64,000 nucleotides of DNA. Origin: an uncultured Acidobacteriota bacterium (GTDB lineage: Bacteria; Acidobacteriota; JAQAZP01). The stretch covers positions 3,452,850 through 3,516,849 of the forward strand of contig CAWIIB010000009.1 of assembly GCA_963836075.1 (NCBI GenBank), given 5' to 3'. Shown in pieces: positions 1 to 64,000 of this stretch (position 1 is its first letter; the number at the start of each line of letters is the position of its first letter). The position numbers were made by a program, and so were the translations under genes. The notes below the pieces were generated by a model, which saw only the letters and a program-made list of their open reading frames with translations, had not been told where the DNA came from and ran no database searches.

Positions 1-1
1 G

Positions 2-1525
2 GCCCGGGACCGCTTCGGCATCTGCCCCCTCTTCACCTGCCGTCACGGCGGCCGGCTCTATTTCGCTTCGGAGATCAAGGCATTTCTGGCCATCCCCGGC
101 CTCTCGCTGAACATCGACCCCCAGGCGCTGGACCAGGTCTTCACCCTCTGGACCGTGTTGCCGCGCAAGACCATCTTCAGCGAGGTGCGCACCCTGCCCG
201 CCGGCCACCTGCTGGTGGTGCGCCAGGGGCGGCGTGAGCTGAAGCGTTACTGGGACCTCCGCTTCCCCGGTCGTGACGACTTCGCCGACCTTTCACTGGA
301 CGAGGTCAGCGGGACGATCCACGAGATGGTCAAGGACGCGGTGCGCATCCGGCTGCGGGCCGACGTGCCGGTGGGCGGCTACCTCAGCGGCGGCCTCGAC
401 TCGTCGATCATCGCGTCCTCGGTGCGCCACTTCACCGACACGCCGCTGGAGACGTTTTCCATCGCTTTTTCCGACCCCCGGTATGACGAGTCGCCATACC
501 AGGAGCAGGTGGCCGCGCACCTCGGCACCAGGCACAACGTGGTGCGCATCGCTTACGACGACGTGGGGCGGAGTTTCCCCCGGGTGATCTGGCACGGTGA
601 AAAACCGGTGCTCCGCGCTGCCCCGGCGCCGATGTTCCTGCTCTCCCGTCTGGTGCGCCAGCGGGACTTCAAGGTGGTGCTCACCGGGGAAGGGGCGGAC
701 GAGCTGTTCGCCGGCTACGACATCTTCAAGGAGAGCAAGGTGCGACGTTTCTGGGCCCGGCAGCCCGACTCGGCCTGGCGCTACCTGCTGCTGCAGCGGC
801 TCTATCCCCATGCGCAGATCGACCTGAAAAAGGGCGGGGGGATGTTCGTCGCCTTCTACCGTCGCGGCCTCGAGGAGACCGGCGACTTCGGCTACTCCCA
901 CCGGACCACCTGGAACAACACTGCCGCGATCAAGATGTTTCTCAATGCCGACCTGCGGGACGAGCTTGATGGCTACGACTGCACCGAAGAGATCGAGTAC
1001 TCGCTGCCCGCCGATTTCCGGCGCTGGCACCCGCTGAACCAGGCGCAGTACCTGGAGTGCCGCTTGCTGCTCTCCGAGTATCTGCTGAACAGCCAGGGCG
1101 AACGGATGGCCATGGCCCATTCGGTGGAGGGCCGCTTCCCCTTCCTCGACCACCGGCTGGCCGAGTATGCCGCCACCATCCCCCCCAGGCTGAAGATCCG
1201 CGGCCTCAACGAGAAATACGCATTGAAAAAAGCCTTTGTCGGCCTGCTCCCCGAGGAGATCACCGCGCGGAACAAGCAGCCCTACGGCGCGCCGAACAAG
1301 GAGAGTTTCTTCACCGACCCGCTGCCCGGCTACCTGGAAGAGGACCTCTCGCCGGAAGCGGTGAAGCGGGCCGGGCTCTTCGAGCCGGCGGCGGTGGAAC
1401 GGCTGCTGAAGAAGTGCTCGGTGGGCAAGGCCGCCGGCTTTCGCGACAACGCGGCCTTCCTCGGCATCCTCTCCACCCAGATCCTCCACCGGCTCTTCGT
1501 GGAGCGGAAGTTCGAGGATATCTGA
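2..1525 (+). CDS. asnB: Asparagine synthase (glutamine-hydrolysing) family amidotransferase, 5' partial
   Basis: The frame is open from the window edge (ARDRFGICPL). Motifs LSGGLDSS, VVLTGEGADELFAGY and MAHSVEGRFPFLDH are present. Confidence 0.9.
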   Translation, partial: ARDRFGICPLFTCRHGGRLYFASEIKAFLAIPGLSLNIDPQALDQVFTLWTVLPRKTIFSEVRTLPAGHLLVVRQGRRELKRYWDLRFPGRDDFADLSLDEVSGTIHEMVKDAVRIRLRADVPVGGYLSGGLDSSIIASSVRHFTDTPLETFSIAFSDPRYDESPYQEQVAAHLGTRHNVVRIAYDDVGRSFPRVIWHGEKPVLRAAPAPMFLLSRLVRQRDFKVVLTGEGADELFAGYDIFKESKVRRFWARQPDSAWRYLLLQRLYPHAQIDLKKGGGMFVAFYRRGLEETGDFGYSHRTTWNNTAAIKMFLNADLRDELDGYDCTEEIEYSLPADFRRWHPLNQAQYLECRLLLSEYLLNSQGERMAMAHSVEGRFPFLDHRLAEYAATIPPRLKIRGLNEKYALKKAFVGLLPEEITARNKQPYGAPNKESFFTDPLPGYLEEDLSPEAVKRAGLFEPAAVERLLKKCSVGKAAGFRDNAAFLGILSTQILHRLFVERKFEDI

Positions 1526-1626
1526 GATTTTCAGCTTGGCCTTTCATCCATAATCGTCTAAAATCATGCACGATATCCCATTGTAGACAATACACTGATA
1601 TTCCAGACAACCTTCAAGGAGGAAAA

Positions 1627-2211
1627 ATGCCTTCACTACGTCTGTTTGGTGTTGTGCTCCTGCTTCTAGCTTTGCCTTTCACCGTGGCTCTGGCCGAAGA
1701 GAATGACCCCGGGAAATACGAGGAGGCAAGAACGGTCTTCGTCAATGCCGGTGAGAGCGGCCACTACTTTGACAACTGCTACGGCTATGCCCTCTTTCCC
1801 ACCATCGGCAAGGGCGGCATGGGGATCGGCGGCGCCCACGGCGAGGGCCGGGTCTATGTCGGTGGCAAGCATGTGGGGAATACCAAGATGAGCCAACTGA
1901 GCATCGGCTTCCAGTTCGGCGGCCAGGCTTACAGCCAGATCATCTTTTTCGAGGACAAGAGGGCTTTCGACGAGTTTACCAGCGGTAATTTTGAGTTCGG
2001 CGCCCAGGCCACAGCGGTGGCCATTACGGCCGGCGCCTCGGCCACGTCCTCCACGGCGGGCGGCGCTTCCGCCGGCGCCAGCGGTGGAAAGAACGATGCC
2101 ACCACCACCGGCAATTACCACAAGGGGATGGCGGTCTTCACCGTGGCCAAGGGCGGCCTGATGTACGAGGCGACCATCGGCGGGCAGAAGTTCAAATACA
2201 AGGCAAAATAG
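1627..2211 (+). CDS. Secreted YSC84/SYLF lipid-binding domain protein, copy 1
   Basis: AAGGAGG RBS, then ATG at 1627. Signal peptide. Motifs YALFPTIGKGG, GFQFGGQ and KGGLMYEATIGGQKF. Confidence 0.85.
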   Translation: MPSLRLFGVVLLLLALPFTVALAEENDPGKYEEARTVFVNAGESGHYFDNCYGYALFPTIGKGGMGIGGAHGEGRVYVGGKHVGNTKMSQLSIGFQFGGQAYSQIIFFEDKRAFDEFTSGNFEFGAQATAVAITAGASATSSTAGGASAGASGGKNDATTTGNYHKGMAVFTVAKGGLMYEATIGGQKFKYKAK

Positions 2212-2304
2212 CTCTTATATTTTGAGTTTTTTGCTCCACGAGAACAGCGAGTTGATCTCTTCGGTGTCCAGCAGAAACGTTTCAACAACCGTCAAGGAGA
2301 AAAA

Positions 2305-2889
2305 ATGCGTCTATTCATTCGTCTTTCGGTGATCTTCCTGGTTTTGGCATTGCCCTTCACCGTGGTCCTGGCCGAAGATGACGACCCCGGGAAGTATGAG
2401 GAGACAAAAACGATCTTCATCAATGCCGGGCAGAGCGGTACTTTCTTCGAAAACTGTTATGGCTATGCCCTGTTTCCCACAATCGGTAAGGGCGGTTTGA
2501 TTGTTGGAGGTGCCCATGGCAAGGGCCGGGTCTATGTGGATGGCAAACATGTCGGAGACACCACGATGGACCAGATGACGATTGGTCTTCAGGCCGGCGG
2601 AGAGGCGTTCAGCCAGATCATCTTCTTCCAGGACAAGCGTGCTTTCGACGAGTTCGCCAGCGGCAGTTTCGAGTTCGGTGCCCAGGCCAAGGCGGTGGCC
2701 ATCACCTCCGGCGCTGCGGCCGGATCCTCGACAGGCGGCGGAGGAACCGCCGGGGCCAGCGGCGGAAAGAATGATGCGGTCACCGCCGGCGACTATCACA
2801 AGGGTATGGCTATCTTCACCGTGGCCAAGGGCGGGCTGCTCTTTGAAGCCAGTATCGGTGGGCAGCAGTTTACATATACCGCCAAGTAG
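2305..2889 (+). CDS. Secreted YSC84/SYLF lipid-binding domain protein, copy 2 (tandem paralog)
   Basis: AAGGAG RBS. Same length (194 aa) and collinear with copy 1. Confidence 0.85.
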   Translation: MRLFIRLSVIFLVLALPFTVVLAEDDDPGKYEETKTIFINAGQSGTFFENCYGYALFPTIGKGGLIVGGAHGKGRVYVDGKHVGDTTMDQMTIGLQAGGEAFSQIIFFQDKRAFDEFASGSFEFGAQAKAVAITSGAAAGSSTGGGGTAGASGGKNDAVTAGDYHKGMAIFTVAKGGLLFEASIGGQQFTYTAK

Positions 2890-3025
2890 TATCGCCTCTG
2901 TTCCCGCTGGGGACGACGGTTATATCGTTTCCAGCGGGGGCCGCGCCAGGCTCGAGTATCGGGTCGCCACTTTCTGAATGATTCTCTTGGTCATAGATCC
3001 CGGTGCCCCAATGTGAGGTGACCAG

Positions 3026-3745
3026 GTGCCTCTGCTCGTATCCGTGGTTGTGCCCTTCCTTAACGAGCTTGAAAACGTGGAGCCGCTGGTGCGGCAGGTG
3101 GGCGAGGTCTTTGCCGGTCTTCCGGACTGGGACCATGAACTGATCCTGGTGGACGATGGCAGCAGTGACGGCACCGGTGACCGGATCAGGGAGTTGGCCG
3201 AGGCCGAGCCCGCGGTCCGGCCGCTGATTTTCGACCGTAACTACGGCCAGTCGGCGGCCCTGGTGGCCGGCATGAGGCTGGCCGCGGGCGAACGGATCCT
3301 GACGCTCGACGGCGACCTGCAGAATGATCCCCGGGACTTTCCGGCGGTGCTGGCCAAACTGGAGACCCACGACGCCGTGTTCGGCTACCGGGCCGGCCGG
3401 CAGGACCGCTGGCTGCGCAGGTCCTCCAGCCGGGTGGCCAACATGGTGCGGAACTGGGTGCTGCGGGACGGTGTGCGCGACAGCGGCTGCGGCCTCAAGG
3501 GGTTCCGCCGCAGCGTGATACCGCACCTGGTCTCCTTCAACGGCGCCCACCGTTTCCTTGCCGTGACCGTGCGTATGGCCGGGTTGACCATCGCCGAGGT
3601 TCCGGCCCGCCACCACCCGCGGCGCCACGGTGCCTCCAAATACGGGGTGCACAACCGGCTCTGGCGCAGCCTCCGTGATCTGGCTGGGGTGCGCTGGCTC
3701 CGTGCGCGGTATGTCAACCCAAAAAACAGGGGGAGTGACCGGTGA
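3026..3745 (+). CDS. Glycosyltransferase family 2 (polyprenol-phosphate sugar transferase-like)
   Basis: Motifs SVVVPFLNE, VDDGSSD, RNYGQSAA, LDGDLQNDP and DSGCGLK. Confidence 0.9.
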   Translation: MPLLVSVVVPFLNELENVEPLVRQVGEVFAGLPDWDHELILVDDGSSDGTGDRIRELAEAEPAVRPLIFDRNYGQSAALVAGMRLAAGERILTLDGDLQNDPRDFPAVLAKLETHDAVFGYRAGRQDRWLRRSSSRVANMVRNWVLRDGVRDSGCGLKGFRRSVIPHLVSFNGAHRFLAVTVRMAGLTIAEVPARHHPRRHGASKYGVHNRLWRSLRDLAGVRWLRARYVNPKNRGSDR

Positions 3746-5196
3746 AGGACAAGAACCACGAAGTGCCGCTGCTCGATCCCGAGGAGTTCCGCCGGCAGGC
3801 CCACCAGGTGGCCGACTGGATGGCCGACTACCTGCGGGATGTGAAGGACCTTCCGGTGGTGCCGTCCACCGAACCGGGGTCGATCCGGGCCTCGCTGCCC
3901 GCCGATCCGCCGGAAGCGGGGGAGCCCTTCCAGGCGCTGTTCGACGACTTTCGCAACCTGGTGGTTCCGGGAATGACCCACTGGAACCATCCCGGCTGGT
4001 TCGCCTACTTTCCGGCCAACACCAGTCCGCCCTCGATCCTGGCCGAGATGCTCACCGCCGCCCTGGGCGCCCAGTGCATGTCCTGGCAGACATCGCCGGC
4101 GGCCACCGAGCTGGAGCAGGTGGTGATGGGCTGGCTGGGGAAGATGCTCGGTCTGCCCGAAGGCTTCAGCGGTGTGATCCAGGACACCGCATCCACCGCC
4201 ACCCTGGTGGCCCTGCTCACCGCCCGGGAACGGGCCACCGGTTACGACTTCAACACCGACGGCGCAGCGGCCCCCGGTGCGCGGCGGCTCACCGTCTACG
4301 CCTCCACCGAGGCCCACTCCTCGGTGGACAAGGCGGTCAAGCTTGCCGGCCTGGGGCTGGCCCGCTATCGCCGCATCGCGGTGGACCGGAACTTCGCCCT
4401 CGACCCGGTGGCCCTGGAAAAGGCCATGGTCCGTGACGTGGACGAGGGACTGATCCCCTGTGCCGTGGTGGGGGTCACCGGCACCACATCTTCGACGGCC
4501 ATCGATCCGCTGCGCAAGATCGGTGAACTCTGCCGGCGGTTCGGGGCCTGGTTCCATGTCGATGCGGCCTACGCCGGCTCGGCAGCGATCCTCCCCGAGC
4601 GGCGGGCGATCCTCGATGGCGTTGAACTGGCCGACTCCTTTGTCTTCAATCCCCACAAGTGGCTGTTCACCAACTTCGACTGCTCGGCCTATTTTGTCCG
4701 CGACCGGGATGCGCTGCTGCGCACGTTTTCCATGACCCCCGAATACCTGAAGACGGCCCATGACGATGAGGTGGTCAATTTTCGTGACTGGGGCATCCAG
4801 CTGGGCCGGAGATTCAGGGCGCTGAAACTCTGGTTTGTCATCCGCAGTTTCGGTGTGCAAGGGTTGCGGGAGAAGCTGCGCGGGCACATCGCCCTGGCCG
4901 AGAGTTTCGCCCGGCGGGTGGAGCAGCACCCGGAGTTCGAACTGCTGGCCCCGGCCCCCTTCGGCCTGGTCTGTTTCCGCCACCGGCCCCCGGGTATGGC
5001 TGCGGACGATCCCCGGCTGGACCGGCTCAACCAGGGACTGCTGGAAGAGGTCAATGCCGACGGCCGCGTCCATCTGACCCACACCACTCTGGGCGGCCGG
5101 TACACCATCCGCCTCTCGGTGGGGCAGTTGAACAGTTCGGCCAGGGAAGTGGATCTGGCCTGGAAGCTGTTCAGCGAGGCGGTGGAAAAGAAATAG
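3742..5196 (+). CDS. PLP-dependent aromatic-L-amino-acid decarboxylase family protein
   Basis: Motifs THWNHP, SPAATELE, HVDAAYAG, FNPHKW (PLP lysine) and GRRFRALKLW. Confidence 0.92.
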   Translation: MKDKNHEVPLLDPEEFRRQAHQVADWMADYLRDVKDLPVVPSTEPGSIRASLPADPPEAGEPFQALFDDFRNLVVPGMTHWNHPGWFAYFPANTSPPSILAEMLTAALGAQCMSWQTSPAATELEQVVMGWLGKMLGLPEGFSGVIQDTASTATLVALLTARERATGYDFNTDGAAAPGARRLTVYASTEAHSSVDKAVKLAGLGLARYRRIAVDRNFALDPVALEKAMVRDVDEGLIPCAVVGVTGTTSSTAIDPLRKIGELCRRFGAWFHVDAAYAGSAAILPERRAILDGVELADSFVFNPHKWLFTNFDCSAYFVRDRDALLRTFSMTPEYLKTAHDDEVVNFRDWGIQLGRRFRALKLWFVIRSFGVQGLREKLRGHIALAESFARRVEQHPEFELLAPAPFGLVCFRHRPPGMAADDPRLDRLNQGLLEEVNADGRVHLTHTTLGGRYTIRLSVGQLNSSAREVDLAWKLFSEAVEKK

Positions 5197-5236
5197 TTCC
5201 GTCGATCAAGGGGCTGGTCTGTGTCTCTTCGGTCAA

Positions 5237-5464
5237 CTACTCTTCAACGCCGAATTCCTTGCGCAGTGCCCGGTATCGTTCAACCAGTTCCAGCTCGTGA
5301 CGGATCTCATCATCGTACAGCTCTTCGAGGACCGCCCTGGTCCGTTCGTCATCGCAGAGATCGAGCGCCTCCTTGTACATGGTCTGCGCCCTTCGCTCAT
5401 CTTCCACCGCCTGCTTGAACAGGGTGAACAGTTTCGAAACTCTGTCGGGTATCGGATTTTCCAT
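5237..5464 (-). CDS. Small ferritin-like/rubrerythrin-domain protein (75 aa)
   Basis: GGGAGG RBS. The pattern AVEDE..A...Y...DEIRH is typical of half a four-helix diiron fold. Confidence 0.75.
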   Translation of the reverse strand: MENPIPDRVSKLFTLFKQAVEDERRAQTMYKEALDLCDDERTRAVLEELYDDEIRHELELVERYRALRKEFGVEE

Positions 5465-5765
5465 CAGTTTGACCTCCCTGCTTGTCCGGTTCCCGGCTAA
5501 AAAATGGCCCGAACTCATTTATCCGACCAGGCCGCCAGTTCGTTGCCACCGGGGTCGTTTCGTGAAAGCGTCTCCCGCCTGGGATCTCGAAAATCGGGCG
5601 GACGATCACTCCTCCGAGTTATCTGTTGCAACTTGTGCTCCTGAATAGTTTAGTCTAAAAAGGTCTGTGCATGTATATCAACATGCACTGGCGGGCAGGG
5701 ATTTTCCCGGCAGGATAAAAGTCGCTGGAACCGAACGGTTATCAGGTGTAAATTGATGTTGGCGG

Positions 5766-5795
5766 TTGACTTTCTCCCGGCTGGAGACCTATAAT
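5766..5795 (+). promoter_or_regulatory. sigma70 promoter of the nfeD operon
   Basis: TTGACT-N18-TATAAT. Confidence 0.7.
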
Positions 5796-5821
5796 CTATT
5801 TAGGAAAACAAAGGTATTAGA

Positions 5822-7117
5822 ATGAGCAGATTACATTTGATCGGGGCCCTGCTTGCCTCGGTGTTGCTGATCCTGGTGTCGGTTGCCGGGCAAGCGTCGG
5901 TGCGTCACCTCGTGGTGGAGGAAAACATCCACCGGGTGACGGAGGAGTTCATCCGCCAGGGAATCGAAAAGGCCAACCAGCAGGGTGACAGCCTGGTGAT
6001 CATCCAGCTGGAAACTCCTGGTGGCCTGCTCCCCGAGACCGAGCACATCGTCCAGGCGATCATGGGCTCCGAAGTGCCGGTGGTGGTCTTTGTCGGTCCC
6101 ACCGGGGCGTCGGCTCTCTCCGCCGGTTTCTTCATCACGCTCTCCGCTGATTTCGCCATCATGGCTCCCGGCACCACCATCGGTGCGGCCCACCCGGTCC
6201 TCCAGGGGCAGGAAGAGGTGGGCGAGGTGATGCAGGACAAAATGACCAACTCCGCCGCGGCCCAGATCAGGGGTATCGCCGAGCAGCGGGGACGCAATGT
6301 GGAGCTGGCCGAGAAGGGGGTCACCGAGAGCCTCTCCTTCACCGACCAGGAGGCGCTGGAGCAGGGCCTGATCGACTACATCTGTCATGACCTGGATGAG
6401 ATCCTGGCCACTCTGCAGGATGCCGAAGTGACGCGGGCCCCGGACCGGGTGATCTCCATCGATCTCACCGGCCAGACGGTGGTCCGCGAGGAGATGAACT
6501 TCCGCCAGCGGCTGCTCAGCATCGTGGCCAACCCCAACATCGCATTCATCCTGATGGGCCTGGGCATGCTGGGCCTCTATGTCGAGTTTTCCCACCCCGG
6601 GATGATCCTGCCCGGGGTCTTCGGGCTGATCTGCCTGGTGCTCGCCTTTTTCGGGCTGTCGATCCTGCCGGTGAACTACGTCGGCGCTGCGCTGATCGTC
6701 CTGGGTATCGTGTTATTGGTTGCGGAGGTCAAAGTGGTCAGTTACGGCATGTTGTCGCTGGGCGGGGTGACCTCGCTCCTGGTGGGCTCGATGATGCTCA
6801 TCGACGGCCCGATCCCGGCCATGCGCATCGGTCTGGGCGTGGCCCTGCCGGTGGTGCTGGCCATCGTTTTCATCGTCGCCTTCCTGCTGCGGCTGGTCAT
6901 GGCCAGCCACCGTCGCCAGGTGGCCACCGGTATCGAAGGCCTGGTGGGGGAGGGGGGCGTGGTTCGCCTGGCCCTCGATCCCCGGGGCAAGGTGGCGGTC
7001 CACGGCGAGTTATGGGATGCGGTGAGCGATGTGACTCTCGCTCCCGGGGACGAGGTGGAGGTTACTGCCGTGCAGGGTATGCTGCTTCATGTCCGCCGCC
7101 GGCACGGAACGCACTGA
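5822..7117 (+). CDS. nfeD: NfeD family membrane-bound serine protease
   Basis: Motifs LETPGG, ALSAG and [11 protein letters not shown], followed by a TM region and a C-terminal OB fold (HGELW). Adjacent to a stomatin gene. Confidence 0.92.
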
Positions 7118-7175
7118 ACTCCCGGCGGCCCGGGACAACACCGGAAGCTTTACATTCATCGGAGGGATGACTCCC

Positions 7176-7940
7176 ATGCAATTCTCACTGATCTTCGTAG
7201 TTGTCGTTGTGCTCTGGCTCTTCTCCTGCATCAAGATCCTGCGGGAATACGAGCGGGGCGTGATCTTTCGCCTCGGCCGGATGCTGCACCAGGCCAAGGG
7301 GCCGGGGATCATTTTCGTCTTTACGCCCTTTGACCGCATGGTGCGGGTGGGACTGCGCACCGTGGTGCTCGACGTGCCGCCCCAGGACATCATCACCCGG
7401 GACAACGTCTCGGTGAAGGTCAACGCGGTCCTCTACTTCCGGGTCCTGGAACCGAACAAGGCGGTGGTGGAGGTGGAGAACTACATGTACGCCACCTCCC
7501 AGCTGGCCCAGACCACCCTGCGCAGCGTTCTCGGCCAGGCCGAGCTGGACGAACTGCTCAGCGACCGGGAAAAGCTCAACGTCAAGCTGCAGAGCATCCT
7601 CGACGAGCACACCGACCCCTGGGGGATCAAGGTCTCCAACGTGGAGGTGAAACACGTCGACCTGCCGGTGGAGATGCAGCGGGCGATGGCCAAGCAGGCC
7701 GAGGCCGAGCGCGAGAAGCGGGCCAAGATCATCCACGCCGACGGTGAGTTCCAGGCGTCGGGCAAGTTGGCCGATGCGGCGGAGGTGGTGGGACGGCACC
7801 CGATAGCCCTCCAACTCCGATACCTGCAAACACTGAACGAAATATCCGTGGAAAAGAACTCCACCATCATCTTCCCCCTGCCGATTGATATATTGGAGTA
7901 CTTTACCAGGCAGGCGAAGTCTGCCCGGAAAGAAGAATAA
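7176..7940 (+). CDS. Slipin/stomatin (SPFH/band 7) protein
   Basis: Motifs [31 protein letters not shown] and LQLRYLQTL. Confidence 0.93.
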
Positions 7941-7976
7941 CGAAAAATCGGCCCGGCCGACGGAGAGCAGGAGCAC

Positions 7977-9422
7977 GTGAGCGACCAGTTCGAGATCAGG
8001 AACCTGATGAGAGAACGGATTCTCATCGTCGAAGCCCACCAGGAGACCGCCAGGGTTTTGGAAGAGGCCCTGGATGGCAAGGGCTTTCACGTGCAGCTGG
8101 CCAGCGGGGTGATCCAGGGTCGCCGGATCCTCGATTCCGAGCCGGTGGACGTGGTGATCACCGATGTCAGCCACCCGGATTGCGGTGGCGGCGACTTTCT
8201 CCGTTCCATCGGCGACTCGCCGCTGGTCTCGATCATCGCCACCGGTGAAGCCACTGTGCGCGAGGCGGTGGAGGCGATGCGCGACGGCGCGTTCCACTAC
8301 CTGCCCCGGCCGGTGGACGGCGAGGAGTTTCTCCACGTGCTGGAAAAGTGTCTGGCCCACCGCAGGCTTTCCCACGAGAATCTCGCTCTGCGGCGCGAGG
8401 CCACCCTGTTCAAGATCATCAAGAGCGTTTCGGTGACCCTCGACCTGCAGCGGCTGATCCAGCTGGTTATGGACTCCTCCATGGAGCTCTCCGGCGGCAC
8501 CAGCGGCTCGCTGCTGCTGCTGAACAAGGATTCCAGGTCGCTGACCTACCACGCGCTCCGTGGAGTGGAGAAGACCGTGGAGACCGACGGCCGTTTCGGT
8601 TTCAGCGAGAATTACCTGCTCAGCCTGATCCGCAGCGGGAAATCGGTGCTCGATGCCGGCACCGGCACCCCGCTCCCTGAGCTGGGCGGCCGTTCTGTTC
8701 GCTCGGCGCTGATCTGCCCGGTGGTCTCGGAGCCCCGGCCCCTGGGCTTGATCATGTCCATCCGCGACGAGCGCACCGGCAAGGGGTTCTCCGACGTGGA
8801 TGTGCGGATGCTGAGCACCTTCAGCAGCGAGATCGCCGAGTCGCTGCACAATGCCAAGGTGCTGAAAAAGACCCGGGAACTGACGGTGAAGGACGATCTC
8901 ACCGACGCGTACAACCGGAGGTTCTTCGAAACCTACCTCGAGGAAGAGCTGAAACGGGCCCGGCGTTTTGGCAGCCCGTTGTCGTTGATCTTCATGGACG
9001 TGGACAACCTCAAGGACGTCAACAACCGCTTCGGCCACCTGATGGGGTCCCACGTGCTCAAGGTGATCACCCACCGGGTGATCATGACCATCCGCGGGAT
9101 CGACAAGGTTATCCGCTACGGTGGAGACGAGTTCTGCATCCTGCTCCCCGAGACCGACACCCGGGGCGCGCAGGTGGTGGCCGAGCGGATTCGCGAGACC
9201 ATCGCCCGCGAACCGATCGTTTTCGATCAGCAACACGAGGTCACGCTCACCAGCAGTTTCGGCATCGCCTCCTTTCCCCAGCACGCCGGCAACGCGGAGC
9301 AGCTGCTCCGCCAGGCCGACCGGGCCCTGTTCGGGATCAAAAACCGGGACAAGAACGGGGTGGGGGTGGCGACCACGGAAAGCGAGATCTCCCCCTTCAA
9401 CAAGAAGAGTCGCCGCAACTGA
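7977..9422 (+). CDS. Diguanylate cyclase with REC-GAF-GGDEF architecture
   Basis: Receiver domain (VVITD), a GAF-like middle region, DDLTDAYNRR, I-site RGID and an intact GGDEF. Confidence 0.9.
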   Translation: MSDQFEIRNLMRERILIVEAHQETARVLEEALDGKGFHVQLASGVIQGRRILDSEPVDVVITDVSHPDCGGGDFLRSIGDSPLVSIIATGEATVREAVEAMRDGAFHYLPRPVDGEEFLHVLEKCLAHRRLSHENLALRREATLFKIIKSVSVTLDLQRLIQLVMDSSMELSGGTSGSLLLLNKDSRSLTYHALRGVEKTVETDGRFGFSENYLLSLIRSGKSVLDAGTGTPLPELGGRSVRSALICPVVSEPRPLGLIMSIRDERTGKGFSDVDVRMLSTFSSEIAESLHNAKVLKKTRELTVKDDLTDAYNRRFFETYLEEELKRARRFGSPLSLIFMDVDNLKDVNNRFGHLMGSHVLKVITHRVIMTIRGIDKVIRYGGDEFCILLPETDTRGAQVVAERIRETIAREPIVFDQQHEVTLTSSFGIASFPQHAGNAEQLLRQADRALFGIKNRDKNGVGVATTESEISPFNKKSRRN

Positions 9423-9457
9423 GCCTTTCCACCTGTGCAGATCGCCTGACCATTGTC

Positions 9458-10096
9458 ATGCTGGCCCTCCTGCTTGTGCCGGCCTGCGGGGCGCCGCGCG
9501 CTGCGCCGCCCGCGTCCGGTTCCCCGTCCGCCGTGCCCGCGGCACCCGTCACGCCGGCCCCGACGCGGGAACGGCCGCAGGTGGTGTTCTTTGACAGTGG
9601 TGAGTACGCCGCTGCTGCCGTGGACGGTCTGGCCGGCACCGCGGCCTGCGCCGAGTGTCACGAGGCCGAATACGACCACTGGCGGCGCACGCCCCACGCC
9701 CGGGCCATGGCCGATGCCGCCGGTCCCCGCGGCACGGCGGAGGTGAGTTGCCTGCGCTGCCACGCCTCCCTGGTGGTTGTCCCGAAAGAGGCTGCCGAAC
9801 GGCTGAGCCTGGATCTCCAGGGTGTGGGGTGCGAGTCCTGCCACGGCCCTGGCCTGGCACACGCCGGGGATCCCGAATCGGTGGGCCTGATCTCCGGTGT
9901 GCGGGACGGCTGTGCGGAGTGCAACTTCCGCAGCCTGTGCCAGGTGTGCCACAATACCGAGGGTGATCCCGATTTCAAGTACTTTGCCGCCTACCGCCGG
10001 GCGGGTCATTCCCAGATGGACGAGGATGACGACGGCGGGGATATCCCGCTGGAGGGGACCGGCGGCCCGGCGTGCAGACGCGGCGCGAACCAATGA
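9458..10096 (+). CDS. Multiheme (c554-like) cytochrome c lipoprotein
   Basis: Lipobox-like LVPAC. Four CxxCH motifs (CAECH, CLRCH, CESCH, CQVCH) and VGCESCHGPG. Confidence 0.8.
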   Translation: MLALLLVPACGAPRAAPPASGSPSAVPAAPVTPAPTRERPQVVFFDSGEYAAAAVDGLAGTAACAECHEAEYDHWRRTPHARAMADAAGPRGTAEVSCLRCHASLVVVPKEAAERLSLDLQGVGCESCHGPGLAHAGDPESVGLISGVRDGCAECNFRSLCQVCHNTEGDPDFKYFAAYRRAGHSQMDEDDDGGDIPLEGTGGPACRRGANQ

Positions 10097-11748
10097 ACCA
10101 GATTCTCATCTCGAACCGTCTCCCCTGGGGTCTGGCCCTGCTCAGTGGTCTGCTGCTGTTCTGCGCCTTCCCCCCTCTGGGCTGGTGGCCCCTGGGTTGG
10201 GTGGCGCTGGCTCCGCTGATGGTGGCCGCGGCCCGCTCCGGCCCCTGGTCCGCGGCATTGATGGGGCTGGCCGCCGGCGCCCTGTTCAATTTCCTGTCTC
10301 TGCCCTGGCTGATCACGGTGATGAAGACCTATGGCGGGCTGAACATGGTGGTCAGCCTGCTGCTCTTTATCCTGCTGGTGCTCTGCCTCTCGCTCTTCAC
10401 CTCGGCCTTTGCTCTCACCGTGTCCCTTCTCTGCCGGGAAGGAGGCCCCAATGCCGTGCTCCTCGCCCCGGTCATCTGGGTGGGGAGCGAACTGCTCCGC
10501 GGTGTGCTGATGGTCACCGGCTTCCCCTGGAACCTGCTGGCCTATTCCCAGGCCGCGGTGCCCTGGGCGATCCAGCCGGCGTCGCTGGTGGGCGCCTACG
10601 GCCTCTCCCTGATCCTGGCCCTCGGCTCGGCGCTGCTGGCCCGGGGAGCCCTGGGGGCGGCTGATGCCGGCCGGACCGAAGGACGAAAACCACTTCCCGG
10701 CTGGGCCTGGCCCACGGTGGCTCTGGCCCTGGTGCTGCTGGTTCTGGCGGCCGGCCGGGCGCGGATCTCCACGCTGGACGACCGGGTGAACGGCGGCCGG
10801 CAGGGCGTGCGCATGGAGGCGGCCCTGGTCCAGTGCAACGTGAGCCAGGAGATGAAGATGTCGGCCCGCGACCGGGTGGGCATCGCCGATGTGCTCTTTC
10901 GCATGACCCGGGAGGCCGCCGCCGGCCGAGAACTGGATCTGGTGATCTGGCCCGAGTCTTCGATCCCCTTTCTCCGCTTTCGCAACGAGCCGGTGCTGCG
11001 GGCCGAGATCCAGAGCCTGGCCCGGGAACTGGACACACCGATCCTTTTCGGTTCCGTGGACAGCCCGGCCGGTCTGGGCGAGACCTACCAGCCGGGGGGG
11101 CGGGGGAGAGGAGCGTACACCAATGCCGCCATGCTGGTGGACCGCCGGGGGGTGCTGGCCTGGAAATACGACAAGATCCACCTCGTTCCCTTCGGCGAGT
11201 ATGTGCCGGCCAAGCGGCTGCTCTTCTTTGCCGGTAAACTGGTGTCCGAGGTGGCGGACTTTACCCCCGGGGAGTCCTATGCTATAACCCGCCTCGGAAC
11301 AGCGGACGGGGGGTGTCTGATCTGTTACGAGATCATCTTCCCCGAGCTGGCGCGAGGGTTCGTGCGGCAGGGGGCGGATCTGCTGGTGAACATCACCAAC
11401 GACGCCTGGTTTGGCGATTCGGCCGCACCGCGGCAGCATTTCAACGCTGCCGTGTTCCGGGCGGTGGAAAACGGCCGGCCCGTGTTACGCTGTGCCAATA
11501 CCGGAATCTCCGGTGTGATCGACCCGCTGGGGCGGGTGCGGCAACAGACCCGGCTCAACGAACGGTCTATCGTTCCGGTGTCGCTGACCGTGGCGCCGCT
11601 GGATACCTTTTACACTCGCCACGGCGAAGTGACCTCCTGGGGCTGCCTGGGGCTCTGGGCGCTCACCCTCACCGCCTGCCTGGTCCGGCGCCGCCGGCCT
11701 GCCGGCGGGCGAGGCACGCCAAAGGCAAAGGAAGGGATGGGGTCATGA
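10093..11748 (+). CDS. lnt: Apolipoprotein N-acyltransferase
   Basis: Multiple TM segments. Motifs GFPW, IWPES, YDKIHLVPFGEY, ICYE and NITNDAWF. Confidence 0.95.
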   Translation: MNQILISNRLPWGLALLSGLLLFCAFPPLGWWPLGWVALAPLMVAAARSGPWSAALMGLAAGALFNFLSLPWLITVMKTYGGLNMVVSLLLFILLVLCLSLFTSAFALTVSLLCREGGPNAVLLAPVIWVGSELLRGVLMVTGFPWNLLAYSQAAVPWAIQPASLVGAYGLSLILALGSALLARGALGAADAGRTEGRKPLPGWAWPTVALALVLLVLAAGRARISTLDDRVNGGRQGVRMEAALVQCNVSQEMKMSARDRVGIADVLFRMTREAAAGRELDLVIWPESSIPFLRFRNEPVLRAEIQSLARELDTPILFGSVDSPAGLGETYQPGGRGRGAYTNAAMLVDRRGVLAWKYDKIHLVPFGEYVPAKRLLFFAGKLVSEVADFTPGESYAITRLGTADGGCLICYEIIFPELARGFVRQGADLLVNITNDAWFGDSAAPRQHFNAAVFRAVENGRPVLRCANTGISGVIDPLGRVRQQTRLNERSIVPVSLTVAPLDTFYTRHGEVTSWGCLGLWALTLTACLVRRRRPAGGRGTPKAKEGMGS

Positions 11749-12840
11749 GAGACGACCTGCACAAACTGTACACCGACCTCAAGGAGCGGATCACCCGGCT
11801 CAGGGGGTATCTTTGATGTAGATGCCAAGCGCGAGGAGTTGGCCCGCATCGAGCTCCAGATCGCCAAGCCGGATTTCTGGGACGACCCCCAGGCCACCCA
11901 GTCGGTGCTGAAGAATCGTCACGCGCTGGACGCCTCGGTAAAGCAGGTCGAGGCGTTCATTGAGCGCGAGGAGGAGATGACCGTCCTCGCCGACCTGGAC
12001 AGCGAGGGCGAGGATGTGGATGCCGACCTGGAGAGCGGCCTGAACTCGCTGGCCGCCAGCCTGGACAAGGTGGAGATGGCTCTGATGCTCGATGGCGAGA
12101 CCGATGCCAACAACGCCATCGTGGCCATCAACTCCGGGGCCGGAGGCACCGAGAGCCAGGACTGGGCCGAGATGCTCCACCGCATGTATCTCCGCTGGGC
12201 CGACCAGATGGGCTTTGCCACCAAGGCCCTGGACCACCAGCCGGGGGAAGAGGCGGGGATCAAGAGCGCCACCTTCATGATCAACGGCCAGTTCGCTTAC
12301 GGCTACATGAGGGCCGAAGTGGGCGTGCACCGCCTGGTGCGTATATCGCCTTTTGACGCCAACAAGCGGCGTCACACCTCCTTCGCCTCGGTTTTCGTCT
12401 ACCCCGAAGTGGACGACGACGTGGATGTCGAGATCGACGAGAAGGATCTGCGTATCGACACCTACCGCTCCAGCGGCGCCGGCGGACAGCACGTCAACGT
12501 CACCGACTCGGCGGTGCGGATCACCCACCTGCCGACAAACATCGTGGTGCAGTGCCAGAACGAGCGCAGCCAGCACCGCAACCGGGACATGGCGATGAAG
12601 GTGCTGCGGGCCCGGCTCTACGAACACGAGATGGCCGAGCGGCTCAAGGAGCGGGAGGAGGCAGCATCGACCAAGATGGAGATCGGCTTCGGCAGCCAGA
12701 TCCGCTCCTACGTGCTGCACCCCTACCAGATGATCAAGGACCACCGGACGAACGTTGAAGTGGGGAACGTGAACAAGGTGCTGGACGGCGACCTCAACCA
12801 GTTCATCCGCACCTTCCTGCTGAGCCGCAAGAAGGACTAG
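11745..12840 (+). CDS. prfB: Peptide chain release factor 2 (programmed +1 frameshift at 11811-11816)
   Basis: A short first ORF (MRDDL...RGYL) ends in AGGGGG-TAT-CTT-TGA. The second frame has SPF and GGQ motifs. Confidence 0.96.
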
Positions 12841-12849
12841 GGGGCAGGT

Positions 12850-13824
12850 TTGGCTTTTCTGGGCATCGACATCGGCGGCACCAAGACCGCGGTCTGCGTC
12901 GGCACCGCCGGGGGGCACATTCTCGCCTCGCGGCGCATGCCCAGCCTCTCCGGGGACTACCTCGACGACTACTTCAGGGAACTGGCCGACCTCTGCCGGC
13001 TGATTCTCTCCGCGGCCGAGCTGGACGAGGGCAACCCGCTCACCGCGGTGGGTGTTTCGGCCCCCGGCCCGCTGGACTGCACCCGGGGCGTGCTGCTCGC
13101 CCCGCCCAACAACCCCGGTTGGACCGAGGTGCCGGTGGTGGAGCGGCTGGCTCCGCTCTTTGATGTGCCGTTGTTCATCAACAACGACGCCAATGCCTGC
13201 GCCCTTGCCGAACTCTACTACGGGGAGCACAAAAGCGCCCGCGACCTGATCTACCTCACCGCCAGCACCGGTATGGGCGCGGGGGTCATCGTCAACGGCA
13301 GGCTGCTCCAGGGGGTCACCGACAACGGCGGCGAGGTGGGGCACCAGGTGCTCGACCCCCAGGGGCCGCCCTGCCCCTGCGGCAAGCGCGGTTGCTGGGA
13401 AGTCTATGTGGGCGGCAAGAGTGTGGCCGACCGGGTGCGCACCGAGATCCTGGACAAGGGAATCGAGACCGCTATCGTTCAGGAAGCCGGCGGCAACCCC
13501 TACCAGATCGATCACCGGGCCATCGCCGCCGCGGCCCGGGCCGGCGACGCCTACGCCCTGCGGCAGTGGGACACCTTCACCGAGCGTCTGGCCCAGGGAG
13601 TGGGCAACCTGATCCAGGTCTTCAACCCCGAAGTGATCGTCCTCGGCACCATGGCCGTCAACGAGGGCGACTTCCTGATGGACCCCCTGCGGGCCAAGCT
13701 GCCGAAATACGCCTGGAAATGGCCCCTGGAGGCCTGCACCATAGTGCCCAGTTCACTTGGTTCGCGGGTCGGCGATCTCTCCGCCCTGGCCGTGGCCCGC
13801 GCCGGGCTGGAAAATCTCACCTAG
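12850..13824 (+). CDS. ROK family sugar kinase (glucokinase-like)
   Basis: Motifs GIDIGGTK, NDANACALAE, GEVGH and CPCGKRGCWE. Confidence 0.9.
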   Translation: MAFLGIDIGGTKTAVCVGTAGGHILASRRMPSLSGDYLDDYFRELADLCRLILSAAELDEGNPLTAVGVSAPGPLDCTRGVLLAPPNNPGWTEVPVVERLAPLFDVPLFINNDANACALAELYYGEHKSARDLIYLTASTGMGAGVIVNGRLLQGVTDNGGEVGHQVLDPQGPPCPCGKRGCWEVYVGGKSVADRVRTEILDKGIETAIVQEAGGNPYQIDHRAIAAAARAGDAYALRQWDTFTERLAQGVGNLIQVFNPEVIVLGTMAVNEGDFLMDPLRAKLPKYAWKWPLEACTIVPSSLGSRVGDLSALAVARAGLENLT

Positions 13825-16205
13825 AAGTATCCCAGGATCCGTTTCTGGTCCTGCCAGGGCAGGGCGAGGATGGAGACCTCCCGCGGGGAACAGGAGCGGC
13901 TCGGTTCGGTGCCCTCGCGAAAGGCTTCGAGGATGATGTCGGTGCAGCCCGAGCCGGCAGTGGCCCTGAGGCCGGTATTGCGTTCGATGGGGACGAAGAC
14001 GACACCGGGGGGAACTTCGAAGCGGCTGCCCTCGGCGGTTTCCGGGTCGATGACAGTTTCGAGAAACTGGGTCCAGATGGGCAGGGCGGCCACCGCGCCG
14101 GACATCTTGTTGCCCAGGCTCTCGCTGCTCTTGTCGGAATAGCCGACCCAGACACCCACGGTCAGTTCGGGTGTGAAGCCCACAAACCAGGCATTGGTGT
14201 ACTCGTCGGTGGTGCCGGTCTTGCCTCCCTTGGCCCCGGGGACCCGGTTTTTGGCGGCCTTCCCGGTGCCCCGTTCGATAACCCCCTCCAGGGCCGCGGT
14301 GACCAGGTAGGCGCTGACCGGGTTGAGCACCTCCCAGGATGTGGGGTGGAACTCCTGATCCACATTGCCGCCGGCGTCGTCGATCTGGGTGATGAAATAC
14401 GGTTCCACCGCCACTCCCAGATTGGGGAACACGGCGTAGACCGAGGTGATCTCGATCAGGCTGACCTCGGCCGAGCCGAGGGCCACCGAAAGATACGGCG
14501 GCACCGGGCTGGTGAACCCCAGCCGCTTGGCGTAGCTGGCCAGGACGTCCGGACCCAGTTTCTGGTTCAGCTTCACCGAGGCGACATTGATCGAGTCCTC
14601 GATGGTCTTGCGCAGGGTGACCAGCCCGTTATACGACCTGTAATAGTTCTCCGGCCGGTAGATCGCACCGCTCCAGGGGTCAGGGAACTCGGTGGGTTCG
14701 TCGAAGATGGTGTCGGTGAGCGAGAAGCCGTTGTCCACCGCCGCGGCCAGCAGGATCGGTTTGAAAGCCGATCCGGGCTGGCGCTGGGCCTGCACCGCGC
14801 AGTTGAAGGCGCTGCGTTCGAAACTGTAGCCGCCCACCATGGCCCGCACCTGGCCGGTGGAGTTGTCGATGGCCACCAGCGCCGCTTCCGGGCTGGGCTC
14901 CTGTTCCAGTTCCAGCTCCACGGTGGCGTTCTCGGCGTCGAGGGACAGGATGCGGAAGAGGGTCACGTCACCCGGCTTGAACACTTTGGAGATGCTGCGC
15001 CTGGTCCATTGGATGGCCTTCCCGCCGGCCTCGCCCTGGTAGGGCCCCACCCGCACAGTGGCCGAATCGCCCTCCACCTTGAGCACCACCCCCTCGTAGA
15101 CATCACCCTCTTCGATGCCGAAGCGCCAACCGGGCGAGTCGTATAGTTCGGGGCTTTCCAGCTCCAGATTGAAGGTGTTCTTCTCGATTTCGCGAAACCC
15201 GCGTCGGATCCGCGAGAGTTGCAGCAGTCCGTCACGAACGGCGTCGTTGGCCGCTTCCTGCATCCGGGAATCGATGGTGGTGTGCACCTGGAGGCCCCGC
15301 TCGAGGTAGCTGCCGCCGTATTGTCGTTTGAGATACTTGCGAATCTCCTCGGTGAAGTGGGGGGCCCGGCGGGCGGTGGAGTCGAGGACTTTCAGCTCCA
15401 ACGGGCAGGCCTTCTGCGCCTCGCACTCATTCTCGTCGATCATCCCCTCCTCCCTCATCCGGTCCAGCACCCAGTTTCTGCGCCGCAGGGCCCGGTCGGG
15501 GTTCTTGATCGGTGAATAGGAGGACGGCCGGCGGGGGATGCCCACCAGCAGGGCCGCCTCGTGGCGCTCCAGTTCAGCCGCCGGTTTGCTGAAATAGTAT
15601 CGCGAGGCCATCTCGATGCCATAGACCGCGTGGTCGAAGCAGACCTGGTTGCAGTAGAGCCCCATGATCTCGTCCTTGGTGTAGTTCAGCTCGATGCGGA
15701 TGGCCAGCACCGCTTCCTTGATCTTGCGCTCGAAACTCTTCTCCGGGGTGAGGAAAAGCAGCTTGGCCAGCTGCTGGGTCAGGGTGGACCCCCCCTCGGC
15801 CAGCCGCTGGTGGCGAATATCACTGATCACGGCCCGGGCGATGCCGATGGGGTCGATGCCGGTGTGCTGGTAAAAGTGTGAGTCTTCGGCGGCCACCACC
15901 GCGTCCTTGACCACCTGGGGGATGTCTCCCGCCTCGATGATCACCCGTTTTTCAGAGGCGAAGCGGGCCAGGGTCACCCCGTCAGAGGAGAGCACGGCGG
16001 TGGTCAGGCTGGGGGTGTAGTCCTCCAGCTCGTAGATCGAGGGCACGTCGAGGATCCGCGAGACGAAAAGCCCGGCACCCACGCCCACCGTCACCGCGGC
16101 GAGGATCAGCAGGGGGATGACCAGCCGGCGCAGCAGGCCCCTGGAGAGGCCCTTGCCCCCCGGGGGCCCGGGAGAATTCTTTTTGGTGCTGTTGGTGATG
16201 GTCAT
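13821..16205 (-). CDS. mrcA: Class A penicillin-binding protein (PBP1A family)
   Basis: TM anchor. Transglycosylase motifs EDSHF and GGSTLTQQLAK; transpeptidase motifs SAFK, SIN and KTGT. Confidence 0.92.
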   Translation of the reverse strand: MTITNSTKKNSPGPPGGKGLSRGLLRRLVIPLLILAAVTVGVGAGLFVSRILDVPSIYELEDYTPSLTTAVLSSDGVTLARFASEKRVIIEAGDIPQVVKDAVVAAEDSHFYQHTGIDPIGIARAVISDIRHQRLAEGGSTLTQQLAKLLFLTPEKSFERKIKEAVLAIRIELNYTKDEIMGLYCNQVCFDHAVYGIEMASRYYFSKPAAELERHEAALLVGIPRRPSSYSPIKNPDRALRRRNWVLDRMREEGMIDENECEAQKACPLELKVLDSTARRAPHFTEEIRKYLKRQYGGSYLERGLQVHTTIDSRMQEAANDAVRDGLLQLSRIRRGFREIEKNTFNLELESPELYDSPGWRFGIEEGDVYEGVVLKVEGDSATVRVGPYQGEAGGKAIQWTRRSISKVFKPGDVTLFRILSLDAENATVELELEQEPSPEAALVAIDNSTGQVRAMVGGYSFERSAFNCAVQAQRQPGSAFKPILLAAAVDNGFSLTDTIFDEPTEFPDPWSGAIYRPENYYRSYNGLVTLRKTIEDSINVASVKLNQKLGPDVLASYAKRLGFTSPVPPYLSVALGSAEVSLIEITSVYAVFPNLGVAVEPYFITQIDDAGGNVDQEFHPTSWEVLNPVSAYLVTAALEGVIERGTGKAAKNRVPGAKGGKTGTTDEYTNAWFVGFTPELTVGVWVGYSDKSSESLGNKMSGAVAALPIWTQFLETVIDPETAEGSRFEVPPGVVFVPIERNTGLRATAGSGCTDIILEAFREGTEPSRSCSPREVSILALPWQDQKRILGYF

Positions 16206-16457
16206 CGCGTCTCGCTTCCGGGCCCCGGCCGGTGTCATGCTGTGCGGGGGTGAATCAACCAGCAATGATAACAGAGGGCCGGTGGAGGGGTCAAAAACCG
16301 GACGGATCTGGGCCGGGCCCAATTTGACTTCGGGCGTCCGGCTCACTTAACATTACTTAACGTCTGAAGCCATCTATACACGATTCTCGGCCGGGTTCGT
16401 CAGTTCGATGCACGACTTTCTGACCAGCAGCCGGCCGGCGCAGGAAAGGACACCAGC

Positions 16458-16952
16458 ATGTATCAGGACGCGGGCTCGGGTGCGGCGGCGCCGAAAAAGG
16501 GCGGCTGCCTCAAGTGGGGGGGCATCGGTTGCGCGGTGCTGCTGATCATCGTCATCATCGCTCTTGGTATCGCATACTCCAAGCGCGGCGCCATCATGGA
16601 GTGGTTCGGCGACAAGATGAAGCAGGCGCTGCTCCAGGCCCTGCCTGAGGACTTCCCCGAAGCTGAGGCGCTGGATACCATCGACGCCTTCTGGACGGCG
16701 ATCAAGGAGGACAGGCTCCAGCCGTCAGACATGCAGGAACTGCAGGCCAAGATCCAGGCCGCCCAGGCCGATGGCGACTTCTCCGAGGAGGAGGCGATTG
16801 AACTGATCCGGTTCATGCGGGAGAAGGTGGGCCTCGACACCAAGGATGACCCGTATGGCGAGGAGGACCAGCAATACGAGGAAGAGGGCTGGGAGGAGGA
16901 CGTCCCGGCCGACAGCGCGGAGGAAGCGGCCGGGGACGCCACCGAGCTCTGA
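16458..16952 (+). CDS. Hypothetical single-pass membrane protein with an acidic C-terminal tail
   Basis: AAAGGA RBS. KKGGC followed by a hydrophobic helix. Coding-like codon usage. Confidence 0.7.
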   Translation: MYQDAGSGAAAPKKGGCLKWGGIGCAVLLIIVIIALGIAYSKRGAIMEWFGDKMKQALLQALPEDFPEAEALDTIDAFWTAIKEDRLQPSDMQELQAKIQAAQADGDFSEEEAIELIRFMREKVGLDTKDDPYGEEDQQYEEEGWEEDVPADSAEEAAGDATEL

Positions 16953-17048
16953 TCCCCGGCAGTGCGATACGATCGAGGTGAACCGGGATTCCGGGGGTGA
17001 GCGCCAGACCCCCGAGAATCCCGTTTTCTTTCCCGGGGTGGATGCAGG

Positions 17049-19074
17049 ATGGCCGACGAGTTCAAACTGGTCAGCGACTTCGAGCCCCGGGGGGACCAGC
17101 CGGAGGCGGTGCGCCAGCTGGTGGCCGGCCTGAAAGCCGGCGAGCGGGAGCAGGTGCTGCTGGGGGTTACCGGTTCGGGCAAGACATACAGCATGGCCCT
17201 GGTGATCGAGGAACTGAACCGCCCGGCGCTGGTCTTTGCGCACAACAAGACCCTGGCGGCCCAGCTCTACCAGGAGTTCAAGTCCTTTTTCCCCCATAAT
17301 GCGGTGGAGTATTTCGTCAGTTACTACGACTACTACCAGCCGGAAGCCTACATCCCCACCACCGACACCTACATCGAAAAAGAGACCCAGATCAACGAGG
17401 AGATCGACCGGATGCGCCTCTCCGCCACCCGGTCGCTCTTCGAGCGGCGCGACGTGATCATCGTGGCCAGCGTCTCCTGCATTTACGGTATCGGCGCTCC
17501 CGAGGAATACTTCTCCCAGACCGTGATCCTCGAACAGGGGGAGAGGATTTCGCGGGAGAAGCTGCTGCGGCAGTTGGTGGACATCCAGTACAGCCGCAAC
17601 GACCTCGATTTCCGGCGGGGCACCTTCCGCGTCCGCGGGGACGTGGTGGAGGTCTATCCCTCGTACGAGGAGATGGGGGTGCGCATCGAGCTGTTCGGCG
17701 ACGAGGTGGACCGGATCAGCATCATCGATCCGCTGCGCGGCACCGTGGTGCGGGAGAAGCGCTTCATCCGCATCTTTGCCAAGAGCCACTACGTCACCAC
17801 CCGGCAGAATGTCCTGCGCGCGGTGGAGACCATCGCCGAGGAGCTGGGCCCGCGGCTGGAGCAGCTGCAGGGGGAGGGGAAGCTGCTGGAAGCCCAGCGG
17901 CTGGAACAGCGCACCCGTTACGACCTGGAGATGCTGCGGGAGATGAACTTCTGCCAGGGCATCGAGAACTACTCCCGGCATCTCAGCGGCCGCAAGGAGG
18001 GCGAACCACCCTACACCCTGCTGGACTACCTGCCGGAGAACGCGCTGCTCATCGTCGATGAGAGCCATGTCAGCCTGCCCCAGGTGCGGGGGATGTATGG
18101 CGGTGACCGCTCGCGCAAGTCGAACCTGGTGCACTACGGTTTCCGTCTGCCCTCGGCCCTGGACAACCGGCCGCTGAGCTTCGAGGAGTTCACCGCCCGC
18201 CAACCCCAGACCCTCTATGTCTCGGCCACCCCGGCGGACTACGAGTTGCAGCGCACCGGCGGGGTGGTGGTGGAGCAGATCATCCGCCCCACCGGTCTGA
18301 TGGACCCCGAGATCGTCGTGCGGCCGGCCCGGGGCCAGGTGGATGACCTCTACGCCGAGATCGTCAAACGGGTGGCAAAGAGACACCGGGTGCTGGTCAC
18401 CACCCTGACCAAGCGGATGGCCGAGGACCTCACCGACTATTTCGAAGAGTTGGGCGTGCGGGTCCGCTACCTTCATGCCGACGTGGAGACCCTGGAGCGG
18501 GTGAAGCTGCTGCGCGAGCTGCGGCAGGGCGAGTTCGACGTGCTGGTGGGGATCAATCTGCTGCGCGAGGGTCTCGACCTGCCGGAGGTCTCGCTGGTGG
18601 CGGTTCTGGACGCCGACAAGGAGGGCTTTCTGCGCTCCGGCGGCTCGCTGATCCAGATCGCCGGCCGGGCCGCCCGCAATGTGGAGGGACTGGTGATTTT
18701 CTATGCCGACCAGGTGACCCGGTCCATGCGCCGGGCCATGGACGAGACCGAACGCCGCCGCCGGCGTCAGATGGAATACAATGTGGCCCACGGGATCACG
18801 CCCCAGTCGATCATCAAGTCCATCGACACGGTGCTGGGCAGTGTCTACGAAGCAGACTATGCCGCCGTGCCGGAGGTCCCGGACCGCCGCAGGGCGCAGG
18901 GGGACGGGGCCGCCGGCGATCTGCCCCAGTACCCTGGATGAAAAGAGCCGTCAGGAGCTCACCGGGCAGCTGGAGCGGGAGATGATGCAGGCCGCCGCCG
19001 ACCTGCAGTTCGAGAAAGCAGCGGAGATCCGGGACCGGATCAAGGCGCTCCGGGAGAGCGCCCTTTTTACCTGA
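17049..19074 (+). CDS. uvrB: Excinuclease ABC subunit B (frameshift near 18925, likely an artefact)
   Basis: Motifs [22 protein letters not shown] and [10 protein letters not shown]. The C-terminal UVR domain ([14 protein letters not shown]) continues in another frame. Confidence 0.95.
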
Positions 19075-19088
19075 GAGGCTGGAACGAG

Positions 19089-19868
19089 GTGAATGGCGAA
19101 GACTACGTTCTTGGGGAACTGCAGCAGGCGCTGGGCTACCACTTCCGCGACCGCCATCTTCTGGAACGGGCCCTGACCCACTCCTCCTGGCGCCACGAGG
19201 CCCGGTCCCAGGGCGCGGAGGACCCGCTGGACAACGAGCCGCTGGAGTTTCTCGGCGATGCCCTGCTGGGCCTGGCCGTGGCCCGGGCGCTGTTCCGGCT
19301 GAATCCCGAAGCGGAGGAGGGGTTCCTCACCCGGGCCCGCTCCACCCTGGTCTCCACCGGGACCCTGGCCGAGGTGGCGCGGGAGATCTCCCTGGGCCGC
19401 TGCCTCCGGCTGGGCCGGGGCGAGGCGGCCAGTGGCGGGGAGGGCAAGGAGACGATCCTGGAGAACACCCTGGAAGCCCTGCTGGCCGGGGTGCTGCTGG
19501 ACGGCGGCGTGGCGGCGGCCGAGGCGGTGGTGTTGCGGCTCTTTGGCGAGCGTATGGAACGGCTGCGGCCCGGAGCGGACCTGACCCGTGACGACAAGTC
19601 GCGGCTCCAGGAACTGATCCAGTCCCGGGGACTGCCGCCGCCGGTCTACCAGATTCGGAGGGAGACCGGCCTGGACCATCAGAAGCGGTTCCTCGTGGCG
19701 GTCTGTCTGGAAGGAGTGGACCTGGCCCTGGCCGATGGGGGAAGCAAGAAGGAGGCTCAGCAGGCCGCGGCCCAGGCGGCCCTGGAGCGCTTCGCCCCCG
19801 GAGGGGTTCCGGACGAGGAGGCCCTGGCCCGGCTGAGCGGTCGGGCGGGGGAGGATGACGTCGAGTGA
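19089..19868 (+). CDS. rnc: Ribonuclease III
   Basis: Motifs ALTHSS and NEPLEFLGDA, plus a dsRBD (KSRLQE, GGSKKEAQQ). Confidence 0.93.
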   Translation: MNGEDYVLGELQQALGYHFRDRHLLERALTHSSWRHEARSQGAEDPLDNEPLEFLGDALLGLAVARALFRLNPEAEEGFLTRARSTLVSTGTLAEVAREISLGRCLRLGRGEAASGGEGKETILENTLEALLAGVLLDGGVAAAEAVVLRLFGERMERLRPGADLTRDDKSRLQELIQSRGLPPPVYQIRRETGLDHQKRFLVAVCLEGVDLALADGGSKKEAQQAAAQAALERFAPGGVPDEEALARLSGRAGEDDVE

Positions 19869-20401
19869 ACGGGGAAACGGTGAAGTGGGTTGTGGGCCTG
19901 ATCGCGGCGCCGGACTTCGACCCCGGGGAGCTGGTGGAACCGCTGGCCCTGATCATCGGCCCCGAGGAGCGGCGGTTCGGGCCCTGGCCCTTCAGCCAGA
20001 CCGACTACTACCAGCCGGAAATGGGACCGGGGTTGGTTCGCTACTGGCTATCGGCCACAGGGCAGGGCGACGCCTGCGATCTGGCCCGGATCAAAAGGGA
20101 ATGCTCCCTGCTGGAAGACCGTTTCCGCCGTCCCGCTGCGGACGGGGGCGGGCGGCGGGTAAACATCGATCCCGGGTACCTCACCGCGGCCAAGTTCGTG
20201 CTCGCCTCGCACAAGAATTTCTCCCACCGCCTGGCGGTGGGGCAGGGGGTATTTGCCGAGCTGACCCTCTGTTTTTCGCGCACGGGGATGGTCTTTCACA
20301 ACTGGACCTACCCTGACTTCCGCCGCGGCGTCTACGACGAGGCCCTGAGGACCATCCGGGCTGATTTCATGGCCCAGGTTCCGCCGGTGGAGGGCGGGTG
20401 A
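19865..20401 (+). CDS. DUF4416 family protein
   Basis: Motifs TDYYQPEMG, RVNIDPGY, KNFSHR and WTYPD. Confidence 0.8.
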   Translation: MNGETVKWVVGLIAAPDFDPGELVEPLALIIGPEERRFGPWPFSQTDYYQPEMGPGLVRYWLSATGQGDACDLARIKRECSLLEDRFRRPAADGGGRRVNIDPGYLTAAKFVLASHKNFSHRLAVGQGVFAELTLCFSRTGMVFHNWTYPDFRRGVYDEALRTIRADFMAQVPPVEGG

Positions 20402-20417
20402 GACCCGCACGCTCGTG

Positions 20418-20446
20418 TTGACTACCCCTCAAGGGTAGAATATGAT
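20418..20446 (+). promoter_or_regulatory. sigma70 promoter of rsbW-rsbV with a palindrome in the spacer
   Basis: TTGACT-N17-TATGAT. Contains CTACCC-CTCAA-GGGTAG. Confidence 0.65.
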
Positions 20447-20516
20447 CTTCCAGAGGGTTAGAGGCCCGGACTACCCACGTTTCGTGAGAAGCCCGGGCCG
20501 ATTCATATGGGGCCTC

Positions 20517-20954
20517 ATGGTTGAAGATACCGGCCAGTCTGTTGAGGTGGTCATCGCCAACCAGTTCGAGATGATCGAGCTGGTGCAGTCGGTTCTCGAT
20601 GATTTGACCGAGCTGGTGGATTTTGACGAGGAGACGGTTCACTGGATGGGAATGGCGTTGCGCGAAGCGCTGAACAACGCCATCAAACATGGGAACAAGC
20701 TTGATCCGGGGAAGCATGTCCGGGTCACCTTCGACCTGTTGCCCGAGACGCTGGAGATCAAAGTCCTGGACGAAGGGGACGGTTTTGACGTCGCCAGTCT
20801 GCCCGATCCCACCGAGCCGGCCAACCTGCTGAAACCGAGCGGACGCGGAATCTTCTACATGAGAAAGTTCATGGATCGGTTAGAATTCAAGACAGAGAAG
20901 AATAAGGGCACTGAAGTTCACCTGGTCAAGAAGCGTCCAGACGCCGGGGACTGA
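20517..20954 (+). CDS. rsbW: Anti-sigma factor / Ser kinase (RsbW-like HATPase_c)
   Basis: Motifs EALNNAIKHGN, DEGDGF and SGRGIFYM. Confidence 0.85.
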   Translation: MVEDTGQSVEVVIANQFEMIELVQSVLDDLTELVDFDEETVHWMGMALREALNNAIKHGNKLDPGKHVRVTFDLLPETLEIKVLDEGDGFDVASLPDPTEPANLLKPSGRGIFYMRKFMDRLEFKTEKNKGTEVHLVKKRPDAGD

Positions 20955-21023
20955 CACACCCGCGGCGGCAGATGGTTTTACTATGGCGCGGCCGTGCCGG
21001 GCCGGAGAAGAGGAGAAGAGCTG

Positions 21024-21362
21024 ATGAAGACCAGCATCCGGACAACAGGGGATGTGGCGATTCTGGATCTCAAGGGGAAGATCACCATTGGTGAAGGCGA
21101 CGTGGCGCTCCGCGAGAATATAGAGCAGCTGCTCGAGGAGGGAAAGAAGAAGATCATCCTCAACCTGGCCAAAGTCAACTACATGGACAGCTCCGGCGTT
21201 GGCGAGCTGGTGGGAACCTTCACCACGGTGAACAACCGCGGCGGGAAGATGAAGTTGCTAAACCTGACCGAAAAAATCCAGGACCTGCTCCAGATCACTC
21301 AACTGCTCACCGTGTTCGAGTGTTTCAGCGACGAGGCGGAGGCGGTGGCCAGCTTCTCCTGA
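21024..21362 (+). CDS. rsbV: Anti-sigma factor antagonist (STAS domain)
   Basis: Motifs LDLKGKI and YMDSSGVG (phosphorylated serine). Confidence 0.88.
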   Translation: MKTSIRTTGDVAILDLKGKITIGEGDVALRENIEQLLEEGKKKIILNLAKVNYMDSSGVGELVGTFTTVNNRGGKMKLLNLTEKIQDLLQITQLLTVFECFSDEAEAVASFS

Positions 21363-21390
21363 TATCGTCATTATTGTACTCATTCGCGAA

Positions 21391-21425
21391 AAAAGGGACA
21401 CTCGACTTGTTTGAGTGTCCCTTTT
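21391..21425. terminator. Bidirectional intrinsic terminator
   Basis: AAAAGGGACACTC...GAGTGTCCCTTTT lies between convergent genes. Confidence 0.75.
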
Positions 21426-21460
21426 GCATGCATATCGAAACCGGTGTCCGCCCCTGGTCC

Positions 21461-21865
21461 TCACGGATTGAGCCGCAGGTCGCAGCGCCCGTCCAGTACG
21501 CGGCATTCCAGAGAAGCCGTGGCCCTGTCGCGAAAGGTCATGGTCAGGGTGATCAGCCCGCCGCCGGCCGCCCCGGTTTCCTGCACTTCAGCCCGGTCAA
21601 CGGTCCGGCCCTCGAACCAGCTGCTGTGATCCTCCGCTGAGTAGCCGTCATCCAGGTCATCCCCGATCTCGCAGGCCGGGAAGCGGTCGACACCGCAGTA
21701 GCTCCCGTCGATAAAGATGCGAAACCACCCCTCACCGCCGGCGTCCTCCACCCAGAGCAGGATCGTGTTGCCGTCCGACACGTCCACCACGGCCGTGGCC
21801 TCGCCGAACTCGATTCCGGCCAGCCCGTCCAACGGGCCCTGGTGGTGCTGAAAGATTCGTTCCAT
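21461..21865 (-). CDS. Hypothetical acidic protein (134 aa)
   Basis: ATG with an AAGGGA RBS just downstream of ftsK. No recognisable domain. Confidence 0.6.
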   Translation of the reverse strand: MERIFQHHQGPLDGLAGIEFGEATAVVDVSDGNTILLWVEDAGGEGWFRIFIDGSYCGVDRFPACEIGDDLDDGYSAEDHSSWFEGRTVDRAEVQETGAAGGGLITLTMTFRDRATASLECRVLDGRCDLRLNP

Positions 21866-21883
21866 TGGCTGTCCCTTTTCACG

Positions 21884-24344
21884 CTACCGCTGTTGCTCAT
21901 CCACCTCGTCAAAATAGTCGCCGTCCACCAGGATCTCACGGGCCTTGCTGCCCTCGTGGGGGCCGACGATGCCGTCCATCTCCATGTAGTCGATGAGCCG
22001 GGCCGCGCGGCTGTAGCCAATTTTCAGCCGCCGCTGGAGGTGGGAGATGGAGGCCTGGCCCGACTTGACCACGATGCGCACCGCCTCGTCGTAGAGCGGG
22101 TCCTGGTCGTTATCCCCGCTGCTGCCCAGTCCGCCGCCCAGGGGATCCTCCTCCGCTTCGAGGTCCAGTTCGTAGCTGGGCCGGGCCTGTGCGCGGAGGA
22201 AATCAACCAGCCGCGTGGTTTCCTGTTCGGTGATGTAGGCGCCGTGGATTCGCACCAGGCGCGAACTGCCCGGCGGCAGGAACAGCATGTCGCCGTCGCC
22301 CAGCAGCTTCTCGGCGCCGCCGGTGTCGATGATCGTGCGCGAGTCGATGCGCGAGGAAACCCGGAAAGAGATCCGCGCCGGCAGGTTGGCCTTGATCAGT
22401 CCGGTGATTACGTCCACCGAGGGGCGCTGGGTGGCCACCACCAGGTGGATCCCCACCGCCCGGGCCATGTGGGCCAGCCGGGCGATGCACAACTCCACTT
22501 CCGACGTGTTGCCGACCATCATCAGGTCAGCCAGCTCGTCGATCACCACCACGATGTAGGGCAGCGGTTTGTCTTCCTTCCGCTCCACGGTGAGTTTCTC
22601 GGTGGCGCCGTCCTCGTCGGCTTCGGGCTTCGGCGCGGCCGGTTTCTTCGGACCCGCCTCCGCTTCCTGACGCAGCACCTTGTTGTACTGCTCGATGTTG
22701 CGCACGCCGTACGAGGCCAGCTGGGTGTAGCGGTTCTCCATCTCGGTCACTGCCCATTTCAGGGCGCTGGCCGCCAGCTTGGGGTCGGTGACCACCGGAG
22801 TCAGCAGGTGGGGGATGTCCTCGTAGATCCCCAGCTCCAGCCGCTTGGGATCGATGAGCACAAAACGGACCTCACTGGGAGTGGAGCGGTGGAGGATGCT
22901 GGAGATCATCACGTTCAGGCCCACACTCTTGCCCATCCCGGTGGCCCCGGCGATGAGCATGTGGGGCATGGAGGCCAGGTCGGAGGTGTAGATCTTGCCG
23001 TCGATGGTCTTGCCCAGGGCCAGGGGCAGCCGCGAGGTGGTTCCGCGGTAGCTGTCGGAATCGAGGATCTCACGCACGGCGATGATCTCGCGGTTGAGGT
23101 TGGGCACCTCGAGGCCGATGGTGGAGCGTCCGGCCATGCGGTCGATGCGGATCGACTCGGCCCGCAGGGCGAGGCAGAGATCGTCGCTCAGCGAGACGAC
23201 GCGGCTGTACTTGACCCCGGGGTCCGGACGGAACTCGAAGGTGGTGACCACCGGCCCGGGATGGATGCGCACCACATTGCCGCCGACGCCGAACTCCTCC
23301 AGTTTCTCCACCAGGATCTTCGACTTGCGCACCAGCTCGTCTTCGTCCACCCCGGCGTCAGGCAGCGGCATGTTGAGCAGGTCAAGGGGCGGTGTCTTGA
23401 ATTCCTCCTCGCTCTCCTTCTTTTTGGGAGGCCTCCGAGGTGGTTTGGGCTTCGGTTTGTCGGGGGGCTCCACCGCCGGCCGGGGCGGGGGAGTGAGAAC
23501 CGGCGGCTCGGCCGGCGGCATGGGTGTTTTAAGGGCCGGGATGTTCAGCGGTTCCGGCGCCGCGGGTGCCGGGCGGGTTCCGCGGTGGATCTGCGGCGAC
23601 TTCTTATTTCGGGATGTCGGGTGGACCGGACTCCTCCCGGTCCTTGCCGCGGCTCCGGGCGGGGCGCTCCTTCTTTTTCTGCGCTCTCTCCTCCAGGCGC
23701 TGCCGGGCATGCTCCCGCACCGTTGCCCACAGTCCGGCGCACCATTCGGCGAACCCGCGGAACCAGCCTGCCACCCGGGAAAAAACCGCGCCGGCCAGGC
23801 CGCCGGGGGTGAAGCTGGAGATCATCATCACGCCCACCAGCAGGGCGGCAATGAGCACCACCCAGCTGCCCACGGTGTTTACCAGCCCGGCAAGGAAACC
23901 GGCCAGCAGGCTGCCGATCCAGCCGCCGGGCATGATCTCTGCGCCGCCCATGGCCAGGGGGTGGATGAAGATCAACTGGAGCAGGGCGGTGAAGGCCACG
24001 GTGATCAGCACCATACCGGCCAGCCGGACCAGGCGTGAGTCAAAAGTCCGGTCCCGGGCAATGATCAAGGCCAGCGAGAGCAGCAGCAGGCCCAGCAGAA
24101 ACGAACTCATCCCGGCGAACTGCAGCAGGGCCTCGGAGATGGTGGCCCCCACCAGACCGAACCAGTTCTGGGGATCGGGTCCGTCGGGGTTGAAGAACCA
24201 GGACCGGTCCGCGGCGTTGTAGGAAGCCAGGCTGGTCAGCACCGCCACCGACAGGACCACGAAGAGAATGGAGAGGTAGTGGCGGGAGCGGCGCGGTGCG
24301 GCATCTTTGGCCCCGGTCTTTCCCTTTTTCTTTTTCTTCGGCAT
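21884..24344 (-). CDS. ftsK: DNA translocase FtsK/SpoIIIE (frameshift near 23605, likely an artefact)
   Basis: N-terminal 4TM domain, motor motifs GATGMGKS, DELADLM and ATQRPSVDVITG, and a gamma domain (LQRRLKIGYSRAAR). Confidence 0.93.
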
Positions 24345-24366
24345 CGTTCCCTCGTGCGTCGTCCGT

Positions 24367-25227
24367 TTACTCGGCCAGCGGGGCCAGTTCCCGGGCCAGG
24401 GCGGTGAACTCCTCCAGGTCGAGGGTTTCACCCCGGCGGTCCCGGGCCAGGTCCAGCTTGAGGAACAGGGCGGTCAATGTCTTGTCCTTACCGGCGAACC
24501 GGCGGTCGGCCCGGAGGTTGTTGAACAGTGTTTTGCGCCGGCTGCGAAAGGCGGCTGAGACCACCTCCAGCAGCCAGCGGCGCTGTTCACCGGACATCGA
24601 CCGCCCTTCCCGCGGGCTGAGACGGATCACCGTGGCATCGACGTTGGGCTTCGGCCTGAAGGCGTCCCGGCCAACATCGAGCAGCGGTGTCACCGAGCAG
24701 TCCAACTGCACCACCAGGCTGAGGAAACCGTACGCCGCGGAGGACGGACGGGCCGTCATGCGCTGGGCCACCTCCCGCTGGACCATGAAGGTCATATCCT
24801 GCACCAGCGGCAGGTGGTCCATCCAGCGCCGGACCAGCGGCACTGAAATGTTGAACGGCAGGTTCCCGGCCAACCGGAGTTTCTGTCCGCCTTCCGGCTG
24901 GAGGCCCAGCAGGTCCAGAACCTCTTGCGGCCCCACCTCCAGGGCGTCCGCCTCCAGAACCCTCAGGCTGGGGAAGCGCCGGCCCAGACCCTCGCGCAGG
25001 ATCGAGGCCAGCAGGGGGTCGATTTCCACCGCTACAATCTGGGCCGATCGGCCGGCCAGCTGCTCGGTGAGCACTCCCTCTCCCGGGCCGATTTCCAGGA
25101 ACAGGTCACCGGGCCGGGGGCCGATGGCCGAAACGATGCGCTCCGCCGCCGCTCGGTCACGGAGGAAGTTCTGTCCCCAGCGACGACGGGACGGGCCGTA
25201 GTGATACCTGCCCGCAACCTGCTTCAT
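24367..25227 (-). CDS. rsmA: 16S rRNA m6,2A dimethyltransferase KsgA
   Basis: Motifs GQNFL, EIGPGEG, GNLPFNI, MVQREVA and FRPKPNVD. Confidence 0.93.
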   Translation of the reverse strand: MKQVAGRYHYGPSRRRWGQNFLRDRAAAERIVSAIGPRPGDLFLEIGPGEGVLTEQLAGRSAQIVAVEIDPLLASILREGLGRRFPSLRVLEADALEVGPQEVLDLLGLQPEGGQKLRLAGNLPFNISVPLVRRWMDHLPLVQDMTFMVQREVAQRMTARPSSAAYGFLSLVVQLDCSVTPLLDVGRDAFRPKPNVDATVIRLSPREGRSMSGEQRRWLLEVVSAAFRSRRKTLFNNLRADRRFAGKDKTLTALFLKLDLARDRRGETLDLEEFTALARELAPLAE

Positions 25228-25322
25228 GCCTGTTCTGTTCCAAAATTGTTGATACAATACGGCTTATTGTAGGGGAAGAGGCGGCTGAAATCAACGGCCG
25301 CCCGCGGGCCGGGCAGCATCCA

Positions 25323-25352
25323 TTGACAAGCCAAAATGGGCGTCGATAGAAT
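25323..25352 (+). promoter_or_regulatory. sigma70 promoter
   Basis: TTGACA-N18-TAGAAT. Confidence 0.6.
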
Positions 25353-25441
25353 CGGGCCCTGTTGAATGGAACCCATGACATCCACGGCCAGCCAGCTCCA
25401 GTGCGTCCAGATCGCCGGGGCGGTGGAGGACCGGTGAGCCG

Positions 25442-26827
25442 ATGAACGACAGCAGGCAGGAGATCATCGTGGTGGGCGGGGGAGTGAGCGGCCTCTCCGC
25501 CGCCTGGTATCTCAGCCGGCTGTTGCCGCCGGGCGAGGTCCGGCTGCGGCTGGTGGAAGCCGACCGGTCCCTGGGCGGTCTGGCCGGATCGATGCCCCTG
25601 GGGGACCTCGAGGTGGACCGCTTTTACCACTTCGTGCTCAAGCCGGACCGCCACTACATGGAGCTGCTGGACGAACTGGGTCTGGGCAGCCGCCTGACCT
25701 GGCGCACTTCACGGATGGCCTTCTTTCACCAGGGCCGGCTGGTACCCTTCGGCACCCCGCTGAGCCTGCTGCTTTTCCCCGGCATGGGACTGGCCCACAA
25801 GCTGGCCTACGGGTATCAGGTCTTCCGCTCCAACCTGCGGCGGGACTGGCGTGACCTGGAGGGGCAGTCGGCTGTTGGCTGGCTCAAGCGGAACTTCGGC
25901 CAGCGGGGATATGCCGCCTGGTGGCGCCAGCTGATGGAGATGAAGTTTCGCGAGCACACCCCGGATGTTTCGGCAGCCTGGGTCTGGGCGCGGATCCGGC
26001 GCAACGCCCGGTCGCGGCACCGCCTGCTCACCGAACGGGCCGGCTACCTGGAAGGCGGCACCTCGGTCTTCATCAGGGCCCTGGAGCGGCAGTTGAAGGA
26101 GCGCGGGGTGGAGATCCTCACCGGCCGGCCGGTGGAGAGCCTGCTTCTGGATGCCGGCGGCGGCGGTGTGCGGGGCGTGCGGGCGGGCGGGCAGGAGCTG
26201 CCGGCCTCGAAGGTTGTTTTCGCCGCACCGCTGGTGAATCTGGCCGGTCTGCTGGATGGGCCGGTCCCGGCGGACTACGGCAACCGTCTGGGCCAGCTGA
26301 AGAACATCGGCTGCACCTGCACCCTGATCCGGCTGGACCGCCGGCTCACCGACAGTTTCTGGGTCAACTTCTCCGACCAGCGGGTGCCCCACGCCGGGAT
26401 CATCGAGTGGACCAACCTCTGCCGCGAGGAGCGGTTCGGCAACTCCTCGCTGATCTACATCCCGGAATACGGGGAATTTGCCGCCGGGGATCCGGCTGCC
26501 GACCCCGAAGCTCAGCTCCGGCGGTACCTGCCGGTATTTTCGGCCATCAACCCCGGCTTCCGCCACACCTGGGTCACGGACCTGGCCGTGGCCGGTTCAC
26601 CCCACGCCCAGCCGATCTGCGGCCGTCACTTCACCCGCTCACTGCCGCCGGTGCGCACGCCGATTCCCGGCCTGTGGGCTGCCGACTCCACTCACATTTT
26701 GCCCGACGACCGCACCATCTCGGCCAGCCTCAGCCTGGGACGGCTCATCGCCCGCGACGTGGCTGAGCAGTTCCCGGGCCGCGGCCGGTGGAGCGAGCAA
26801 CTGCTCTGGTCCCCCGAAGGCTTCTAG
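25442..26827 (+). CDS. FAD-dependent oxidoreductase (amine oxidase/protoporphyrinogen oxidase-like)
   Basis: Motifs VVGGGVSGLSAA, LGGLAGS, DRFYH and GYLEGG. Confidence 0.85.
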   Translation: MNDSRQEIIVVGGGVSGLSAAWYLSRLLPPGEVRLRLVEADRSLGGLAGSMPLGDLEVDRFYHFVLKPDRHYMELLDELGLGSRLTWRTSRMAFFHQGRLVPFGTPLSLLLFPGMGLAHKLAYGYQVFRSNLRRDWRDLEGQSAVGWLKRNFGQRGYAAWWRQLMEMKFREHTPDVSAAWVWARIRRNARSRHRLLTERAGYLEGGTSVFIRALERQLKERGVEILTGRPVESLLLDAGGGGVRGVRAGGQELPASKVVFAAPLVNLAGLLDGPVPADYGNRLGQLKNIGCTCTLIRLDRRLTDSFWVNFSDQRVPHAGIIEWTNLCREERFGNSSLIYIPEYGEFAAGDPAADPEAQLRRYLPVFSAINPGFRHTWVTDLAVAGSPHAQPICGRHFTRSLPPVRTPIPGLWAADSTHILPDDRTISASLSLGRLIARDVAEQFPGRGRWSEQLLWSPEGF

Positions 26828-26839
26828 CAGAGGTGTCTG

Positions 26840-27901
26840 TCACCTCTTGAGCAGCAGCTGCGGCAGAGCGGAGAGGGCGCCGGCGCCCACAGCGGTGAGG
26901 GCCAGCTGTTTGAGCAGGAAGAGGCGGATCGCGCCCGGCACCCCGAATATCCGTGCGGCGTGAGCCACGAAGCGCCGCCAGAGCATCAGCAGCAGCAGCT
27001 GCTGCAGGACCAAAGCCGCCGCCATGGGCAGGGGCCGGAAGGGCAGGGCGGCGACGATCAGCCAGCCGAGGCCGCTCAGAGCGATGGAGAGCGGCATGAG
27101 AGCCCGGTCATACCCGCCGTCGCTTCTCCATTGTCGAGGAGTCCGGGAACGGATCAGGGCGAATACCCGGCTTTTGACGTAGTAGTTGCGCCAGAATTTT
27201 CGCAGGCCGAACCGGCTGTTGTGGCTCATCCGCGCCGCTGACGCCAGCAGGGTCGCCCGGCCCGCGGCCCGCAGGCGGTAGCCCAGGCCGAGATCCTCCA
27301 CGGTGGCCCCGCCCAGGGTCTGGTCGAAGCCGCCCACCGCCTCGAGGGCCGACCGGCGGACCAGAGCGCACTGTGAGCCGAAATTGGTCGGTGATCCGTC
27401 GCCGGCTTCCAGGTAGGTGAAGGCCGAGAAGCAGGTGGTGAAGTGGGAGAGCCACCCGCCGGCGAGGTTGCGTTCCCGATACACGCCCACCGCCGCGGCG
27501 GGGCCTGCCCCGCCAAGTGTGTGTACGAGCCGGGGCAGGGTATCCGGTTCCAGCACCACGTCGCTGTCGGTGAACAGCAGCAGCTCGCTGCCGGCTTCCG
27601 CCGTTCCCAGGTTTCTGGCTGCTGCCGCGCCGCGGCCCTCGGGCTGCCGCAGGAGACGGCAGTTACCCCCGTCGGCGATGAACCCCTCCACCTCCCGGGC
27701 TGTACGGTCGGTGCTGCCGTCATCCACCACGATGATTTCGGCCAGCAGCGCCCGGCTGGCGTGCAGCGAGTCCAGGGTGGCCCGAATGGTGGCGGCGCCG
27801 TTGCGCACCGGTATGATCACTGTCACCTGGGGCCGGCCTTCGGCGGCCGCTTCCCGAATCCCGCTGCCCGGTGTGCTGCTCTGGTCGGTGGACTGTCCCA
27901 T
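26840..27901 (-). CDS. Glycosyltransferase family 2 with C-terminal TM helices
   Basis: Motifs VIIPVRN, VDDGSTD, ARNLG, FTDSD and GGFD...ED. Confidence 0.88.
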   Translation of the reverse strand: MGQSTDQSSTPGSGIREAAAEGRPQVTVIIPVRNGAATIRATLDSLHASRALLAEIIVVDDGSTDRTAREVEGFIADGGNCRLLRQPEGRGAAAARNLGTAEAGSELLLFTDSDVVLEPDTLPRLVHTLGGAGPAAAVGVYRERNLAGGWLSHFTTCFSAFTYLEAGDGSPTNFGSQCALVRRSALEAVGGFDQTLGGATVEDLGLGYRLRAAGRATLLASAARMSHNSRFGLRKFWRNYYVKSRVFALIRSRTPRQWRSDGGYDRALMPLSIALSGLGWLIVAALPFRPLPMAAALVLQQLLLLMLWRRFVAHAARIFGVPGAIRLFLLKQLALTAVGAGALSALPQLLLKR

Positions 27902-27975
27902 GGCGCAATGGTATACCAGCCGCGGCCGGGTTGGCCAGATGGGCGTTCCGCCGGGTGGTTTCTTTGATTGCGGGG

Positions 27976-28016
27976 AAAAAAGGTGGCGGGAGGAGGTCAG
28001 GCCGGCCTCCTCCCGC
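27976..28016 (-). terminator. Intrinsic terminator on the minus strand
   Basis: An 11-bp GC stem (GCGGGAGGAGG/CCTCCTCCCGC) followed by CACCTTTTTT. Confidence 0.7.
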
Positions 28017-28204
28017 TCTCACACAATACCTTTCGGCATTTCCCGGACCCGTTTCGGGCGAATGTACCAAGTCCGCCCCGAGGCCGGGCATCCGGTTACC
28101 AGTGGATGAGGGGTAAACATCCCCGGTTCCCGGGTTTGTTGTGTCAACCCGGGAACCAGCAAGGAAGCAACCAGTGACCGGTGTATCTCACAACGTTTGT
28201 TGCC
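27976..28204 (-). ncRNA. Candidate sigma54-dependent structured small RNA or leader
   Basis: Bounded by a sigma54 -24/-12 site and a terminator, and made of consecutive hairpins. No family recognised. Confidence 0.5.
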
Positions 28205-28214
28205 CCGGATATAT

Positions 28215-28230
28215 CGCAATCTCCATGCCA
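28215..28230 (-). promoter_or_regulatory. sigma54 promoter (leftward)
   Basis: The minus strand reads TGGCATGGAGATTGCG (GG-N10-GC). Confidence 0.72.
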
Positions 28231-28380
28231 GCGGCCGCAGCAGATTCTGATGGCCACAAGTTGTTTGTATGCAGCAGATAAAAAATCAGCTGCTCTGGCC
28301 CGGGTTCCGCGGCGCTGCTCGGGAGATTACAATAGTGAAACTCAGAGTGTCCAAAATGGTAACTCTCGTTGATACCTGGA

Positions 28381-28409
28381 TTGACTCCCCATCGGGGCGG
28401 CCCTATAAT
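28381..28409 (+). promoter_or_regulatory. sigma70 promoter upstream of the moxR-bat operon
   Basis: TTGACT-N17-TATAAT. Confidence 0.7.
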
Positions 28410-28555
28410 TTTTCGGCTTCGGTCCGTTTTTGATGACAAACAATGTCAAAATGGCATGGGCCGGAATGCCGCCTGGAAGGACGGGCCAGGGTGTCAACAG
28501 GCGTAACCTTTGTTATTGCAGCAATATAAAGTCCGTCAGGTGCCGGTTGAAATCC

Positions 28556-28571
28556 TGGCATCGGTTTTGCT
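28556..28571 (+). promoter_or_regulatory. sigma54 promoter of the moxR-bat operon
   Basis: TGGCATCGGTTTTGCT (GG-N10-GC). Confidence 0.75.
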
Positions 28572-28670
28572 ATTTCCAGTAAAGTTCACCCGGGATTGTG
28601 CCAGGATGGCGGCCGGCCCGCTGCCGGCGGCCAGTGTCAAAATACCAGCGGGGAGGTCATGGGCCCGAAA

Positions 28671-29650
28671 ATGGACGTTCGAGAAATCAACGAGAAAGTC
28701 AAGGAAGAGAGCGCCTTTGTGGAGTCGGTGTTCAACGAGGTGCGCAAGGTCATCGTCGGCCAGGAGTACATGCTGGAGCGGATGCTGATCGGGATGCTCA
28801 GCGGTGGCCACATGCTGCTGGAGGGGGTGCCCGGCCTGGCCAAGACCCTGTCCGTCAGCACCTTTGCCCGCATCGTGGATACCGGGTTCAAGCGGATCCA
28901 GTTCACTCCGGACCTGCTGCCCGCCGACCTCATCGGCACCATGATCTACAACCAGAAGGACGGGACCTTCACCCCCAAGAAGGGCCCGATCTTCTCCAAC
29001 ATCGTGCTGGCCGACGAGATCAACCGCGCGCCGGCCAAGGTGCAGAGCGCGCTGCTGGAGGCGATGCAGGAGCGGCAGGTCACCATCGGCGACACCACCT
29101 GGCCACTGGCCGAGCCGTTCCTGGTGCTGGCCACCCAGAACCCCATCGAGCAGGAGGGGACCTACCCCCTGCCCGAGGCCCAGGTGGACCGCTTCATGCT
29201 CAAGCTGAAGATCGACTACCCGGGCAAGCGCGAGGAGCGGCTGATCCTCGACCGGATGACCGGCCTGGAACTCCCGTCGGTGAACGTTGTGGTCAGCCCG
29301 GAGGACATCGTCCGCACCCGGCAGACGGTGCACTCGATCTACATGGACGACCGGATCAAGGACTACATCGTCGACCTGATCTTCGCCACCCGTGCGCCGG
29401 CCGACTACGGGCTCTCCGCGGAGCGGCTGATCCAGTACGGCGCTTCGCCCCGGGCCACCATCTACCTCACCCTGGCCTCCCGGGCCCACGCCTTTATCAA
29501 GGGGCGGGGCTACGTGACACCGGAGGACGTCAAGGCCGTGGGGCCCGATGTCCTGCGCCACCGGATCATCCTGACCTACGAGGCCGAGGCCGAGGAGATC
29601 ACCACCGACCACATCGTGGGCCAGGTGCTCGACCGGTGGAAGTGCCCTGA
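28671..29650 (+). CDS. moxR: MoxR family AAA+ ATPase (true end VEVP-stop is in a shifted frame; alternative start 28659)
   Basis: Motifs LEGVPGLAKT, RIQFTPDLLP, DEINRAPAK, ATQNPIEQEGTYPLPEAQ and GASPR. Confidence 0.93.
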
Positions 29651-29693
29651 GCGGCAGCCGGACGTCCCCCCAGACCCTCCAGCGGAGCGCGAG

Positions 29694-30632
29694 ATGTTCT
29701 TCCGACGTCGCCAGAAGAAGCAAGCCCGGACCGCCAGTGGTCCCGCCGCCGGCCAGTTGCCCGCCGAGGTCCTGAAAAAGGTCCGCCGGGTGGAGCTGAA
29801 GACCCGCCGCCTGGTCAACGAAAGCATGGCCGGTGAATACCACAGCGTGTTCAAGGGGCGGGGCATGGCCTTTGCCGAGGTGCGCGAATACCAGGCCGGG
29901 GACGACGTGCGCATCATCGACTGGAACGTCACCTCGCGGATGGGCCACCCCTACGTCAAGGTCTTCGATGAAGAACGCGAGCTGACGGTGATGCTGCTGG
30001 TGGATGCCAGTTCCTCGGGGGAGTTCGGCACCCAGGCGCAGCTCAAGCGCGAGATCGCGGCGGAGATCTCGGCACTGCTCGCCTTTTCGGCGATCAAGAA
30101 CAACGACCGGGTGGGCCTGGTCATCTTCACCGACCGGGTGGAGAAGTTCATTCCCCCCAAAAAGGGCCGGGACCACGTGCTGCGGGTGATCAGGGAACTG
30201 CTCTGCTTCTCGCCCGCCAGCCAGGGCACCGACATCGCCGCCGCCCTGGAATACCTGAACCGGGTGCTGCGCAAGAAGAGCGTGGTGTTCCTCCTCTCCG
30301 ACTTCATGGCCATGGAGTTCGACCGGCCGATGCGGCTGACCAACAAACGCCACGACCTGGTGGCCATGTCGATCTCCGACCCCCGGGAGGTGGAGATGCC
30401 CAATGTGGGCCTGATCGAGCTGGAGGATGCCGAAACCGGCCGGCGAACCCTGGTGGACACTGCCGATGCGGGATTCCGCCGCCGCTACGGGGAGATTGCA
30501 GAAGGGCGCCGGGCGGATCTCAAGCGGCGGCTGGGGGCGATGGACGTGGACCACGTGGACATCCGCACCGACGAACCGTACGACAAGCCGCTGATGCATT
30601 TTTTCCGCCGGCGGACACGGAAGATGCACTGA
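29694..30632 (+). CDS. DUF58 domain (VWA-like) protein of the MoxR operon
   Basis: Motif FKGRGMAFAEVREYQAGDDVRIIDWNVT and EERELT. Confidence 0.9.
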   Translation: MFFRRRQKKQARTASGPAAGQLPAEVLKKVRRVELKTRRLVNESMAGEYHSVFKGRGMAFAEVREYQAGDDVRIIDWNVTSRMGHPYVKVFDEERELTVMLLVDASSSGEFGTQAQLKREIAAEISALLAFSAIKNNDRVGLVIFTDRVEKFIPPKKGRDHVLRVIRELLCFSPASQGTDIAAALEYLNRVLRKKSVVFLLSDFMAMEFDRPMRLTNKRHDLVAMSISDPREVEMPNVGLIELEDAETGRRTLVDTADAGFRRRYGEIAEGRRADLKRRLGAMDVDHVDIRTDEPYDKPLMHFFRRRTRKMH

Positions 30633-30642
30633 CTGGAGGACG

Positions 30643-31662
30643 ATGCAGATGCCCGGGCGCCACACAGCGATGGCCGGCAGGGGATGGCCGGGGGCCATGA
30701 GCAGGGCCATGGTTCTGGCGCTGGTGTGCCTGCTCTGTGCCGCGGGCGCGCCGCTGGCCGCACAGGAGAGCCCCGGGGGGGCCACCCTCAGCGGCACCGT
30801 CCAGCAGGGCCAGTGGACGGTGGGCGACCGCATCGGTTTCACCCTGGTGCTGGTGCACCCGCCGGGTCTCGTGGCGTCGCTGCCCGAAGTGGACAGCGAG
30901 CTGGGCCCCTTCCTGGTGCGCGACTTCGAGGATGGGGGCAGCCGCACCCTCGATGACGGCCGGCTGGAGCAGACCTGGCATTTCTGGCTCACCGCCTGGG
31001 AAACCGGCGACCTGGAAATCCCCCCGGTAACCGTGGCGCTCAGCGGTGGAACCGGGGGCGTGGAGAAGGTGAGTTCGGCGGCGGTGGCCGTGACCGTCCT
31101 CTCGGTGATCGAGGGCGAGGTGGAGGACATCGCCGACCTGCGCCCGCCGGGTGAGGTCCCGTACAGTTTTGTTCCGCTGGCCATCTGGAGCGTTGCCGGT
31201 CTGGCCGCCCTGGCTGTCCTGCTCTGGCTCCGGGTCTGGTGGATCCGCCGCCGCCGGCAGGGCGCCCTGCGTGACGAGGCCAGCCGATTGCCCCCGCGCC
31301 AGCTGGCGATCCGGGAGCTGCAGCGGCTCACCGCATCCGACCTGTTGAAGCATGACCGCTACAAGGATTTCTACATCGCCATCTCGGAGATCATCGACCG
31401 GCTGCTGCACGGCGCCCTGGGGGTTCCCACCGTGGAGCGCACGTCCGGGGAGATCATGCGCGACCTGCGTGAGCGGGCCGCGGGCACGCCGCTGGTGCCG
31501 GCCGCCGGCGAGTTTTTCGAGGCCTGCGACATGGTGAAGTTTTCCCGCCACATTCCCGGTGACGCCGAGAACAGCAGCATCATTGCTCTGGCCTACCAGC
31601 TGGTGGATCTGGCGGCGCCGGAAACCACCGGTCCGGCGCCCGGTGCGGGGGAGGTGAGCTAA
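30643..31662 (+). CDS. Bat-operon membrane protein (BatD-like N-terminus, DUF4381-like)
   Basis: Signal peptide, TVGD, DIADLRP, one TM helix, ERTSGE and DMVKF. Position in the operon fits. Confidence 0.75.
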   Translation: MQMPGRHTAMAGRGWPGAMSRAMVLALVCLLCAAGAPLAAQESPGGATLSGTVQQGQWTVGDRIGFTLVLVHPPGLVASLPEVDSELGPFLVRDFEDGGSRTLDDGRLEQTWHFWLTAWETGDLEIPPVTVALSGGTGGVEKVSSAAVAVTVLSVIEGEVEDIADLRPPGEVPYSFVPLAIWSVAGLAALAVLLWLRVWWIRRRRQGALRDEASRLPPRQLAIRELQRLTASDLLKHDRYKDFYIAISEIIDRLLHGALGVPTVERTSGEIMRDLRERAAGTPLVPAAGEFFEACDMVKFSRHIPGDAENSSIIALAYQLVDLAAPETTGPAPGAGEVS

Positions 31663-32681
31663 TGGAGAGCCAGTTCTACCGCTTCGTTTTCCCCGAGTTC
31701 CTCGCTGCCGGCGGTCTGTTGCTGGTTCTGCTGGGCTGGTGGCGCTGGTCCGGCCTCTTTCGCCGCAGCCGCGGCAACCTGCGCATCTCCAGCCTCGGGG
31801 TGGCGGCCAGTATCCGCCCCTCCGCCGCGGTGCGCCTGGTCCGCCTGGTGGACATCCTCCGCCTGGTGGCCCTGGGGCTGATGGTGGTGGCCTTTGCCCG
31901 GCCCCAGGCCGGTGAACGCTACGAGGAACTGCTCACCGAGGGCATCGATATCATTATCGCCCTCGACGTCTCCGGCTCCATGGCCGCGGTGGACTTCCGG
32001 CCCAAGACCAGGCTGGACGTGGCCAAGGAGGTCACCGCCGAGTTCATCGAGGGCCGGCAGACCGACCGCCTGGGCATGGTGGTCTACGCCGGGAAGAGTT
32101 TCACCCGCTGCCCGCTGACCCTCGACTACGGGGTGCTGCTCGATTTTCTCGAGGAGGTGGAGCTGGGCACGGTGAAGGAGGACGGCACCGCCATCGGCAA
32201 CGCCCTGGTCACCGCCATCAACCGGCTGCGGGACGCCAGGGGGGAGAGCCGGGTGATCATCCTGCTCACCGACGGGATCAACAACGCCGGCCAGATCGAT
32301 CCGCTCACCGCCGCCGACCTGGCCAAGGCGATGGACATCAAGATCTACACCATCGGCGCCGGCAAGGACGGGCAGCCCTACTTCCTGGTGGATGACCCGA
32401 TATTCGGCCAGCGCTACGTGCCGGGGGGCGAGCCGCTGATCCTCGACGAGGAGACGCTGGGCGAGGTGGCCCGGCGCACCGGCGGGCTCTACTTCCGGGC
32501 CAAGGACCCCGAGTCGCTGAGCCGCATCTTCGCCCGCATCGGCGAGATGGAGACCACCGGGGTGAAAACGAAACAGTACAGCCTGTTCACCGAGCTGGGA
32601 CCGTGGTTCCTGCTGGGTGCGCTGGGGCTGCTGGTGCTGGCCACGCTGCTCTCCGGCACCAGGTTCCAGGTGGTGCCGTGA
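31662..32681 (+). CDS. batA: VWA domain protein BatA
   Basis: MIDAS motif DVSGSM, PLTLD, GTAIG and LLTDG, with TM helices at both ends. Confidence 0.88.
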   Translation: MESQFYRFVFPEFLAAGGLLLVLLGWWRWSGLFRRSRGNLRISSLGVAASIRPSAAVRLVRLVDILRLVALGLMVVAFARPQAGERYEELLTEGIDIIIALDVSGSMAAVDFRPKTRLDVAKEVTAEFIEGRQTDRLGMVVYAGKSFTRCPLTLDYGVLLDFLEEVELGTVKEDGTAIGNALVTAINRLRDARGESRVIILLTDGINNAGQIDPLTAADLAKAMDIKIYTIGAGKDGQPYFLVDDPIFGQRYVPGGEPLILDEETLGEVARRTGGLYFRAKDPESLSRIFARIGEMETTGVKTKQYSLFTELGPWFLLGALGLLVLATLLSGTRFQVVP

Positions 32682-33709
32682 TGAGATTCGGATCCCCGGA
32701 ATATCTCCATCTGCTCTGGCTGATCCCGCTGCTGGCCGGGTTTTTCGTCCTGGTGCGGCACCGGCGGAAGGTTCGCCTGGAGCGCTTTGCCGGCCACCAG
32801 CTGCTGGGCCGTCTGGTCCGCTCCGCCGGCGGCGAGCGCACGGTGATCCGCCACGTCCTCTTTCTCCTGGCCCTGACCTTTCTGATCCTCGCCGCGGCGC
32901 GTCCCATGTGGGGCATCCGGGTCAACGAGGTGGCCCGCCGCGGGGTGGACGTGATTATCGCCATGGACACCTCGTTGAGCATGGACGCCGAGGACGTCAA
33001 GCCCAGCCGGCTGCGCAAGGCCAAGCTGGAGATGACCGGGCTGGTGGACCGGCTGCGCGGGGACCGGGTGGGCCTGGTGGCCTTTGCCGGCTCAGCCTTT
33101 GTCCAGTGCCCGCTGACCCTCGATCACTCGGCGGCAAAAATGTTCCTCGACATCATGGACACCGGCCTGATCCCCCGGCCGGGCACGGCCATCGCCAGGG
33201 CCATCACCACCTCCATGGAGGCCTTCCGCAGCCGGGAACGCAAATACAAGGTGCTGGTGCTGCTCACCGACGGCGAGGACCACGAGGCCGACCCGGTGGC
33301 CGCGGCCCGGGCCGCGGCCGAGGAAGGGGTGGTGATCCACACCGTGGGCATCGGTTCTCCGGCGGGCGAGCCGATCCCCATGCGGGACGAGCAGGGCCGG
33401 ATCAGCGGCTACAAGAAGGACCGCAGCGGCGAGGTGGTCACTTCGCGTCTGGACGAGGAGACCCTGCGCGCCATCGCCCGGGCCACCGGCGGGATCTATG
33501 TTCGGGCCACCCAGGGCGAGGTGGAGCTGGACACCCTGGTGGCCGAGATCTCGGGTATGGAGAAACGGGAGCTGCAGTCGCGGATGCACACCGGGCTGGA
33601 GGAGCGTTTCCAGTATCCGCTGGCACTGGCTTTGCTGCTGCTGGTGGCCTGGCTGGCCATCCCCGACCTGGGGCGCCGGAGCCGCAGCCGCAAGGAGGAT
33701 GGCAAATGA
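32681..33709 (+). CDS. batB: VWA domain protein BatB
   Basis: Motifs DTSLSM, PSRL, FAGSAFVQCPLT, LTDGEDH and ERFQYP. Confidence 0.88.
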   Translation: MRFGSPEYLHLLWLIPLLAGFFVLVRHRRKVRLERFAGHQLLGRLVRSAGGERTVIRHVLFLLALTFLILAAARPMWGIRVNEVARRGVDVIIAMDTSLSMDAEDVKPSRLRKAKLEMTGLVDRLRGDRVGLVAFAGSAFVQCPLTLDHSAAKMFLDIMDTGLIPRPGTAIARAITTSMEAFRSRERKYKVLVLLTDGEDHEADPVAAARAAAEEGVVIHTVGIGSPAGEPIPMRDEQGRISGYKKDRSGEVVTSRLDEETLRAIARATGGIYVRATQGEVELDTLVAEISGMEKRELQSRMHTGLEERFQYPLALALLLLVAWLAIPDLGRRSRSRKEDGK

Positions 33710-34637
33710 TCCGTATCTCCCCGACCAGGTGCATCACGTTCGGCGCCCTGCTGGCCGCTGTTTTCCTGCTCTGTGCCGCGCCACTGGTGGCCGGGCAGAA
33801 CGAGGTGCGCAAGATCAACCGGCAGGGGAACCAGCTGTACACCGAGGACCAGTGGGCCGATGCCCTGGACCGCTACACCGCGGCCGGTGAGATCGACCCG
33901 GAGAACCCGGTGCTGCACTACAACCTGGGCAACGCCCTGTTCCGGCTGAACGACCTGGACAAGGCCGAGACCCACTATCGCGTGGCCGCGGCGGCCGAGG
34001 ACCCGGAGCTGGCCCGGCGGGCCCGTTTCAACCTCGGCAACACCGAGTTTCGCCGGGCCGAGACCCTGGAGGGCGCAGGGGACTGGCAGGGGCGTAACCA
34101 GTCCCTGACCCGCTCCATCGATCACTGGCGGTCGGTTCTGGATGCCGAACCGGACAACCGGGACGCCAAGCTCAACCTGGAACTGGCCCGCCGGAAGCTG
34201 CTCGAAGAACCACCGGAAAACAGCAGCAGCAACAGCAGGACCAACAGGACCAGCAGGAAGAAGAGCAGGACCAGGAGCAGGAGCAGGACCAGCAGGAGCA
34301 ACAGCAGCAGGATCAGCAGGACCAGGAAGGGCAGGGCGGAGAGGAGCAGCAGGAGGAGCAGGAGGAAGAGGATCAGCAGCAGGAAGAACAAAAGGATCAG
34401 GACGAGCAGCAGGAAGATCAGCAACAGCAGGATCAGGAACAGCAGCAGGAACAGCAACAAGAGGAGCAGCAGGATCAGGAGCAGCAGGATCAGGAGCAAC
34501 AATTAGAGGAGATGCGCATCTCCCCCGAGGAGGCCCAGCGGATCCTCGACGCGTTGCGTGACGAGGAACTGGAGGAGCAGCGGCGGCAGATGGCCGAGCG
34601 CAAGGGCAAGGGCGGCTCAGCGGAGCGCGACTGGTAG
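33706..34637 (+). CDS. batC: TPR protein BatC with a Gln/Glu-rich linker (frameshift near 34219)
   Basis: Signal peptide, TPR motifs (YNLGNA, FNLGNT, NLELA), and a tail EEAQRILDAL...RDW-stop. Confidence 0.82.
34221..34502 (+). repeat. CAG/GAG-rich low-complexity tract encoding poly-Q/E/D
   Basis: Imperfect repeats of CAGCAGGAx / CAGGATCAG. Confidence 0.85.
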
Positions 34638-34670
34638 AGTAGAATGCCCTTGCGAGGGGAAGCAGTTGGA

Positions 34671-34763
34671 CCTGTCATTGCGAGGAGCCGCAGGCGACGA
34701 AGCAATCTCAAAGGCGCCGATATTGATGTAAGGAGATTGCTTCGCTACGCTCGCAATGACAGG
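34671..34763. repeat. Palindromic REP/RPE-like element between batC and batD
   Basis: CCTGTCATTGCGAG..CGAAGCAATCTC pairs with GAGATTGCTTCG..CTCGCAATGACAGG (14-bp and 12-bp perfect arms). Confidence 0.85.
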
Positions 34764-34779
34764 AGAGAAGGTTGGAACG

Positions 34780-36624
34780 GTGACAAGGGTATTGCAGATC
34801 GGGGTGGCACTGCTGGCGCTGCTGGCGCTCGTCTCCGTGGTCTGTCCGGCCGCTGATGACGGGATAACGGTGCGGGCCGAAGTGGATTCTCCCAAGGTGG
34901 GGCTGGACGACCAGTTCTCCTTCATCATCACCATTGACGGTGCGGCCCGCGGGGTGGAGGTGGCTCCGCTTCCCCGGTTGGAGGGGCTGTCGGTGCTTTC
35001 CGGGCCCAATGTGGGGCAGCAGAGCAGTTTCAGCATGGTGGGGGGCGGCTTCCAGCAGAAGACCGTCCTGACCCACACCTACCGCCTGCTGCCCGAGAAG
35101 ACCGGCACCTTCACCATCCCCTCGGTCACCGTGACCTACGACGGCAAGACCTGGCAGACCGGCGACGTCACCGTCGAGGTGGTCCAGGAATCGCAGCAGC
35201 GGGCCCGTCGGCCCTCCTCGCCCTTTGACCGCCGGCCCCAGACCCGCTCCCGATCCGGGCAGCCCTCGCGCAAGATATTTGTCGAGGCGCTGACCCCCAA
35301 GCAGCGGCTCTACCAGGGTGAAGCCCTGCCGCTGGAGTTCCGGATTTTCACCCAGTTCGATGTGGCCCGGTTCGGATTTCGCAAGGACCCGCGCTTCGAG
35401 GGGTTCTGGGTGGAGAAGGTGGAGGGGGAGCCCCGGATGGAGAACACCACGGTGAAAGGCGAGCAGTTCGGGGTCTTCCCCGCATATCGCTACGTGCTCT
35501 ATCCCACGGCCCCCGGGGACTACACCATCGATTCCCAGACCCTGGGCATCAATGTCATCTCTTCCGACCGCTTTTCCTTCTTCGACCGCCAGGAGCAGGT
35601 CTTCCGCCGCACCGAACCGGTGCAGCTGGAGGTGCTCCCCCTGCCGCCCGACCCGCCGGAGGAGTTTGGCGGGGCCGTGGGTTCCTATCGCTTCACCGTG
35701 GAACTGGGCAGTGAGCAGGCGGCCACCGGTGACGCGGTGACCCTGCGCTTCACCGTCGCCGGCCGCGGGAACCTTCGCGGGCTCAGCCCGCCGGCCCTGC
35801 CACCCTTGCCCGACTTCCGGGTCTACGACCCGGAGACCCGGGACGACCTGCGGCTCACCCCCGAGGGCATCAGGGGCGAGCGGAGCTGGGAATACGTGAT
35901 CGTCCCCCGGGCCCCGGGACGCCAGACCGTGCCGCCGGTGACCTTCTGTTACTTTTCACCGGCCGACGGCCAGTATCGCAAGGTGACCAGCGAAGAGCTG
36001 ACCCTGGACGTTACCCGGGGAGAATCGTTCGAGACGGACGAATTGCAGTCCGGGCCGGTGGACGGGCCCGAGGCGGTGGCCCGGAAAGACGTGGAACTGG
36101 TGGAGGAGGATATCCGCTTTATCCGTGCCGTGCCTGAACGTCTCGAGGACCAGGCCGCACACCGGCACCGGGCATCCTGGTTCCTGGTGCTGCTGCTCCT
36201 GCCGCCGCTGATCAACCTGGCGGCGCTGGTGCTGGTCCGGGTGCGCCGGCGATCCCCGGCAGCCCTGGCCGCGCTGCGGCGGCGCCGGGCCCTGCGCACG
36301 GCCCTGGCCCGTATCGCCACTGCGCGGAAAGCGGCCCGCTCCGGAGATGCCGCGGCTTTTTACAGCGGTCTTGACGAGTCTCTGAAAGGGTTTGTTGCCG
36401 ACAAGTTCGACCGGCCGGGTACCGCCGGTCTGACCCTCGAAGGGATCAGGAGGGTGCTGGAAGAGAGGGACGTGCCGCAGGAGCTGGCCGAAAGGCTGGG
36501 TGAGATCCTGGAAAACTGTGATTTTATTCAGTACGCCCCGGCCGATAGCGCCTCGGGGGATGAGATGAAGGACCTGGCCTCCCGGGCGCGGGAGCTGCTC
36601 AAAGAGCTGGAGCGAAAACTGTGA
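34780..36624 (+). CDS. batD: BatD family protein
   Basis: Signal peptide, GTFTIPS, FGGAVG, GRGNL, PPVTFCYF and a C-terminal TM helix. Position in the operon fits. Confidence 0.85.
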   Translation: MTRVLQIGVALLALLALVSVVCPAADDGITVRAEVDSPKVGLDDQFSFIITIDGAARGVEVAPLPRLEGLSVLSGPNVGQQSSFSMVGGGFQQKTVLTHTYRLLPEKTGTFTIPSVTVTYDGKTWQTGDVTVEVVQESQQRARRPSSPFDRRPQTRSRSGQPSRKIFVEALTPKQRLYQGEALPLEFRIFTQFDVARFGFRKDPRFEGFWVEKVEGEPRMENTTVKGEQFGVFPAYRYVLYPTAPGDYTIDSQTLGINVISSDRFSFFDRQEQVFRRTEPVQLEVLPLPPDPPEEFGGAVGSYRFTVELGSEQAATGDAVTLRFTVAGRGNLRGLSPPALPPLPDFRVYDPETRDDLRLTPEGIRGERSWEYVIVPRAPGRQTVPPVTFCYFSPADGQYRKVTSEELTLDVTRGESFETDELQSGPVDGPEAVARKDVELVEEDIRFIRAVPERLEDQAAHRHRASWFLVLLLLPPLINLAALVLVRVRRRSPAALAALRRRRALRTALARIATARKAARSGDAAAFYSGLDESLKGFVADKFDRPGTAGLTLEGIRRVLEERDVPQELAERLGEILENCDFIQYAPADSASGDEMKDLASRARELLKELERKL

Positions 36625-37425
36625 TGACCCGTCGTCTCCCCAATCCGCTGATGTTGCTTGCGTTCTTCGCGGCCCTGCTCGTGTTCGCTGCCGGTGCGGC
36701 GGCGAATGCCGGCGTGCTGGAGGGGACCATGTCCCGGGGAAACGCGCTGTACGAAAGCGGGGATTACAGCGGTGCCGTGGCCGAGTATGAGAAGGTATTG
36801 CGTTACGGGATGCGCAACGGTGCGGTGCACTACAATCTGGCCAACGCCTGGTTCAAACTCCATCGCCCCGGGCCGGCGATCCTGAACTACGAGCGGGCCC
36901 TGCGCCTGGATCCCGGCGACGTCGATGCCGCCCGCAACCTGGCCTACGTCCGCAGCCGGATCATCGACCGGGTGGATGAGGACCAGGAGAACATCTACCT
37001 GCGGTTGCTCAAGCGTTTCCGCGATGCCCTGACCCCGGACCAGGCCGCATTCATCTTTCTCGCCGCCTGGCTGGTCTTCTCCGGGGCCCTGCTGGTGCGC
37101 ATCCTGGGCAACGGCGCCCACCGCGGCAGCGCCCGGGGCCGGCTGGTCTTTTACACGGCCCTGGCCGCGCTGCTGGTGATGGCCGCCGCCGGGATGCAGT
37201 ACCACCCTCCACTGGCGCCACCTCACCTCCACCGACACCGCCATCGTGATGGTGGAGAAGGTGGATGTCACCAGCGCTCCGGGGACCGATTCCAAACTGG
37301 TCACCCTGGTTCACGAGGGCCTGGCACTAAAGATCGTCGAGGAGCGCGACGGCTGGCTGCGGGTCACCATCCCCGGTGTGGGCCTGGGCGGATGGGTGCC
37401 CGAAGCCCAGGTGGAACGGATCTGA
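36624..37425 (+). CDS. batE: BatE: TPR + TM + SH3 protein (frameshift near 37210)
   Basis: Motifs YNLANA and AILNYERA. The shifted frame gives an SH3 region (LVHEG...GWLRV...GWVP...ERI-stop). Confidence 0.82.
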
Positions 37426-37431
37426 GCAACA

Positions 37432-38539
37432 TTATTTTTTCAGTGGTCGTAGCTGTCCAATCACCGCGCATAAACAGCCCAACAATAAGCCAACGATAAT
37501 CAGTATCAGCGTAAAAGGCTTATATCCTATGAAACCGTATCGTATTGACCAGCATGAAAGGAAAAATAGAGCAATCGCACCAGTCATCAGCACAAGCCTC
37601 GCCAGCGAAGGCGGTGTTTTCGTTACAATTAAAAAGCTGCCCAGAAAGCTCACTAAACCTGCGATGGCCCACAAGCCAAGATAGAGTCGCCTGGGTTTCA
37701 TAAACGAAGCATCAATATTTTCTGTCCTGCTTGAGGCGATATAGGAAGCGATATCAGCAACGGGTGCAACCCAGATTCCGTTTTCCGGGTTGTTGAGATA
37801 TTCACATAGAGCTTTCAGTGTCTCTGTGCGCACGGCTCGATTATTTTCATCGCCTACCTCATGTCCCGTCAGTATCAACCAATATCCATTTTCCAGAGCA
37901 GAGTCAATCATTGCCTTGACTTGATAAAAGTCCAAACCGTCCAAATTTCTACCCATAAGGTCATGACAATCACAATAGTCAGGATTATTATTAAATTCAT
38001 TCATATAGCTCCGGCCCGTCAGAAACTTCTGTGCGACAAGAGGGACATAGGATCCGTGCATTCTTCCCTTGACCGACATAGTTGTGCCCGCACGGGTAGG
38101 CAAATGAAACAGGCCTGACTCCAAGCATCGACTCAATTGCCAGGTTTGCGGCATCCAGTTCGTTTGCCATTCGTTCAAGAGTGTAACCCTCCAATGTCCT
38201 GCCCACTCTGGTGGCAGGATACCTGCAGGGGTGTGTCAAGCTATGGTTTCCAATTTCATGACCGGAGATGACGGCGGCTTGCCAACCGGAAAGCCGCTCT
38301 TTGACTTTTTTGGGAAGCACATAAAAAGTCGCCTTGATGCCATACTGATCCAGCAAAGGAATTCCCACATCCACCTGACTTTCTCTGGCGTCATCGAAAG
38401 TCAGGCTCACTGCTGCCTGGCAACCTTCGGGCCAGAGGAAACTATGGGCAAACAGGGTGTTGGTCCCAAGGCAGGAAGAGATTAGTGCCAGAGCCAAAAA
38501 TAAGAATCCGGACCTCCGATTTTCAGCTAGCATACTCAT
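37432..38539 (-). CDS. Secreted polysaccharide deacetylase with C-terminal TM helices (low GC; frameshift near 38050)
   Basis: NodB motifs SLTFDD, ATFY, GHEIGNHSLTH and SFAYPCG, then WLILTGH. Confidence 0.8.
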
Positions 38540-38828
38540 GAATCCTTCTGCTGACTCACACTTTGAATGCTTTCATCAATATTGCATACTACAGGCGAAG
38601 CCCTGACCTGCAAAAGCAGCCATACCGAATATCTCTCACAGGGCTATTCTGTAGCATCGGTAATGGAAAGCGTTTTCTTGATGCGAAAGTTGCAGGGGGC
38701 AGAAAGGTGTCATCACAGACTGGGAAAGGGAGGGTCGGAGGGGGGAGGAGTTGCTCGGACGTTTACGTTCAGTGCGTTCCACCCGGGCTGCCGGGTCAAG
38801 GCCGCCCGGATGGAACGCATCTGACAGG

Positions 38829-40063
38829 TCAGGGTGTCAGGCCGGTCACGCTGCAGCTGGCCGAGTCGCTTTGCCCGGACGCCGGGTAGGGCGGCTGGTT
38901 GAAGGGGGCCGGTGTGACATCCACACTGACAAAGGTGAAGGTGCTCTCACCCACCATCAGCGGGCTGGCCGGGAGGACGTTGAGCCAACTGGTGATCAGG
39001 CTCTCGCCGGGGTCAAGATTGGAACTGCCGGCTCGCCAACTGGTGATGCTGTTGCCGCCGGGCATGTCCACGTTCAGGCGGCCGGCCACCCGCCTGGCAA
39101 ATCCGGTGTAAATGTTGCTCAGGGTGGTGGTAAACCGCACCTTAAGGGGCAGCGTGCCGGCGGCCGGCTGACAGGCCAGGTCGCAGGCCACGGTGGATGT
39201 GCTCTCGGACTCCCCAGCCGGCGATGCGGGCCAGCATCCACCAGAAGGCCCTTCCCTTGAGATTGCAGTTCAACGGCTCTGGAGTGTGCGCAGTCGCAAT
39301 CGTAGCAGAGCGGGCTGCCGGGGTTGTCGGCGCACCACTCGTCGGCCCAGTTTCCGCCGTCTGTAATCGCAGCTGTCGGTGGCAAAAGGTCGCAGGAAGT
39401 AGTTCCCGTCCGGGTCGTAGCTCTCGATGTCGGCAAAGTCGAAGAGCACCTTATCGTTGGCGAGGCAGAAATCGCGGATCTGGTTGTTCCGCTGAAAGAG
39501 GTTGCCCTCTTCGCCGGTGCCGTCGAGATGGCCGGTCATGTAAACGAAGGTCACATCCGGGTATTCGGCTTCCAGCTGCATCCATCTGGCCGAGGTAGAT
39601 GTCGATATATGCTTCGTGCTGGCGTCGCTGACCTGGCCGCACCAGGACCAGATGACCACATTGCGGTCGCTTCCCTCGCCGTCCAGATAGTCCCTCGTGT
39701 CATCGGCCCAATCTGGGTCATCCCAGAGATCGCCAGGCGGGCATCGTATCGTCTAAGGAGAGCACTCCCGGGCTCCACGGCCCCGTCGTTATTGAAATCG
39801 TAGAGTCCTCCGTGGGTCGGATCGTCCATCAACACCTGCATTCCGGTGATGGGCTGGCTTCCGTGTGACGTGTGTCCATAGCAGATACGAAGCTGGTCCT
39901 TTGCCGCCACAATCCATTCTTCGGGAATGTCTTCGAGGACGGTGCAGGTGTGGTCACTGATGATCGGCATCGCCCGATCGGCCGAGGCGGTTTCCGGGAC
40001 GGCCGCGAGGAGGCCGAGGGTCAGAACGATGCTGGAAATTATGATGGATCTTGTAATGCGCAC
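38829..40063 (-). CDS. Secreted SGNH-like hydrolase with a C-terminal NQPPYP domain (several frameshifts)
   Basis: GGAGGA RBS with a GTG start and a signal peptide. Fragments YGHTSHGSQ, WSWCGQ, YPDVTFVYMTGH and LFDFADIESYDPDG fall in successive frames. Confidence 0.65.
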
Positions 40064-40332
40064 GGATAGTCCTCCGATACAATCTTCCCCGGCAAGGGTG
40101 GAGTCTTTCGATCGGCTGGTCAAAGCGGATCGCATGGAAAGCCGGGATGCGGGATCTGAGGGACCACTGCCCGCCGGCTGCTGATTAAGAATTTACCATA
40201 CCATTTCTGCCATTAGTTATCAATCTGAAAATCAAGAAAACAAATACCTTACATTGTTATCCCTGGAATGTTTCGGGATTCTGGTCAACGGTATTGACAG
40301 AAACCGGGTGGGGAAAGTCACATGGCTTCCAT

Positions 40333-41770
40333 TCATTCGGCCGGGCCGGGCCTCCAGGAGAGCAGAATCTTCTCCCAGGGAAATCCGAGGCGTCGCGTGC
40401 GCCGGCGCCAGCGGGACAGGGCGGCCAGCGGCCTTATATACGGGGGCTGGGGTGGCGGCAGGCTGGCATAGTGGGTGTAGAAGTTGATCCGCGATACCCG
40501 GGCGATCTCCTCGCGGGTCAACCGGCCGGTGCGGTCGGCGGAGAAGAAGTCGCAGCGGCCCCACTCCTCGAGGGTGGCCGGCAGGGACAGGCCTTCCTCA
40601 CCCATTTCGGCGGTCAGTCTGGACCCGGGGTAGGGGGTGTAGAAAAAGATCCGGGTGAAGGCGTGGGGGTGGGCCTCACCGATGCTGAAGACCATCTCTT
40701 CGGTGGCCCGGCGGTCTTCCGGCTGTCTCACCGGGCAGTCCGGTGATGAAGCCGTAGGCCGGCTTGACGCCGTAGCGGTACAGCCGGCGGGCCGACTGGA
40801 GGATCTGGTCGGCGGTGAGATTCTTGTCAATGCTGGCCAGCAGGCGGTCCGAACCGGATTCGGCGCCCACCACCATCTGGTCCAGGCCGCTGCGAACCAG
40901 CAGGATCAGCAGTTCTTCATCCATGTCAGCCAGCTGGCCGGCGCGGAAGGTCGCCGACCAGCGGACCGGTGTGCGAAGAGTGAGCAGGCCCTCGGCAATG
41001 GTCCGGGCCCGTTGCGGCTTGAGATAGAACATGTCGTCGAGGAAGGCCACCCGTTCGATGTGGTAGCGGGGCACCAGTTCTCCCAGCTCCTCGGTTACCC
41101 GCTGCGGCGTGAAGGCCCGCCAGCGGTGGTGATACACCGCCGGGTCGCTGCAGAAGGCGCAGTTGAAGGGACAGCCCTGGGAGGTGATGTAGTCGAGCGT
41201 GCGGGAGCGGCGGGGCTGAAAGTAGTGCTCCAGGGTCAGCAACCGGTAGTCCAGTGCCGGCGGTTCGGCGGGCAGCCGGACGTCGGTTGAAGATATCCCG
41301 CCACCCGGGGTCCGGCGGGTCAGTCCGGGCACCCCCGCTGGATCGGCGCCCGATGCGAGGCAGGACGCCAGCTCGGTGGCGGCCTCTTCGCCGGGGCCGC
41401 GGATCACGTAGTCCACCGCCGGCTCGGTGAGACACTGCTCGGGCAGCAGCGAGGGGTGCCAGCCCCCCCAGGTCACCGGCAGATCGGGGGCCAGCGACTT
41501 CACCTGCCGGGAGAAACGGATGGCGTCGAGAATCGGCTTGCCGCTGAGCACCCCCAGGCCAACCATCAGCGCTCCGTCCAGCAGCCGGGACAGCTCGCGG
41601 TCTCCCGGTGGCGCCACCCGTCCGTCCAGCAGTTCAACCTTGAATCCCGCCCGCTGCAGCGCGGTGCCCACGGCCAGGATGCCCAGCGGCATCTGGTAGT
41701 GGGGAGCCTTCGGGTTGTAGAGCACCACCGTGCCCCGTCCCGGGTCACTCTGTGTCGCTGTTTCCGTCAT
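40333..41770 (-). CDS. B12-binding radical SAM protein (frameshift near 40720)
   Basis: B12-domain motifs PLG and WGGWHPS, cluster motif GCPFNCAFC, then GAESGS, GLPGET and PYPGS. Confidence 0.88.
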
Positions 41771-43313
41771 ACACGTCCTTGAGGTAGTAAAAGTCGCCGG
41801 TGGAGGTCAGGGTAAACCCCTTCAGGCCCCGGCGCAGGACCGCGGAGTTCTTCTTGTACCACAGGCTGATGTAGGGCAGGTCCCGGGCGATCAGGCGCTG
41901 GGCTTCGGCGTACAGGGGGTAGCGTTCCTCCTCCAGCGGCGAGCGCAGTCCGGCCTCCAGCAGCCGGTCCACTTCCGGGTTGCCGTATTTCCCGCGGTTC
42001 AGGCCGGCCGGGGGAGTCAGGGCGGAGTGGAACCGGGTGCGCAGGATGTCCGGGTCCAGCAGGCCGATGCCGGTCCAGTTGAGCGAGTAGATCTGGAAAA
42101 AGCCCTTGCGGATATCCTCGTAAAATGTGCCCCACTCCAGTTGCCGGATGTTCAGTTCGATCCCCACCTGCCGCAGATACTCTTTGAGAATCGCCGATTT
42201 TTGCCGCGAGACATCGCTGGTCGACCCCTTGAACTCCAGACTGAACCTCGGGGCCGGGCCGTCCGGGCCATCGGGGTCGGGGAAGCCGGCACGGTCCAGC
42301 AGCTCCATGGCGGCAGGGGGGTCGAAGGGCGGCCGGGGCAGGTCGGGCACCCAGGCCCAGGACATGGGCGGGATCAGCCCGGTGGCCGGGACGGAGGTTC
42401 CCCGGGCCCAGTCATTGACCATCTCGTCGATGTTGATCGCCATGGCGATGGCCCGGCGGACCCGGCGGTCGGAGAGCAGCGGGTCGGTGAGGTTGAAGCC
42501 GATGTAGGCATAGGTGCAGCCGGGGGTTTCCAGCACCTGGAAATCGGGGTTGCCGCGAAACTGCTGGAGAATGTCGGGGTTGAGGTCGTTGATTACCATC
42601 TGGACGCTGCCCTTGCGCAGCTCGAGCATGCGCACGGTGACCTGGGGCACGATCTTGAAGCGGATCACCTCCATCCTGGCCGGCCCGAGATAGTAGCGGT
42701 CATTCCGCTGAAACTGCACGAAGCGGTCCGGCCGGTGCTCGTCCAGCCGGTAGGGCCCGGTGCCCGGCAGATCCTCACCGGGGTCCCGGCCGCTCTCCGC
42801 CGGCACGATACCCACCGCGAGGTTGAAGAGCAGCGGGGCAAAGGGTTGGCCCAGATGGATCACCACGGTGAGCCGGTCCGGCGTCTCCACCCGTACCACG
42901 TGGCGGAAATCCTCCCTGCGGTAGGTGGGGAAGTCGGGGGAGAGGATGGTCTCCAGGGTCTGGCGGACGTCTTCCGAACCGAAGCTGCTCCCGTCGTGGA
43001 AGGTGACCCCGTCCCGCAGGTGAAAGATGTAGGTCAGGGGATCGGGAATCTCCCAGGACCGGGCCAGTGCCGGTTGGATGGACCCGTCCTCCCCCACCCG
43101 GATCAGGCCGTCGAAGAGCAGGTCGTTGACCCGTGAAGTGGCCTGGTCTCCGCCCCGCCGGGGGTCGATGGGGCCGGGACCGGCCTCCACCGCCACCACC
43201 AGGGGGGGCGGGCCGGTCTCCTCGGGGGAAGTCCCGCAGGACCAGCAGAATACCAGCGCGGCCAGCACCAGGCCCGCGGCAATCCTGCGTCGCGTATTGA
43301 GATCGATGGTCAT
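41745..43313 (-). CDS. ABC transporter substrate-binding lipoprotein (family 5, peptide/nickel)
   Basis: Lipobox CWSC, LARSW, LRDGVTFHDG, GTGPY and VRRAIAMAI. Confidence 0.9.
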   Translation of the reverse strand: MTIDLNTRRRIAAGLVLAALVFCWSCGTSPEETGPPPLVVAVEAGPGPIDPRRGGDQATSRVNDLLFDGLIRVGEDGSIQPALARSWEIPDPLTYIFHLRDGVTFHDGSSFGSEDVRQTLETILSPDFPTYRREDFRHVVRVETPDRLTVVIHLGQPFAPLLFNLAVGIVPAESGRDPGEDLPGTGPYRLDEHRPDRFVQFQRNDRYYLGPARMEVIRFKIVPQVTVRMLELRKGSVQMVINDLNPDILQQFRGNPDFQVLETPGCTYAYIGFNLTDPLLSDRRVRRAIAMAINIDEMVNDWARGTSVPATGLIPPMSWAWVPDLPRPPFDPPAAMELLDRAGFPDPDGPDGPAPRFSLEFKGSTSDVSRQKSAILKEYLRQVGIELNIRQLEWGTFYEDIRKGFFQIYSLNWTGIGLLDPDILRTRFHSALTPPAGLNRGKYGNPEVDRLLEAGLRSPLEEERYPLYAEAQRLIARDLPYISLWYKKNSAVLRRGLKGFTLTSTGDFYYLKDVYDGNSDTE

Positions 43314-43453
43314 CAGATTCCTTTCCCCGGGGCGGCCCTATTGTATGCCAAGGGAGGAGGACTGTCATTCCAGCCGCCGGAACGGAAGACCATGGTATAA
43401 TCGGCTGGAGTTTCCGTCATCCATCATCAATTCCGTTCCTCTATCCGGCCCTG

Positions 43454-44626
43454 ATGGACATGTTCCGCCAATATCGACTTCCGGTGCGCGCGGCGATGGC
43501 CGCACTGCTCCTGGCCTGCTGCAGTGCGGCCGTAGCGGCAGCGGCCACCGATGACGCGGCGCTCCTGCGTATCCGCGGGGAGATCGAGGACGTGGAGTCG
43601 AGAATCCGCGGCCTGGAGGGGGAGCGGGCCGGTTTCCTGCTGGAGGTGGAGCGTCTTGACCTGCAGCTGGAGCGGCAGCGCCGCCACCTGGACCGGCTGG
43701 AGCGGGAAGGGGTGCTGAACCGCCGGGAGCTGGAGCGGATCAGGGATGAGCAAGTCGTGCTGGAGGAGAAACTGGGCCGGGACCGGGAGGAGCTGGCCCG
43801 GCGCATGGCGGGCCTCTACCGCATGGGGCGGATGAACTACCTGCGCCTCTTTCTCTCCGCCGACTCCGCCGAGGTGATGCGCGAACGCCTGCGCTACCTC
43901 TCCTATCTCGCCGGCCGGGACAGCCGCCTGATCCAGTCCTGTGTCTCCATCCTCGACCTGCTGGAACAGCGGCGGGTCGAACTGCACGAGCACGAGTCCC
44001 GGCTGGAACAGATCACCGAGGAGGAGCAGCGCCGGCAATCGGCGACCCTCCGCCTGCGGCGGGACAAGTCGAGACTGCTGGGTCAGCTGGAGGCCCGGAT
44101 CGAGATCCACCAGCAGATCGCCGCGGACCTGGAGCAGTCCGCCGCGGCCCTGGAAGCCCTCGTCGGTTCGCTGGACGGCAACGAGGCCTCTGCGGCGGAC
44201 AGGGCCAACCTGCTGCCGGGGCTGGACAAGCACCGGGGGCTGCTCCCCTGGCCGGCCCAGGGGACCGTGGCCCGGCGGTTCGGCCGCCAGCGGCACCCCC
44301 GTTTCGGCACCACCACCATCAGCAACGGCATCCAGCTCGACATTCCCGAGGGGTCAGCCGCCACCGCGGTCTACTTCGGCACGGTGGTCTACAACGACTG
44401 GCTGCACGGCTACGGCAACCTGGTGATCGTCAGCCACGGAGGTGAGTCCTACTCGCTGTACGCGCACCTGATCTCCAGCACCGTGGCGCTGGGGGAGTGG
44501 CTGAACAAGGGGGATCTGCTGGGCTACAGCGGCGCCTCCGGCTCCCTCACCGGCCCGGCGCTCTATTTCGAACTGCGCATCGGCGGCGAGCCGGTGGACC
44601 CGCTCAGGTGGCTCGAACGGCGGTGA
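43454..44626 (+). CDS. envC: Murein hydrolase activator EnvC (coiled coil + M23)
   Basis: Signal peptide, long coiled coil, LPWP, GYGNLVIVSHG, LYFELR and DPLRWL. Confidence 0.85.
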   Translation: MDMFRQYRLPVRAAMAALLLACCSAAVAAAATDDAALLRIRGEIEDVESRIRGLEGERAGFLLEVERLDLQLERQRRHLDRLEREGVLNRRELERIRDEQVVLEEKLGRDREELARRMAGLYRMGRMNYLRLFLSADSAEVMRERLRYLSYLAGRDSRLIQSCVSILDLLEQRRVELHEHESRLEQITEEEQRRQSATLRLRRDKSRLLGQLEARIEIHQQIAADLEQSAAALEALVGSLDGNEASAADRANLLPGLDKHRGLLPWPAQGTVARRFGRQRHPRFGTTTISNGIQLDIPEGSAATAVYFGTVVYNDWLHGYGNLVIVSHGGESYSLYAHLISSTVALGEWLNKGDLLGYSGASGSLTGPALYFELRIGGEPVDPLRWLERR

Positions 44627-44749
44627 CAATGAGGTTCTCCTTGTGAGACGGCCGGGGCGGGAGTACAATAGAAAGGACGATTGGTTGTCCACCGGCCGGT
44701 GCCCCCGGGGTGCCGGCCTTTGCCCCGCGAGGGCTCGAGGTCGAGACAG

Positions 44750-45985
44750 ATGAGAAAGCTGGACCGGATTCTTTTTGGAACCATCGCCGCGGTAATGATC
44801 GCTTTCATTCTCGGCGGCGTGCTGGTGACCAAGGCTTCACCGCGAGGTGACATATACGAGTATCTGACCAATTTCCGGGAAGTGCTGCACCTGGTCAACT
44901 CCAGTTACGTGGACGAGGTGGAGATGGAGCGGCTGATGACCGGTGCGTTCAAGGGCATGATGGAATCCCTCGATTCCTCGTCGGTCTATCTCGACCCGGC
45001 CCAGCACACCCGTTACCGTCAGGGACTTTCCGTGTCCCCGGATAGACTGGGGCTCACCGTCTCCAAGCGCTACACCTACGGAGTGATCGTTTCCGTGGCC
45101 CCGGACAGCCCGGCGGCCCGGGGCGGCCTGCGGGCCGGTGACCTGATCCGCTCCATCGACGGCAAGGTCCTGCGGGAGATGAACCGGCTGGAAGTGGAGG
45201 AAGCCCTGCAGGGTGAGGTGGGCAGCGAGGTGCTGCTCTCGGTGATCTACCAGCAGAGCGCGGAGCGGGATGAAGTGACCCTGGTGCGCAGCCCGGTCCA
45301 GCCCTCGCCGCCGGAACTGGTGCGGCTGCCGGGCGGGATCGCTTATCTCCGGCTCCACGACCTGGTCCCCGAATCGGGTGCCCGCACGGCACGCCTGCTC
45401 TCCGAGGCCGCTGCTGCTCCGGAAGGCGTCCCCGGGGCGTTGATCATCGACCTGCGCAACAATCCGGGTCGGCTGCTGGACGAGGCGGTGAGCGTTGCCG
45501 ACCTCTTCCTTTCCACGGGTACCATCGTCACTCTGGAGGGGCAGGACGGCGTGGGTGAGCGCCGCGAAGCCGGCCCCGAGACCACGCGCTACCAGGGCCG
45601 CCTGGCGGTGCTGGTGGATCGGGGCACGGCCAACGGAGCCGAGGTGCTGGCCGCGGCGCTGCAGCAGAACCAGCGGGCCACGGTGGTGGGGGAGCAGTCG
45701 TTTGGCCAGGGGTCGGTGCAGCAGCTGATCCCGCTCTCCAACGGCGGCGCGCTGCTGCTGTCCGTGGCGCAGTTCTACTCTCCGGACGGCACGGCCATCC
45801 CCGAGGAGGGCGTGGTGCCTGACGAGGAACTGGAGCTGGACCCTGACCAGGGTGCGGCCGAACCACGGTCGGGGATCACGGCCGAGCAGCTGGCCGCGGA
45901 CCATTTTGTCCAGCGTGCGCTGGAACTGCTCCAGGCCGGGAACGAGGAACCGGGTGACCCGGCAGAGAGCGAAGCCGCCGCCTGA
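44750..45985 (+). CDS. S41/CtpA-family PDZ protease homologue with a degenerate active site
   Basis: PDZ motif SPAARGGLRAGD and IDLRNNPG. TANGAE and SFGQGSVQ replace TASASE and TFGKGSVQ. Confidence 0.85.
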   Translation: MRKLDRILFGTIAAVMIAFILGGVLVTKASPRGDIYEYLTNFREVLHLVNSSYVDEVEMERLMTGAFKGMMESLDSSSVYLDPAQHTRYRQGLSVSPDRLGLTVSKRYTYGVIVSVAPDSPAARGGLRAGDLIRSIDGKVLREMNRLEVEEALQGEVGSEVLLSVIYQQSAERDEVTLVRSPVQPSPPELVRLPGGIAYLRLHDLVPESGARTARLLSEAAAAPEGVPGALIIDLRNNPGRLLDEAVSVADLFLSTGTIVTLEGQDGVGERREAGPETTRYQGRLAVLVDRGTANGAEVLAAALQQNQRATVVGEQSFGQGSVQQLIPLSNGGALLLSVAQFYSPDGTAIPEEGVVPDEELELDPDQGAAEPRSGITAEQLAADHFVQRALELLQAGNEEPGDPAESEAAA

Positions 45986-46047
45986 ACCACAAGCACAGGT
46001 CTTTCGAACCCGCCGGTGTCCGCCGGCGGAAATCAGGCTTACCCCAT

Positions 46048-46998
46048 ATGACACGTCGGCCGTCCAAAAAGGTGCGAACCCGCAGAAGACGGGTCTATCT
46101 CGCACTGTGCGGCACGCTGGCGTCGGTCCTTGTTCTGCTTCTCCTGCTGGAGCAGTTCCGCTCGTCCCCTGATCTGCCCGATGTCCCGGTGGAGACAGTG
46201 GCCGAGAGCCCCGCCGTGCCGGAAGAGAAGCCCTCGGCACCGCAGGTGAAACCGCAGGAGAAGCGAAGCTCCGCCCCACCGAAGGATCCCGCCCCACCCG
46301 TGGCGCAGCCGCCGGCTGCCGCTCCGCCCGCGGCACGGGTGGCGATCATCATCGATGACGTGGGCTATGACAGTGATCTGGACGCGCTGGCCGTGGGGAT
46401 CCCCTTCCCGCTCACCTTTTCGGTTCTTCCCGGCCTGGACAGTTCGGCCGCATCGGCGGTCCGCCTGGGCGCCGCGGGATGCGAGATCATGCTCCACCTG
46501 CCGATGGAACCCGAAAACTATCCGGAAAAGAATCCGGGGCCCGGGGCCCTGTTCACCTTCATGACCCACGATGAAATCCGCAATACCATTCGCGAGGACA
46601 TCCTTTCGGTTCCGGGCGCCAGCGGCGTAAACAATCATATGGGGTCGCTGTTCACCTTGCGCGAGGATCTGCTGAAGGTGGTGCTCGAGGAACTGCGGGG
46701 CAAGGGCCTCTATTTCGTCGACTCGCGCACGGTCACCGGAACCGCCGCCCAGAAGGTGGCCCGCCGGCTGGGCGTGCCGACGGCCCGGCGAGCGGTCTTC
46801 CTCGACAACGTCGAGGATCGGGCGGCCATTGCGGCCCAGCTGGAGCAACTGTTCCAGGTGGCCGCCCGTGATCACACGGCCATCGGTATCGGTCACTACC
46901 GCGAGAACACGCTTCTGGTCCTCGCCGCCGAAGTGCCCCGGCTCAGGAAACAGTATCCCGGAGTGGAACTGGTCCATGCCTCCAGTGTGGTCAAATAA
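46048..46998 (+). CDS. Divergent polysaccharide deacetylase (YibQ family)
   Basis: Motifs AIIIDDVG, HLPMEP, NNHMGS, FVDSRT and AIGIGH. Confidence 0.9.
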   Translation: MTRRPSKKVRTRRRRVYLALCGTLASVLVLLLLLEQFRSSPDLPDVPVETVAESPAVPEEKPSAPQVKPQEKRSSAPPKDPAPPVAQPPAAAPPAARVAIIIDDVGYDSDLDALAVGIPFPLTFSVLPGLDSSAASAVRLGAAGCEIMLHLPMEPENYPEKNPGPGALFTFMTHDEIRNTIREDILSVPGASGVNNHMGSLFTLREDLLKVVLEELRGKGLYFVDSRTVTGTAAQKVARRLGVPTARRAVFLDNVEDRAAIAAQLEQLFQVAARDHTAIGIGHYRENTLLVLAAEVPRLRKQYPGVELVHASSVVK

Positions 46999-47060
46999 CT
47001 ACTCTTTGTGGAAATTGATTCCCTCATCCATGAATCGCTGCTCAAGGGTTTCGGGGCGGA

Positions 47061-47089
47061 TTGACTCTTCCAGACTCACATGGTATAAA
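47061..47089 (+). promoter_or_regulatory. sigma70 promoter upstream of the HK-RR operon
   Basis: TTGACT-N17-TATAAA with an extended TG. Confidence 0.65.
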
Positions 47090-47281
47090 CGACTTCAATC
47101 ATTGATCATCTAAAGCAAGTCGTTTAACGATAACAATAATATTGAGCTGACCATGTCAGCCACAGCCGGATCTGACTCTCTCCGGCCGGATTGCCGTAGC
47201 TATTCCCGTTCCGTTTCGGGACGTGATTGTGAAAATAATTACTCACCTTTTCTGTGACTGAGCCGAAATAATAGAAGAGAC

Positions 47282-47303
47282 AGGGAAAGTAGTTTCCCTT
47301 TTT
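47282..47303 (+). terminator. Terminator-like hairpin in the leader before the histidine kinase
   Basis: AGGGAAA-GTAG-TTTCCCT-TTTT. Confidence 0.45.
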
Positions 47304-47346
47304 ATCGCCAGTTAGTGGCGATCTTCAGTTCAGGGGGCAGGCAACA

Positions 47347-48279
47347 GTGGCTTCCACAGACAATCGCCAGGAATCCAACAGTCTGATCGGCAACCGGGGA
47401 AAGGCAGACAAGACTGCCAACGCCACCGCTGCTGCGATGGCTTTGGGCGGGGGGGACGATCCGCGAGAGCTGCGGACACAGGTTGAGCATCTGACCACCG
47501 AACTGGAAGATCTTCAGGCCAGCCACCATGCTCTGGCCGAGGCCAATGAGAAACTCAAGTCTCTCGACAAGCTGAAGTCCAATTTTCTTGCCGTGGCTTC
47601 CCACGAGCTACGGACCCCGATTTCCATAATCAAGGGCTACAACCGGATGCTGCTGGACGAGGCTTGTGGCCCGATCAGCGATGACCAGCGCCAGCTGCTC
47701 AACGAGTGCAAGGATGGTTGCGAGCGGATGATCAGAATGATCGATTCCATGCTCGACCTCTCCAAAATAGAATCGGGCCGGATGGAGATGAACCTGCGCT
47801 ATGGCGACCTGGGTCTGGTGGTCAGGGCGATAGTCCGGCAGATGGGCACCATCTCCGGACGACAGGATGTACGGCTGGAGAGCGATCTTGCTCCGGGCCT
47901 TCCCCAAACGCTCTTCGATCCCGAGAAGATTGATCAGGTGCTGATGAATCTGTTGGAGAACGCCATCAAATACACTCCGGCCGGCGGCAGAGTGAACGTT
48001 CGGGTCCAGAGCCGCGAAGGGAGCCCCGACGATTCATCCCTGCTGGAGGTGGTGGTTTCCGACACCGGAATGGGCATCCAGCCCGAGGACCAGGACAAGA
48101 TCTTCATGGCCTACCGGCAGGCCACCGATGCCAGCCGGTTGATGAAGGGCACCGGGCTGGGGCTGGCCATCGCCAAGAGGATCGTACAGGCTCACGGCGG
48201 GGATATCTGGGTCAGCAGCGAGGTGGGCCGTGGAAGCGATTTTCATTTTACACTGCCGGTGAAACGGGTGAGAGGATAG
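47347..48279 (+). CDS. Cytoplasmic histidine kinase without a sensor domain
   Basis: Motifs [22 protein letters not shown] and GTGLGL. Only a short coiled coil precedes HisKA. Confidence 0.9.
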
Positions 48280-48287
48280 CGGAGCCC

Positions 48288-49703
48288 ATGGCTGAAATTG
48301 ACAATGGAAACAGGGAAGTGGCCATCCTCGTGGTGGACGACGAGGAATCGATCCGCAAGTATCTTCAGCGTCTGCTCAGTCTGAAGGGCTATATCGTCCA
48401 CGAGGTGAACAGCGGGTCGGCCGCCATCGATTTCCTCAGGAACCGCGGGTTCCCCACGGTGATTTTCCTCGACATCATGATGCCGGAAATGGACGGCATG
48501 GAGACCCTTCGGGAAATCAAGGGGATGAACGAGAACGTCCCGGTGATCATGCTCACCTGTATGGGGCAGACGTCGACCATTGTGGAGGCGATGCAGCTGG
48601 GCGCCACCGACTATCTGGTCAAGACCTGCGAGCCTGAGGAACTGGACATTTCCATCACCAAGGCCCTGGAGAAAGGGAACCTGCTCAAGGAAGTGGAGGA
48701 TCTGAAGAAGCGTCTTACCGATGGCACCAAGGAGGAGACCTTCATCAGTGTCAGCGAGAAGATGGATCGGGTGAAGGAGATCGCCACCCAGGTGGCCGAC
48801 ACCGACGTCACCGTGCTGGTCCACGGCGAGAGCGGGGTGGGCAAGGAGGTGGTGGCCCGTTTTCTGCACCGCAAATCCCGGCGGAGCAAGAAACCGTTCA
48901 TCAAGGTCAACTGCGCGGCATTGCCCACCGAGCTGCTGGAAAGCGAGCTGTTCGGCTACGAGAAGGGGGCATTTACCGGAGCGGTGAAATTGAAGCCGGG
49001 CAAGTTCGAGTTCGCCAACAAGGGCACCATCTTCCTCGACGAGATCGGGGAGATGAGCCTGGCTATTCAGGCCAAGCTGCTGCAGGTGCTGCAGGACGGA
49101 GAGTTTTCCAGGCTTGGCGGCAAGGACGACGTGAACGTGGATGTCCGGGTGATCGCCGCCACCAACAAGGACCTGGAGCAGGAGGTTCGCGAGCGTCGCT
49201 TTCGTGAAGACCTGTTCTACCGTCTCAACGTGGTCAACATTCACATTCCTCCGGTCCGCGAGCGGCCGGAAGAGATTCCGGTTCTGGCCAAGTTCTTTTT
49301 CCAGAAATACAAGCGGAAATACAACAAGAATGTACCCGATCTCTCCGAGGACCTGCTGGGGCAGTTCAAATCCTACAAGTGGCAGGGCAACGTCCGGGAG
49401 CTGGAGAACATGATCAAGAGGGTTATCGTTCTCGGTGAAGAGAGTTTTGTCCTGCGCGAGATGGAGCAGACGACGGGTGATCAGGATGATGACGAGCTCC
49501 TCGACCTGGAGCAGATGGGCAACGATGATATCCTGCCGCTGAAACAGATCAGCAAGCGGGCCTCGATGAACGCCGAGAAAAAGGTGATCCGCAAGGTACT
49601 CAACCAGACCAACTGGAATCGAAAGAAGACGGCCAAGATTTTGCAGATCAGCTACAAGGCCCTGCTTTACAAAATCAAGGAGAGCCAGATCGAGAACCGC
49701 TGA
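48288..49703 (+). CDS. sigma54-dependent response regulator (NtrC family) 1
   Basis: Receiver (VDD, FLDIMMP), [22 protein letters not shown] and an HTH. Confidence 0.94.
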
Positions 49704-50019
49704 GAACCTGACGACCAACCGGCATTCTCTCTCCGCCGGGTGAAATACTTTACACAGTTATACGAAATCTCTGTCCATCTCCCGGTGCGGGAGAACTCTG
49801 CTCTACCGGTTTGCCCCTCCGGTTTACGTATCCGGGGTGGTTCGTCGTCTCTGCTTTGTCCATGTATCCGGGGGCTTCCGTTCAGAAGTGGTGATCACCT
49901 GACGGCGGTAAATGTTTCGCTAACATACAGTAAATAAATGGAATAATGCGAATTTTGATGTATCTTCCCCCGGAGAGGGGGAAGAGAGCTGGAATCGCGG
50001 GCCGGACGGCTCGTGTTAG

Positions 50020-50035
50020 TGGCATTGATATTGCT
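50020..50035 (+). promoter_or_regulatory. sigma54 promoter of regulator 2
   Basis: TGGCATTGATATTGCT (GG-N10-GC). Confidence 0.8.
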
Positions 50036-50128
50036 TTCTTGTTTGACAGACTGAAATGGAAGGAGACCGTATCCGCGGTTTCAATACCGGGTTTCTGCCA
50101 TGTGCGCCAGGTCGGCCAGGAAAGATAA

Positions 50129-51518
50129 GGTGAAGATCCTCATCGTTGATGATGATGCCGCGTTCTGCCGCTATCTGCACAACATCCTTTCCCGATTCAA
50201 TCATTCCGTGCATATCGCTCGCAGCGGCGAGGAGGCATTGGAGTGCCTCGACGAGGTGAAGCCTGACCTGGCAGTCCTCGACCTGGTTCTTCCCGACATC
50301 AACGGTCTCGAAGTGCTGTCCCGGATCAGGCAGCGGTCAAACAAGATACCGGTGATCATGCTCACCGGTTACGGACAGACCAGCACCGTGGTGATGGCGA
50401 TGAAGCTGGGGGCCAAGGATTTTCTGACCAAACCCTTCTACCCGGCCGAACTGGAGGCCTCCATTGAGAAGGTGCTCAAGGGCGCCCAGGTGCAGACCAC
50501 CAGCCATGATCTCCCGCGGAAGTTTGGTCCGGAAAAGGAGAATTTCGACTTTATCTTTGGCAACAGCCAGAAGATGAAGGACGTCAAGTCGATCATCGAA
50601 CAGGTGGCGGATACCGACATCACCGTGCTCCTGCGCGGGGGGAGCGGAACCGGCAAGGATCTGGCTGCCCGGATGATCTACGCCATCTCCGGACGGCGCG
50701 ACCGCCCCTATGTCAAGGTCAACTGTGCCGCCCTGCCCGAGGAACTGCTGGAGAGCGAACTGTTCGGTTACGAGAAGGGGGCGTTCACCGGGGCCCAGCG
50801 GCGGAAACCGGGAAAGTTCGAGTTCGCCAACAGCGGTACGGTGCTGCTCGATGAAATCAGTGAGATGAAGCCGTCGTTGCAGGCCAAACTGCTGCAGGTG
50901 CTTCAGGACGGGCACTTTACCCCGTTGGGCGGGGCCGGGGAGATCAAGGTGGATGTGCGGATCATTGCCGCCACCAACCGCAACCTGGAACGCCGGGTGA
51001 AGGACGGCCGGTTTCGCGAAGACCTCTTCTACCGGCTCAACGTGGTCACCATTCACCTGCCGAACCTCTGCGAACGGCGCGAGGAGATCCCGCAACTGAT
51101 CGATTTCTTCCTCGACAAATATGCCAAGCAGTATGAGAAGCCTCCACGGAGCTTCCGTGACTCGACGCTCCGTTTTTTCACCCGCTACCACTGGCCGGGA
51201 AACGTTCGCGAGCTGGAGAACCTCTGCAAACGGTTTGTCATCCTGGACAACGAGTCGGCCATCTGTGCCGGGATGAAGATGCCGGCCGGTGATTCCCGGG
51301 GGGAAGGTCTGCAAGGTTCAGGGGGTGAGGACGAGATCACGCCGCTGAAGGAAGTGGGCAAGGAGGCGGCCCGGAATGCGGAAACGGAGCTGATCCGCCA
51401 CGTGCTGGACCGGACCCGCTGGAACCGGCGGGAAACGTCGCGGATCCTGCAGATCAGTTACAAGGCACTGCTCTACAAGATCAAGTCCAGCGGACTGGAC
51501 AAGACCAATCAGCCATGA
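50129..51518 (+). CDS. sigma54-dependent response regulator (NtrC family) 2
   Basis: Receiver (VDDD, VLDLVLP), GGSGTGKD, GAFTGA, WPGNVREL and an HTH. Confidence 0.93.
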
Positions 51519-51610
51519 ACAGGGAATCAACAACCGGCTGCCGTGAGGGTGCGGCAGCTCGAATCCTCAACGAGCTCCATCGCAGTATCAGCCGATAAGC
51601 GCAATCGACA

Positions 51611-52096
51611 ATGTTCATCAACGATACCACCAAAGCCCTCGCCGCGGACTCCTTCCACTATCTCTGCGACCTGGAGATCAAGAAGGCCCAGCGCTACCAG
51701 TATTTCATCTCGGTGCTCTTTATCCAGTTCGACGCGCCGGACGAGCCGCCCGAGGGCGCCCCGCGGATTGGCAACCCCACCCTCGAAACCCTGGGCAAGA
51801 TCCTGCGCGATGAGATTCGGGAGTGCGACCTGTTGGCCCGCCTGGGGGACAATCGTCTCTGCGTGCTCCTGCCGTTCACCGACGGGACCAGTTCCCTGGG
51901 CGTGGCCGAGCGTCTGCGCAGCCGGGTGGAGAATCACAGCTTCAGCGATGGGGAGGGCCAGCAGAAGACGGTGAGCGTCAGTGTGGCCTGCTACCCGACC
52001 AATGCCAGCGATTCCGCCTCGCTCCTCATCCGTGCTGACGAGACGCTGCTGCGCGTCCTCGAGGTGGGGGGCAACCGGGTGGCCAACGCCGAGTGA
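51611..52096 (+). CDS. Stand-alone degenerate GGDEF-domain protein
   Basis: EIKKAQRY, IRECDLLARLGDNRL, AERLR and TVSVSVACYP give the GGDEF fold. The A-site is degenerate. Confidence 0.8.
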   Translation: MFINDTTKALAADSFHYLCDLEIKKAQRYQYFISVLFIQFDAPDEPPEGAPRIGNPTLETLGKILRDEIRECDLLARLGDNRLCVLLPFTDGTSSLGVAERLRSRVENHSFSDGEGQQKTVSVSVACYPTNASDSASLLIRADETLLRVLEVGGNRVANAE

Positions 52097-52103
52097 CCCC
52101 CGA

Positions 52104-53507
<1,404 letters not shown>

Positions 53508-53522
53508 TTCTTCCTCTGCCGG

Positions 53523-54674
53523 TCAGGTTAGCTCGGCGGTCGGCGGGGGGCCTGCGGGGAGCACCACGCTGAACGAGGCGCCCTCGCCCATGCGGCTCTC
53601 CACGTCGATCCGCCCACCGTGGGCATCAACGATTTTCTGGGCCACCGACAATCCGATGCCGGAGCCGTTCTTCTTGGTGGTGAAAAATGGATAGAAAATC
53701 CGTTCCAGGGAGTCGGGGTCCACCCCCGGCCCGCGGTCGGCGATGGTCACCACCACCGGCGTTCCGTGTTCCGTCCCCGCGTCCGGCTCCTCGCCGGCCT
53801 GGCGCGGTTCTTCCGCTCGCGCTTCACCGCCGCTGACCCGGACGGTCACCGGGCCGACATTGCCCGACGCCTCGAGGGCGTTGCGAACGATGATCTCGAA
53901 CACCTGTTTCATCTGGTTCTGGTCCAGCAGCACCCGGGGGCCGGGTCCACCGTTCTCGATCTGCACGGCCTGTGCTTCGGCCTCCGTTCCCAGCAGGACC
54001 TGGTCCACCGACTCTCTGAGCAGTGACAGCAGGTCGGTTTCCCGCAGGTTCACCGGCACCGAGCGGACATACTCCAGGCATTCGGTCACCGTGCTGTTCA
54101 TGCTGGTCAGCTCGTCATTGATCCGCCGGAAGAAGTCACTCATCTCTTCCGATTCATTCTGCTCCACGATCCGCCGGCGGATCAGGTCAATCATCACGTT
54201 GATGGCCGCGATGGGATTGCGGATCTGGTGCGCCAGCCGGGATGCCATGTGCCCCAGTGCTTCCATCCGTCTGCGCAGCCGGTCCTGCTCGGCCAGCTGT
54301 TCGATGCGCGTCAGGTCCTTGAAGGTCAGTGAAACCCCCAGCGGGTCTCCGGACGGGGTCCTGATGAAGGTCATGGAGTAGCCGACGGTTTTCCGTTCAC
54401 CATTGCCGTGGAGCGACATCTCCGCCCGGGAGGGGAGGGTGGGCCTCTGAAAAGCGCCCTGGATCAGTTCCACCAGGCGCGGATGCTTGCCCAGCGCCTG
54501 TTCCAGGTTCTGCGAGCCGGTGGCCGGCAGCGCCGGCAGATCGAGGATCCTGCGGGCCCGGCGGTTGATCACCCGGACCTGCAGCGAACGGTCCACGGCA
54601 ATCAGCCCGGCGGAGAGGCTCTCCATCAGACCGGTGATGAATTCCCGGTCGGTTTCCGTGTTCAAATTTGTCAT
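53523..54674 (-). CDS. PAS-domain histidine kinase
   Basis: PAS region, H-box LAHQIRNP, VRNALEA, DRGPG and FFTTK..GSGIGL. Confidence 0.9.
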   Translation of the reverse strand: MTNLNTETDREFITGLMESLSAGLIAVDRSLQVRVINRRARRILDLPALPATGSQNLEQALGKHPRLVELIQGAFQRPTLPSRAEMSLHGNGERKTVGYSMTFIRTPSGDPLGVSLTFKDLTRIEQLAEQDRLRRRMEALGHMASRLAHQIRNPIAAINVMIDLIRRRIVEQNESEEMSDFFRRINDELTSMNSTVTECLEYVRSVPVNLRETDLLSLLRESVDQVLLGTEAEAQAVQIENGGPGPRVLLDQNQMKQVFEIIVRNALEASGNVGPVTVRVSGGEARAEEPRQAGEEPDAGTEHGTPVVVTIADRGPGVDPDSLERIFYPFFTTKKNGSGIGLSVAQKIVDAHGGRIDVESRMGEGASFSVVLPAGPPPTAELT

Positions 54675-54981
54675 CGCACTCCCCGCGCCGATTCCACCTG
54701 GATTCTCACACTGTATAGTCGGCAGGGACCTCCGCATCTGAAGCCCACCAGATACGATTCTGTAACATCCTCTTCCTGGCGACTGTTCTTCCCCTGGGAC
54801 TGGAGGTCAGGAAATTGTTATACTAGCGTTGATATGTTGTGCCGGAAGCTGCTGAAGTACAGCTTCGCGTGTGCCGAAGAGTGATAGTGACCAACAGCGA
54901 GATTCCCTCAAGCAGTAACAGGGATGGTTCGAATCCGCCGGCGACACGGCGGAGCAGCACGACTGCAGGGGAGGTGGTCCG

Positions 54982-55590
54982 ATGGATACAGAAAATAATT
55001 TTTTCCGGCCTGACGGCCTGACGTATGCCGGGCTGGTGGCATTGGCATTCTCGATGCTGTTGCTCCTGCCGGGGCTCGTCCATGGTCAGGAGGCCTCGAA
55101 CGAGGTATACATCGTCGGGGAACAGGATGTGATCTCGATTTCGGTCTGGGGCCAGGATGCACTCTCGGTGACCGTTCCGGTGAGACCCGACGGTCGGATT
55201 TCCATGCCGCTGGTGGGGGAGATCGTGGCTGCCGGACGGTCTTCAGAACAGATACGGAAGGCAATCGAGGAACTTTTGCCGCAGTATTTCACTACCCGGC
55301 AGACGGTGAACGTCCTCGTCACCGAAATCAACAGCCGACGGATCTATGTCCTGGGTCAGGTGCAGGCTTCGGGCGTGTTCGACATGCCGAGTTCACTGAC
55401 CATACTCCAGGCTATTGCCATGGCCGGCGGTGTGACCGAATTCGCCGACCGTGACGGAGTCACCGTGATCAGGCACCTGCCCAACGGCATCGAGCAGCGG
55501 ATCAGTTTCGATTACAAGAAGGCCGTATCGAACAAGGTCGCCGGGCTCGATTTCTTCCTCGAGCCCGGGGACATCGTGGTGGTCCCGTGA
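54982..55590 (+). CDS. Polysaccharide biosynthesis/export protein (Wza/OPX family)
   Basis: Motifs VRPDGRISMPLVG, IYVLGQV, AIAMAGG and LEPGDIVVVP. Confidence 0.9.
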   Translation: MDTENNFFRPDGLTYAGLVALAFSMLLLLPGLVHGQEASNEVYIVGEQDVISISVWGQDALSVTVPVRPDGRISMPLVGEIVAAGRSSEQIRKAIEELLPQYFTTRQTVNVLVTEINSRRIYVLGQVQASGVFDMPSSLTILQAIAMAGGVTEFADRDGVTVIRHLPNGIEQRISFDYKKAVSNKVAGLDFFLEPGDIVVVP

Positions 55591-55622
55591 GGCTCGGGAC
55601 GGGGGTCTGGGAGTTGTTTGCA

Positions 55623-56837
55623 ATGGCTGGACGGCGAATTTCGCAGAGCCTGGTGATACCGGCACTGGTGGTGCTGGCGGGGTTGGTGTCGCTTCCCCTG
55701 AGGGCGGAGATGGTCTACCGTTTTGAACCGTCGCTGGAACTTGCCCTGATCCATGACGGGAATGTTTTCAACTCCTGCTTCCGAGGAGCAACTTTCGGAC
55801 CAACTGGCCCGTCTTGCGGGCCGATCCTGCCGCTGCTGGGGGAGAGCGAGCGAACGACGTGGAGCCTCACCTACGCTCCGGAAGCAGAGTTCTACCGCAC
55901 CTACTCCGACCTGGACCGGCTGAATCACCGGGCCGGACTGGCCTTCAACAGAACCATCAGCCAGCGGAGCAGCTGGGAGGTTGGGGGGGACTATCTCGAC
56001 ACATCGGATCCGCACAACGAACTGCTGGAAAACGATATCGTCATCACCCGGAGCAGCCAGCAGGTACTGTCCGCCAACACCGTTTACTCCGTCGGGGTGA
56101 GCCGCCGGGTCGATCTGTCCTTTCGCTACGATTATCGGGACCTGGAATACGAGGACTCGAGCATCGCCGGCATACACCAGCCACATGGCCGGAATATCGG
56201 CCGATCTGACCACCGGTCCCAGGACGGCCGTGGCTCTCGATTACGTCTACCAGTATTTCCTCTATCCTGACCGCGGCGATTACGGGATCCAGAATCTGCT
56301 GGCCCGGTTCACCGCCCGCCCGTCGGAGCAGACCACCCTGACCCTGGCCGGCGGTGTGTTCTTCCAGGATTACCGGGCGGAGGATGCCGGGGGCGGAGAC
56401 GATCCGGATGGACGCCAGCGATACCGGTTTTATCGGCGGTATCGAGTGGGGGCGGCAGGGCCGGCGGTTTGCTTTCGACGCCGGGCTGACCCGCAGGGTG
56501 CGGGCCAGCGGCGGGATCGGCCAGAGTGTGCTCTCCCATGCGCTCCGTCTCTCGCTGTCCGGGGACGCTGAGCCGGAACACCACGATCAGCCTCAGCGGC
56601 CTGTATCAGCGCAATGAACCGACGGTGTCCACGGAGGAGGGAGACGTGGACATGCTGCGCGCGTCGCTGGATTTCGACTACGCGGTGGCCCGCCATGTCG
56701 GGCTGCGGTTTTTTGCCGATTACATCGACCAGCAGTGGGAAGCGACGACACGGCGCGATCAGAGTTACCCGCGGGTGGGGGTGAGCGTGGTCCTCACCAC
56801 CGCCGTGGCGCGTGACGAGGCATCAACCGTGAATTGA
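55623..56837 (+). CDS. EPS-associated outer-membrane beta-barrel protein (frameshifted)
   Basis: Signal peptide and amphipathic beta-strand segments spread over several frames. Position between the export and chain-length genes fits. Confidence 0.6.
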
Positions 56838-56881
56838 CCCCGGTTTCGCCGGGATAGCAGTGGAGCGGGAAGAGACAGCCG

Positions 56882-58437
56882 ATGAGCAAGGAGATGAACA
56901 TCAGATATCTATCTGGAGGTGGCCTTGCGGCGGAAGTGGCTTCTGATCGTGCCGCTGATCCTCTGCACACTGGTCTCCCTGCTGCTGGTTCGCACCATGC
57001 CCAGATTTTACCGAAGCTCGAGCCTGATCCTGGTTCACCCCAGCGAACTCTCTCGCGATTTCGTCCGCGGCATGGTGGACTACGATGTGCGCCGGGACCT
57101 GCAGAACATCGAGGAGCAGATTTACAGCCGCAATTGGATGGAGCGTGTGGTCCGCAAACTGGAGCTGGTGCCGGAAGGGGCGGAAGGCCAGGAATTCGAT
57201 TCGCTGGTGGGCCGGATGCTCAACCGGGTGGACGTGGATACGAGGGGACGCACCTCGTTCACCATCTCCTACTCGGGCAAGGACCCGCAAACGGTATACA
57301 CGGTGGTTCAAGGGTTGACCGACATGTTCATCGAGGAGAACGTGGCCCAGACGGCAAAGGCTGATGCGGATGCTGCCTTCTACCTCGATGAGGAGATCCG
57401 GACTGTGGAGCAGGAGTTGAGCACCAAGGAAGCGAACCTCGCCGCTTACAAGCAGCGGCACATGGGCGAACTCCCCGAACAGATCGAACCGAACCAGCGG
57501 ATGCTCGAGCGGCTGCAGATGCAGCAGCAGTTGAACGGTGAGAACCTGCGTGACGCCAGGAACCGGCAACTGATTCTGGAGAGCCAGATGATGGGCCTCG
57601 GCGAAGCGGGGCAGGGGGTGGGAGATCCCTTGATCGATGATCTGCTGCAGGCCCGGCAGGAACTGGAGGACCTGAAGCAACGGTATACCGACAATCATCC
57701 GGACGTGATCAATGCCCAGGCGCGGATCACGATGCTGGAGACAGCAGATGGAGAACCGGGCTGCGCCAGCCGCTGAGCGGCGATGCCGCCGACGGGGACC
57801 AGTCATTGTCCCAGGTGAGCAGTTACAACCTCGCCCTGCGCAGCGAGCTGGACAACGTCAAACTGACCATCCAGCGTCTCGAGGAGGAGGAACTCCGGTT
57901 GCGTCAGGAGATCGAACGAATCGAAGGCCGTGTGGAGGCGGCATTCGACCGGCAGCAGGAACTGACCCAACTGACCCGGGACTATGAAAACCTCGAGGAG
58001 TATTACCGGACCCTGCTCGACCGGAAACTGAACACCAGACTCTCCAGCAAGGTGCTGCGGACCCACAGTGCCAACCAGTACGAGGTTCTCGATCCGCCCC
58101 GGGTGCCCCGGCATCCCTATGATCCGGATCCGATCCGGATCATCCTCCTCGGGATCGGTTGCGGCCTGGCTGTGGGCGTGCTTGCTGATCGCCGGGCTGG
58201 AAATCAGCGAACGACGCATTCTTCAGTTCCGAGTCCTGGAGGAGAGCATGCAGGTTCCGGTGCTGGCCACGATCCCGTTGCTCCATGATCAGGCCGCACA
58301 TAGGACGGAGGAAAAAAAGAAATCGGTTTATCATCTCCGCGGTTTGCCTGACCGTGCTGGCGTTGTGTTGCGTCAATCTGTTCGTGGTGGATCTGGTGAG
58401 TATGTTAAGGGATTTCCTCAACACCGTTATTCAATGA
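56882..58437 (+). CDS. Polysaccharide chain-length determinant (Wzz/GumC/Wzc-N), frameshifted
   Basis: LRRKWLLIVP, FTISYSGKDP, YTDNHPDV, LTRDYE, VLDPP and VPVLATIP occur in successive frames. Confidence 0.8.
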
Positions 58438-58452
58438 TCGTGGAGCCGGACG

Positions 58453-59589
58453 ATGTACAGGAAATTTTTCAGGCTGCAGGAAAAGCCGTTCAATCTCACA
58501 CCGGACCCGCGGTATCTGTATCTGAACTCCAACCACCGCGAAGTTCTGGCCAGCCTGAAATACGGCATCGTCGAAAAACGCGGCTTCATCGTCATCACCG
58601 GAGAAGTGGGGACGGGAAAGACGACGCATCTGTTCAATTTCCTCGAACAGCTCGGGGACAAAACGGTTTCGGCGTTCATCTTCAACCCGATCCTGACCCG
58701 GAAGGAGTTTTTTCAGTATATTTTCGAGGAATTCAACCTGCCCTGCGGTGCGGAAACCAAGACTGAGTTCCTGGTTGGACTGAACAAATTTTTGCTGGAG
58801 AAGGCGGAATTGGGGATCACCACGGTGCTGGTGATCGACGAGGCGCAAAATTTGAGCCCGGAGATCCTGGAGGAGGTCCGTTTGCTGTCAAACCTGGAGA
58901 CCACCAGGGACAAATTGCTGCAGATCGTCCTGGTGGGGCAGCCGGAACTGGATGAAAAACTCCAGTCGTCATCACTGAGGCAGTTGAGACAGCGGATCTC
59001 CATTCGTTGCCGGATCCTGCCCCTTGGCCCCGGGGACACCCGGAACTATATTCGTCACCGGCTGAAGGTGGCCGGGTACACCGGGGAGAGGGAGATATTC
59101 GATCCGTGAGGTGGTGGATCTCATCGCCCGACTTTCGTCGGGCATCCCCCGGGTGGTGAACAATATCTGCGACAACGTGTTGATCTCCTGTTATGCCCTG
59201 GGCCGGACGGTTGCTGATCGGGATATCGTGCTCGAGGTTGCCGAGGATCTCGATCTCGATACGCGGGGCGAGCGGATTCGTTGATCCGGCGGATGCGGTG
59301 AGATTCCGGAGACGGAGAATTGATCCGTGGTTCCGGAGATCCCGGAGAGACATTGAGCTCCCGGTAGCCGGAGATGATCCCGGACCGGCATCCGTCCCCG
59401 AGACCAGTCGATTGTTCAAACCCGGGGGGAGGCGGAGTCCACCGAATCCGGGCTGTCGCCGCCAAACAGCTGGGATCGTTCGATGAGGTTCTTTCAGGGC
59501 TTCATCGATCGCCTGAAACTGGAGAACGAGTAAACAGTGCTGCCGCTGCCGTTTGCGGTATTGACCACCGGAGAGTGCAATCGGGATGA
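58453..59589 (+). CDS. ExeA/GspA-like AAA ATPase of EPS/PEP-CTERM loci (frameshift at 59106; end uncertain)
   Basis: Motifs PFNLTPDP, GEVGTGKT, IDEAQ and LVGQPEL. The shifted frame continues GIPRVVNNICD. Confidence 0.8.
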
Positions 59590-60490
59590 GCAAGATACAT
59601 GAAGCGCTGAAGAGGGCTGCCGGCACGTCAGACGAGGCGACGAGCGAAGTCCCTTCCCACACCGCCGGACCCGGCAGCGAAGATTCCACCGGTAGGCGGA
59701 CAAAGGGCATCGGATACCCCGGCCGGCACACTCGAGATCTCCACCAGGATGAGGTCGAATCGCCGGCCCTGCGGTTCGACATGATCGGGCTCACCAGGTG
59801 GAGGCGCACAACTTCCTGGTAGCCGAACATGCACCAAAATCCATGGCCGCGGAACAGTTCCGAACTCTGCGAACCCGGATTCAGCGCATCTCCAGCGGTT
59901 CACCGCGCAAGCTCCTTCTGGTGACCAGTCCCGGCCCCGGGGAAGGAAAAACCCTGGTCAGCGTCGAATCTGGCGATGAGCCTGGCCCAGGAGGTGGATT
60001 CCAGGGTCCTGCTGGTGGGTTGTGACCTTCGTCGCCCCAGCTTCCACCGGTTACTTGGAATGCCGGACGATCGAGCAGCCAGGTCTGACCGAATATCTCA
60101 AGGGTCAGTGTCTCACTGGAGAAGGCCATCTGGCGGTTTGGCGGGACCAGCCTCCATGTTCTACTCGCCGGTTCGGTGCCCGAAAATCCCAGTGAACTGC
60201 TCGGCTCCCGGCGAATGGCAAGGACCCTTGACTATCTCGCCGGGCAATTCGACCAGGTTGTGCTTGACGCTCCGCCGCTGAACCCGGTGGCTGATCCCGC
60301 CATCCTGGTCCCGCTGGTCGATGGTGTTCTGATGGTTGTTCGTTACGGTCAGACCGGCCGTGCGAGCCTGAGCAGAGCACTGGAGATCATTCCCGAGGAC
60401 AAAACCCTGGGCATGGTATTCAACGCCGCCGATATGCGGTTTTCCGGGTATTACTACTCCTACGAGTATTCGGACGAGCAATCGGAGTGA
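59586..60490 (+). CDS. CpsD/CapB-family tyrosine autokinase (frameshifted)
   Basis: MSKIHEAL, AEQFRTLRT, GPGEGKT, DLRRP, NPSELL, DAPP and a Tyr-rich C-terminus (YYYSYEY). Confidence 0.85.
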
Positions 60491-60541
60491 TGATGCCCGG
60501 TGGGGATGAGACTGCTGCAGCCAAACCAGGGGAATGGCACG

Positions 60542-61937
60542 ATGAGTCGGTTCGCTGAAAATCGGGTCCTGGTCAGGCAGACCATCATGGTCTCCCTGGA
60601 AGCGGTGCTCCTTTTCAGTTCCATTTTCTTCGCCCGGGTCGCCAACGACAACTGGAGCTTCGAGCAGGCCCTGACGGTGAGCTACATCTTCAAGTGCCTG
60701 CTGGTCACCTCGATCCTCACCATCTGTTTCTACTACAACGGGCTCTACGACCTGGCCCAGGTGATCAAGGATCCGATCTCTTCGATCATCCGGTTTCTGC
60801 GGGCCTTCGGGACCGGGGCGATACTGCTCGCCATCGCCTACTGGCTCGTACCGTCACTGGCCATCGAGCGCGACATCGTGCTGACCTTCCTCGTTGTCCA
60901 GCTGGCGTTGTTCACCGTGTTGCGCATCGGTTTTTTCCGCTGGGCGATCACTTCTCCGATCTTTGCCCGGCGGATCCTCGTGGTGGGCACCGATCAGATG
61001 GCGATGAAGATCGCCAGGGAAATCGTGCAGCGGGTCGAGACCGGATATACAGCTGCAGGGGTTCGCCCACGAGAGCCAGGAGATGATGGGGCAGGAGGTG
61101 ATGGGATTTCCGGTGGTCTGCTCCTATGAGCAGATCCACGATTACTGCAACGAGAACCAGGTGGGCATCATCGTGGTGGCGCTCTCCGACCGGCGTGCCC
61201 AACTGCCCCTGTGGCAGCTGCTGGAGTGCAAGATGAGGGGCGTGGCCATCGAGGAGGTGACCGCTTTTTACGAGAAGATGACCGGGCAGATCATGGTCGA
61301 GGACATCAAGCCCAGTTCGATCATCTTTTCCGAAGGATATCGTATTTCCAGGGTCCAGCTGACGATCAAAAGGCTGCTGGACATCGCCCTCTCGTTGATT
61401 GGGCTGATTCTGGCTGCCCCCATCCTTGCCGTGGCGGCGGTGTTGATCCGATTGAACTCCCGCGGCGGCGTATTCTATTTCCAGGAACGGGTGGGGCAAC
61501 ACGGCAAACCTTTCACCCTGATCAAGCTGCGGACGATGATTAGCGATGCCGAAAAGGAGACCGGGCCGGTGTGGACCACGTCCAACGACCCGCGGGTGGA
61601 CCGGTTGGGTAAAGTTCTCCGGTTGACCCGGGTGGACGAAATTCCGCAAATGTGGAACGTGTTGCGCGGGGACATGAGCTTTGTCGGCCCGCGACCGGAG
61701 CGCCAGTTTTTCATCCGGGAACTCCAGGAGGAAATCCCTTTCTACATTCAGCGCCTGGCGGTGAAGCCGGGACTCACCGGCTGGGCCCAGGTCCGGTTCC
61801 ATTATGCCGCCAGCAAGGAACAGACGCTGATCAAGCTGCAGCACGATCTCTACTACATCAAGCACCTCTCGGTGGTGCTCGACCTGATCATCGTTCTGGA
61901 TACCATCCGGGTGGTGATCCTGGGCAAGGGGCAATAG
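60542..61937 (+). CDS. Priming sugar transferase (XrtA/PEP-CTERM-type), frameshift near 61055
   Basis: N-terminal TM helices, KRLLDI, QERVG, KLRTM, RVDEIPQ, GDMSFVGPRPE and KPGLTGWAQ. Confidence 0.9.
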
Positions 61938-61986
61938 CGGCCGCAGGTGGTGGTGCAGGATGGCCAGGAATGAAAGACACAGCAGG

Positions 61987-62848
61987 ATGAGCGGCTGAAC
62001 CGGCCAACGGACTTACCGTCGACGTGGAGGAGTATTTCCAGGTCTCGAATTTCGACCGGGTGATCTCCCGGGAGGATCCTGGGACGGCCTTCCTTCCCGG
62101 GTCTGCGACTCGATGTTCCGGATCCTGGACGAGATGGAGCGCGACGGTGTCCGCGCCACCTTTTTCATCCTCGGCTGGGTGGCCAGCCGGCACCCGGAAC
62201 TGGTTCGCCGGATTCACGATGCGGGTCACGAGGTGGCCTCCCACGGCACCGGACACCGGACGGTCTACGACCTCACCGCCGACCAGTTTCGCCAGGACGT
62301 CACCGAGGCGAAACAGATCCTGGAGGATATCATCGGCGAGCCGGTGATCGGCTACCGGGCGCCCAGCTATTCGATTACACGCCGCAGCTGGTGGGCCCTG
62401 GAGATCCTGGCCGAGACGGGATACCGCTACGATTCCAGCATCTTTCCCATCCGGCACTACCGCTACGGGATCCCGGGGTATGAGCGTTTTCCGCACCGGA
62501 TCGACCTGGGGAACGGCGCGGGCATCTGGGAGTTTCCCTTGACCACCGTTTCATTGCTCGGCTTCAATTTTCCCATTGCCGGCGGGGCCTATCTCCGGTT
62601 CCTGCCGGCGTGGCTGGTTCGCTCCGGTCTGCGGTGGGTCAACCAGACGGGAAGGAAAGCCGGCGGTGATCTATTTTCATCCCTGGGAGATCGACGACGG
62701 CCAGCCGCGGCAGAAGGTGAGCTGGCCGATACGGATAAACCACTACTACAATCTGTCCCGCATGCTGGGCAAACTGCAGAAGATCTGGCGCAGCGGCCGC
62801 TACCTGCCACTGCGGGAGATTCTGGAACAGTCATACGGACTGGAGTGA
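61987..62848 (+). CDS. XrtA-system-type polysaccharide deacetylase (DUF3473), frameshifted
   Basis: Motifs TVDVEEYFQV, ATFFILGW, GHEVASHG, GYRAPSYSI, GGAYLR and YFHPWEID. Confidence 0.85.
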
Positions 62849-62891
62849 ACGGCCGGGGCCGGACCTGGACGAGAAGGGGAGAAGCTGAACG

Positions 62892-63150
62892 ATGGCTGAA
62901 GACGTGCGGTTGACCTTGCGGACATTACATCATGGACAACTTTCTGATGTCGGAGGACGATACTGCCCTGGAAGACGGGCAATCGCTGCTCGATACCGGG
63001 GTGATCGACTCCACCGGTGTTCTGGAATTGATTCAGTATCTCGAGGAGACGTTCGGGTTCGCGGTGGATGATGAGGAACTGATTCCCGAGAACCTCGACT
63101 CGGTGGACAACCTGGTGGCCTTCGTCGGCCGCAAGCAGCAGGTGGCGTGA
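62892..63150 (+). CDS. Acyl carrier protein (frameshift near the 5' end)
   Basis: SLLDTGVIDSTGVLEL (phosphopantetheine Ser) and ENLDSV. Confidence 0.85.
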
Positions 63151-63169
63151 TCACTGGAGAGCAGAGACC

Positions 63170-64000
63170 ATGACGCTGATCGATCAATTCCCGGCGCGGT
63201 GGGCCCGCGAGACCCCGGCGGCCACGGCTGCCGTGCACCTCGACACCGAGCTGAGCTACGCGGAACTGGAGGAGAACACGGCGCGAACGGCCGGGCTGCT
63301 CCGTGCCTGCGGTGTGGCTCCGGGCGACCGGGTGGCGGTGATCCTCGACAACGGTCTGGACTATCTTTGCGCCTTCTTCGGCATTCTGCGGGCCGGTGCG
63401 GTGGTGGTGGGCATCAACCCGGCCAACACGCCCCGTGAGATCACCTATGTTTTCGGTCACTGCGGCGTCTCGGCGGTCATTGCCCAGCCCAGGAACCTGG
63501 CGGCGCTGAAAAAGGTCCTGCCGGCGGTTCCCGCGGTGGACAACCTGTTCCTCAGCGGTTCCCCGGCAGCGGGAGCGGAACAGGGGCTCCCCGAGGGTGT
63601 CTCCTGCCGCTGGCTGCGGCAGCCGCCTGAATCAGGCGGTGCCCCTCGAGGTTTCCCCTCACCGCAGCGATACGGAACTGGCGACGATCATCTACACCTC
63701 GGGAACCACCGGGAAACCGAAAGGGGTCATGCTGACCCACCGCAACCTCGCCGCCAACACGGCCTCCATCGTCGACTATCTGGGTCTGACCGCCGGGGAC
63801 AGCGTGATGGTGGTGCTGCCCTTCTACTATTCCTACGGCCTCTCCCTGCTGCTGACCCACACCGCGGTTGGCGGCCGGCTGGTGATCGACAACCGCTTCG
63901 CCTATCCGAACAAGGTCCTCGAGACCATGGAGCAGCAGCAGGTGACCGGGTTCGCCGGGGTCCCCTCCACCTTTGCCATCCTGGTCCACAAGTCGTCCAT
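63170..64000 (+). CDS. AMP-dependent acyl-CoA/acyl-ACP ligase, 3' partial and frameshifted
   Basis: Motifs IIYTSGTTGKPKGVMLTH, LPFYYSYGLS and GVPST. Confidence 0.88.
   Translation, partial: MTLIDQFPARWARETPAATAAVHLDTELSYAELEENTARTAGLLRACGVAPGDRVAVILDNGLDYLCAFFGILRAGAVVVGINPANTPREITYVFGHCGVSAVIAQPRNLAALKKVLPAVPAVDNLFLSGSPAAGAEQGLPEGVSCRWLRQPPESGGAPRGFPSPQRYGTGDDHLHLGNHRETERGHADPPQPRRQHGLHRRLSGSDRRGQRDGGAALLLFLRPLPAADPHRGWRPAGDRQPLRLSEQGPRDHGAAAGDRVRRGPLHLCHPGPQVVH

Follow-up and report, generated by a model that had tools for sequence, protein, structure and literature searches.

The 64-kb stretch of DNA analysed here (the window; G000:C9:3452850-3516849, from a genome of 6.2 Mb and 63.9% GC) carries on its minus strand a segment that, taken as a whole, is best explained as a free-standing sigma54-dependent small RNA gene whose product pairs through a seed with the leader of a pilin mRNA, a reading to which we assign a probability of roughly 0.55. 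According to this model, sigma54 RNA polymerase and an enhancer-binding activator would transcribe an RNA of ~229 nt (28204-27976), and a strong intrinsic terminator would end the transcript. The RNA is predicted to fold into two hairpin-rich domains that leave a 13-14-nt CU-rich stretch, GUUGCUUCCUUGCU (28171-28158), single-stranded in a multiloop, and this stretch would act as a seed: in the major type IV pilin mRNA, whose leader is ~50 nt long, it would pair with leader nt +15 to +28. This mRNA is itself presumably transcribed from a sigma54 promoter next to pilS-pilR. Pilin translation would then likely be repressed, or the stability of the mRNA altered, probably with the participation of Hfq; as the RNA would add a second sigma54 input, pilus production would thereby be tuned post-transcriptionally. 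We are highly confident that the locus specifies a real, discrete, sigma54-transcribed non-coding RNA, we favour the view that this RNA acts in trans through the CU-rich seed, and we place the chance that the pilin mRNA is its direct target somewhat under even. We infer the start site, the dependence on sigma54 in vivo, the action in trans, the direction of regulation and the involvement of Hfq. The initial annotation of this DNA had proposed an unannotated sigma54-driven structured RNA at this place, and that proposal is supported by the absence of Rfam matches, by the limits of conservation, by the presence of rpoN and of genes for enhancer-binding proteins, and by contigs from RNA libraries.

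The RNA locus sits in a 770-bp divergent intergenic region. On its downstream side a gene for a GT2 glycosyltransferase begins at 27901 on the minus strand (Pfam PF00535, E = 6e-31), and on its upstream side a plus-strand MoxR-DUF58 gene, with a conserved start codon at 28672, heads a Bat-like operon (DUF4381, BatA/VWA). A 931-aa minus-strand ORF across this operon is without a Pfam match and was set aside as spurious. The region had been described as apparently empty, but on the plus strand it is a divergent promoter region common with the MoxR/Bat-like operon. Ahead of the MoxR start, a sigma70-like TTGACT-17-TATAAT (28381-28409), a near-palindrome ATGCCAnnnTGGCAT (~28445-28460) and a perfect sigma54 site TGGCATCGGTTTTGCT (28556-28571), all on the plus strand, are kept in the window genome and in two congeneric species, and this suggests that the Bat-like operon may have two promoters, or else that a ~250-nt leader or a second RNA may be made from 28381-28672 on this strand. 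MoxR (AAA_3) and DUF58/VWA form a single 678-aa ORF in the window genome (28596-30632, plus strand), and a separate MoxR of 337 or 326 aa is found in the two congeners (L003:70-1083; L002:88-1068); the 678-aa ORF is either a real fusion or an artefact of assembly or frame. On the other side of the region, 8 nt separate the GT2 ATG from the end of a conserved CTGGTATACC upstream of it (extended -10-like TGnTATAcc; 27902-27925, minus strand) in all three species, which suggests, judging from the motif, that the GT2 mRNA may be leaderless and have its own promoter. The GT2 start region, CATGGGACAG, is conserved across the three species, and among the protein matches to GT2 in genome contigs only one, from genome G002, is close (73% identity), the rest being at most 40% identical, and the scan revealed no wider synteny.

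The proposed start of the RNA depends on a sigma54 -24/-12 site, TGGCATGGAGATTGCG, present as originally read at 28230-28215 on the minus strand, in which GG and GC stand at consensus spacing, and the C of its TTGC at 28216 agrees with the predicted start near 28204. Five sigma54 matches with at most one mismatch occur in the window against 3.3 expected, so that the promoter match alone is not rare; genome-wide, TGGCAY-N5-TTGCN is found 76 times against ~22 expected. We nevertheless judge the promoter to be real because, in the three-species alignment, its identity is 100% (21/21), whereas the 99 columns upstream are only 35-57% identical. From the predicted start to the U-tract identity is 80-90%, and in the spacer between the terminator and GT2 it is 36-52%. 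Conservation is thus bounded by the promoter on one side and the U-tract on the other, which argues for a discrete unit of promoter, RNA and terminator.

The genome holds one copy of rpoN (PF04552: 1 match, 226.9 bits), about 38 strong enhancer-binding-protein (bEBP) genes among 43 PF00158 matches, and a gene for Hfq (G000:C1:139560). The same PF00158 search of the genome found no bEBP gene adjoining the RNA locus. Further upstream of the promoter, some 115 to 155 nt ahead of the predicted start, a block at 28358-28320 is kept in all three species and the DNA between it and the promoter has diverged; the block is a candidate binding region for the activator. No exact inverted repeat was found within it, and no second copy elsewhere in the genome. 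Three bEBP genes are clustered at ~48.7, 50.5 and 52.6 kb of the window (C9:3501593, 3503402, 3505433), at a distance of 20-25 kb from the RNA. Positions 50020-50035 (plus strand) hold a perfect sigma54 site.

At the other end of the unit, the 11-bp GC terminator stem of the initial annotation is present as claimed, formed by GCGGGAGGAGG (28016-28006) with CCTCCTCCCGC (27996-27986) and followed by TTTTTT at 27981-27976. Folded alone, the terminator hairpin has energies of -23.3 (window genome), -28.4 and -21.5 kcal/mol in the three species, and its pairs are kept across species in 12 cases out of 12, two of them via G-U. A simple terminator scan passed over this minus-strand terminator because the T-run begins 4 nt past the stem. 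The positions of the RNA, of its parts and of the elements around it are collected in the table.

Table. Features of the sigma54 RNA locus and its surroundings, in window coordinates.
Feature	Position	Strand	Basis or remark
GT2 glycosyltransferase gene	26840..27901	-	Downstream neighbour in 3/3 species; possible read-through target
Predicted non-coding RNA, 229 nt	27976..28204	-	From sigma54 start to end of U-tract
Intrinsic terminator: 11-bp GC stem, then CACC + UUUUUU	27976..28016	-	Sequence read
33-aa ORF of the initial annotation, judged non-coding	28019..28120	-	Frame and stop vary among species
Domain 2: GNRA hairpin, and extended stem (28088-28041) with UGGUACAUUCG in its apical region	28025..28088	-	RNAalifold
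Domain 1: long-range helix 28183-28170 with 28103-28089	28089..28183	-	RNAalifold
Invariant CU-rich stretch CUGGUUGCUUCCUUGCUGGU	28155..28174	-	20 nt; proposed seed 28171-28158; multiloop of consensus fold
5' hairpin, GCAAC/GUUGU stem	28189..28203	-	5 invariant pairs in consensus fold; outside the cover of RNA-library contigs
Sigma54 promoter block CTGGCATGGAGATTGCGATAT (-24 GG, -12 GC)	28211..28231	-	21/21 bases identical in 3 species
Conserved block GTTACCATTTTGGrCAC..TGArTTTCAcTAtTGTAAT	28320..28358	-	About -115 to -155 from predicted start

The predicted RNA is more stable than expected from its composition, with a minimum free energy of -113.2 kcal/mol against -92.7 +/- 4.85 kcal/mol for 200 dinucleotide shuffles (z = -4.2), none of which was as stable. 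The consensus fold obtained with RNAalifold from the three species comprises 78 pairs in 10 helices, and 95.3% of its cells are paired, against 33-50% when the partners are slid by 1-3 columns; pairing is weakest in helix 7, in Domain 2, where 85% of cells are paired. Most of the hairpins that had been listed are there, namely the perfect 12-bp stem GGTTCCCGGGTT/AACCCGGGAACC (28157-28125), GGGGATGTTTACCCC, CCCGAAACGGG and ATGCC-GAAA-GGTAT, the exception being CCGGTCACTGG, which had been taken for a local hairpin and which in the consensus fold is the 5' arm of the long-range helix that closes Domain 1. This helix encloses the seed, the 12-bp hairpin (28157-28125) and a hairpin GGAUG/CAUCC (28122-28104) with a CCCCUC loop; a compensatory change is seen in 2 of its 14 closing pairs and in 1 of the 13 pairs of the 12-bp hairpin. 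In Domain 2 the GNRA hairpin AUGCC-GAAA-GGUAU occupies 28040-28025 on the minus strand. The unit is kept from the promoter to the U-tract in three species. Covariation is not significant (4 of 78 pairs compensatory, with 60 of 500 shuffles doing equally well), because the comparison comprises only three species and one near-duplicate metagenome contig, too few to establish it. As a minor observation, the octamer TGGTACAT is found both in the apical loop of Domain 2 (28061-28068, minus strand) and in the -24 element of the pilin sigma54 promoter (L069:9124-9131), a coincidence that is probably due to chance.

That the RNA belongs to no known family, as had been suspected, agrees with the absence of any gathering-level Rfam match in the 64-kb window (Rfam 15); at E <= 10 the segment from 27700 to 28600 returned only miRNA or CRISPR-repeat noise of at most 22 bits. 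When 60 relatives were searched at the DNA level, the two congeneric species alone gave full-length homologs, at 90% and 81% identity; six other matches are fragments of 23-40 nt and not real. A covariance model of the RNA body scored 216, 208 and 176 bits, with one copy per genome, in all three genomes of the class that were searched, and gave no real match in the other 148 of the 151 sampled genomes of the phylum; a 20.6-bit match in one phylum genome was rejected as an artefact of a GGAACC repeat. When metagenomes were scanned with the 20-nt invariant stretch, seven loci were returned, of which one was real (L016, nearly identical to G002). The RNA is so far known only from one uncultured, sediment-dwelling genus of three species. 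It is a new family of a known kind, the class of sigma54-driven base-pairing sRNAs being already well known, and it could be submitted to Rfam.

Contigs from public sequencing runs are consistent with transcription of the segment. Parts of the stretch are held by 20 runs from 12 studies, four of which were examined at contig level; contigs are assemblies that carry no strand, level or exact ends, and DNA may be present in an RNA library. The metatranscriptome X14 yields a 186-nt contig wholly within the RNA (28002-28184, 0 differences) and, in addition, a diverged allele resembling G001 (28092-28182), and the metatranscriptome X20, from a different study, yields a 173-nt contig that likewise lies wholly within the RNA (28012-28183, 3 differences). 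These three RNA-library contigs end at 28184, 28183 and 28182 without a loose end, while the DNA contigs X1 and X2 continue, and we take the shared stop at 28182-28184 as a weak hint of an RNA end. This stop directly follows the 5' hairpin on its 3' side, 20 nt past the predicted start, and could correspond to a processing site between this hairpin and the body of the RNA, or to an assembly effect. The 3' ends of the contigs (28002, 28012) fall within the terminator hairpin and are probably assembly effects, because the DNA contigs also break there (28016-28024). The RNA-library contigs leave 27850-28001 and 28185-28350, that is, the GT2 start and the promoter side, uncovered, which is not evidence of absence.

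The hypothesis that the RNA acts on another transcript was approached through its seed, which had been picked out, as the longest stretch both invariant and unpaired, before targets were sought. The CU-rich run at 28174-28155 is the joint-longest invariant run (20 nt), and the unpaired probability at its centre is at least 0.9. In a search of the genome the sole 14-nt perfect complement outside the locus was AGCAAGGAAGCAAC at G000:C9:2569159-2569172, which occupies -35 to -22 relative to the ATG of a pilin gene, 8 nt ahead of its Shine-Dalgarno (SD) sequence GGGAGGG. The gene encodes a 145-aa prepilin (N_methyl and T2SSG; leader MLRRKDKG/FTLIEL), is located 4 kb downstream of pilC-pilS-pilR (PilS-type kinase and sigma54 response regulator), and has a sigma54 site, TGGTACATGGATTGCA, upstream of it; the complement lies ~15 nt past the start predicted from this site, in a leader of ~50 nt. 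Apart from this site, the longest seed complement at those candidate starts of 4560 crude ORFs that have an SD in front was 10 nt. Shuffled seeds attained 14 nt in 124 of 5000 cases (2.5%) in the 889 kb of crude start regions and in 1169 of 5000 (23%) genome-wide, and the full 229-nt RNA has ~25 other chance matches of 14-17 nt in the genome, mostly from stems. For the interaction a net energy of about -13 kcal/mol was calculated, made up of -23.3 for the duplex and of +5.9 and +4.4 for opening. In an RNAduplex scan of the 4560 crude start regions, G-rich G:U duplexes prevailed, and the scan, being non-discriminating, was dropped as evidence. A possible sibling sRNA at G000:C1:851731, which has a 12-nt copy of the seed, was rejected for want of a sigma54 site nearby.

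The block of the pilin leader that contains the complement, GGCGTCATGGTAAGCAAGGAAGCAACACAG, is invariant in all three species, and variation is seen in the 6 nt that precede it and in the 17 nt that follow. The other two species share, without change, the first 30 nt of the leader, complement included, in a pilin 5' region that is highly conserved overall (88% mean column identity). When each species' own RNA and leader are combined, the same duplex of 14 bp, a bulged A and 4 bp is predicted; as seed and target are both invariant, the pairing is without compensatory support. Among 401 genomes of the phylum the leader block is found at 0 mismatches in the same three only, a co-occurrence that tracks phylogeny and thus offers no independent support. 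With regard to the direction of regulation, the duplex would lie at the 5' edge of the region that we take to be covered by the 30S subunit, and the SD is not masked by the target block in the minimum-free-energy fold of the leader; for these two reasons repression or altered stability appears likelier than activation.

The initial annotation had left the choice between an sRNA and a leader of the GT2 gene. The independent sRNA, which now has a candidate target, is the better supported of the two, and the GT2 leader stays as a live, if rather unlikely, rival. In that case the sigma54 promoter would drive GT2, the RNA and its terminator would form an attenuator or a riboswitch-like element that controls read-through, and any short RNA released would be a by-product. 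The gene is indeed on the same strand, 74-110 nt past the terminator in all three species, and a multi-helix architecture with a GNRA loop would be in keeping with such a function. In two of the three species, moreover, the prediction pairs the G-rich 5' arm of the terminator with the CU-rich stretch while the 3' arm is still to be transcribed, a possible antiterminator, but the prediction for the third species lacks this alternative pairing, and the terminator is strong and fully kept. The poorly conserved spacer (see above) likewise speaks against a leader, except for a conserved block, TGGTATACC, 8 nt before the GT2 ATG, which looks like an extended -10 of GT2 itself and from which we infer a leaderless mRNA. 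Confinement to one genus would be unusual for a ligand-sensing aptamer, and a cis-acting leader leaves the conserved complement in the pilin leader unexplained.

Also unlikely, in our estimation, is that a real sigma54-dependent RNA works other than through the pilin leader, as a protein-binding RNA, a sponge or an sRNA with another target, the 14-nt match being coincidental. Most base-pairing sRNAs are shorter and less structured than this RNA, which counts against the base-pairing reading, and the size and heavy structure of the RNA, together with several invariant loops (UACCCCUCAUCCA, UGGUACAUUCG and the GAAA hairpin), would suit such a role. The match to the pilin leader has a chance frequency of 2.5% under a liberal definition of start regions, and other genes, too, have 10-nt seed complements at their SD (G000:C9:551588 is one example). 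Against this, the pilin match exceeds the next best by 4 nt, and the pilin leader block is invariant exactly across the complement in all three species. GlmY and CrcZ sequester proteins via repeated motifs, and these are not seen here: a reading of the sequence revealed neither repeated GGA-loop motifs nor long CA-rich motifs of the CsrB/CrcZ type in the RNA.

A small-protein or dual-function transcript encoding the 33-aa peptide (28120-28019), which had been raised as a further option, is highly improbable: although an ATG-initiated ORF stops just ahead of the terminator in the window genome and its first 6-7 residues are alike in the three species, the stop differs in all of them (33, 40 and >55 aa), a 1-nt deletion and a 1-nt insertion ~40 nt apart scramble ~13 codons in one species, the ATG lies inside a conserved hairpin stem without a spaced SD, and substitutions track the pairing pattern and not codon positions. 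No Pfam match was found for the enclosing 66-aa ORF. We treat the RNA as non-coding because the frame and stop of the ORF are not conserved and because indels of 1, 2, 3 and 4 nt are distributed along it in the three-species alignment.

Read as a free-standing base-pairing sRNA, the element invites comparison with Qrr1-5 of Vibrio, which are sigma54- and LuxO-dependent Hfq sRNAs. It resembles them in having an intergenic gene of its own, bounded by a -24/-12 promoter and an intrinsic terminator, in carrying a conserved single-stranded seed, here predicted, for mRNA leaders, and in being confined to a single lineage. It differs from them in that there is no match in sequence or structure (no Rfam match), in being about twice as long and present in a single copy, and in belonging to another phylum. 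GlmY, CrcZ and Pxr are other non-coding RNAs of 100-400 nt under the control of sigma54 and bEBPs. Pxr of Myxococcus is lineage-restricted, as is the RNA described here, but the Pxr model scored 16.6 bits, on the opposite strand, against a cut-off of 80 bits. Acido-1 and Acido-Lenti-1 are structured RNA motifs of Rfam from Acidobacteria whose function is unknown, and neither was among the Rfam matches between 27700 and 28600 even at E <= 10. In the body of literature searched, no paper unites Acidobacteria, sRNA and sigma-54.

A precedent for the proposed target is provided by the Arp sRNA, which represses translation of pilA in Acinetobacter (PMC12338739). The likeness to Arp of Acinetobacter baumannii lies in the target, the major type IV pilin mRNA, which here is proposed; the difference lies in the site, as Arp covers the SD and the first 17 codons (PMC12338739), whereas the complement found here extends from -35 to -22, upstream of the SD.

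If the free-standing sRNA does act on the pilin leader, pilus production would be under one transcriptional and one post-transcriptional enhancer-binding input, and regulated read-through into GT2 might couple pili with surface glycans. The fullest form of this idea, which we put forward tentatively, is that the RNA would be the first riboregulator of an uncultured class of a single genus, that its seed would clamp the 5' leader of the pilin mRNA so that two bEBP inputs converge on pili, and that GT2 read-through might add a link to glycans. The question bears on how sediment bacteria tune type IV pili and hence adhesion, motility and DNA uptake. For a lineage known only from metagenomes, a clearly bounded sRNA gene with a candidate target offers a hypothesis that is testable in a heterologous host.

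Finally, the scan for seed complements brought to light a ~100-nt repeat outside the window, which holds …CATTGCCAAAGCAACCAGCGCGCCGG…GCTTGCCGCTGATGTGG.GCGTTA… and is present in at least 10 copies, spaced 0.5-5 kb apart, at G000:C9:577820-601166 and C9:1273847-1275460. Its layout resembles that of the attC-type repeats of a gene-cassette array.
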